Assembly (NCBI GenBank): GCA_025060275.1
Contig: JANXCJ010000001.1
Location: forward strand, 2,792-39,630
Length of the DNA stretch: 36,839 nt
Source: Bacteroidia bacterium
Lineage (GTDB): Bacteria; Bacteroidota; Bacteroidia; SpSt-205
Reading direction: 5' to 3'
Positions within the stretch are counted from its first letter, which is position 1. The number at the start of each line of letters is the position of its first letter. The position numbers and the translations under genes were made by a program. Below, one piece after another: positions 1 to 36,839 of the stretch. The notes beneath the pieces are model-generated. The model was not told the DNA's origin. It saw only the letters and a program-made list of their open reading frames with translations, and did no database searches.

Positions 1-140
1 TGCTTCAACGAATACAGAGTCAGTGGCCCGAGTGGCGTAAAATAACATTTGCTGATTTTGTTATTGTAAATGACGGCTATCTACCCCTTGCTCCCCAGAT
101 TAGTTATCTATTCCGCCATCTGAAGCTACCATTTCCCCCC

Positions 141-148
141 TAAATTTG
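141..148 (+). promoter_or_regulatory. -7 box TAAATTTG (Bacteroidota TAnnTTTG type), 4 nt before the corA GTG
   Basis: Exact TAnnTTTG match at 141-148, spacer ctca, GTG at 153. The same box-N4-start layout recurs at 1175, 15636, 32477 and 34289. Confidence 0.5.
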
Positions 149-152
149 CTCA

Positions 153-1118
153 GTGCTGCGGGGGTATCGCTTTGGGCCCTATAAGCAGGTACGCTGGGAA
201 AACGAGGAAACTCTTGACTTCAATACTCTGGATGACTGCATCTGGGTAGATGCCTGTAACTTAAGTCCCAATCAACTTCAGAAATTAGAGGAGCATTTCA
301 ATATCCGTTTTCCCTCTAAGCAGGAGCAGCAAGAAATTGAAACAAGCTCACGCTATCAGGAGGAAAATGGGCAAACACGCATCGTGCTTAGACTCATTGA
401 GGTCAGACCCAGTGAAGAAGGATTGAACTTGAATGAACAGACCCTTAGTCTGATATGGAAAGAGAATAAGATATTTAGCTATAGAACAAATGGTAGCAGA
501 ACAATACAGGAACTGATCAAAAAGCTTAAGAATAAGCCTGACAACTTCCATGATTCTTTGGAATTACTCCTATCAATTTTTGGACAGATTGTTGATACTG
601 ACGCAGATAACATAGAACTAATCTCTCAGCACATATATAGAATTGCTACTTCTCTTCACGAAGTAGGCTTTGCAGAGCGGCAGCGCATCATCCTACAAAC
701 ACAAGCTCTGCAAGAATTTATTATTCGCATCCGAGAGGGTTTATTTGATATTCAGCGGGTGCTCTCCTCTATGATCCGCTCAACTCACCTCACAGATAAG
801 CCCCGAGATATCCTGAGAGCCCTTCTCAAGGATATAGCCTCCCTAATAGATCATACAAACTTTAGCTTTCAGCGGCTAGAATCTATACAAAACACTATAT
901 TGAGCCTTATAAATTTAGAGCAAAACAGAATAATAAAGATATTCACCGTTATTACAGTCGTTTTTATGCCACCCACACTAATAGCAAGTATCTACGGGAT
1001 GAATTTTCGCTATATGCCCGAGTTAGAATGGAAAATAGGATATGTCTTCGCTTGGGCTTTGATTGTGGGTTCTTCTATTTTTACCTTATTATACTTCCGC
1101 TGGAAAAAGTGGCTATAG
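153..1118 (+). CDS. corA: CorA-family magnesium/cobalt transporter
   Basis: 321 aa ORF. The C-terminus has two TM helices with the signature YGMNF (IYGMNFRYMPE) in the loop, preceded by a soluble N-terminal domain. GTG start sits behind a -7 box. Confidence 0.85.
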   Translation: MLRGYRFGPYKQVRWENEETLDFNTLDDCIWVDACNLSPNQLQKLEEHFNIRFPSKQEQQEIETSSRYQEENGQTRIVLRLIEVRPSEEGLNLNEQTLSLIWKENKIFSYRTNGSRTIQELIKKLKNKPDNFHDSLELLLSIFGQIVDTDADNIELISQHIYRIATSLHEVGFAERQRIILQTQALQEFIIRIREGLFDIQRVLSSMIRSTHLTDKPRDILRALLKDIASLIDHTNFSFQRLESIQNTILSLINLEQNRIIKIFTVITVVFMPPTLIASIYGMNFRYMPELEWKIGYVFAWALIVGSSIFTLLYFRWKKWL

Positions 1119-1174
1119 CTCTACTACGCAAGCCCTAATCTCAATTACTCACACCATCCCCTCAAAACTCAATA

Positions 1175-1182
1175 TAACTTTG
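1175..1182 (+). promoter_or_regulatory. -7 box TAACTTTG, 4 nt before the GTG at 1187
   Basis: Exact TAnnTTTG match, spacer gaca, then GTG. Confidence 0.5.
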
Positions 1183-1186
1183 GACA

Positions 1187-2431
1187 GTGCTTGCACTAGA
1201 CCCTGTACAGGAGCTGATAGGATTTGCTTGCTTGGGAGGATGGTTAGGATATATTTTCTATAGACTGGAATGGCATAGACAACCCATCTGGGTATATGGC
1301 ATACTGATAGCTAAGCTCTTTGGAGCATGGGCTTTCGGATGGGTATATGCAAACTACTATTGTCATGGAGATACTCTGAGAGCCTATCTAACTGCAAGCC
1401 GCCTAACATATTATCTATCGCACACACCACAAGTTGGACTAGCACTGATGCTGAGAGAATTATCTGCCTCATGGGAAGCTACCGGCTGGAAAGTTTTTTT
1501 CAGCGATACAAAACTCTACGGATACGATTACGACTGGAGCGAACCTTCAAACTATCGTTTCTACCGCCTACTGGTGCCATTTTATATTGGAGCTGGGGGA
1601 GGCTATTACGGCATGCAAGGTCTAATGGCGCTCGTGGGGGGGCTTTTAGGATATGCAGCGTATCAAAGATGGAATAAACTGATAGGGTTTCCGAAGTTCT
1701 TCTGGATTGTATGGTTTTTATGGCCCGGGGTAGTCTTCTGGTTTTCAGGCGTTTTGCGAGATACGCTTGTACTTCCCCTTATGTTATATGGGGCGGCATG
1801 GGTAGTCTCTGTAAAGCGATGGAGAGATATGGGAGGGGCACTGGCCTTAGTGGCTGTGGCGATCTTGCGTCCGGAGGCTTTCTTTTTAGGGACTGGTGTA
1901 GGACTTCTCTACCGCTTTCGCTATACCTGGTGGTTATTAGGTTTAGAAGCAGTTAGTGGGGGTATATTATTCGTCAAGTGGTTGGTTCCATGGGCTTACC
2001 AATACAGACAGGAAGCCCTAGACCCCGCTTTTTATCCCGAAGTAAGCAATGCAAGTGTCTTTCACGTGAACTTTGACTTATCCCTGCAAGGCATCTTTTT
2101 AGGGTGGCTAAGTAGCACCTTATATGGACTTTTTGGTCCGCTCCCCTGGCAAATCACTAAACCTATCGTAGTTTTATACGCCATAGAGGCTTGGATAGGT
2201 GGTAGCCTGATTACATACTGGACTGCGAGAGCATGGGTTAGCAAGGGGTGGAAATGGCCTTACGTATTGCTTTTAGCCATAGGTTTGTTTGTAGTAGGCT
2301 TCATAGCCATGGCAACACCTTACTGGGGCACCTTAGCACGACAACGCATTTATGGGATGTGCTGGATAGCCTTGGGATTAGGAGGGGCGGCTCAGGAGAG
2401 TCTGAAGAATCACAATGACCCCCTGAGCTAA
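1187..2431 (+). CDS. polytopic integral membrane protein, function unknown
   Basis: 414 aa ORF rich in W/Y/G/L with roughly 10 or more hydrophobic segments. I recognise no catalytic motif. The 3' end overlaps the convergent dehydrogenase gene by 54 nt. Confidence 0.6.
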   Translation: MLALDPVQELIGFACLGGWLGYIFYRLEWHRQPIWVYGILIAKLFGAWAFGWVYANYYCHGDTLRAYLTASRLTYYLSHTPQVGLALMLRELSASWEATGWKVFFSDTKLYGYDYDWSEPSNYRFYRLLVPFYIGAGGGYYGMQGLMALVGGLLGYAAYQRWNKLIGFPKFFWIVWFLWPGVVFWFSGVLRDTLVLPLMLYGAAWVVSVKRWRDMGGALALVAVAILRPEAFFLGTGVGLLYRFRYTWWLLGLEAVSGGILFVKWLVPWAYQYRQEALDPAFYPEVSNASVFHVNFDLSLQGIFLGWLSSTLYGLFGPLPWQITKPIVVLYAIEAWIGGSLITYWTARAWVSKGWKWPYVLLLAIGLFVVGFIAMATPYWGTLARQRIYGMCWIALGLGGAAQESLKNHNDPLS

Positions 2432-3328
2432 GCGAAATTCACTTTCTTCACTACTCCCTGCGATGTGTGGAGTAATCAAGACTGAAGGATGGAGGCGCAG
2501 AAAGTCCCATGCCTCTTGTTCTTGGGGAGGCAGCCGCTCAGGCGGTTCTTGAGGCAGGGTATCCAGAGCAGCCCCCCATATCCTTCCCTCTTTGAAAGCC
2601 TTAGCTAGGGCAGAGAGAGAAACTATCTTTCCTCTTGCCGCATTAATTAGAGCTATAGGCTTGTGAAATCTTGCTAGAAACTGCTCGTTTATACATCCCT
2701 CGGTCTCCTCTGTGAGAGGGACATGCAAGGAGATGGCATCAGCCTCTTTCCAGAGGGTCTCCAACCCCACCTCCAGAATCCCATGGCCACTAAATCCTGC
2801 TTTGTACTTATCGTAAGCCAAGACTCTGGCGCCTAACTGCTTGAGTAAGTACGCAGTTCGGCTTCCATTATTTCCAAACCCTATGATACCTACTGTCAGA
2901 GAGGACAATTCTTTCCCTATGAAAGAGTGCCGCTTCCACTCATTGTGCTCTCTAAGCATATGATGAGCTGGCAGCATTTTATGGCATAGAAGAATCAGTG
3001 CTGCTACTACATATTCAGCCACAGCTGCAGCATTTGCTTGAGGAGTTGAAAATAACAATATACCACGCTCTTCTAAGGCTCTCTTGTCAATATGCTCTAT
3101 CCCCGAACCCGCTCTTATGATGTATTTTAGCCTTGTAGTGTGGCGGAGAAGCTCAGAGGTTACCTTAGGCACACCCCGCATAATCCAGATGTCCGCCTCA
3201 GGGAGTAAAGAAAGAAACTCTCTCCTGTTAGGTGAATCAATATGGTGAATCGTAATGTCAGACCAACTACTAAGTGTTTGTAAGAGATGGGGATGATAGG
3301 ATTCGGTGAGAAGTATTACAGAAGCCAT
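2378..3328 (-). CDS. D-isomer-specific 2-hydroxyacid dehydrogenase family protein (phosphoglycerate/glyoxylate reductase-like)
   Basis: NAD-binding GIIGFGNNGSRTA (GxGxxG). The C-terminal catalytic region has ARG..V and TPHIAGSSEE. The ORF is open to 3418, but the family-typical N-terminus MASVILL starts at 3328. Confidence 0.8.
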   Translation of the reverse strand: MASVILLTESYHPHLLQTLSSWSDITIHHIDSPNRREFLSLLPEADIWIMRGVPKVTSELLRHTTRLKYIIRAGSGIEHIDKRALEERGILLFSTPQANAAAVAEYVVAALILLCHKMLPAHHMLREHNEWKRHSFIGKELSSLTVGIIGFGNNGSRTAYLLKQLGARVLAYDKYKAGFSGHGILEVGLETLWKEADAISLHVPLTEETEGCINEQFLARFHKPIALINAARGKIVSLSALAKAFKEGRIWGAALDTLPQEPPERLPPQEQEAWDFLRLHPSVLITPHIAGSSEESEFRLAQGVIVILQTLLSRPS

Positions 3329-3857
3329 AGTATAGAAGCGTGTGGGCGAGAGTCTGGAGATTGTAAGTATTTTGAACCAACTCTTGGGGAGATAATGTGA
3401 GGAGTATGAGATGCTCATTAGTCTGGGTATTTCTGTCTATGCCTCGGGCATAAGCTTTTAGAACAGCGAGAGGGACGGGAATTTTTGCCGCATAAAAATA
3501 CCCGGCTTCATTCCAAAAGGCAGGCGAAGGATATAGAGAGTGAGGAGTAAGTAGTTGAAGGTCTTCAGGAAGCAGAAGCCATCCTGTTTCCTCGGCTACT
3601 TCCCGAATAGCAGCTTGTAGAGGGGTTTCGTCAGCATCAACCATACCCGCAGGATGTTCATAAAAGGGCTCGGGCGCTGTGGGCCGCTCTTGCTTCACTA
3701 TGAGAAATGCCTCTTCTCCACAAGAGGAAATTAGGTGCAAGCACACCGCTGCAAACTTCCCCCGATGAACAACAAGAAACTTCTGCCCCTTTTGATCAGT
3801 AACTTCCTCTACTTGTATGAGGGGATGGTGCCAGAGCACTTGCTTAGTTTCACTCAT
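3270..3857 (-). CDS. NUDIX hydrolase
   Basis: Nudix box GMVDADETPLQAAIREVAEETGW matches Gx5Ex7REUxEExGU. 195 aa. Confidence 0.8.
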   Translation of the reverse strand: MSETKQVLWHHPLIQVEEVTDQKGQKFLVVHRGKFAAVCLHLISSCGEEAFLIVKQERPTAPEPFYEHPAGMVDADETPLQAAIREVAEETGWLLLPEDLQLLTPHSLYPSPAFWNEAGYFYAAKIPVPLAVLKAYARGIDRNTQTNEHLILLTLSPQELVQNTYNLQTLAHTLLYYGFCNTSHRILSSPSLTNT

Positions 3858-4458
3858 GATTGGAGGACTTAGATGGCACAGAGGGCGTAATGAGACCGCC
3901 TGCCACTACAAATCGGAGAGCATCTGCACTCTTCATCCCTAATTCGCTCACCTGCTCAGGAGATACAAGTAGAAGGTTTCCCATAAAGCTAAAAGAATAG
4001 GGTAGATACACCGCTACGAGAGGCTTATTCGGTAAGGGGCAAGTATGAGTCAAAAAGCCAATGTGATAGACAGGTACGGTGGGGTCTGGCTGTACCAACA
4101 CAGGTCTATCAAAGCGAAAGGAACGCCTAGAGTCGTCTATCAGTTCCCTTATAGAAGCGTAGATAAAACCTATAAGCGGGATTTTTCGGATTCTTTCTTC
4201 AACACCCGCGATAAGAGTAGGCCCTAACCAGTGAGTGCTTATGTATCCCAACACAGTTAGTCCCACTATCAGCAGAAGAATACCTAATCCCGGAAACCCC
4301 ACAGGAAGTATGCTATCTATGGCATCTAAAAGAAACCAGAGAAGATAAAAGGTAACGATAGCAGGTAAAAATAAGATCACGCCTCGTATAAAGTACCTGA
4401 CAAAGAGTCCGATAAGTTTCCTAAGTAGAATAAGAAATCTCATCAGAAGAATGTCCAT
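3850..4458 (-). CDS. DUF502-family membrane protein
   Basis: 202 aa with two N-terminal TM helices followed by a conserved soluble part (PLIGFIY..IRE). The architecture is typical of DUF502. The start is uncertain; an alternative ATG lies at 4443. Confidence 0.6.
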   Translation of the reverse strand: MDILLMRFLILLRKLIGLFVRYFIRGVILFLPAIVTFYLLWFLLDAIDSILPVGFPGLGILLLIVGLTVLGYISTHWLGPTLIAGVEERIRKIPLIGFIYASIRELIDDSRRSFRFDRPVLVQPDPTVPVYHIGFLTHTCPLPNKPLVAVYLPYSFSFMGNLLLVSPEQVSELGMKSADALRFVVAGGLITPSVPSKSSNHE

Positions 4459-5443
4459 TTGAAGCAGAAGATTCTAAATTACGCAGAAGGCGAGGTAATC
4501 GTCCCATAGAGGCAATCTCCCGCCAAGCCTTCTTGACTTCCTTTGCGACGAAGCCAAAGTATACCTTAGCTCCCTCTAACGAGGTCAAAACTCCTGATTT
4601 AGCTAGTACAGTGGCTCTCGCCCCTATCCGAATGCCACTGGGTATACCTACCTGACCCCATAAAATAACCCCATCTTCAATTACACACGCACCTGCAATT
4701 CCTACCTGAGCCGCTATTTGACAATTTCTCCCGATAAAAGTATCATGGCCTATTTGTACCAAATTGTCTATCTTTGTGTGATCTCCAATATAGGTATCAG
4801 AGGTAACCCCCTTATCTATGGTGGTATTAGCCCCAATTTCCACAAAGTCTCCAATTACTACTCGTCCTTTACTCAGTAATCTTTCCGAGCCGCTGGATGT
4901 CCTTTTGTAATAAAATGCTTCACCCCCAATCACACAGCCTGACTGGATGACTACATTCCTGCCGATATGCGTATAGGCACCAATGGTAACATTGGGATGA
5001 ATGATAGTATCCCGTCCGATGTAACAGTAAGGACCTATTACGACATTATGCCCAATGTGGCAGCCTGGCTCTATATAAGTATGATGTCCAATTACCACAT
5101 TCTGTCCTAAGATTACATTTTCAAAATTCGGCTGGACAGAGGAGAAGGTAGGAAGAATAGAGGGCTGGAAATATTCCAAAAGGCGATTGAAGTCACGAAA
5201 GGGAAAACGACTAATTAGTAGGGCTTTACCAGCAGGGGCTTCCACTTCTTGATTGAGGATTATTGCGGATGCAGGACTCTCTAAGGCTTTTTTGAGATAC
5301 TTCGGTACATCAGTGAAAGTAAGGTCACCAGGCGTTACTTTGTGAATCTCATTGATACCATATATACGAATCTCTGGATCACCCACTAAAGAGCAGCCTA
5401 AAATCTCGGCTATCTCACGGGCTGTATGTACAGGTATCTTCAT
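4421..5443 (-). CDS. lpxD: UDP-3-O-acylglucosamine N-acyltransferase
   Basis: 340 aa. LpxD-type N-terminal domain (EIAEILG..LVGD), then a long run of hexapeptide repeats (IG.N..IG...) forming a left-handed beta-helix. Confidence 0.88.
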   Translation of the reverse strand: MKIPVHTAREIAEILGCSLVGDPEIRIYGINEIHKVTPGDLTFTDVPKYLKKALESPASAIILNQEVEAPAGKALLISRFPFRDFNRLLEYFQPSILPTFSSVQPNFENVILGQNVVIGHHTYIEPGCHIGHNVVIGPYCYIGRDTIIHPNVTIGAYTHIGRNVVIQSGCVIGGEAFYYKRTSSGSERLLSKGRVVIGDFVEIGANTTIDKGVTSDTYIGDHTKIDNLVQIGHDTFIGRNCQIAAQVGIAGACVIEDGVILWGQVGIPSGIRIGARATVLAKSGVLTSLEGAKVYFGFVAKEVKKAWREIASMGRLPRLLRNLESSASNGHSSDEISYST

Positions 5444-5982
5444 ATACCCTCAAAGTTTTTCCAATACATAGAGGGAATAGGTAGGGGATCGCGATGGGTG
5501 TATTTGGCTTTAGGCTGAGCATAATACTGCATGGTGGCTGAATCTCCTAAAGTAAAAAAGATAAGTTGTCCGATAGGCATGCCTGCATAGATTTTTACAG
5601 GGTGGAGAACCGATATTTCTAAGGTCCAGTGGTTACAAAATCCTACATCCCCTTTGCTAGCAGTAGCATGAATTTGTATTCCTAGGCGCCCTATGCTGCT
5701 TTTTCCTTCTAAGAAAGGTACATAAGCATGACTCTCAGTGTATTCTTCCGTAACACCCAAATAAAGGACGCCTGGAATAAGGAAAAGACCCTTCGGCGGT
5801 ATTTTGATCAAAGAAGAGGAATGGGCACGACGAGCATCTAAAACCGGCGTAGCATACACACGCAGGTAAGGGCCCAAATGAACATCATAGCTGTTGCTTC
5901 CTAAGGCTTCTCTGCGGAAGGGCTCTATGTGAATCTCACGCTTTTCTATGGCAGCGAGAATCTGCTTATCTGAAAGGATCAT
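5440..5982 (-). CDS. dcd: dCTP deaminase
   Basis: 180 aa. N-terminus MILSDKQILAAIE..I.I.PF and the body (SSIGRLGI, NHWTLEI) are typical of Dcd. There are ATGA overlaps with both neighbours. Confidence 0.88.
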   Translation of the reverse strand: MILSDKQILAAIEKREIHIEPFRREALGSNSYDVHLGPYLRVYATPVLDARRAHSSSLIKIPPKGLFLIPGVLYLGVTEEYTESHAYVPFLEGKSSIGRLGIQIHATASKGDVGFCNHWTLEISVLHPVKIYAGMPIGQLIFFTLGDSATMQYYAQPKAKYTHRDPLPIPSMYWKNFEGI

Positions 5983-6521
5983 ATTTTCTCAGCAATCTTT
6001 GCCACCCATGAAACCTCCTTTGAATAAGAGGGGGAAGAAAACATAGAGGAAGACGGAGCGGGAGAAGGTGTAAGAGGACTCTTTGTGAATTGGTCCAATT
6101 TCTCCAACTGCAGAGTAAGAAAAGAGCGAAGCTCCAACAAAATATCTTGTTTGCGCTGCTGGAGAGCCTGAATGGATTGCTCTATTTCTTCTTTTTTTCG
6201 TTGGAGGTTAGCAAGGACCTCTTCTGCCTTCTGGCGAGCCTCTTGAAGGATAAGAGCAGCGTTTTTCTCTGCATTCTGAAGAGTAATGCGACTATTCTCT
6301 TCTGCCTGTAAGAGGGTCCTTTGAAGAAGAGCCTCCATTTCTTTGTATCGGTTCAGCTCGGAAGTCAATTGCTCTACCTTTTGGCGGAGAGCATGACGGT
6401 CATCCAAGAGATTACCCCACTCTTGGGCTACCCTTCTGAGAAAAGTGCGTACTTCATCGGGGTCATAGCCTCGGAGAGCTCGGTTGAAGCTCTGATTTTG
6501 GATGTCCATGGGGGTAAGCAT
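5979..6521 (-). CDS. DivIVA domain-containing coiled-coil protein
   Basis: N-terminus MLTPMDIQNQSFNRALRGYDPDEVRTFL is the DivIVA signature. The remainder is heptad-rich coiled coil. Confidence 0.8.
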   Translation of the reverse strand: MLTPMDIQNQSFNRALRGYDPDEVRTFLRRVAQEWGNLLDDRHALRQKVEQLTSELNRYKEMEALLQRTLLQAEENSRITLQNAEKNAALILQEARQKAEEVLANLQRKKEEIEQSIQALQQRKQDILLELRSFLTLQLEKLDQFTKSPLTPSPAPSSSMFSSPSYSKEVSWVAKIAEKI

Positions 6522-6539
6522 ATAGCTTGACTACTTAGG

Positions 6540-6547
6540 CAAATATA
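6540..6547 (-). promoter_or_regulatory. -7 box TATATTTG upstream of the divIVA-dcd-lpxD operon
   Basis: Minus strand reads TATATTTG, then 18 nt to the ATG at 6521. Confidence 0.4.
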
Positions 6548-6562
6548 TCAAAAATCGCTCCT

Positions 6563-7843
6563 CTACACCCCTATCGGGATAAGGGCAGGCTTAGCGTGCT
6601 TTTCAAATTCTGAGCGATACTTTTGGACGATGGCCCTAATAGGCCATACGGCTGCATCTGCGAGGGCACATATAGTCCTTCCCTCTATTTGATTAGCAAC
6701 TGAAAGAAGTCTATCTATATCTGCATAAGTAGCGGTGCCTTCTAAAAAACGATACAAAATCTGCTTCATCCAGCCTGTGCCTTCCCTGCAAGGGGTACAC
6801 TGGCCGCATGATTCATGCTTATAGAATGCCGCAATTCTATATGCAAAACGCACCATGTCTGTATCTTCATCCAGTATGAGCATGCCTGCAGTGCCCATCA
6901 TTGAGCCTACCTTACGTAGGGCCTCAGCTGTCATGCGCGTGCCTTCTATCTCTTGAGGAGTTAAGATGGGAGTTGAGGCACCACCTGGGACGACTCCTTT
7001 GAGCTTCTTCCCATGCCGTATTCCACCCCCTACTTCATAGACAAGGTCTGTAATTAACATCCCACTGGGATATTCATACACACCAGGACGCTGAATGTGT
7101 CCAGAAAGCCCGTATAAAACAGGACCAGGATGTTCTGGCGCACCGATTTGAGTGTAGGTAGTAGCCCCCATGCGTAGTACTAATGGCACATGAGCAAGCG
7201 TCTCCACATTGTTTATGGTGGTAGGACAGTCCCACAATCCCCGTTGCGCAGGGAAGGGAGGTTTGTAGCGAGGATAAGCCCGTTTCCCCTCTAAGGATTC
7301 CATAAGCCCTGTTTCTTCTCCACATATGTAAGCCCCTGCTCCTTTGTGTATGTACATTTGTGTGGAAAAATCAGTGCCTAATATTTTCTCTCCTATATAG
7401 CCTCTCGCATAGGCCTGATTCACAGCAGCTTGTAGACGATCTATCCAATCTGCATACTCACCTCTAATATAAACATAAATAGCATCTATTTGCATAGCGT
7501 AAGCCGCTATTAGGGCTCCCTCTATGAAAAGGTGAGGATTAAACTCAAAGATTCTCCTATCCTTGCAAGTGCCTGGTTCAGACTCATCGCCGTTAGCGGC
7601 GAGGTAGCGGCGTACCCCTTCTTTTTTGGGAGGCATGAAGCTCCATTTCAAGCCTGCGTTGAAGCCTGCTCCGCCCCGCCCCCTAATATTAGCAGCCTTA
7701 ATTTCCTCTATAACCTGAGAAGGGGTCATTTCTTTGAGTACCCTTTTCAACTGCCCATATCCTCCATGAGCTTCATAGATGCTAATATCATGTAAGTTAG
7801 GTATCTTAGGAAGGAGAAGAGGTTTATAGCTGCGCCATTCCAT
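6563..7843 (-). CDS. nuoF: NADH-quinone oxidoreductase subunit F (NuoF/51 kDa-type flavoprotein)
   Basis: 426 aa. FMN/NADH site GRGGAGF, and the N3 4Fe-4S motif ESCGQCTPCREG plus a later C. No other nuo genes are adjacent. Confidence 0.85.
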   Translation of the reverse strand: MEWRSYKPLLLPKIPNLHDISIYEAHGGYGQLKRVLKEMTPSQVIEEIKAANIRGRGGAGFNAGLKWSFMPPKKEGVRRYLAANGDESEPGTCKDRRIFEFNPHLFIEGALIAAYAMQIDAIYVYIRGEYADWIDRLQAAVNQAYARGYIGEKILGTDFSTQMYIHKGAGAYICGEETGLMESLEGKRAYPRYKPPFPAQRGLWDCPTTINNVETLAHVPLVLRMGATTYTQIGAPEHPGPVLYGLSGHIQRPGVYEYPSGMLITDLVYEVGGGIRHGKKLKGVVPGGASTPILTPQEIEGTRMTAEALRKVGSMMGTAGMLILDEDTDMVRFAYRIAAFYKHESCGQCTPCREGTGWMKQILYRFLEGTATYADIDRLLSVANQIEGRTICALADAAVWPIRAIVQKYRSEFEKHAKPALIPIGV

Positions 7844-7865
7844 ATTCGCTTTTGTATAACATTTT

Positions 7866-8633
7866 TTATTCAGGCAGGGTCTTACTATGAAGAGCTTGCG
7901 CGATAGAGATGAAAGATTCGGCTTTCAGGCTGGCCCCACCCACTAGTCCCCCATCTACATCAGGTTGAGCAAAAATATCAGGGGCATTTTCAGGCTTTAA
8001 GCTCCCTCCGTATAGGATGGGGATTTTTTCAACTGGAGCTCCTAAGTCTTGGAGAATTGTACGAAGGTAGCTATGAGCTTCCTGTGCCTGAGCCGGCGTA
8101 GCATTTATGCCCGTTCCAATCGCCCATACAGGTTCATAAGCTAAGGCTAACTTTTCCCACAGAATAGGAATGCCTTGCATAACCTCTTCTATTTGTCTTT
8201 TCAGGACCAGCAGTGTCTTGCCTTGCTTTCGCTCCTCCAAAGTTTCTCCTACACAGTAGATTACTGATAAGCCTCTCTGCTGAGCCGCTTGAATCTTCTG
8301 CTGAAGAAAATCGGAGGTCTCTTGAAAGTATAATCTTCTCTCCGAGTGCCCCACGAGTAGCCACTGCGCACCACAAGCCGCAATCTGAGCTGTGGAGACT
8401 TCTCCAGTAAAAGCACCAAATTCGCCAGGGTAACCATTTTGAGCACCTACTTGAAGGCTACTCCCCTCTACAAGCTGCAATACCTCACGAAGATATAAGA
8501 GAGGGGGAAAGAGCACTGTAGGCAATTGGCAGAGAGAAGAGTTTAGCCATTCAGCTTTGAGCTGCAGTGTAAGCCTCTGAGCCTCCTGAGGGTATAAATG
8601 CATTTTCCAGTTTGCTGCTAAAAGGAGTCTCAT
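7866..8633 (-). CDS. tpiA: triosephosphate isomerase
   Basis: 255 aa. ANWKM near the N-terminus, catalytic VGHSERR, AYEPVWAIGTG and GGASL. Confidence 0.9.
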   Translation of the reverse strand: MRLLLAANWKMHLYPQEAQRLTLQLKAEWLNSSLCQLPTVLFPPLLYLREVLQLVEGSSLQVGAQNGYPGEFGAFTGEVSTAQIAACGAQWLLVGHSERRLYFQETSDFLQQKIQAAQQRGLSVIYCVGETLEERKQGKTLLVLKRQIEEVMQGIPILWEKLALAYEPVWAIGTGINATPAQAQEAHSYLRTILQDLGAPVEKIPILYGGSLKPENAPDIFAQPDVDGGLVGGASLKAESFISIAQALHSKTLPE

Positions 8634-9715
8634 GGGAGTAAAAGCATGAGGGGCTGAGGAAGTTTGCCTGCTGGAAGAAAGAGAACTTCCCCACCCTTCT
8701 CTCTTACTGCTGCAACTAAGAGGTCTATTGCATCCTTGGTAGGAAGAGACTTCTTATTGTTTCCTATAAGCTCTTGTACAGGGAGAGTATAACCTTCTTC
8801 CACGAAAAGAATAGGCGAAGAGGGGAGAGAATCCTGTAGCAGCTCCCATATTTCTTGGGGGGTTTGAGCCTCTGAGTAAGTCAAGAAAGGGTAATACATC
8901 TGCTCAAGCATAGCCCGCTGGTGATGTAAATATTGCTCTACATTCTGCTGAATAATTTCTGGGGAGGCACTCTCTGGTATGCCACTAATCAAATTCAAGC
9001 CTGCCTGAACCTCTACATTGCGGCTCACCTCTTTGAGGATACGCTCTTCGCCCATGAGGATGACAGGCACTTTTTCCTCTTTTAGGTAAAAATGTACGAC
9101 TTCTCTCAGAGTATCCGCATACTTAACAAGAGCCATGGTATAGGAAGCGCGAGCCATTTGGCTAAATAGCTCATTGTATGGGGAAGGCTCTATACTGAGA
9201 TGCTGAAGCTGATTACGAGCCTTATGGAGTTGTTGAAGGGCCTCTTTGACGGAGGACTGGAGGGGAAGTGGAAAAAGACGACCTCCTACACCCTCAAACC
9301 ATCTCGCAGTATTCTCTGATACAACCCCTACAAAGACCGTCTGCACACGATAGAGAGCATACAACGCAGGATAGGGCTTAAGGTTTTTACCAATAGAAAT
9401 ATCCTCTTCTAAAGGAAAGGGTAAAAATACGGCCTCTGCAAGTGTAGGGGTTACAGCAAGTAGCCATGATCCCCCATGCCATGAAGACTCCATAACTTGG
9501 TTTATCACATACTCTAAGTTTGTACGAAAACTCTCTACCTCCTTGCGGTCAGGATGCTTAGCTAGGGCTTTTTCTGCTTTTTCTTGCACTTTAGCAAGTC
9601 GCGTGGGGTCAATAGGCACCTCCTCTGGTGGAATCAGCACATAAGCTGTAAGAGCTATGGAAAAGCTCTCCTGTTGAACTAAATGACGCACTCGTGTTAC
9701 CCTTAGCGACTCCAT
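8630..9715 (-). CDS. hypothetical protein, possibly related to bacterial eRF1/Pelota-like (baeRF) families
   Basis: 361 aa ORF joined to tpiA by an ATGA overlap. There are no TM segments or known catalytic motifs. The C-terminal D.IDLLVAAVREKGGEVLFL resembles the C-terminal domain of eRF1/Pelota-like proteins. The family call is weak. Confidence 0.55.
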   Translation of the reverse strand: MESLRVTRVRHLVQQESFSIALTAYVLIPPEEVPIDPTRLAKVQEKAEKALAKHPDRKEVESFRTNLEYVINQVMESSWHGGSWLLAVTPTLAEAVFLPFPLEEDISIGKNLKPYPALYALYRVQTVFVGVVSENTARWFEGVGGRLFPLPLQSSVKEALQQLHKARNQLQHLSIEPSPYNELFSQMARASYTMALVKYADTLREVVHFYLKEEKVPVILMGEERILKEVSRNVEVQAGLNLISGIPESASPEIIQQNVEQYLHHQRAMLEQMYYPFLTYSEAQTPQEIWELLQDSLPSSPILFVEEGYTLPVQELIGNNKKSLPTKDAIDLLVAAVREKGGEVLFLPAGKLPQPLMLLLP

Positions 9716-9760
9716 ATACTACTCCAATACCCTAACTTTACAGGCACTTCTGCCATAGAG

Positions 9761-10141
9761 ATGCAAAGTAAAAGTTTTCTCCTTTTCATATTAGCAGTTG
9801 CGGTATTAGGTACAGCATCTACACTTTGGCTCCCGCACTGGAGTGGCAGTATGTACGTACTTATGATAGTAGGATACTTTTTTCGGGGAAGGTTTTTATG
9901 GACACTCGCAGCAGGAGGGCTTTTGGCGATAATATGGCTTTTAGCTGCACTAAGCTGGGACATTCCCAATCAAGGTCTCTTAGCTAACCGAGTGGGTACT
10001 CTATTTGGTATATCTCGAGGGGGTACTTGGCTGATCACAGCAGGGATAGGGTTCATTCTAGGCTTTCTCGGCACTGCTGTAGGACAAGCCCTTGCGAAAG
10101 TACTCCCTCAAAAACCGCCTAGGTGGAGTGAGCGCCGCTGA
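9761..10141 (+). CDS. small membrane protein (about 4 TM helices), unknown function
   Basis: 126 aa hydrophobic ORF directly upstream of, and overlapping, the symporter gene. A TAACTTTA box lies at 9733-9740. Confidence 0.5.
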   Translation: MQSKSFLLFILAVAVLGTASTLWLPHWSGSMYVLMIVGYFFRGRFLWTLAAGGLLAIIWLLAALSWDIPNQGLLANRVGTLFGISRGGTWLITAGIGFILGFLGTAVGQALAKVLPQKPPRWSERR

Positions 10142-11414
10142 GGATACAAAACTTTCTTTGCGATTACTTATCGGATTTGGGGTAGGAGCAGGCACAGCTC
10201 TTCTATTTCGGGCTTGGGGGCTACCTCAAGAGGCTATACTTCTCATAGCTCGTATGCTTGGCGAAGTATTTCTGCGCATGATCTTTATGCTTATTTTACC
10301 GCTAATAATACCCATTCTGATTTTAGGGGTACAGCGGCTCACAGAGACAGGAGCGATGGGGAAAATAGGCATACATACCCTCTTTACAGTACTGGGGCTC
10401 ACGGCCATAGCCGCTTTCATAGGTCTAAGTTTGGCTAACTGGATAAAGCCAGGCAGCACTATCTCCTCAGAGACGCAGCAGCTTCTTACTAAGCGCTTTG
10501 GGCAGGCCACACCCACAGCCAAATCGCTCTCCAATGAATTCTTCTTATCCCTTATTCCCAAAAATCCCTTTAGGGAGATAGCTATGGCATTTAGTCCTGA
10601 GCAGCAAGGGGGACTTTTAGCAGTGGTGAGCTTCGTTTTACTTATAGGCTTAGCCCTAGCTAAGCTGCCTCCTATACAGACACAGCCCCTCTACCACCTT
10701 CTGGATGTGGTTTATCAAGCCAGTGTGTGGCTCCTTATGCAAGTCATGCGATGGATAGCCCCCGTAGGAGTATGTGCTTTAGTTTTTCAAGCTGTGATCG
10801 GCTTAGGCTTGGAACTTTTTCCATTATTGGGCGCCTATATGGGCACGGTTATCTTGGGACTTCTTTTACATGGGTTAGTTACTTATGGGCTTTTTCTATG
10901 GCAATTGGGGCGAACCTCTCCCTGGCAGGTTCTACAGAATAGCCTGCCTGCTCTCATTCTGGCATTTTCCTCAGCAAGTAGCAATGCCACACTTCCGACA
11001 ACCCTGCGAGTTGCTACCCAGCGTTTGGGGATAGCTCCACCTGTAGCCCAATTCGTTATCACCCTCGGCGCGACAGTCAATCAAAATGGAACAGCCTTAT
11101 ACGAGGGAGTAACTTTACTTTTTTTGATGCAAGTTTTTGGCATTCCTCTCAGCTTGTCTGAGCAAGTCTTAGTTGTAATATTAGCGATGTTGATTGCAAT
11201 TGGAGCGGCTGGTGTACCGGGCGGCTCTCTCCCTCTCTTGGCAGGTATATTACCTATATTTGGCATTCCAGCAGGTGCTATTGCTATAATATATGGTATT
11301 GATCGCTTTCTGGATATGCTGCGCACGACTTTGAATGTTTATGGAGATTTAGTGATTGCTACTTACCTAAATCGTCTGTACCATGGAACTCATTCGGACA
11401 CGAGAAGCACTTAG
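10092..11414 (+). CDS. dicarboxylate/amino acid:cation symporter (DAACS/GltP family)
   Basis: Polytopic, with the family motif SSASSNATLP and later GAAGVPG and DR..DM.RT. The start is uncertain: TTG at 10092, with in-frame GTG 10128 and TTG 10158 as alternatives. Confidence 0.82.
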   Translation: MRKYSLKNRLGGVSAAEDTKLSLRLLIGFGVGAGTALLFRAWGLPQEAILLIARMLGEVFLRMIFMLILPLIIPILILGVQRLTETGAMGKIGIHTLFTVLGLTAIAAFIGLSLANWIKPGSTISSETQQLLTKRFGQATPTAKSLSNEFFLSLIPKNPFREIAMAFSPEQQGGLLAVVSFVLLIGLALAKLPPIQTQPLYHLLDVVYQASVWLLMQVMRWIAPVGVCALVFQAVIGLGLELFPLLGAYMGTVILGLLLHGLVTYGLFLWQLGRTSPWQVLQNSLPALILAFSSASSNATLPTTLRVATQRLGIAPPVAQFVITLGATVNQNGTALYEGVTLLFLMQVFGIPLSLSEQVLVVILAMLIAIGAAGVPGGSLPLLAGILPIFGIPAGAIAIIYGIDRFLDMLRTTLNVYGDLVIATYLNRLYHGTHSDTRST

Positions 11415-12246
11415 GCAGTGGCGCGGAAAAGCGCAGGGCAGCATAGGCTTTGTACCTACTATGGGCGCCCTTCACGAGGGACATCTGTCTCTTGTACGTC
11501 ATAGCCTATCTCAGAATGATAGGACAGTTGTGAGTATCTTCGTCAATCCCCGTCAATTCGGAGCGAACGAAGACTATTACCGTTACCCCCGCATGTTAGA
11601 TACAGACCGAAGGCTTTTGGAAAACTTAGGTGTTTCAGTTCTATTCGCTCCCCCTGAGGAAGAGATGTATAGCCCAGACGATGAAGTCTGGATGAGCCTC
11701 ACCCGACTAAGCCGACTATGGTGTGGAAGCTATCGTTTAGGACATTTTGACGGGGTAGTATTAGTCCTCACTAAGCTATTTCATCTTGTAGCTCCTCATA
11801 GAGCTTACTTTGGGGAAAAAGACTTTCAGCAGGTAAGAGTAGTAGAGAAAATGGTAGAGGAGTTGTTTTTTCCTATACAAATCATTCGGATGCCTACGGT
11901 ACGAGAACCAGACGGACTCGCAATTAGCTCTCGTAATAGCTACCTTTCCCCACGGGGGAGAGCGCAGGCTGTAGCCCTATACAAGACTCTTCAGTACATT
12001 CAGACTCTAGTGCCGAAGTTCCGCCTTACGCATAAAATCCTAGAAGAAGCTCGGCAATATCTCCACGAGCGTTTTCCTGAGGTAAAAGTAGAGTATCTCG
12101 CCATAGTAGATGAGTATTCCCTGGAGCCTTTAGAACACCTCTCGCAGAGCGCCAAACCGCGAGCTCTTATTGCGGCTTATGTAGAAGGGGTACGACTGAT
12201 TGATAACATCCCCCTTGAAGTGCCTCCAGAAGAAGCATACACCTAA
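11383..12246 (+). CDS. panC: pantoate--beta-alanine ligase
   Basis: 287 aa. FVPTMGALHEGHLSL (HxGH nucleotidyltransferase motif), FVNP.QF, GEKDFQQ and SSRN. Confidence 0.9.
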   Translation: MELIRTREALRQWRGKAQGSIGFVPTMGALHEGHLSLVRHSLSQNDRTVVSIFVNPRQFGANEDYYRYPRMLDTDRRLLENLGVSVLFAPPEEEMYSPDDEVWMSLTRLSRLWCGSYRLGHFDGVVLVLTKLFHLVAPHRAYFGEKDFQQVRVVEKMVEELFFPIQIIRMPTVREPDGLAISSRNSYLSPRGRAQAVALYKTLQYIQTLVPKFRLTHKILEEARQYLHERFPEVKVEYLAIVDEYSLEPLEHLSQSAKPRALIAAYVEGVRLIDNIPLEVPPEEAYT

Positions 12247-12445
12247 CCAAACTCTTCTACCCAAACCCTCAGAGAGACAGAGCTTCAAAGGTAAAAGATA
12301 AGAGAATTGGCTTCGTCCGCCCTTTCGCTCTGTAACCCTTTTCTTACGGTACTTTTAGAAACAGGATTGTCTAAGAGTGAGTATTTCGCTTCATTTGAAT
12401 ATAACACATGCCATGAGGTGGGCCTCGCATAGGTAAGATTTTTTC

Positions 12446-13634
12446 CTAAGAGTGAGCTACGTCAGCATAGATCAGAACGCCTAAACTGCTATGGAGGCGC
12501 ACTTGGCTCTGGTTAGGTAGTCCCAAGAGGCAAAGCTCTTCACTACTTGCCCTATAGATAGCGTGAGGAGAGAGCTGAGTCGGATTATGGAGTTGGGTAG
12601 ATTGCTTCTGCCGCATTACCCAAGGGTATTGATGAAAGACATCAGTAGCATCAAGCTGTGGAGTATTTCCATATCCTACCGTGAAGTATCAATCACCTAC
12701 CTGCGTGAGAAAGGGTTCATCAATAGCCGTAACATTTGCACATTTCCCCTCCACACCAGACGGGACAACAACTAATTCTTTGGGACACCAACTCTCCCAA
12801 TCTCTAAGCACAAGCTGGCAAGAGCAGTAAGTAGATCGAAAACCTCTCTCATCAGGAGCACTAAAATATACCCACCAGACAGTTCCTTCACAGCACAAAT
12901 GTGGCTGTACCTCATAGGGCGCTTGATCGTTCAACTACCTACTCACCCGAATTGGAGACGCCCAAGTGCCTCCATCGTCTGAAACCCAACATAATATACC
13001 CTCCCTACTTCTCTCAAGGAAAAGGAGCAATTGTTTATTTGGCAGCCTGTTAATATTAGGGGTTATCCTCGTGTATTGGACTGCTCAGAATAAGCACGCC
13101 CCCTGAAAAAGAAGGATTTACCAGGATGTTCCGCAGAAGCATGATCTCCATGCCCACCGCACCCGTATCCAGCGTAAAACAAACACATCAAAAGTATCTT
13201 GTTTCCCAAGACACCACAAGCTCCCCCTTCATAAGTAACAGATTTTCATAAGTTACAGGAGCGTCACGCGGAGAAATCTTGCGTAGGAGCTAAACGTTCT
13301 GCCTTGATAATATCGCTATGAATGTAACTCGGGCAGCCAAAAGGACTAGTAAGGGTATCTATGTCTAAGAGAGGAACTTGCAAATAAGGTGTGAAAAGTT
13401 TTTGCGGGGATACCAGTTTTGAAGCCAGGAAAGTAGTTCATATGGAAAGTATGTCCTAAAAAGATTCCGACCCTCACGAGTAATATACAGCCCATCCTCC
13501 CATCCCTCCGTAGCAATAGATAGAGGCTGGGGTATCTCATAGGTTATTGTATCTGCTATAAGGAAACATGCGTTGGCGAATATCTGCTGACACTTTACCT
13601 GGGCTGCCAGTGCAGAAGAGGGGATACCTCCACA
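12446..13634 (-). pseudogene. decayed BNR/Asp-box repeat (sialidase-like beta-propeller) gene
   Basis: About 1.2 kb without an intact ORF. On the minus strand one frame reads ...CWVSDDGGTWASPIRVSR-TAG(12935-12937)-LNDQAPYEVQ...TQVGD-TGA(12689-12691)-YFTVGYGN...ADVAHS-TAG(12446-12448). SDDGGTW (12962-12982) is an exact SxDxGxTW Asp-box. Upstream fragments (IATEGWEDGLYITREGRNLF; LDTGAVGMEIMLLRNILVNP) lie in other frames. Confidence 0.5.
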
Positions 13635-13647
13635 CTATAGAATAAGC

Positions 13648-13989
13648 CTAATCCCTATGATTACCTTCTGCCCCTCCTAATGTGCGGTCTCCAGTATTTT
13701 CTACGACTGAGAGAAGTTCTCCCATCAGTTCCTTTATGATGTTGTCAGCCTCCACCCTTGGGACCACTGCATATAGGTCTGGACTATTGCTGCTTCCTGT
13801 CAGGGTCCCCCTCCCATCGCTCAAGGTAAGCTTGTATAGAATAGCTCCATTAGAGAGCACAAAGAATTCTAAACGGCTTGCCCCTAAGGTAGCCCGCAAA
13901 GCATGCCACTCCTCTCCACTAAGAGGATGCGCTAAAGATATAAGATACTTAGCCCGCCAAGCACAAACTTGTATTTTTTCACACTTCAT
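13648..13989 (-). CDS. hypothetical protein, third gene of an unknown three-gene operon
   Basis: 113 aa ORF whose ATG overlaps the stop of the 423 aa gene (ATGA at 13986-13989). I recognise no motif. A Roadblock/LC7-like fold is speculation only. Confidence 0.55.
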   Translation of the reverse strand: MKCEKIQVCAWRAKYLISLAHPLSGEEWHALRATLGASRLEFFVLSNGAILYKLTLSDGRGTLTGSSNSPDLYAVVPRVEADNIIKELMGELLSVVENTGDRTLGGAEGNHRD

Positions 13990-15257
13990 ACATGACCCAC
14001 ACGCGCACGAAGCACATCCTTTTCTCCACCTTGAAGTCTGCTTTCTAAAAACTCAGTTTCATATATTCTACCCTCTTGAAAAAGCTGACGATAGAGTACA
14101 CCATCAAAAGTAAGAGATTTCTCGGCAATTCCCGCTTTATAAACTAATGCCATTATACCCGCAAATAGCCCCTTAGCAAAGGGGGAGTGGTCCAGGGCAG
14201 GGCTGGGAAGAGCTGCGAGAGCGGTAGTTTCATACCAATTTCTAAGACAGAGGTTCCATGCTTGAGCAGAGGGTCTCTGGCTGCATTCTACGATGCCCCA
14301 GCCGATGGCAGGGAGTACAGCGGAGATTCCATATATCCAGTCTTCTGGAGTATCCAAATATGGACGCACTACTGCATCCCATTCAGCACTTTGCATTATA
14401 CCTCCTAAGGTGTTGAAGGCACACACGTGCCCCGACTCAATGAGCATATCAAGTACGACCTGCCTTACCTCTTCTCCAACTACTTGTATCATTCGCTGGA
14501 AGTGACGCTCTGAAATAAGTGTGTAGTAGTTCCCCGGAAGGCGAGTAAGCACGACGCCAAAGGCCTCTATAAGCCCTGTGTCCGGGTCTGGGTTTAGAGG
14601 CAGTCCTAATACAGCGTCACGAATCTGTGCCATAGGAACCCGCGTATCACGTGGTTGCACTAACGTACCTGTCTGTGCCTTGCCTTCTTGGACAGAAGGC
14701 GAAAGCGGAAGGAGATGGGACAAGCGATAAAACCTCCAGCGCACTGCTGGGTCCCCCTGCGTAAGACAAGCCGTCTGCTCACTCCCGATGCTGCCCAAGG
14801 GCAGGTCATAAATAGCCTCTATCGCCCCTGCAATATAACCCTGAGAAAAGTAAGCTACGCCCCGTTTCCCCTTGGGACGAGATGGGAAAGTCGCTGCATA
14901 GGTATAAGCATAATGTTCATAAGGCGTAGATATTTCTCCTCCCTCACTTGTAATTCCTTGTAAGCTTATCTTTCCAAAGCCGCAAGAGCTGTATAAACTC
15001 TCCACAAGAGATTTACGCTGATTGAAATCATGGATACCCTTCTTTGTGAAAATGTTCCTGAAAAGTGCATGAGCCACTTCTTGGGCAGTCCATACTAAAA
15101 CCTCTTCCACGGGATATATACCTTCTGCATCCTCAATAGAGGTTTGCAGGAAATGATTGTAGTAGTGACAATGCACTACATGCGGCTCTCCTCCTATCAG
15201 GATAGAGCCTTTCTCTAAATGGGGCTCTACCAGTGACTCCGCAGTAAGCAGGGTCAT
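13986..15257 (-). CDS. hypothetical protein with two V4R-like (4-vinyl reductase / XylR-DmpR effector-binding type) halves
   Basis: 423 aa. The first half ends CGFGKISLQ...GVAYFSQGYIAGAIEAIY...SEQTACLTQGDPAVRWRF. The second half ends AIGWGIVEC...AKGLFAGIMALVY...GRIYETEF. Both follow the V4R pattern GxG...G(Y/F)xAG...E..C..G..C.F, with the Cys residues partly replaced. Called by eye only. Confidence 0.65.
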   Translation of the reverse strand: MTLLTAESLVEPHLEKGSILIGGEPHVVHCHYYNHFLQTSIEDAEGIYPVEEVLVWTAQEVAHALFRNIFTKKGIHDFNQRKSLVESLYSSCGFGKISLQGITSEGGEISTPYEHYAYTYAATFPSRPKGKRGVAYFSQGYIAGAIEAIYDLPLGSIGSEQTACLTQGDPAVRWRFYRLSHLLPLSPSVQEGKAQTGTLVQPRDTRVPMAQIRDAVLGLPLNPDPDTGLIEAFGVVLTRLPGNYYTLISERHFQRMIQVVGEEVRQVVLDMLIESGHVCAFNTLGGIMQSAEWDAVVRPYLDTPEDWIYGISAVLPAIGWGIVECSQRPSAQAWNLCLRNWYETTALAALPSPALDHSPFAKGLFAGIMALVYKAGIAEKSLTFDGVLYRQLFQEGRIYETEFLESRLQGGEKDVLRARVGHV

Positions 15258-15631
15258 ACGACTATCTGATTTTTGAAGACTTCGTGAAGGGGTAATTCTC
15301 TACCATACATTTCTCTAAGAATCGCGGAAAGCCGATGCACGACTTCTCTAGGGACCTTCGTATCAGGGTGAGGAGAAAGTAAGCTAGTCAAGGGAATATT
15401 GATATCTCTGATAAACCTAATACTCCTTATAACCACCCTATCCCATGCATATGGGCTAAGCGTGGAAATAACCCACTGCTTAATCGGGGCCAATACATAT
15501 TCATCTGAATCAATCGAAGAAACGAAGTGCCTTCCCTCACCGTCAGATTTCTCTACAAGGACGGTACTACCACCCCCACTTGCTTTTCCCCAAGGTAAGA
15601 AGGTACGAAGCCAGTTCTTCCAAATAGCCAT
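15254..15631 (-). CDS. hypothetical protein, first gene of the three-gene operon
   Basis: 125 aa ORF. Its ATG lies 4 nt behind a TAACTTTA box, and its stop overlaps the next start (ATGA at 15254-15257). Confidence 0.55.
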   Translation of the reverse strand: MAIWKNWLRTFLPWGKASGGGSTVLVEKSDGEGRHFVSSIDSDEYVLAPIKQWVISTLSPYAWDRVVIRSIRFIRDINIPLTSLLSPHPDTKVPREVVHRLSAILREMYGRELPLHEVFKNQIVV

Positions 15632-15635
15632 GTAG

Positions 15636-15643
15636 TAAAGTTA
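15636..15643 (-). promoter_or_regulatory. -7-like box TAACTTTA, 4 nt before the ATG at 15631
   Basis: Minus strand reads TAACTTTA-ctac-ATG. This is a one-mismatch version of TAnnTTTG and part of repeat copy A. Confidence 0.4.
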
Positions 15644-15701
15644 TGAACTTTCACAAGTATTTTTTCTGCTCTTGCAAATACTCTTCCAAATAACCATGTA
15701 G

Positions 15702-15709
15702 CAAAGTTA
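15702..15709 (-). promoter_or_regulatory. -7 box TAACTTTG (exact), in the upstream duplicate of the operon 5' end
   Basis: Minus strand reads TAACTTTG-ctac-ATG(15697). This is part of repeat copy B, located 66 bp upstream of copy A. Confidence 0.45.
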
Positions 15710-15719
15710 CGGCTTAGCC

Positions 15720-16883
15720 TTAAGCACAAAGAAAAGGTACATCCCCTTTGCCAAGGGCTCGTGATATAACTATGCGCTGTATTTCACTAGTCCCCTCATA
15801 TATCTCAGTGATTTTAGCATCTCGGAATAAGCGCTCTACGTGATATTCTTTTACGTACCCGTAGCCTCCATGGATTTGTATAGCCTCTGTAGTTACTTCC
15901 ATAGCTGTACGGGAAGCATAAAGTTTAGCAAGGGACGCCAGCAGCCCATATGGCTCGCCCTTATCTTTCGCTTGGGCTGCACGGAGGCATAGAAGGCGCG
16001 CAGCTTCTACCCGGGTAGCCATTTGAGCCAGTTTGAAGGCAATAGCCTGGTGTTTTGCGATAGGAACGCTAAAAGCCTTTCGTTGCGTGCTATATCGGAG
16101 AGCCAGCTCATAAGCACCTGAAGCAATCCCTAACGCTTGCGCTGCTATACCGATTCGCCCTCCATCCAGTACCTTCATGGCAAACTTGAAGCCGAAACCT
16201 TCTTCACCTATGCGATTCTCTATTGGCACCTTTACATCATTGAATATCATAGAGTGTGTATCCGAACCCCTAATTCCCAGTTTATCTTCTTTTTTACCCA
16301 CTACCACCCCTTTCCACTCTCTTTCCACAATGAAAGCACTTATGCCTCTACTGCCTTGCGAGGGGTCTGTTTGAGCCATGACTAAATAGATGCCTGCCCT
16401 ACCTGCATTTGTGATCCAATTTTTTGTTCCACTCAGTATGTAGTAATCGCCACGACGTATAGCGGTAGTGCGCTGCTGCGTAGCATCACTACCCGCTTCT
16501 GGTTCTGAGAGACAAAAAGCCCCAATTAGCTCTCCTTTCGCTAAGGCTGGTAAATATTTTCGCTTTTGTTCTTCTGTGCCGTAGGTCTCTATGCCCCAGT
16601 TAATTAGGGAATTTTGCACAGAGACAATCACGCTTGCGGAAGCATCTACTTTAGAGAGCTCTTCCATGACTAGCACGTAGCTCACTGTATCCATGCCTCC
16701 ACCGCCATATTCAGGAGATACCATGAGCCCTAAGAATCCCAGTTCACCCATCTTACGTATAAGCTCATCAGGAAAGGTCTGCTTCTCGTCTCGTTCTATC
16801 ACACCGGGTAAAAGTTCATTTTGTGCAAAATCCCGAGCTGCTTGCCGTACCATCTCCTGCTCGGCTGTGAAGCTAAAGCGCAT
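15720..16883 (-). CDS. acyl-CoA dehydrogenase (short/medium-chain type)
   Basis: 387 aa. CLSEPEAGSD, ITNAG, QIHGGYGY and YEGTSEIQR, which contains the catalytic Glu. Confidence 0.9.
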   Translation of the reverse strand: MRFSFTAEQEMVRQAARDFAQNELLPGVIERDEKQTFPDELIRKMGELGFLGLMVSPEYGGGGMDTVSYVLVMEELSKVDASASVIVSVQNSLINWGIETYGTEEQKRKYLPALAKGELIGAFCLSEPEAGSDATQQRTTAIRRGDYYILSGTKNWITNAGRAGIYLVMAQTDPSQGSRGISAFIVEREWKGVVVGKKEDKLGIRGSDTHSMIFNDVKVPIENRIGEEGFGFKFAMKVLDGGRIGIAAQALGIASGAYELALRYSTQRKAFSVPIAKHQAIAFKLAQMATRVEAARLLCLRAAQAKDKGEPYGLLASLAKLYASRTAMEVTTEAIQIHGGYGYVKEYHVERLFRDAKITEIYEGTSEIQRIVISRALGKGDVPFLCA

Positions 16884-16890
16884 GACCTTA

Positions 16891-16898
16891 CAAATCTA
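16891..16898 (-). promoter_or_regulatory. -7 box TAGATTTG, 7 nt before the acyl-CoA dehydrogenase ATG
   Basis: Minus strand reads TAGATTTG-taaggtc-ATG(16883). Confidence 0.45.
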
Positions 16899-16924
16899 AT
16901 CAAAATCTCCTTTATCTCTCCTAT

Positions 16925-17884
16925 CTAAGTAGTCTTCCTCAAGAAGTTTTGGCGATCATAAAGTAGCCGATCTAAGGCATATTTGCTAATTACATAGGTA
17001 AAGTAAGGCGAATGAAGAAGCCTCACATAATAGTGGAGCGTACTTGTAGGGTGCGGATAGACTATCCAGTGGTAAGTTTTACCCGACCAAAGGAAAACGC
17101 GCATTTCTGCAAGAGGGCTGAGCCCCTTCAGAGAGTCAGGAGAGATTAATTCATCTGCATAAAACTTCCCTGCATAAGCTAAAAGATACTGAGCCACTTC
17201 AAAGGAGTCTATGGGCTCCCCTGTACTGAGGCGCCAAGGCTCTCCCCTCATAGAACACTCTAAGCGCCAGCTCCTGAGAGGCGCTCCATAAAAGTCCAGC
17301 TGTATAGCTTGTAGGTCTGCTATTCTTGCATCAAAGATGAGATTAGGCTGCCACACACCTATATCTGGGTAATAGCGAGAAGTTACATAGCCTTCTAAGC
17401 CAGGGAGGAATACCTCATAAGGTTGGTCGCTTCCCGGGCGGAGCATGTACGAAGCCTTTTGGTCGGGCGTAGGCCCCCCCACATAAAAAACTTCCTTCTT
17501 ACCATCTTGAAAGTACAAAGACACTTCTATCCTATGGTCCCGTAGAAACTGAAGTACGTTTCGGATAGCAGGGGGAGCCACGGGTGCGCGAGGCATTTGG
17601 GCACTCAAGGTGTGAAGGAGAGTCTTTACAGGTTGAGTAAAAGCTTCCAGCGTATCGCCGATATACCAGGTTCCTTGGCTGCGACGCAGGTCTATTCTGC
17701 GAAAAATCGTATCTCCATGCTTTTCCACCAAGGATATGGCGACTATCGCCCCTGTATCAGGAAAGGAAAACTGCCGAGCTTTTTCGGCTCTTTTCTGCAC
17801 AATCCTATTACCTATGAGTACTATGACTACCCCTGCACCAATTGTCAGGAGTAAAGCTATTGTGCCAAGCGTACTCCGCTTCAT
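16925..17884 (-). CDS. DUF4340-like protein that typically follows gldG
   Basis: Single N-terminal TM (MKRSTLGTIALLLTIGAGVVIVLI) followed by a soluble body. Its position directly after gldFG matches the usual gene order. The ATG at 17884 forms an ATGA overlap with the gldG stop; the ORF is open to 17917. Confidence 0.55.
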   Translation of the reverse strand: MKRSTLGTIALLLTIGAGVVIVLIGNRIVQKRAEKARQFSFPDTGAIVAISLVEKHGDTIFRRIDLRRSQGTWYIGDTLEAFTQPVKTLLHTLSAQMPRAPVAPPAIRNVLQFLRDHRIEVSLYFQDGKKEVFYVGGPTPDQKASYMLRPGSDQPYEVFLPGLEGYVTSRYYPDIGVWQPNLIFDARIADLQAIQLDFYGAPLRSWRLECSMRGEPWRLSTGEPIDSFEVAQYLLAYAGKFYADELISPDSLKGLSPLAEMRVFLWSGKTYHWIVYPHPTSTLHYYVRLLHSPYFTYVISKYALDRLLYDRQNFLRKTT

Positions 17885-19572
17885 ACTAAGGGTTTCGCAT
17901 AACGATGCTTCCGCCAAAAATAAAATCCAACCCCTACCCCTATCATAAGGAAAATGGGTAACCCTAAATTGAATACTTGAATACTCAGTGCATGGGCCCT
18001 AACGAAGGCAGGGTCTAAACGGCGCAACTGAATACTTCGACTGCGCACTTGGGTAAGGGCTATTTCTCCGGTAAGATAATCTATGCAGTTCAAGATAAAA
18101 GTAAGATTATCCAAAGGTACGTAGTCGGCGAAACGCCCCTGGACTTCCGCAGGAAGGGCAAACTCTCCGTCTGTAATCCATATAGCTTTGCCTACTAATC
18201 CTGAGCGCGGAAGGTAACGAGCAGTGGGAGGCTTCGGTGCATAATTATCTGTAGGAGGCTCCCTGTCCTGAAAGACCGACTCAAAGTATCCCTCAGTAAG
18301 GACGGCAACGGGACGAAATCCTTTGCCCTTAAAAGCTTCTGGAGCTGGAGGATTTTTGAGAGTGAGGTTAATATCTATCAGCTGCGTACCCTTCACGGAG
18401 CGACTGAAAGGCGAGGTAACCGCCAGAATGGTATGACGAAGCCCCGCTCTGAAGATAGTATCCAAACTGCTTGCATACCTGTACATTACTGCATCTACCG
18501 TACGAGTAATAGGATGGGAGGGGAAGATATAAACTACGGGATAGTACAGCCATTTCTCAGCTCCCCAGAGAGGTCCGTGATAATACCCCCGGATGACCTC
18601 TATATGCCCACAGGATAAATCTTGAACAAGGTCATAAGCTGGGCGCCACCCCCACCGAAAAAATAGATCATCAATATTGAGCTCCCTTAGCTGCGTAAGG
18701 GCACTACCCTCCGTAAGGTTGATGCGATGATAATCCAGAAGCCAGAGTATGCGACCTCCTCGCAAAAGGTACTGCTCAAGCTCATACTTCTCCCGCTCTG
18801 TAAAAGCGCTATCAGGCCCTATTACAATAATAGCAGCGAACCCCTCTCCCACTAAGCGGCGTCTAAGGCTATCAGGAAGGTAAGCCTTGGCAGGTGCTAT
18901 AGCTTGCCCTTCCCGCAGGCTTACAGGAAGGAGCCGGTAGTACCTTTCAAGCTCTGCTTTGAGCTGTGGCATCTGTTCCAGGCTATATTCCCCATGCCGT
19001 GTTAAGAGCCCGAGAATGGGCTTCTCTCCATACACAGTAATCTGGCGCAGAGCAGCAGCTATTTTGTACTCTACTTCCTGCTCGGCTTCTAAGAGGTCTA
19101 TCTCACCTGTAGACCTTAGATTTCCCTTCACTAAATCTACCCAAATATCTTGCTGACCACACTGAACTACCGCAATAGGATACATATATTGCCGGCGTGT
19201 CTCTGTCTGTGAGACACGGACGTTTATGGGAATAGGCTGAACACCCCTCTGCTTGAAGAGCTTGATTACATCAGGATGTTTAGCAGGATTAACGAAAGTG
19301 AAGTTCAGGGGCTTTGGAGAGATGGCTCGCATCTCGGCCAGTAGGGTCTCTATAGCTCGCTTATATCGCTGAATAGGATAGGGAAAATCTCCTTCTAAGT
19401 ACACCGTGATATAGGTAGCTTGCGGGAGATGCTGCAGCAGAGAACGAGTCCCCTCAGAGAGGGTGTATCTCTTATCCTCTGTGAGGTCTATCCGAAAGAA
19501 ATACAGCTGCCCTCCTAAATAAGCCAATACAGAGAGTCCTAAAATTAGTATTACCTGCACCGAAGCCCTCAT
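17881..19572 (-). CDS. gldG: gliding-motility-associated ABC transporter auxiliary/substrate-binding component GldG
   Basis: 563 aa with N- and C-terminal TM anchors around a large periplasmic body. It begins with the family-typical FRIDLTEDKRYTLS and is coupled to the ABC-2 permease gene by an ATGA overlap. Confidence 0.75.
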   Translation of the reverse strand: MRASVQVILILGLSVLAYLGGQLYFFRIDLTEDKRYTLSEGTRSLLQHLPQATYITVYLEGDFPYPIQRYKRAIETLLAEMRAISPKPLNFTFVNPAKHPDVIKLFKQRGVQPIPINVRVSQTETRRQYMYPIAVVQCGQQDIWVDLVKGNLRSTGEIDLLEAEQEVEYKIAAALRQITVYGEKPILGLLTRHGEYSLEQMPQLKAELERYYRLLPVSLREGQAIAPAKAYLPDSLRRRLVGEGFAAIIVIGPDSAFTEREKYELEQYLLRGGRILWLLDYHRINLTEGSALTQLRELNIDDLFFRWGWRPAYDLVQDLSCGHIEVIRGYYHGPLWGAEKWLYYPVVYIFPSHPITRTVDAVMYRYASSLDTIFRAGLRHTILAVTSPFSRSVKGTQLIDINLTLKNPPAPEAFKGKGFRPVAVLTEGYFESVFQDREPPTDNYAPKPPTARYLPRSGLVGKAIWITDGEFALPAEVQGRFADYVPLDNLTFILNCIDYLTGEIALTQVRSRSIQLRRLDPAFVRAHALSIQVFNLGLPIFLMIGVGVGFYFWRKHRYAKPLV

Positions 19573-20294
19573 GGATGGTACCGAGAAAGTTGAAGCCGTG
19601 CCAAACCTAGTCCCCCTACTATGAGACAGATAAAGTAGAGAATATCTCGGCTATCTACTACTCCTCTACTTATGCTTCGGTAGTGCTCCATGAGACTGAG
19701 CTCTGCCAAGATGCGCTGTAAAACTTTACCCACAGGCAGTTCGGAAGCAAACTCAAATCCTATCAGCCAGACAAAGCCCACGAATAGCCCTATTAGAAAG
19801 GCGATAATAGTGTGGTGTGTAAGAGTAGAAGCCCAGAGGCCCCATGCTGTCAAGCTCAGTCCTAAGGCAAAAAGCCCCAAGTATGCACCCTGGATAGCTC
19901 CGTGATCCACCGCCCATTTAGGCTGAGCTAACCATGCAATACTAGTGTAAAATACAAGGGTAGGGATAAGCGCAAAGGCGAGCACACCCGCTGCCGCTAA
20001 GTATTTTGCTCCAAGAATTTCCCAAGAAGATATCGGTGCTGTAGCTAAGAGCTCATAGGAACCTGTGCGAAATTCATCTGCAAAAGTACGCATGGTAAGG
20101 CTGGGAGCTAAAAAGAGCATAAACCAAGGAGCAATACTAAAGAAAGCATCCATTTCAGCCGCTAAGGTCTGCAGAACGCTCCCCGAAAATACCCATACGA
20201 ATAGCCCCGTCCCTATCAGAAAAATACCCCATACCACATAAGCAATAGAGGAATGAAGAAGGGAGAAAGTTTCTTTTCTCCACAAAGCCAGCAC
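19569..20294 (-). CDS. gldF: gliding-motility-associated ABC-2 type permease GldF
   Basis: 241 aa, six predicted TM helices, ABC-2 permease architecture, directly upstream of gldG. GTG start sits behind a -7 box. Confidence 0.7.
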   Translation of the reverse strand: MLALWRKETFSLLHSSIAYVVWGIFLIGTGLFVWVFSGSVLQTLAAEMDAFFSIAPWFMLFLAPSLTMRTFADEFRTGSYELLATAPISSWEILGAKYLAAAGVLAFALIPTLVFYTSIAWLAQPKWAVDHGAIQGAYLGLFALGLSLTAWGLWASTLTHHTIIAFLIGLFVGFVWLIGFEFASELPVGKVLQRILAELSLMEHYRSISRGVVDSRDILYFICLIVGGLGLARLQLSRYHP

Positions 20295-20297
20295 AGA

Positions 20298-20395
20298 GTT
20301 GCAAATTTAGTAGCATACAAATAGTAGCATAGTACTCCCCGTGATGGCGCGAGACGGAAGTTCGGTTGCAAATTTAGTAGCATACAAATAGTAGC
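20298..20395. repeat. perfect 31-bp direct repeat, two copies, period 67 bp, in the gldF/DUF429 divergent intergenic region
   Basis: GTTGCAAATTTAGTAGCATACAAATAGTAGC occurs at 20298-20328 and again at 20365-20395. Each copy carries TAAATTTG on the minus strand. Confidence 0.9.
20302..20309 (-). promoter_or_regulatory. -7 box TAAATTTG, 7 nt before the gldF GTG; a second identical box lies at 20369-20376
   Basis: Minus strand reads TAAATTTG-caactct-GTG(20294). Confidence 0.5.
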
Positions 20396-20407
20396 TTTAT
20401 CATAGGG

Positions 20408-21109
20408 ATGGCTCAGGTCGTAGGTATAGATGGATGTAGAGGGGGCTGGATATGTGCAGAAGTGTGGATTCACAAGAAGTCAGTCAGAAGGATAACTCTC
20501 CAAATATGGCATTCCTTCATGCAGATTATTCAAGCCTACCGCGCTGCCGAAGCGATTGCAGTGGATATTCCCATGGGACTATGGGAGGAAGGTAGAGCAC
20601 GCCTACGCCCTTGCGATCAAGCCGCTCGCCTCAAGCTCAAGGGACGAGCCTCCACAATTTTCACTCCTCCCACTCGCTCTATGTTGAAGGCTCCTGCATA
20701 TGAGCCTTTGCGCAGTGCAGGACTAAGTATCCAAGCCTATAATCTTATACCGCGCATCAGGGAAGTAGATGACCTAATAACTCCCAGCTTACAACAAAAA
20801 ATTTGGGAGTCACATCCAGAGCTTAGCTTCACAGCAATGGTAGGAAGTCCAATCCCCTATTCTAAACATACCAAGATAGGACAATCAGAAAGATGGAAAG
20901 CTCTTGAAGAGAAATTTGGCATAAAGAGTCTCACGGAAATACGGCATTTATTAGGCTCTAATCAATTTCAGAGGGGATTTTGCCTTCACGATGTCTTAGA
21001 CGCCCTGGCTTTGGCATGGAGCGCCCAAAGACGCTTACAAAACAGCGCAGAAGTATGTATGGGTTCTCCTCTGTACGATGCAAAGGGGCTCATGATGGCG
21101 ATTTGTTAA
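20408..21109 (+). CDS. DUF429 domain-containing protein (predicted RNase H-like fold)
   Basis: N-terminus MAQVVGIDGCRGGW is the characteristic DUF429 start. 233 aa. Confidence 0.7.
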   Translation: MAQVVGIDGCRGGWICAEVWIHKKSVRRITLQIWHSFMQIIQAYRAAEAIAVDIPMGLWEEGRARLRPCDQAARLKLKGRASTIFTPPTRSMLKAPAYEPLRSAGLSIQAYNLIPRIREVDDLITPSLQQKIWESHPELSFTAMVGSPIPYSKHTKIGQSERWKALEEKFGIKSLTEIRHLLGSNQFQRGFCLHDVLDALALAWSAQRRLQNSAEVCMGSPLYDAKGLMMAIC

Positions 21110-21142
21110 AAAATTTGCTAAGGATATCCAAGATATTAAGTT

Positions 21143-21859
21143 ATGATTCAAAAAATGGTAGTTGGTATCTTGGCTTGTTATTTATGGGCGCAGAATGTGG
21201 GCATAGGTACTACCACACCTATCTGGAATCTAACCGTAATGGTCTCCACCCAGCGCACCATAAGTAATCCAGCGACGGCGGGAATTGGGGTAGTCTCTCC
21301 GATGGCTGAAGGGGACGGCCAGCAAGCTATAATTGCATTGCACTGGTTTAATGCTGCTCTGCCTTATGCTTATCGGCTATGGCTTGGCGACCCAGACGGA
21401 GGATACGGCGTACAAGCTAACGCTCTGGAGCTGTGGGAGTATCCGAACACAAATCCTTGTTGTAGGCCGCGATTTAGGATAGCTCCTACTCGTAACCTAA
21501 ATTACAATCGTCAGCCCGTAACAATTACAGCAAATAACTGGGTAGAGGCCTATGGTTTCAATGTGATCTCCGACTCCTCTCAGAAAGAGCATATCTCACC
21601 TCTACCCTACGGGCTATCAGAATTGTTGCGATTGCATCCCGTAATTTATAAATGGGACCATGAATCCTACGAGTCCCCCCCTCATGTGGGCTTCATAGCC
21701 CAGGAGGTTGGGCAGGTTATACCTGAAGCTATAGTCTCTACACCTGAGGGAACCGTGGGTATAGATGCTGCAGCCCTGACAGCTCTTCTATGCCGTTCCA
21801 TACAAGAACTCGCTAATAGAGTAGAAAGCTTAGAGAAATGGTGGTTACAACGAAAATGA
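21143..21859 (+). CDS. secreted small tail-fibre-like protein with a C-terminal Peptidase_S74 intramolecular chaperone domain (paralogue 1)
   Basis: Signal peptide ...YLWAQNVGIGTTTP. Core motifs are ALPYAYRLW, DPDGGYGV, ELWEYP and CCRPRFRI. The C-terminus is SDSSQKEHISPL...VGFIAQEV..IPEA...GIDAAALTALL..IQEL...LE. Confidence 0.75.
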   Translation: MIQKMVVGILACYLWAQNVGIGTTTPIWNLTVMVSTQRTISNPATAGIGVVSPMAEGDGQQAIIALHWFNAALPYAYRLWLGDPDGGYGVQANALELWEYPNTNPCCRPRFRIAPTRNLNYNRQPVTITANNWVEAYGFNVISDSSQKEHISPLPYGLSELLRLHPVIYKWDHESYESPPHVGFIAQEVGQVIPEAIVSTPEGTVGIDAAALTALLCRSIQELANRVESLEKWWLQRK

Positions 21860-22614
21860 ATAGGTTTGTCCTCCTGATTATATTTTATTCTGCATTTTGG
21901 GCTTACGCCCAGGAAAGAGTAGGCATAGGCACTGCTCTTCCTAACTTCAACCTAGAGGTATATGTACCCTATCCAAGAATTTCATCAGGAGGCGCTATCC
22001 ATACTTCTAGTGTATGCGTAGCAGCCAATATGCCCCAAGACGGACAACAAGGCATTCTCGCTTATCACTTGTCTAACTCAGCTCTCCCCTATACTTGGCG
22101 CATATGGTACAGTGATCCTGATGGAGGATATGGCGTAGGGCCCCTTAATCTGGAGATATGGGAATATCCTGATCAGTGGGGGGGAGGAAGCTGTTGTCGT
22201 AGCCGCTTTAGAATAGTTACTACTTACCCATCAGTAAATTACAGCTCACTCCCTGTGCAAATAGACAACCAGAATCGCTTTATTGCATATGGATATTCCA
22301 ACATATCAGACGCCAGCCATAAGATAGGAGTACGCCCATTAGAAAGTACTCTCCAACATGTACGCTCCCTCAATCCTGTTATTTTCCACTGGAAAGGCAC
22401 CCCTCATGCACAAATAGGCTTTATAGCCCAAGAGGTTCAGCGCATTTTCCCAGAAGCTGTCAGAGTAGACACCTCATCCTCTCTACTTGCTGTAGATTAT
22501 CCTGCCTTAATTTCCATTCTGACCCGAGCTGCACAAGAGCTTTCCAAAAAAATAGAGGAATTAGAAAAAGCTATTCAAGGGCTCGGGCGAGAACTTTCTG
22601 AGTCTCAAAATTAG
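21856..22614 (+). CDS. secreted small tail-fibre-like protein with a C-terminal Peptidase_S74 chaperone domain (paralogue 2)
   Basis: The ATG at 21856 forms an ATGA overlap with the paralogue 1 stop and gives the signal peptide MNRFVLLIIFYSAFWAYAQERVGIGT. The ORF is open from 21838. Core motifs are ALPYTWRIW, DPDGGYGV, EIWEYP and CCRSRFRI. The C-terminus is SDASHK...IGFIAQEV..FPEA...VDYPALISIL..AQEL. Confidence 0.75.
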   Translation: MNRFVLLIIFYSAFWAYAQERVGIGTALPNFNLEVYVPYPRISSGGAIHTSSVCVAANMPQDGQQGILAYHLSNSALPYTWRIWYSDPDGGYGVGPLNLEIWEYPDQWGGGSCCRSRFRIVTTYPSVNYSSLPVQIDNQNRFIAYGYSNISDASHKIGVRPLESTLQHVRSLNPVIFHWKGTPHAQIGFIAQEVQRIFPEAVRVDTSSSLLAVDYPALISILTRAAQELSKKIEELEKAIQGLGRELSESQN

Positions 22615-22621
22615 TACTGCA

Positions 22622-23404
22622 ATGCGGACCTATATATTTTTATTGGGGAGTTTCTTACTTCTTTCAGCGCAAGAAAATGTAGGTATAGGCACAGCTATTC
22701 CTATTTTCAATATGCATGTGGAGGTCCCATACTCCGTAGCGATTAGCTCTGCAGGTAATGCCGGCATTGGCGTCGTGTCCGACATGATAGCTGACGGTAT
22801 CCAAAGCGACATAGCATTTCATTTGACCAATACAGCTCTTTCGAATGGTCCTTTTTTCAGCTTTTCCAAATGGTCCTTCTGGATGGCCGATCCGAATGGA
22901 GGCTATGGAGTTATAGCTAACAGCTGGGAGATATGGGAATACCCTCCTTCCTCAGGCAATCAATGTTGTCGGCACCGCTTCCGAGTATTGGCAGGAAGTA
23001 CCGCAGCAGGCCCTGCTTATGTAGATGCCAACCAGGAAGTTTATGCCTACGGCTTTATCACCTACTCCGATGCTCGCTTGAAGCAATCTATATACCCCTT
23101 TCCAAAAGGATTAGAATCCCTTTCAGCTCTCCGCCCTGTAAGATACACATGGAAGGATAATAATGTGGAAAGAATAGGCTTTATTGCTCAAGAGGTAGGT
23201 GATGCTCTTCCTCAAGCTCGCATATTCACGACAGATTCATTACAAGGGGTAGATTACATAGCACTCACGGCTGTACTCGTGAATGCTGTACAGGAACTCT
23301 CTCACAAACTAAGCCTCCTTGAGAAAAAGAAGCAAGAGCTGGAAGCCCTATACCAGGCGCGACAAAAAAATCTAAGCCTTCCCCCCAAGCAACCAGGAGA
23401 GTAA
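22622..23404 (+). CDS. secreted small tail-fibre-like protein with a C-terminal Peptidase_S74 chaperone domain (paralogue 3)
   Basis: Signal peptide MRTYIFLLGSFLLLSAQENVGIGT. Core motifs are DPNGGYGV, EIWEYP and CCRHRFRV. The C-terminus is SDARLK...IGFIAQEV..LPQA...VDYIALTAVL..VQEL, followed by a coiled-coil tail. Confidence 0.75.
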   Translation: MRTYIFLLGSFLLLSAQENVGIGTAIPIFNMHVEVPYSVAISSAGNAGIGVVSDMIADGIQSDIAFHLTNTALSNGPFFSFSKWSFWMADPNGGYGVIANSWEIWEYPPSSGNQCCRHRFRVLAGSTAAGPAYVDANQEVYAYGFITYSDARLKQSIYPFPKGLESLSALRPVRYTWKDNNVERIGFIAQEVGDALPQARIFTTDSLQGVDYIALTAVLVNAVQELSHKLSLLEKKKQELEALYQARQKNLSLPPKQPGE

Positions 23405-23542
23405 AATGACTTCATGAGAGTGGCTCCTCATACCCCCCAGTTTAGAAACCTCAAAAACCTTGCGTAAAGATTGGTACGGATAATCCTCTCTACTCTACTG
23501 ACTTTAAAAGCTGGTAGCGTCTAAGGACCTCCCCTATTTCCT

Positions 23543-25945
23543 TCAGGGGTCTACTCTAAAGATTATTCTACTACTTTGGCTTCCCCATGCTCTTTCCAGC
23601 TCTTTGCGCAGTTGGAGAAGACCGTCTCGTATAGCTTGATACGGATGTCGTGAGGGAAGCTTCAAGAGTAGCTGCATGTGATACCGATTTTGCACCTTTG
23701 GAATATCCCCATAGACAGGCCCCAAAACCTCGCCCCATTTCATCTGTTTCAGTTTAGCAGCCCACTGCTGTGCCTGCTTTTCCAATTGAGTTATGAGGGG
23801 ATGATATAGATTGACTTCTATTATGCGACTAAATGGAGGGTAATTATACTTTTCCCTTTTTTTTAGCATGTTATGGGCAAATGCTTCATATTCCTGCTCT
23901 AATACCTGAAATATCTGGGTCTCTGGCTTGAATGCTTGAATCACTACATGACTAGGAGTGCCTCGCCTTCCTGCCCTACCCATAAGTTGCACTAAGAGTT
24001 GATAAGCCCTCTCTTCAGCTCTGAAATCTACTCGCCCTAATAAGCTATCTGCATAGAGCACCCCCACTAAGGTTACACGTTCAAAGTCTAGGCCTTTCGT
24101 TACCATTTGCGTACCTACTAAGATATCTGCCTCATGTCTCTCAAACGCAGCTATTAGAGCCTCATGCTTATGCCCCTCTATGCTGTCTCGATCCAACCGT
24201 AGTACCCTCGCCTGGGGGAAAAATTGCCGAAGTTGCTCCTCTATTCGCTCGGTACCTATCCCAATAAAGGAAATTTTCTCACCTCCACACACAGGGCACC
24301 GAGCAGGGACTTTTTCCTTATACGCACAATAGTGGCATAGGAGACTTTGAGCCCGTTTATGATAGGTAAGCGTAATGGCACAATGAGGACACTCCCAACG
24401 ATACCCACAAATCTGACACAATAATACTGGGGCATATCCACGCCTATTTCGGAAAAGGATGGCTTGCTGACCCTTATCCAGAGTTTCTAATAGGAGTTCC
24501 CGTAAAGTAGAGGAAAATACCCCTGTACTTAGCTTTTCCTGCAGCTCCACCCGCATATCCACAATATGAAGTTGAGGAGAAGAAGCAGGAATAGCCCTCT
24601 CCATAAGTTTTACATAAGCATACTTCCCTTGCTGCGCATTTTTATAGCTCTCTAAGGAGGGCGTAGCTGATCCCAGAATAATAGGAATTTGAAGTAAGTG
24701 AGCATAGTATACAGCAGCATCTCTGGCTTGATAAAGGGGTGGGCGCTTCTCCTGCCCATAGGAGGCATCATGCTCCTCATCTACTACAATGAGTCCTAAT
24801 CGGCTAAATGGCAGGAATAAAGCAGAGCGAGTTCCCACAATTACATCCACAGCTTGCTTACGCACAGCCTGCCAGATTCTAAACCGTTCTCCCTCAGTGA
24901 GCCCGCTATGGTATAGTTCCATAGCTTCTCCGAAGGTGGCTCTCAGCCGGTCTAATGTTTGTTTAGTGAGAGCAATTTCGGGTAGTAGATAGAGCACCTG
25001 CTTACCCATTTGGAGTTGCGTGCGCATAAGCTCCATGTAGAGGAAAGTTTTACCACTGGCTGTAATGCCATGGAGAAGGATAGGGCGAGTGGGATTTTCT
25101 TGGAGGGCTTGTTGACAGGCTTCTAAGGCTCTTTGTTGAGCAGACGTAAGAGAATATGCCTGAAGAGGTTTAGCATATAAGAGCTGGTAATAGGTCTGAG
25201 CAGGTACTCGCCTCACAAACTTGTGCTGAAGAAGTATTTTTAGCTTTTTCCCTTCTTTGCGCAGGAGATGAGCATAAGAGGGCAAGATACCTTGAAGGCT
25301 CCTCCGTAGAATCTCCATGAAGAGAGGTTGAACCTCCTGGGGCAGACTCTCCCATGCACACTGGAAGGCTTCGGGTCTCCGCAGCTCAGGCACTACCTCC
25401 ACAAAAGAGGGGGGATGACGCACTTGCTGCTTCACTACAGCTTCAAGTCTTACAGCACCTATCTTAGCCCATCTGCGAAAAATAGAGAGTAACTGAGTAG
25501 GGCTCTTGTTTAGCTGGGAAGCTAACTGGCGAAGGGAAAAACTACTCTTCCCCCGTAAAGATGCCCACAATTGCTTAGGCTTTAGAGAGGGAACCTCCCT
25601 CTGCCAGAAAATTCTCCAGTCTGAAATCGCCCCTATCCGACCAGGTAGAGCGGCATAAGCTATGTCGCCAGGCGTAGCTAAGTAGTAGTTAGCTATCCAT
25701 TGGAAAAAACGAAGTCCTAGTTCATCATGAAGGGGACTCTCGTCCAGGCGTTGTAGAATTTCCTTTACGGAACCAAGAGAGGGAGGCTCTTCTATTATCC
25801 GCATAAGCAGTCCTACCGTTGGAGTATTATGAGCACCTAAAGGCACTAAAAGACGCATGCCTGGCATATAGGGGCCGCCAGCAGGAGGCAGAGCATATGT
25901 GAGCGCGTTAGAGCCACGACGACGAACCCAAACTTCACCCCACAT
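23543..25945 (-). CDS. priA: primosomal replication restart helicase PriA
   Basis: 800 aa. Walker A GITASGKT, the DEEHD box, and the Cys-rich zinc region CQICGYRWECPHC...CHYC...CPVCGG. Confidence 0.9.
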   Translation of the reverse strand: MWGEVWVRRRGSNALTYALPPAGGPYMPGMRLLVPLGAHNTPTVGLLMRIIEEPPSLGSVKEILQRLDESPLHDELGLRFFQWIANYYLATPGDIAYAALPGRIGAISDWRIFWQREVPSLKPKQLWASLRGKSSFSLRQLASQLNKSPTQLLSIFRRWAKIGAVRLEAVVKQQVRHPPSFVEVVPELRRPEAFQCAWESLPQEVQPLFMEILRRSLQGILPSYAHLLRKEGKKLKILLQHKFVRRVPAQTYYQLLYAKPLQAYSLTSAQQRALEACQQALQENPTRPILLHGITASGKTFLYMELMRTQLQMGKQVLYLLPEIALTKQTLDRLRATFGEAMELYHSGLTEGERFRIWQAVRKQAVDVIVGTRSALFLPFSRLGLIVVDEEHDASYGQEKRPPLYQARDAAVYYAHLLQIPIILGSATPSLESYKNAQQGKYAYVKLMERAIPASSPQLHIVDMRVELQEKLSTGVFSSTLRELLLETLDKGQQAILFRNRRGYAPVLLCQICGYRWECPHCAITLTYHKRAQSLLCHYCAYKEKVPARCPVCGGEKISFIGIGTERIEEQLRQFFPQARVLRLDRDSIEGHKHEALIAAFERHEADILVGTQMVTKGLDFERVTLVGVLYADSLLGRVDFRAEERAYQLLVQLMGRAGRRGTPSHVVIQAFKPETQIFQVLEQEYEAFAHNMLKKREKYNYPPFSRIIEVNLYHPLITQLEKQAQQWAAKLKQMKWGEVLGPVYGDIPKVQNRYHMQLLLKLPSRHPYQAIRDGLLQLRKELERAWGSQSSRIIFRVDP

Positions 25946-25953
25946 TACTTTTG
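25946..25953 (+). promoter_or_regulatory. -7 box TACTTTTG, 7 nt before the ATG at 25961
   Basis: Exact TAnnTTTG match inside the 15-bp gap between the divergent priA and 25961 start codons. Confidence 0.45.
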
Positions 25954-25960
25954 TGGCTGT

Positions 25961-27283
25961 ATGACAAAGCTATGGATTTACCTCAGCATGATCTGGGCTC
26001 AGCCTATCGTCCCCTTAAGCCGGGTCGTTTACTATAATGATGGAAGGATTTACTGGACAAGGGAAATCCTTCTCCCTCTCTTTCAGAAGGTATTTTCTGT
26101 GAAGCTGCCTGCTTATGCTTATCCATGGAGTGTCCTCCCCCAACCTGACTACCGCATAATCAGGTGGCGAGTGAGTCCAGATACTTTCCATAAATGGACC
26201 CCTACCCAGACATTTGAGGATTTAGCTAGTTTCTTAGCCTCTCATTTGGGTTCTCCGAGCTGGATCGGCTATTTAGCAGGTAACGAGATAGAGGAAGTAC
26301 AAGGGATCATAGAAAATGCTAATTCCGACGGCTCCCTAATTCTGCGAAGGGCTAATGGGGAATTATTTTGGATCCCAGGCAAACTCCTTCAATACGGCCG
26401 CACAGATGGGAATTCTCCTCGCCGCCAAGCTCACCCGGCTTGGCGTCTGATTGTAGAAACCGATACTATCTTACCCGCTGCTCGGCTGAGCATAGTAGGG
26501 TGGGATTCCTTACGACCTTGGGAAGCTTACCATCTTCTTCAGTTGAGTAGTCCTACACGAGCCAACCTTATTACCTTCGCAAAGTTACCAGGCTTTCCAG
26601 AAGATGCCGACCCCATAGAAATTTACCTAATACAAGCTGATAGCCTTTTGCGAGGCGCATGGCATCTACCCCTACAAAAAATCCATCAAGGCAGAGAAAA
26701 TACCCTTACCCTTATTCAGTCCCATTTGCCCTACTCAGAGATTCACAGAGCCTCGTTGCCAGATTTAGTAGATAGCTTAGACCCTTTTCGGATTAGTCAG
26801 TGGCGGGGATGGGCAGAACGCGCTCTACAAGTCCTAAACACAGAAAAAGTTCCCCTCCCTTATGGTATCGTACAACTTTTAGATGAATCAGGCCTACCCA
26901 TAGCACAAAGTATCTTGCCTTTTACCTCGCCGGGAAATACTGGCTATATTCCCCTTGCCTATAATCCTCTCCTTCAACTTCGCCTTCAGGAGACAGAAAT
27001 TCGCAGAGAGAAAGCTAAAGACCCTCTTACAGGTCCTAAGATTACCCTTGTGGGCACACTCAGAGTACAAAATAACTCTGCCAAGGAGGTTCGCCTCCTT
27101 ATTGAAAAGCCCGTTACAGGTCAGCCTGTGCCAGACAAATTGGGTTTTGCTCGTGCTTCTCCACTACCAGAGCGTCGCGGCCCTAATCCTCGTTACCTTC
27201 TTCAGTGGGAGCTTCTCCTTCGCGCAGGGGCTACAGAAGTGATAGAATATGCATACGAGCTTTTCCTTCCCAGCTCAAAGTGA
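25961..27283 (+). CDS. hypothetical secreted protein, possibly DUF4139-like
   Basis: 440 aa with an N-terminal hydrophobic leader (MTKLWIYLSMIWAQP). The beta-rich N- and C-terminal segments loosely resemble DUF4140/DUF4139 proteins. The family call is weak. Confidence 0.55.
   Translation: MTKLWIYLSMIWAQPIVPLSRVVYYNDGRIYWTREILLPLFQKVFSVKLPAYAYPWSVLPQPDYRIIRWRVSPDTFHKWTPTQTFEDLASFLASHLGSPSWIGYLAGNEIEEVQGIIENANSDGSLILRRANGELFWIPGKLLQYGRTDGNSPRRQAHPAWRLIVETDTILPAARLSIVGWDSLRPWEAYHLLQLSSPTRANLITFAKLPGFPEDADPIEIYLIQADSLLRGAWHLPLQKIHQGRENTLTLIQSHLPYSEIHRASLPDLVDSLDPFRISQWRGWAERALQVLNTEKVPLPYGIVQLLDESGLPIAQSILPFTSPGNTGYIPLAYNPLLQLRLQETEIRREKAKDPLTGPKITLVGTLRVQNNSAKEVRLLIEKPVTGQPVPDKLGFARASPLPERRGPNPRYLLQWELLLRAGATEVIEYAYELFLPSSK
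25965..25972 (-). promoter_or_regulatory. -7 box TAGCTTTG for priA, embedded in codons 2-4 of the divergent gene
   Basis: Minus strand reads TAGCTTTG, then 19 nt to the priA ATG at 25945. Confidence 0.4.
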
Positions 27284-27907
27284 AACTTTGCCCTTCTCCT
27301 CAGGCAAGGTACCAAATACCCAATCCCAGAAAGGAGAAGATACGCCAAACGCCCTATCAGGAGATTTGAAGTGATGAAGATGATGATGCCGCCATAAACG
27401 CTTCAGTAGGCGAGTGGGAGGATTTTTCACTCTATGCATCAGATAGTGAGTTGATGAGTATAATAAATATCCCACTATAAACCCTGCTAAAAAAGGGACA
27501 CCATACCGCCCCATCAGCAAATAAAAAAGTCCTCCAAACGCACTAGCTATAATAAGGCTTGGCAGAGGCGGCATGAAGAGATGGTGAGGATCAGAAGGGT
27601 ATTCGTGATGTACCCCATGGACAAGATAATGAAAGCGCTTTACCCACGGACGCTCGTCCACCCAGTGGAAAACAAAACGATGGAGAAGATATTCCGCCAG
27701 TGTCCATGTAAAAAGTGCAGCAACAAACATACCTCCCACTACAGGCAGGCTAAGCCCTAAGCCTGCAATGCTATAGTATAGGAGTCCTGTCGTGATAGGT
27801 ATGTACATGCCCCAGATGACATAAGGTGATGAAAGCGTCAGAAGTTCTAATATAGGATTTTGAAAAAGACGTGCTTTTCCATGTACCTTTGGACGGATAG
27901 GCTCCAT
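27275..27907 (-). CDS. fatty acid hydroxylase superfamily membrane protein (FA2H/Scs7-like histidine-box enzyme)
   Basis: 210 aa, about 4 TM helices. His boxes are HRFVFHW, HYLVHGVHHEYPSDPHHLFMPP and HRVK...WRHHHLHHF. The second block closely parallels the H..HG.HH..P.D..RLV.PP block of fatty acid 2-hydroxylases. Confidence 0.75.
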   Translation of the reverse strand: MEPIRPKVHGKARLFQNPILELLTLSSPYVIWGMYIPITTGLLYYSIAGLGLSLPVVGGMFVAALFTWTLAEYLLHRFVFHWVDERPWVKRFHYLVHGVHHEYPSDPHHLFMPPLPSLIIASAFGGLFYLLMGRYGVPFLAGFIVGYLLYSSTHYLMHRVKNPPTRLLKRLWRHHHLHHFKSPDRAFGVSSPFWDWVFGTLPEEKGKVSL

Positions 27908-27913
27908 ATCTTG

Positions 27914-28522
27914 TTAAAAATGGTATCTAATCCACAGACGAAGCATAAGGAGAGTATCTTGGCGAAGCTCCACCACGGCAGGAAGGCCTTGAGTGAGCTG
28001 AGGGAAAAAATAACCTCTCCAGTTCCACATAATATCCGGCGGATTCCCCTCGTCGTTGTCCAAAAGCGCTATCTCGTACCTCTGACCAGGATGGGAGATA
28101 GATAAGCTATCTCTTAGCACAATAGGATATGGGCTTCCTTCCGCGAGGTCGTGGAACGAGGTGAAGTCATCCCACTCGTATGCAGGCATAGTTTCCCTTC
28201 GTATGGCCACTTGGAGCTCAGGAGGATAGTCATCAAACATATCCACCCAATTTTGATCCCAGCCCTTTCCATTGGGTTTTACAGCAGGGTAATTGAATAT
28301 GGCTACACTATCAATTACAGCCGCTTTGAAGGGAGGCTTGCCAAACTCACAATATTTCCCTTCATAATTAGGGCTACAAACGCATTTCCCCTCCACGCAC
28401 TGCCCCCGCTGCTCATATTCTCCACAGCTACCTTCACTGCACTCCTTGACCTCCTTTTTGCACCCAGAACAAAGAAGAAGAGTCGCCAACAAGATGTACA
28501 TCTTATCATTATTAGCCATCAT
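27914..28522 (-). CDS. lipoprotein with an N-terminal EGF-like domain
   Basis: Lipobox LLLCSGC. After it come six Cys, CSEGSCGEYEQRGQCVEGKCVCSPNYEGKYC, where CVCSPNYEGKYC fits the EGF signature C-x-C-x(5)-G-x(2)-C. The remaining ~140 aa are unassigned. Confidence 0.65.
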   Translation of the reverse strand: MMANNDKMYILLATLLLCSGCKKEVKECSEGSCGEYEQRGQCVEGKCVCSPNYEGKYCEFGKPPFKAAVIDSVAIFNYPAVKPNGKGWDQNWVDMFDDYPPELQVAIRRETMPAYEWDDFTSFHDLAEGSPYPIVLRDSLSISHPGQRYEIALLDNDEGNPPDIMWNWRGYFFPQLTQGLPAVVELRQDTLLMLRLWIRYHF

Positions 28523-28541
28523 TCTTCTGAGTGCGGCCCTG

Positions 28542-28613
<72 letters not shown>

Positions 28614-28623
28614 ATGGCAGACG

Positions 28624-28631
28624 CAAATATA
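28624..28631 (-). promoter_or_regulatory. -7 box TATATTTG, 10 nt upstream of the tRNA 5' end, with a TTG 22 nt further upstream
   Basis: Minus strand reads TTGACTTTTTGAGATAAAAAATTTG-TATATTTG-cgtctgccat-CGCGGGG. Confidence 0.5.
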
Positions 28632-28646
28632 CAAATTTTTTATCTC

Positions 28647-28673
28647 AAAAAGTCAAGACCCAACTCTTGGGTC
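28647..28673 (-). terminator. candidate intrinsic terminator after the second EGF-lipoprotein gene
   Basis: Minus strand reads GACCCA-agagt-TGGGTC (6-bp stem), followed by TTGACTTTTTGAG. It starts 10 nt after the stop at 28684. Confidence 0.4.
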
Positions 28674-28683
28674 ATCGTAGTAA

Positions 28684-29169
28684 TCATCTCTTTTTGAGAA
28701 GCCACTTGCAAGTTGTACTTGAGCCTATTCCTCCTCGTACATCAAGTTGAATCAAAAGGCTATCCTGCCACCGCTCTGCCCATCCTTCTACCTCTAAAGC
28801 AGTATCCTGAAGCATTTGCCTAGAAAACCGCATGCGATTGAAGGAAACCAGCTGTCCTGCAAGTGTGTCTAAATAATCACCATAGATAGGTCCGGCGAGG
28901 TAAAGGGTGCGACTCACAAACGAATCTTGCCACATTTCATACCGAAGGCCGCTTCGGACCCCCTTACAATCCCGCCGCCCTTCCCATGGTCCAATAAACT
29001 GCATTCTTACATCTTCTTCACAGCTCTCCCCCCAGTATGGCAGATTACACTGGCACTGCCCCTGAACACACTCCCCACCATTCTGACAAAGGGCTATGCA
29101 GGGCGATGGCTTCTTTTGCGAACACCCAAGAAGAAGTGGCAGGATTAGCAGAAAACTTCTCCCTCTCAT
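28684..29169 (-). CDS. lipoprotein with an N-terminal EGF-like domain (second copy of the architecture)
   Basis: The ATG at 29169 gives the canonical lipoprotein signal MRGRSFLLILPLLLGC. After it comes CIALCQNGGECVQGQCQCNLPYWGESC, where CQCNLPYWGESC fits C-x-C-x(5)-G-x(2)-C. The ORF is open to 29196, but that ATG lies inside a -7 box and abuts the upstream terminator. Confidence 0.65.
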   Translation of the reverse strand: MRGRSFLLILPLLLGCSQKKPSPCIALCQNGGECVQGQCQCNLPYWGESCEEDVRMQFIGPWEGRRDCKGVRSGLRYEMWQDSFVSRTLYLAGPIYGDYLDTLAGQLVSFNRMRFSRQMLQDTALEVEGWAERWQDSLLIQLDVRGGIGSSTTCKWLLKKR

Positions 29170-29189
29170 ATCAGCTCTTTCCAGCCTTC

Positions 29190-29197
29190 CAAACATA
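29190..29197 (-). promoter_or_regulatory. -7 box TATGTTTG, 20 nt before the ATG at 29169
   Basis: Exact TAnnTTTG match on the minus strand, immediately after the terminator T-tract. Confidence 0.4.
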
Positions 29198-29236
29198 AAA
29201 AGATGAGGAGGAGAAGAAACTCTTTTCTTCTCCTCC
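29197..29236 (-). terminator. rho-independent terminator of the epimerase-glycosyltransferase-lipoprotein operon
   Basis: Perfect 13-bp stem, 29207-29219 ggaggagaagaaa pairing with 29224-29236 tttcttctcctcc, with a 4-nt loop. On the minus strand it is followed by TCATCTTTTT. It lies 26 nt after the stop at 29262. Confidence 0.75.
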
Positions 29237-29261
29237 CTAAAGCAAGCTCTATACTAGTCTA

Positions 29262-30320
29262 TTAGCGAACTATCAGCTTTACTTCTAAAGTGACTGCAGA
29301 CCCACTTACATTGGCTCTTCTTATCACCCCCCAAATCCGAGAAGAAGGATTTCCAGCAGGATGCTCTTGCTTGAAAGCTAAATACTCATGAGGTCCTGTG
29401 GTGGGGCTTACAGGATTCCCCTCCAAGAGAGCCCGAGCACCATCTCCATTCCCACTAAATTTAGTCAGGGTATTTGCGCTATTTACCACGTTATAGATAG
29501 AAACAGAGTCTGTAGCTTGATTGAACTCATTCTGGGTAATGGAGTAGAATTGTGTGCGAGGTTTGTTAGAAGCAGTCCATTGTATATATGGGAACGTATA
29601 GCTACCTCCCCCTAAGGAGTCTGGCGTAACAAGGCTAGTGCGATTGTCCGCTGCTGCACCGCGACGCACTACAAGGGCAGCCACTACATTCTTTACCTCA
29701 GAGAGGTTAGTTACGCTACGAGCTACAACGTTAGAGCCCTCAAAGTAGATGAAAGGATTAGAGGCGGTATCCAAAGTAATGGTATTTGAGAAGAAACGCC
29801 CAGCTGGCTGTTGAGCCTGTTGGAAGGTAACCTTGAAGCTGCGGGAGGCAGTCTTGTCATTTTTATCTCTGACCGAGAAGGTATAAGTATAGACTTGGCC
29901 CGCCGTGCCATTTATTTGAAGGGTGGTATCAAAAGTGAAGCTACTCCCATTCGGCGCCGCACGATTAGTAAAGACAGGCGTATTCCCCCCGCCTACGTTG
30001 AAAGAGAAGGAATAGTCTTTTAAATCACCATCATCCTTACCAGAACCCTTTTGGAAGATAAGCTTAAAACGCAACTGATAGGAACCTGGGTCAAATGTAA
30101 CATCCCCGGCAATTACGCCTTGTTCATTAGGGATTACGATACTCGGACCGTTTTGTTCCTTTTCCTTCTTACATCCTACTAATCCAATGGCTAACAGACT
30201 GGCAAGAATACCTGCCCCTGATACTACCTTAGCGTATCGCATACCGCTCGCAAAGTTAGCACAAAATCTCTTTTCAAAATCAAGTTCGGAATTCCAAACA
30301 GGTGCATATAAATCGCTCAT
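29262..30320 (-). CDS. lipoprotein, unknown function (beta-sandwich-like, Thr/Ser/Asn-rich)
   Basis: Lipobox LAIGLVGC, preceded by MRYAKVVSGAGILASL. The ATG at 30320 forms an ATGA overlap with the glycosyltransferase stop but adds 26 aa ahead of the signal peptide. An alternative start lies at 30242. Confidence 0.6.
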   Translation of the reverse strand: MSDLYAPVWNSELDFEKRFCANFASGMRYAKVVSGAGILASLLAIGLVGCKKEKEQNGPSIVIPNEQGVIAGDVTFDPGSYQLRFKLIFQKGSGKDDGDLKDYSFSFNVGGGNTPVFTNRAAPNGSSFTFDTTLQINGTAGQVYTYTFSVRDKNDKTASRSFKVTFQQAQQPAGRFFSNTITLDTASNPFIYFEGSNVVARSVTNLSEVKNVVAALVVRRGAAADNRTSLVTPDSLGGGSYTFPYIQWTASNKPRTQFYSITQNEFNQATDSVSIYNVVNSANTLTKFSGNGDGARALLEGNPVSPTTGPHEYLAFKQEHPAGNPSSRIWGVIRRANVSGSAVTLEVKLIVR

Positions 30321-31405
30321 TCAAAACCATAAGCCGCCTGAAATGCCTCTTTGTATTTAGAGAAGTTTGCTTTCACAGAGTATTCTTCTTCTACTATCCT
30401 GCGAGCGGTTTCTCCCAGGCGCATACGCACCTCGGGGTTCTCAATTAGATAGGAAACCTTTTCTACCCAGTCTTCTATTGTAGTGGCATATAAACCGTTG
30501 TAGTTGTCCCTTACCACTTGACAGTTCATACCTACAGGAGAGACTATAGCAGGAATTTTTAGTGCCATATACTGGAGGGATTTGAGGGCACATTTACCCT
30601 TACTCCACTCATCATCAGGCAGAGGCATTAGTCCAATATCTATCACGGAAAGGTCTTCAACCTCTGTCTCAGCCTTCCACGGAAGTACCTCAGCCGGAAA
30701 GGGGGGATGATATTGCGGCACTCCTATGAAGCGAAAAGAAATTCTATCCTTATGCCGACGATATAGAATCAGCAAAGCCTCTTCTATCGTACGCAAATGA
30801 CGAAGAGTGGTGAAACTCCCACTCCATCCTATCACTAATTTAGAAGGTTGAGGGTCTTTCTTGGGGGGCACATACACATTCGTGTCAATTGTAGTGGGAA
30901 TGACACGCACATCAGCTGCATATTGTCTAGCATACTCGGCTAAGTAAGGATTACAGACCGTAACCAAGCGCGCCTTTGAAAGAAGTTTAGGCAGCTTCTT
31001 GGGACTTTTCATCCAGGCGAAAGCTCTATTTTCTTCTGAAGTATCTACTATCCATATCGCGTCGTCAAAGTCTAAAATGAAAGGGCGAGAGCCAATGCTT
31101 TTTTCTTCTAGCCAAGTAGTGCCTATTGGAGCATATTCACGATGAAGGTACACCCCTTCCCAGTCTGAAGCCCGCAAAGCTTTGAGAGAAGCCTCCCAAA
31201 AAGCCCCTGCAAAGTTGAGCACCCTCTTGTGGAGAGGAGCGCCGGGACTCTTGAAGCCTCTATATCGCAGAGGAGAAAAGAAACTCTGCCATACTATTTC
31301 GTAACCTACACTGTGGAGAGCAGTGATGTATTGTTCTATGCGGAACCGAAGACTTGGTACTGTATTGGGAGGATAAGGGGTGAGAAGTCCGATTTTTTTA
31401 GTCAC
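30317..31405 (-). CDS. glycosyltransferase, GT-B fold (family 1/4-like)
   Basis: 362 aa. The C-terminal half has the typical GT1/GT4 layout (G...P........K..EY.A...P.V.S..G). It is coupled to both neighbours by ATGA overlaps. Confidence 0.75.
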   Translation of the reverse strand: MTKKIGLLTPYPPNTVPSLRFRIEQYITALHSVGYEIVWQSFFSPLRYRGFKSPGAPLHKRVLNFAGAFWEASLKALRASDWEGVYLHREYAPIGTTWLEEKSIGSRPFILDFDDAIWIVDTSEENRAFAWMKSPKKLPKLLSKARLVTVCNPYLAEYARQYAADVRVIPTTIDTNVYVPPKKDPQPSKLVIGWSGSFTTLRHLRTIEEALLILYRRHKDRISFRFIGVPQYHPPFPAEVLPWKAETEVEDLSVIDIGLMPLPDDEWSKGKCALKSLQYMALKIPAIVSPVGMNCQVVRDNYNGLYATTIEDWVEKVSYLIENPEVRMRLGETARRIVEEEYSVKANFSKYKEAFQAAYGFE

Positions 31406-32403
31406 TCTTCCAGCCAGACAGAGGGTAGATTATCATATATCTCTATATTTTGGAAAGCAGGTGTTTTGCGAGCACCGACTTTTTTGACCCATTCACTCAT
31501 CTTTTTGAGTCCCACGGATAGGGGAGTGAGGTGCTCAGGTTTTATCCCAAAGACCTCGTATACTCGGGAATGACTCGCATATGCGTGAAGCACTTCATTA
31601 CGAGGAGGAAGATACCGAATCGGCTGATAAATACCCATAGCTTCCATTACTGCCTCCGCCAGTTCTCGTACAGAATAGGGAATGTCACCTCCTATGTTGA
31701 ATACTTTATTGTAAGCCTCAGGAATATGGACGCTTTTAGCTATGTAGGGCGCTACATCTCCAATATAGGAAAAGGCGCGAGTCTGGCTTCCATCCCCAAA
31801 TATTGTAAGAGGCTTGCCTTGTAAAAGCTGATTCATGAAAATCCCCACTACGTTCCGGTAACGATCACCGATATTTTGTCGCTCTCCATACACATTATGA
31901 GGACGGAATATGATATAATTCAGCCCAAAAAGCTCATGGGCACTGCGTAGGTCTAACTCTACTGCATACTTGGCAATCCCATAAGGGTCCTCTGGATTAG
32001 GCACCAAATCCTCATGCATGGGCAGTTGATTTTTTCCATATACGGCAATGGAGGAGGTAAAAACAAAGCATTTTATCTTATGTATTACTGATAGATTTAT
32101 TAGGTTTATACTTCCGATTAGGTTATTCTCATAATTAAACCTACGAATGAAGTGGCTTAGACCTTCAGCAGCATAAGCTGCTAAATGAAAAACATAATCA
32201 AATCTGTACTTCTCAAAAAGCTCAGAAAGCAGCGCATAATCATTTATGCTCCCCTGTACAAAAGTAGCAGCAGAAGGCACATTTGACATATTACCCCCAC
32301 TAAGGTCATCTAAAATCACTACTTCATGCCCCAAGCCGAGAAGAGAGTCAGCTACGTGGCTTCCTATGAAACCCGCTCCACCAGTTACTAAGCACAAGGG
32401 CAT
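31402..32403 (-). CDS. NAD-dependent nucleotide-sugar epimerase/dehydratase (extended SDR)
   Basis: MPLCLVTGGAGFIGSH Rossmann motif, SS...YG, and the catalytic YGIAKY (YxxxK). The ATG at 32403 lies 6 nt behind a -7 box. The ORF is open to a GTG at 32430. Confidence 0.85.
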   Translation of the reverse strand: MPLCLVTGGAGFIGSHVADSLLGLGHEVVILDDLSGGNMSNVPSAATFVQGSINDYALLSELFEKYRFDYVFHLAAYAAEGLSHFIRRFNYENNLIGSINLINLSVIHKIKCFVFTSSIAVYGKNQLPMHEDLVPNPEDPYGIAKYAVELDLRSAHELFGLNYIIFRPHNVYGERQNIGDRYRNVVGIFMNQLLQGKPLTIFGDGSQTRAFSYIGDVAPYIAKSVHIPEAYNKVFNIGGDIPYSVRELAEAVMEAMGIYQPIRYLPPRNEVLHAYASHSRVYEVFGIKPEHLTPLSVGLKKMSEWVKKVGARKTPAFQNIEIYDNLPSVWLEE

Positions 32404-32409
32404 TACAGG

Positions 32410-32417
32410 CAAACTTA
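32410..32417 (-). promoter_or_regulatory. -7 box TAAGTTTG, 6 nt before the epimerase ATG
   Basis: Minus strand reads TAAGTTTG-cctgta-ATG(32403). Confidence 0.5.
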
Positions 32418-32476
32418 TACATCTTTTCACAGTTGAGTGGAGGAGAGGTAGACTTGTTAGTTTGAGAAAAAACTTC

Positions 32477-32484
32477 TAACTTTA
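32477..32484 (+). promoter_or_regulatory. -7-like box TAACTTTA, 4 nt before the ATG at 32489
   Basis: TAACTTTA-ctgc-ATG. This is almost the same 15-mer as at 15643-15629 on the minus strand (TAACTTTA-ctac-ATG). Confidence 0.4.
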
Positions 32485-32488
32485 CTGC

Positions 32489-34141
32489 ATGCATAGCATA
32501 CTAATACGATTACTTGGCTGCTTCGTAGGGATTTTATGGGCTCAGAATGTCGGGATAGGAACTTCTACGCCCACAGAGCGCCTCCATGTGGCCGGAAACC
32601 TTCGTCTAGATAATGCCTTCATGCCGGGAAATCAGCCGGGAGCGGTAGGAAACCTTCTCCTCTCCCAGGGGCCAGGCGTAGCGCCGATCTGGTTAGCCAA
32701 TGGGGCCATAGGCTCTATTCTCATGATTGGTCCAGGCGGCACACCTGTGTGGGCTACTAATCCTATTTGTACCACCCCTACACTCAACCGTCTCATTAAA
32801 TTTACCTCTACTACCCCCACAGCCGTATGCAATACGACTCTGATAGAAGAAGCAGCAGCTCCTAATCGGATTTGGAATGCCGATGGAGCAGCAGCTCCTT
32901 TTGCTACTGATAAGTTTTCCATCTACGCTTTACCTGCGGCTAGATGGGCTATATCGGGGTACTCCACAATAGATAATGGAGGAGGTGTATATGGAAGTGC
33001 AAGTGGAGCCAATGGTTATGGGGTATATGGAGCCTCTTCAAGAGACAATGGCATAGGGGTAGTAGGGATAAATACTCATGCCGCAGGAGTGGCAGGGTAC
33101 TTTGAAAACATTGCTGCAGCGGGCACAGCGGGCGGAGATGGCGTTATAGGCTTTACTCATCAGTCTGCCGCCAATGGAGTATGGGGTGTAACAGACCATG
33201 CGCAAGGCATAGGAGGCGTATGGGCTACTAATATAGCGCCTGCTGGAACGAACACAGGAATCGGAGCTGGCGTACTCAGTCGCCAACGAGGCGGAAGCGC
33301 ATTAGTAGTAAACATGAGGAATGACGCTTTACTCTCCCTGAATTATTATGCCAATGCCGTCATTACAGCTTATCACATGGGAGGCACTTCCGCAGCTAAC
33401 GATCCCCCAGTAGGTATTATTGCCCAAGTAAATAGTGGGGATAATAACGCGAGAGCTATCTGGGGCTTTCATACAAGTGGCCCCACTAACGTAAATGCCT
33501 ACGCTGTGGTCGGAGAGATGCAGCGAGGAGCTGCTTCCACGGGCCAGGCAATAGGCGTTCTTGGTATCAACCCTAGGAATGGCGTGGGAGACTGGGCCGT
33601 ATATGGTAATGGCTGGCTTGGAGCCCCAAACAAGGCGTTTATAATAGATCATCCCCTTGATCCAGAGAACAAATATCTACTTCACTTCACTGTGGAAGGG
33701 CCAGAAGCCTATAATTTATACCGTGGTGTAGTAGTAACCGATGCACAAGGGCGAGCGGAAGTGCAGCTCCCCGATTACTTTGAGGCAGCTACAAAAGACC
33801 CTCAGTATATTCTTACGCCCATAGGCACATTTGCCCAAACTATCGTAGAGCAAGAGATTTCTAACAACAAGTTTGTTATTAGAACAGACAAGCCTCATGT
33901 GAAGGTCTCTTGGGTAGTCATAGCCACGCGAGATGATCCATACATGCGCTATTTCTGGAAGCCTACTGTCATAGAAAAAGAGGCCTCCCAAAAGGGTAAG
34001 TACCTTGTGCCTCAGGTGTATGGAAAGGGGACAGAGTATGGTATCTTCTCCACTCCAGCCTCTGCAATAGAAGTAAAGCGAGAAAATCAGATACCCCCTC
34101 TCTCCTCTACTGTTCTTCAGCGGCAAGAATTAAGGAAGTAA
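32489..34141 (+). CDS. secreted fibre/beta-helix-like protein that shares the VGIGT leader of the S74 paralogues but has a different conserved C-terminal domain
   Basis: Signal peptide ...ILWAQNVGIGTSTPTERLHVAGNLRL. The middle is Gly-rich and repetitive (GYGVYGASS, GIGVVGIN, GVAGYF, GVIGFT, GVWGVT, GIGGVWAT). The C-terminal ~150 aa begin FIIDHPLDPENKYLLH...YNLYRG, a block I recall from many uncharacterised bacterial fibre-like proteins. Confidence 0.7.
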   Translation: MHSILIRLLGCFVGILWAQNVGIGTSTPTERLHVAGNLRLDNAFMPGNQPGAVGNLLLSQGPGVAPIWLANGAIGSILMIGPGGTPVWATNPICTTPTLNRLIKFTSTTPTAVCNTTLIEEAAAPNRIWNADGAAAPFATDKFSIYALPAARWAISGYSTIDNGGGVYGSASGANGYGVYGASSRDNGIGVVGINTHAAGVAGYFENIAAAGTAGGDGVIGFTHQSAANGVWGVTDHAQGIGGVWATNIAPAGTNTGIGAGVLSRQRGGSALVVNMRNDALLSLNYYANAVITAYHMGGTSAANDPPVGIIAQVNSGDNNARAIWGFHTSGPTNVNAYAVVGEMQRGAASTGQAIGVLGINPRNGVGDWAVYGNGWLGAPNKAFIIDHPLDPENKYLLHFTVEGPEAYNLYRGVVVTDAQGRAEVQLPDYFEAATKDPQYILTPIGTFAQTIVEQEISNNKFVIRTDKPHVKVSWVVIATRDDPYMRYFWKPTVIEKEASQKGKYLVPQVYGKGTEYGIFSTPASAIEVKRENQIPPLSSTVLQRQELRK

Positions 34142-34229
34142 TACCCCTTTCTCTGGGGGTCCCACTTTTTCCTCAAAGGGAGTGGTGTATTTCATCCTTC
34201 AGGAAAGAACCTCTCTGATAAGAGGAAAG

Positions 34230-34276
34230 CGAGCTTAAACATCCCGAATGGGGATGCCTAAGCTCGTTTTTCTTTT
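34230..34276 (+). terminator. rho-independent terminator between the 550 aa gene and thiC
   Basis: The outer stem pairs cgagctta (34230-34237) with taagctcg (34259-34266). The inner stem pairs catccc with gggatg around the loop gaatg. The T-tract TTTTTCTTTT follows at 34267-34276. Confidence 0.75.
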
Positions 34277-34288
34277 GTTCTCCTTGTA

Positions 34289-36839
<2,551 letters not shown>

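What the first reader, a model, noticed from the sequence alone, without database searches (positions are those of the whole stretch)
21143..23404. Tandem triplet of mini 'tail-fibre' genes: signal peptide, novel CCRxRFR core and self-cleaving S74 chaperone, with no phage context
Seen in the sequence:
- Three adjacent same-strand genes (238, 252 and 260 aa) are clear paralogues.
- Each starts with a signal peptide ending A-Q-x-x-VGIGT.
- Each then has a ~130 aa core with invariant blocks: ALPY..R.W (paralogues 1-2), DP(D/N)GGYGV, E(L/I)WEYP, and a vicinal Cys pair in CCRxRFR(I/V). The Cys pair is encoded TGTTGT at 21458, 22193 and 22964.
- Each ends with ~90 aa matching the Peptidase_S74 pattern: S-D-x-x-x-K, IGFIAQEV, P(E/Q)A, (V/I)D..AL, QEL, LE.

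Established knowledge: in endosialidases and phage tail spikes/fibres, this C-terminal domain drives trimerisation. It then cleaves itself off at the Ser of the SDxxxK Ser-Lys dyad.

Why it is unusual: the domain normally caps long fibres, but here the passenger is a tiny domain I cannot assign. The genes are triplicated and diverged, and nothing nearby encodes capsid, terminase, baseplate or integrase functions.

Inference: these are host-encoded, exported, trimeric mini-fibres. They could be surface adhesins, a surface-layer component or toxin/bacteriocin-like heads, and the family is undergoing paralogous diversification.
Basis: partly seen in the sequence, partly recalled or inferred. Interest (0 to 1): 0.72.

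Follow-up and report, generated by a model that had tools for sequence, protein, structure and literature searches.

The report
Three-gene operon of mini self-cleaving fibres
A hot-spring-type Bacteroidia bacterium carries a conserved operon of three small exported proteins, each a previously unnamed 130-residue module capped by the self-cleaving trimerisation domain known from phage tail fibres; they are host genes rather than phage genes, and are a stripped-down version of bacterial fibres already described in Bdellovibrio.

Summary
Three co-directional genes (21143-21859, 21856-22614, 22622-23404) encode paralogues that are 44-46% identical. Each has a Sec signal peptide cut before Gln, a VGIGTxxPxxNL loop, a ~110 aa module (DPDGGYGV, EIWEYP, CCRxRFR) and a significant Peptidase_S74/ICA domain with an invariant SDxxxK.

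There is no phage context. The window is made of housekeeping genes. The same 1-2-3 triplet sits between unrelated flanks in at least six other Bacteroidia lineages. The core is absent from 2.9 million viral contigs.

- Exported, non-phage, S74-capped fibres are already known (Bdellovibrio MAT family), and VGIGT is their "capping loop".
- The core is not private to the mini proteins. It recurs as a module in about 25 longer fibres, with or without S74. It still has no Pfam, PHROG, PDB or BFVD match.
- The triplication is old and stable (three orthogroups). The core is more conserved than the chaperone, so this is not ongoing diversification.

Most likely each product trimerises, cleaves itself before the Ser, and leaves a ~14 kDa-per-chain trimeric knob in the cell envelope. 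A 1:1:1 heterotrimer and a Cys-Cys interchain knot are open, untested possibilities.

Verdict: new variant of a known kind, moderate interest.

The parts
21143..21859 (+). Gene 1 (238 aa; alternative start M5 at 21155 gives 234 aa), orthogroup 1. NCBI MCS7188195.1 / MDW8134144.1, 'tail fiber domain-containing protein'.
21856..22614 (+). Gene 2 (252 aa; alternative start at 21838 gives 258 aa), orthogroup 2. Its ATG overlaps the TGA of gene 1 (ATGA).
22622..23404 (+). Gene 3 (260 aa), orthogroup 3. It starts 7 nt after the stop of gene 2, and this spacing is conserved in L001 and L004.
21143..21190 (+). Signal peptide of gene 1 (aa 1-16). Predicted SPase I cut is WA|QN (Q-rule).
   Evidence: sequence; PMC5837995
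21856..21909 (+). Signal peptide of gene 2 (aa 1-18). Predicted cut is YA|QE.
   Evidence: sequence, (helix 2-17)
22622..22669 (+). Signal peptide of gene 3 (aa 1-16). Predicted cut is SA|QE.
   Evidence: sequence
21194..21232 (+). Capping-loop motif NVGIGTTTPIWNL of gene 1.
21916..21954 (+). Capping-loop motif RVGIGTALPNFNL of gene 2.
22676..22714 (+). Capping-loop motif NVGIGTAIPIFNM of gene 3.
21191..21568 (+). Mature passenger of gene 1 (aa 17-142): capping loop plus the DPDGGYGV / ELWEYP / CCRPRFR module.
21910..22305 (+). Mature passenger of gene 2 (aa 19-150). The AF2 core model has four beta strands with pLDDT 73-93 over residues 40-110 of this segment.
22670..23065 (+). Mature passenger of gene 3 (aa 17-148). 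It has the orthogroup-3 insertion SNGPFFSFSK.
21458..21463 (+). Invariant Cys-Cys codons (C106 C107) of gene 1.
22192..22197 (+). Invariant Cys-Cys codons (C113 C114) of gene 2.
22964..22969 (+). Invariant Cys-Cys codons (C115 C116) of gene 3.
21569..21856 (+). S74/ICA domain of gene 1 (aa 143-238). SDSSQK is at 21569-21586, with predicted cleavage I142|S143. The C-terminal helix is short and ends ...LEKWWLQRK.
22306..22611 (+). S74/ICA domain of gene 2 (aa 151-252). SDASHK is at 22306-22323, with predicted cleavage I150|S151. AF2 pLDDT is about 90, and Foldseek matches MyRF ICA 7dc3.
23066..23401 (+). S74/ICA domain of gene 3 (aa 149-260). SDARLK is at 23066-23083, with predicted cleavage Y148|S149. 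The C-terminal coiled coil has an invariant Lys at a heptad a-position.

Best explanation
This is a chromosomal, translationally coupled three-gene operon. It encodes three ancient paralogues of a minimal bacterial (non-phage) S74-capped trimeric protein.

Proposed sequence of events:
1. Each precursor is exported by Sec and cut by signal peptidase I before an N-terminal Gln. This is the Bacteroidetes Q-rule, so the new N-terminus probably becomes pyroglutamate.
2. In the periplasm, the C-terminal ICA/S74 domains of three chains associate through their C-terminal heptad helix. This templates folding of the upstream ~125-130 residues into a short trimeric beta-structure. That structure comprises one VGIGTxxPxxNL capping loop plus a four-stranded DPDGGYGV / EIWEYP / CCRxRFR module.
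3. The Ser-Lys dyad of SDxxxK then cuts the chain just before the Ser (I142|S143, I150|S151, Y148|S149). This releases a ~10-12 kDa chaperone and leaves a kinetically stable knob of three ~14 kDa chains.
4. The only invariant cysteines, the vicinal pair, may staple the trimer by interchain disulfides, as in the collagen III knot.

By default I assume three separate homotrimers, as in every characterised S74 protein, which act together in the cell envelope as structural or adhesive elements. Their ligand is unknown.

Shown here: gene structure, domain identity, catalytic motif, non-phage context, conservation of the triplet, and modular distribution of the core.
Inferred: export, trimerisation, cleavage, disulfide stapling, location and role.
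For: - S74 domain: PF13884 hits at E 1e-12 to 1e-14. S, D and K of SDxxxK are invariant in 22 members.
- Predicted fold: the AF2 C-terminal domain has pLDDT ~90. It matches MyRF ICA 7dc3 at E 5e-4 and TM 0.65, with the endosialidase chaperone 3gw6 and T5 fibre 4uw8 next at non-significant E ~0.1.
- PDB sequence hits are tail fibres 8jov and 6f45 and MyRF 7dc3, over the C-terminus only.
- Mechanism of the dyad, cleavage N-terminal of the Ser, and coiled-coil-driven trimerisation: PMC8326128.
- Canonical heptads after QEL in all three orthogroups.
- Signal peptides with Gln at +1 in 18/18 N-terminally complete signal-peptide members (PMC5837995).
- The VGIGT motif equals the MAT capping loop, and a self-cleaving Bdellovibrio S74 fibre has been demonstrated.
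- The window consists of housekeeping genes.
- The triplet keeps the same order with different flanks in SKYG92, KatS3mg026, binchicken_co170_15, SRR13170868/Ga0181962 and GCA_033583795; in GCA_026419235 only the third gene is captured, at a contig start.
- No viral contig carries the core, and there is no PADLOC hit.
- There are three orthogroups by position. The core is more conserved than S74.
- ATGA overlap and a 7-nt gap between genes.
- The AF2 core model has pLDDT 73-93 over residues 40-110 and four strands.
Against: - No experiment shows export, trimerisation or cleavage for this family.
The monomer model has no structural neighbour.
- No T9SS CTD, lipobox or other outer-membrane export signal was found, so a surface location is unsupported.
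- Several features fit a heteromeric assembly better than three independent homotrimers. These are strict 1:1:1 retention, equal evolutionary rates of the three orthologue pairs, and an invariant Lys at a coiled-coil core position in orthogroup 3.
- One relative (P0187) lacks the Cys-Cys loop, so the cysteines are not essential to the fold.
Confidence: 0.6

Rival explanations
1. The three products co-assemble into one obligate 1:1:1 heterotrimer, analogous to the tandem C1q A/B/C genes. The three diverged ICA domains would set chain composition and register before cleaving themselves off.
For: - One member of each orthogroup is retained in the same order in each lineage with a complete locus, despite unrelated flanks.
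- Translational coupling: ATGA overlap and a conserved 7-nt gap.
- Near-equal divergence of the three orthologue pairs between genomes: 70.6/69.7/64.4, 61.1/60.2/58.5 and 55.6/54.7/55.1%.
- Orthogroup 3 has an invariant Lys (7/7) at a heptad a-position where groups 1 and 2 are hydrophobic.
- Group 1 has Trp at the adjacent g position in 6/8 members, and its helix ends about one turn later.
- Group 2 has Glu at g13 facing Glu at e18 in half its members, which would repel in a homotrimer.
Against: - Every characterised S74/ICA protein is a homotrimer: endoNF, T5 pb1, MyRF and Bd3182 (PMC8326128, PMC10769870).
- Tandem S74 fibre genes that are not orthologous triplets also occur (L014, L034).
- There are too few sequences for a covariation test.
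- No multimer model could be run.
Confidence: 0.27
2. The genes are remnants of a prophage or tailocin tail-fibre cluster that has been domesticated or is decaying in the chromosome.
For: PHROG tail-fibre families hit the C-terminal ~100 residues (E down to 7e-22). NCBI names them 'tail fiber domain-containing protein'.
Against: - The PHROG hits cover only the S74 part. The core alone hits no PHROG.
- All three have signal peptides, whereas phage fibres assemble in the cytoplasm.
- There are no capsid, terminase, baseplate, sheath or integrase genes in the window or in four other contexts.
- The only tRNA is 5 kb away.
- GC content is flat.
- The core is absent from 2.9 million viral contigs.
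- Intact orthologues are kept across lineages, with the core under stronger constraint than the chaperone.
Confidence: 0.04
3. The S74 domain is not released. It stays attached as a permanent C-terminal trimerisation and coiled-coil domain, so the functional unit is the full ~25 kDa chain.
For: - The passenger is unusually small for a chaperone of nearly equal size.
- The C-terminal tails after the ICA fold are conserved per orthogroup. That is unexpected for a discarded fragment.
Against: - The Ser, Asp and Lys of SDxxxK are invariant in all 22 members. There would be no reason to keep them if catalysis were lost.
- Within orthogroups the S74 part evolves faster than the core, as expected for a transient assembly aid.
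Confidence: 0.09

Closest known systems
Bdellovibrio bacteriovorus MAT (mosaic adhesive trimer) fibres, S74 subgroup, e.g. Bd3182 (Caulton et al. 2024, PMC10769870)
   Same: - Chromosomally encoded in a bacterium, not a phage.
- N-terminal signal peptide.
- The V-G-(G/N)-pi-x-x-P-x-x-x-L capping-loop motif (NVGIGTxxPxxxL).
- A C-terminal S74 domain with SDxxxK, which self-cleaves in Bd3182.
- The Bd3182 mature tip between its first capping loop and the cleavage Ser is ~135 aa, the same size as the whole passenger here.
   Different: - MAT fibres are ~900-1000+ aa. They have a conserved N-terminal anchor domain and a stalk hundreds of angstroms long. Here the entire mature chain is 125-130 aa.
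- The core has no detectable sequence similarity to MAT tips beyond the capping loop and no significant fold match.
- MAT genes are described here as 21 members identified across the genome, and no conserved orthologous triplet operon is reported in the passages read.
- The phylum differs (Bacteroidota versus Bdellovibrionota), and there is no predatory lifestyle to explain them.
Phage endosialidase / tail-fibre intramolecular chaperone domain (endoNF CIMCD 3GW6; T5 pb1 4UW8; Pfam PF13884)
   Same: Homologous C-terminal domain, Ser-Lys dyad, and C-terminal helix for a triple coiled coil. The expected role is a trimerisation chaperone that cuts itself off.
   Different: - The window proteins have no virion attachment domain, no phage context and no long beta-helix or enzyme passenger.
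- They carry a signal peptide, so assembly would be periplasmic rather than cytoplasmic.
MyRF ICA domain with beta-helical stalk (7DC3, PMC8326128)
   Same: This is the best structural match of the predicted C-terminal domain (E 5e-4). A capping-loop-like motif lies upstream (RVGINTDRPDEALV). It is a non-viral use of the domain, with trimer-dependent cleavage.
   Different: MyRF is a eukaryotic ER-membrane transcription factor. Its ICA is followed by a transmembrane segment, and cleavage releases a DNA-binding trimer. Here there is no TM segment and no DNA-binding domain.
Bacteroidota 'tail fiber domain-containing proteins' of 300-970 aa that carry the same core module (e.g. P0121, P0122, P0126, P0127, P0181, P0256; NS74 forms P0025, P0032)
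   Same: They share the same DPDGG(Y/F)GV / E(I/L)WEYP / CCRxR(F/L) module flanked by NVGIGT loops. Most have signal peptides, and many end in S74.
   Different: - They have extra N-terminal domains, extra VGIGT repeats or C-terminal tip domains.
- They occur as single genes, and the module is sometimes duplicated within one chain.
- None has been studied experimentally, as far as the searches here show.
Collagen type III C-terminal cystine knot (GPCCG; Boudko et al. 2008, cited in PMC7824840). Analogy only.
   Same: Two adjacent cysteines on each of three parallel chains. In collagen III they form three interchain disulfides that lock the trimer.
   Different: There is no sequence or fold relationship. 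The disulfide pattern here is entirely untested, and an intrachain vicinal disulfide or a metal site is equally possible.

Membership tests
Peptidase_S74 / intramolecular chaperone auto-processing (ICA) domain, PF13884 | Significant match to the family HMM above the gathering score | tested here: met
   47.4, 53.5 and 51.2 bits against a cut-off of 22; E 2.3e-12 to 2.9e-14
Peptidase_S74 / intramolecular chaperone auto-processing (ICA) domain, PF13884 | Ser-Lys catalytic dyad in the S-D-x-x-x-K motif at the start of the domain | tested here: met
   S, D and K are invariant in 22/22 aligned members: SDSSQK, SDASHK and SDARLK in the window
Peptidase_S74 / intramolecular chaperone auto-processing (ICA) domain, PF13884 | ICA fold | tested here: met
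   AF2 pLDDT ~90 for residues 150-252. Foldseek top hits are 7dc3 (E 5e-4, TMt 0.65), followed at non-significant E (~0.1) by 3gw6 and 4uw8
Peptidase_S74 / intramolecular chaperone auto-processing (ICA) domain, PF13884 | C-terminal amphipathic helix able to form the triple coiled coil that drives trimerisation | tested here: met
   A predicted helix spans 215-251. There is a 3-4 hydrophobic heptad pattern after QEL in all orthogroups. The oligomeric state itself was not modelled.
Peptidase_S74 / intramolecular chaperone auto-processing (ICA) domain, PF13884 | Autoproteolytic release of the domain | not testable with these tools
   Needs expression of wild type and of S-to-A / K-to-A mutants
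Bdellovibrio-type MAT fibres (S74 subgroup) | Signal peptide | tested here: met
   A positively charged n-region, a hydrophobic h-region and small|Gln in 18/18 N-terminally complete signal-peptide members. No dedicated predictor was available.
Bdellovibrio-type MAT fibres (S74 subgroup) | Capping-loop motif V-G-(G/N)-pi-x-x-P-x-x-x-L | tested here: met
   NVGIGTTTPIWNL, RVGIGTALPNFNL and NVGIGTAIPIFNM. The core profile hits Bd2133 8ond over this motif (E 8e-4). The motif table is in the paper's supplement.
Bdellovibrio-type MAT fibres (S74 subgroup) | Conserved ~130 aa beta-rich N-terminal (anchor) domain homologous among MATs | not tested
   No full-length MAT sequence could be obtained with the tools. 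Whether the core here is related to it is open.
Bdellovibrio-type MAT fibres (S74 subgroup) | Long trimeric beta-helical or coiled stalk (fibre hundreds of angstroms long) | tested here: not met
   The mature chains are only 126, 132 and 132 residues with a single capping loop
Phage tail fibre / tailspike | Encoded in a phage or prophage next to virion genes | tested here: not met
   Housekeeping neighbours in the window and in four other contexts. 0 of 2.9 million viral contigs carry the core.
Phage tail fibre / tailspike | N-terminal virion-attachment region and cytoplasmic assembly (no signal peptide) | tested here: not met
   PHROG matches cover only the C-terminal ~100 aa, and the core alone hits nothing. 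Signal peptides are present.
Type IX secretion cargo | C-terminal T9SS sorting domain | tested here: not met
   There is no Pfam or NCBIfam hit other than S74. The C-terminus is the ICA coiled coil.
Bacterial lipoprotein | Conserved lipobox Cys at the signal-peptide cleavage site | tested here: not met
   A Cys is present in the signal peptide of only some orthogroup-1 members, and none is conserved
Anti-phage defence system component | Match to a PADLOC model | tested here: not met
   0 families for all three proteins and for the upstream DUF429 protein

The most novel reading that the evidence does not exclude
The three genes may encode the A, B and C chains of an obligate heterotrimeric mini-fibre. 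Three diverged self-cleaving S74 chaperones would dictate a 1:1:1 composition, for example through a Trp/Ile/Lys-type asymmetric layer in the C-terminal coiled coil. An invariant Cys-Cys pair would then lock the asymmetric trimer with a collagen-III-like interchain cystine knot. This would be the first heteromeric member of the S74/ICA world, and a bacterial counterpart of C1q-type heterotrimer assembly.
Probability: 0.22. Interest if true: 0.8.

Novelty: new variant of a known kind. Interest (0 to 1): 0.47.

Why it matters
S74/ICA domains are known as chaperones for long phage fibres and spikes, for MyRF and, since 2024, for the long predatory fibres of Bdellovibrio. This locus shows the same assembly device reduced to its minimum in free-living Bacteroidia: a signal peptide, one capping loop, one undescribed ~110 aa module and the chaperone.

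Three things follow:
- It gives a small, tractable system (~25 kDa precursors) for studying chaperone-driven trimer folding and cleavage in the periplasm.
- It defines an unnamed, rare module (DPDGGYGV / EIWEYP / CCRxR). The module was found in only 15 loci, from about 14 genomes, among 185,579 species-representative genomes, and it deserves a family entry.
- The strictly conserved triplet raises the testable question of whether S74 domains can specify heterotrimers.

If the products are simply three homotrimeric envelope proteins of unknown ligand, the finding is a useful annotation refinement rather than a surprise.

Tried and rejected
1. Trimer modelling. I built a linker-concatenated P1-P2-P3 alignment (A4) to coax AlphaFold2 into a trimer. 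No multimer evidence exists for or against trimer geometry, a heterotrimer or a Cys-Cys knot.
2. Full-length AF2 with 22 sequences gave pLDDT 30-47 for the core. A core-only run with 36 sequences improved this to a mean of 72. Foldseek against PDB and BFVD then found nothing below E 0.19, so the fold is unassigned.
3. The search for homologous proteins with a trimmed core alignment (A5) returned a single weak hit and not even the queries. I treat this as a word-index failure and not as evidence of rarity. Rarity rests instead.
4. Homology of the core to the Bdellovibrio MAT N-terminal domain could not be tested, because no full-length MAT sequence was reachable.
5. Prophage or tailocin origin was rejected (see rival explanations).
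6. A defence-system role was rejected, with no PADLOC hits.
7. T9SS cargo and lipoprotein routes were rejected, with no CTD and no conserved lipobox.
8. A link to the neighbouring GldG/ABC-2 gliding-type transporter or DUF429 was rejected, because these neighbours are not conserved in the other genomes.
9. The sigma-70 promoter and terminator scan found nothing useful. This is expected, because Bacteroidota promoters differ.


Full report
**Observation.** The window has three adjacent + strand ORFs at 21143-21859 (238 aa), 21856-22614 (252 aa, or 258 aa from 21838) and 22622-23404 (260 aa).
- They align over their whole length, with 44-46% identity to paralogue 1 and 74 invariant columns.
- Gene 2's ATG overlaps gene 1's TGA (ATGA). 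Gene 3 starts 7 nt after gene 2's stop.
- All three hit Pfam PF13884 Peptidase_S74 well above threshold (E 2.3e-12, 2.9e-14, 1.6e-13). NCBIfam and PADLOC give nothing.
- The TGTTGT Cys-Cys codons are at 21458, 22192 and 22964.

**The C-terminal domain.**
- AlphaFold2 on paralogue 2 with a 22-sequence alignment gives pLDDT ~90 for residues 150-252.
- Foldseek places this part on the MyRF ICA domain 7dc3 (E 5e-4, target TM 0.65). Next, at non-significant E ~0.1, come the endosialidase chaperone 3gw6 and the T5 fibre chaperone 4uw8.
- PDB sequence hits are tail fibres 8jov and 6f45 and MyRF 7dc3. They cover only residues ~142-242.
- S, D and K of SDxxxK are invariant in all 22 family members aligned.
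- In MyRF and endoNF the Ser-Lys dyad cuts just N-terminal of the Ser. It does so only once the domain has trimerised through its C-terminal triple coiled coil (PMC8326128).
- The window proteins have a predicted helix at 215-251 with regular 3-4 heptads after QEL.
- Membership of the S74/ICA family is therefore met on every feature that can be tested in silico. Cleavage itself is inferred.

**The N-terminus.**
- Each protein starts with a basic n-region and a hydrophobic stretch. This ends small-residue|Gln in 18 of 18 N-terminally complete signal-peptide family members.
- That is the Bacteroidetes Q-rule for signal peptidase I substrates (PMC5837995).
- No lipobox is conserved and no T9SS C-terminal domain is present.
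- The following (N/R)VGIGTxxPxxNL is not a new motif. A profile of the core hits the Bdellovibrio Bd2133 fibre 8ond over exactly this stretch (E 8e-4).
- Caulton et al. 2024 describe it as the beta-helix capping loop V-G-(G/N)-pi-x-x-P-x-x-x-L of MAT fibres and MyRF (supplementary alignment).

**The core.**
- The ~110 residues after the loop carry the invariant P-x-G-(x2)-G-V of DPDGG(Y/F)GV, E-x-W-E-Y-P and C-C-R-x-R. This holds in the alignment of 36 core modules; 45 distinct modules were collected in all.
- The segment has no Pfam, NCBIfam or PHROG hit. It has no PDB sequence hit beyond the capping loop.
- A core-only AF2 run with 36 sequences gives mean pLDDT 72, and 73-93 over residues 40-110. 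It shows a four-stranded meander at 49-55, 62-68, 81-86 and 97-102.
- Foldseek finds nothing significant in PDB (best E 1.9) or BFVD (best E 0.19).
- The fold is therefore unassigned. By analogy with the 135-residue Bd3182 tip, which lies between its first capping loop and the S74 Ser and forms a trimeric beta-helix, an intertwined trimeric beta structure is likely.

**Distribution of the core.**
- A full HMMER scan of 1.84 billion representatives finds the whole module in only about 25 cluster representatives.
- Thousands of giant proteins (2,000-7,900 aa) match only profile positions 2-50, which is the VGIGT repeat.
- The full-module hits include longer fibres of 300-970 aa. In these the module sits between NVGIGT loops: once in P0122, P0126, P0127, P0181 and P0256, and twice in P0121. 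They usually end in S74.
- The module also occurs in S74-less proteins with other C-terminal domains (P0025, P0032, P0085).
- So the module is a shared building block of a mosaic fibre family, and the window proteins are its minimal architecture.
- Among 185,579 GTDB species representatives only 15 loci carry it, from about 14 genomes. JGI metagenomes give 23 loci. Of 2.9 million IMG/VR viral contigs, none carries it.

**Genomic context.**
- The window is ordinary chromosome. It encodes CorA, LpxD, dCTP deaminase, NuoF, TIM, PanC, an acyl-CoA dehydrogenase, a GldG/ABC-2 transporter, DUF429, PriA, a fatty-acid hydroxylase, a glycosyltransferase, an epimerase and ThiC.
- GC content is flat, and the single tRNA lies 5 kb away.
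- The triplet recurs in the same 1-2-3 order with the same tight spacing in several other lineages:
  - SKYG92 / GCA_033579115, with flanks DUF4197 and LigT;
  - KatS3mg026, with flanks a CHU_C giant protein and DNA ligase;
  - binchicken_co170_15 / Ga0105160, split over two contigs;
  - SRR13170868 / Ga0181962 and GCA_033583795;
  - GCA_026419235, where only the third gene is captured at a contig start and is followed by MetE.
- The cassette is thus conserved while its neighbours are not, and none of the neighbours is phage-like.

**Evolution.**
- A neighbour-joining tree of core+S74 segments resolves three orthogroups by gene position. Each contains the window, SKYG92 and KatS3mg026 copies; the split binchicken locus contributes to groups 1 and 3 only. 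The longer-fibre modules fall outside.
- Within orthogroups the core is 63-66% identical and the S74 part 42-55%. Between paralogues both are ~40-45%.
- The three orthologue pairs diverge almost equally between any two genomes.
- This is an old, stably retained triplication under purifying selection on the passenger. It is not ongoing diversification of a receptor-binding tip.

**Mechanism proposed.**
1. Sec export.
2. SPase I cleavage before Gln.
3. Periplasmic trimerisation nucleated by the ICA coiled coil.
4. Folding of the 125-130-residue passenger.
5. Ser-Lys autocleavage at I142|S143, I150|S151 and Y148|S149.
6. A stable trimeric knob of ~14 kDa chains remains.

The vicinal Cys pair is the only invariant cysteine feature of the mature chains. 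Six cysteines per trimer could form three interchain disulfides, as in the collagen III GPCCG knot (own knowledge; Boudko et al. 2008 as cited in PMC7824840). They could equally form three vicinal intrachain disulfides. P0187 lacks the loop altogether. Location beyond the periplasm, and the ligand, are unknown.

**Homo- or heterotrimer.** The prior favours homotrimers, because all characterised S74 proteins are homotrimers. Several observations lean the other way:
- strict 1:1:1 retention in fixed order;
- translational coupling;
- equal evolutionary rates of the three orthologue pairs;
- in the C-terminal helix, an invariant Lys (7/7) at a heptad a-position in orthogroup 3, where groups 1 and 2 are hydrophobic;
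- a Trp at the neighbouring g position in 6/8 of group 1, whose helix then ends;
- Glu-Glu g/e' pairs in half of group 2.

None of these is decisive. I give the heterotrimer about a one-in-four chance and state the tests that would settle it.

**Comparison and verdict.**
- The locus works like the S74 subgroup of Bdellovibrio MAT fibres. It contains a bona fide S74/ICA domain and the MAT/MyRF capping loop.
- It fails the MAT architecture test on the long stalk. Its relation to the MAT N-terminal domain could not be tested.
- It is not a phage tail fibre by context, by signal peptide or by the lack of an attachment domain.
- NCBI already annotates the three proteins as 'tail fiber domain-containing protein' (MCS7188195-7). 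The genes are therefore in databases, but they are not understood.
- I classify the locus as a new variant of a known kind. It is minimal, has an unnamed module, and forms a conserved paralogous triplet. Interest is moderate.

Noticed in passing
window 12247-13650: About 1.4 kb between panC and the next long ORF has no ORF longer than 81 aa and no Rfam match at gathering score. It could be an unannotated RNA, a decayed gene or a long regulatory region.
   Followed up: partly
window 27914-28522 (-) and 28684-29196 (-), tRNA-Met at 28541-28613 (-): Two small proteins with weak EGF / teneurin-EGF-like (Cys-rich) Pfam hits flank a tRNA-Met gene.
   Followed up: no
window 17881-20294 (-): A GldG-like protein (ABC_transp_aux + DUF7088) and an ABC-2 permease form a gliding-type ABC transporter pair. 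They lie just upstream of DUF429 and the triplet, but this neighbourhood is not conserved in the other genomes.
   Followed up: partly
L025/L026 5947-7075 (JGI contigs Ga0101945_1000007, Ga0101941_1000003): A 138 aa ORF with a signal peptide and the core module breaks after CCRPRLRIL. It continues in another frame (6314-7075) with more VGIGT repeats and a non-S74 C-terminus. This is either a frameshifted or mis-assembled S74-less fibre, or possibly programmed frameshifting.
   Followed up: partly
P0187 (333 aa): This relative has two tandem core copies that lack the Cys-Cys loop (EIWEYPATRRRFQI). It also has a collagen-like GPQGPQGPQGPPGP run and a Cys-rich C-terminus.
   Followed up: no
P0032, P0085, P0044 and others: The precomputed Pfam annotations list PF26696 and PF27534 on relatives. 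These families gave no hit when P0044 and P0063 were rescanned against the local Pfam copy, so what they cover could not be checked.
   Followed up: partly
giant proteins P0123-P0262: Thousands of 2,000-7,900 aa proteins carry 15-47 copies of the NVGIGTxxPxxxL unit. This is an enormous and largely uncharacterised class of repeat fibres that share the capping-loop motif.
   Followed up: no
window 23405-23542: The 138-nt spacer between gene 3 and convergent priA has no + strand terminator-like hairpin. The only two terminator-like matches lie on the - strand inside gene 3 (23313-23349).
   Followed up: no
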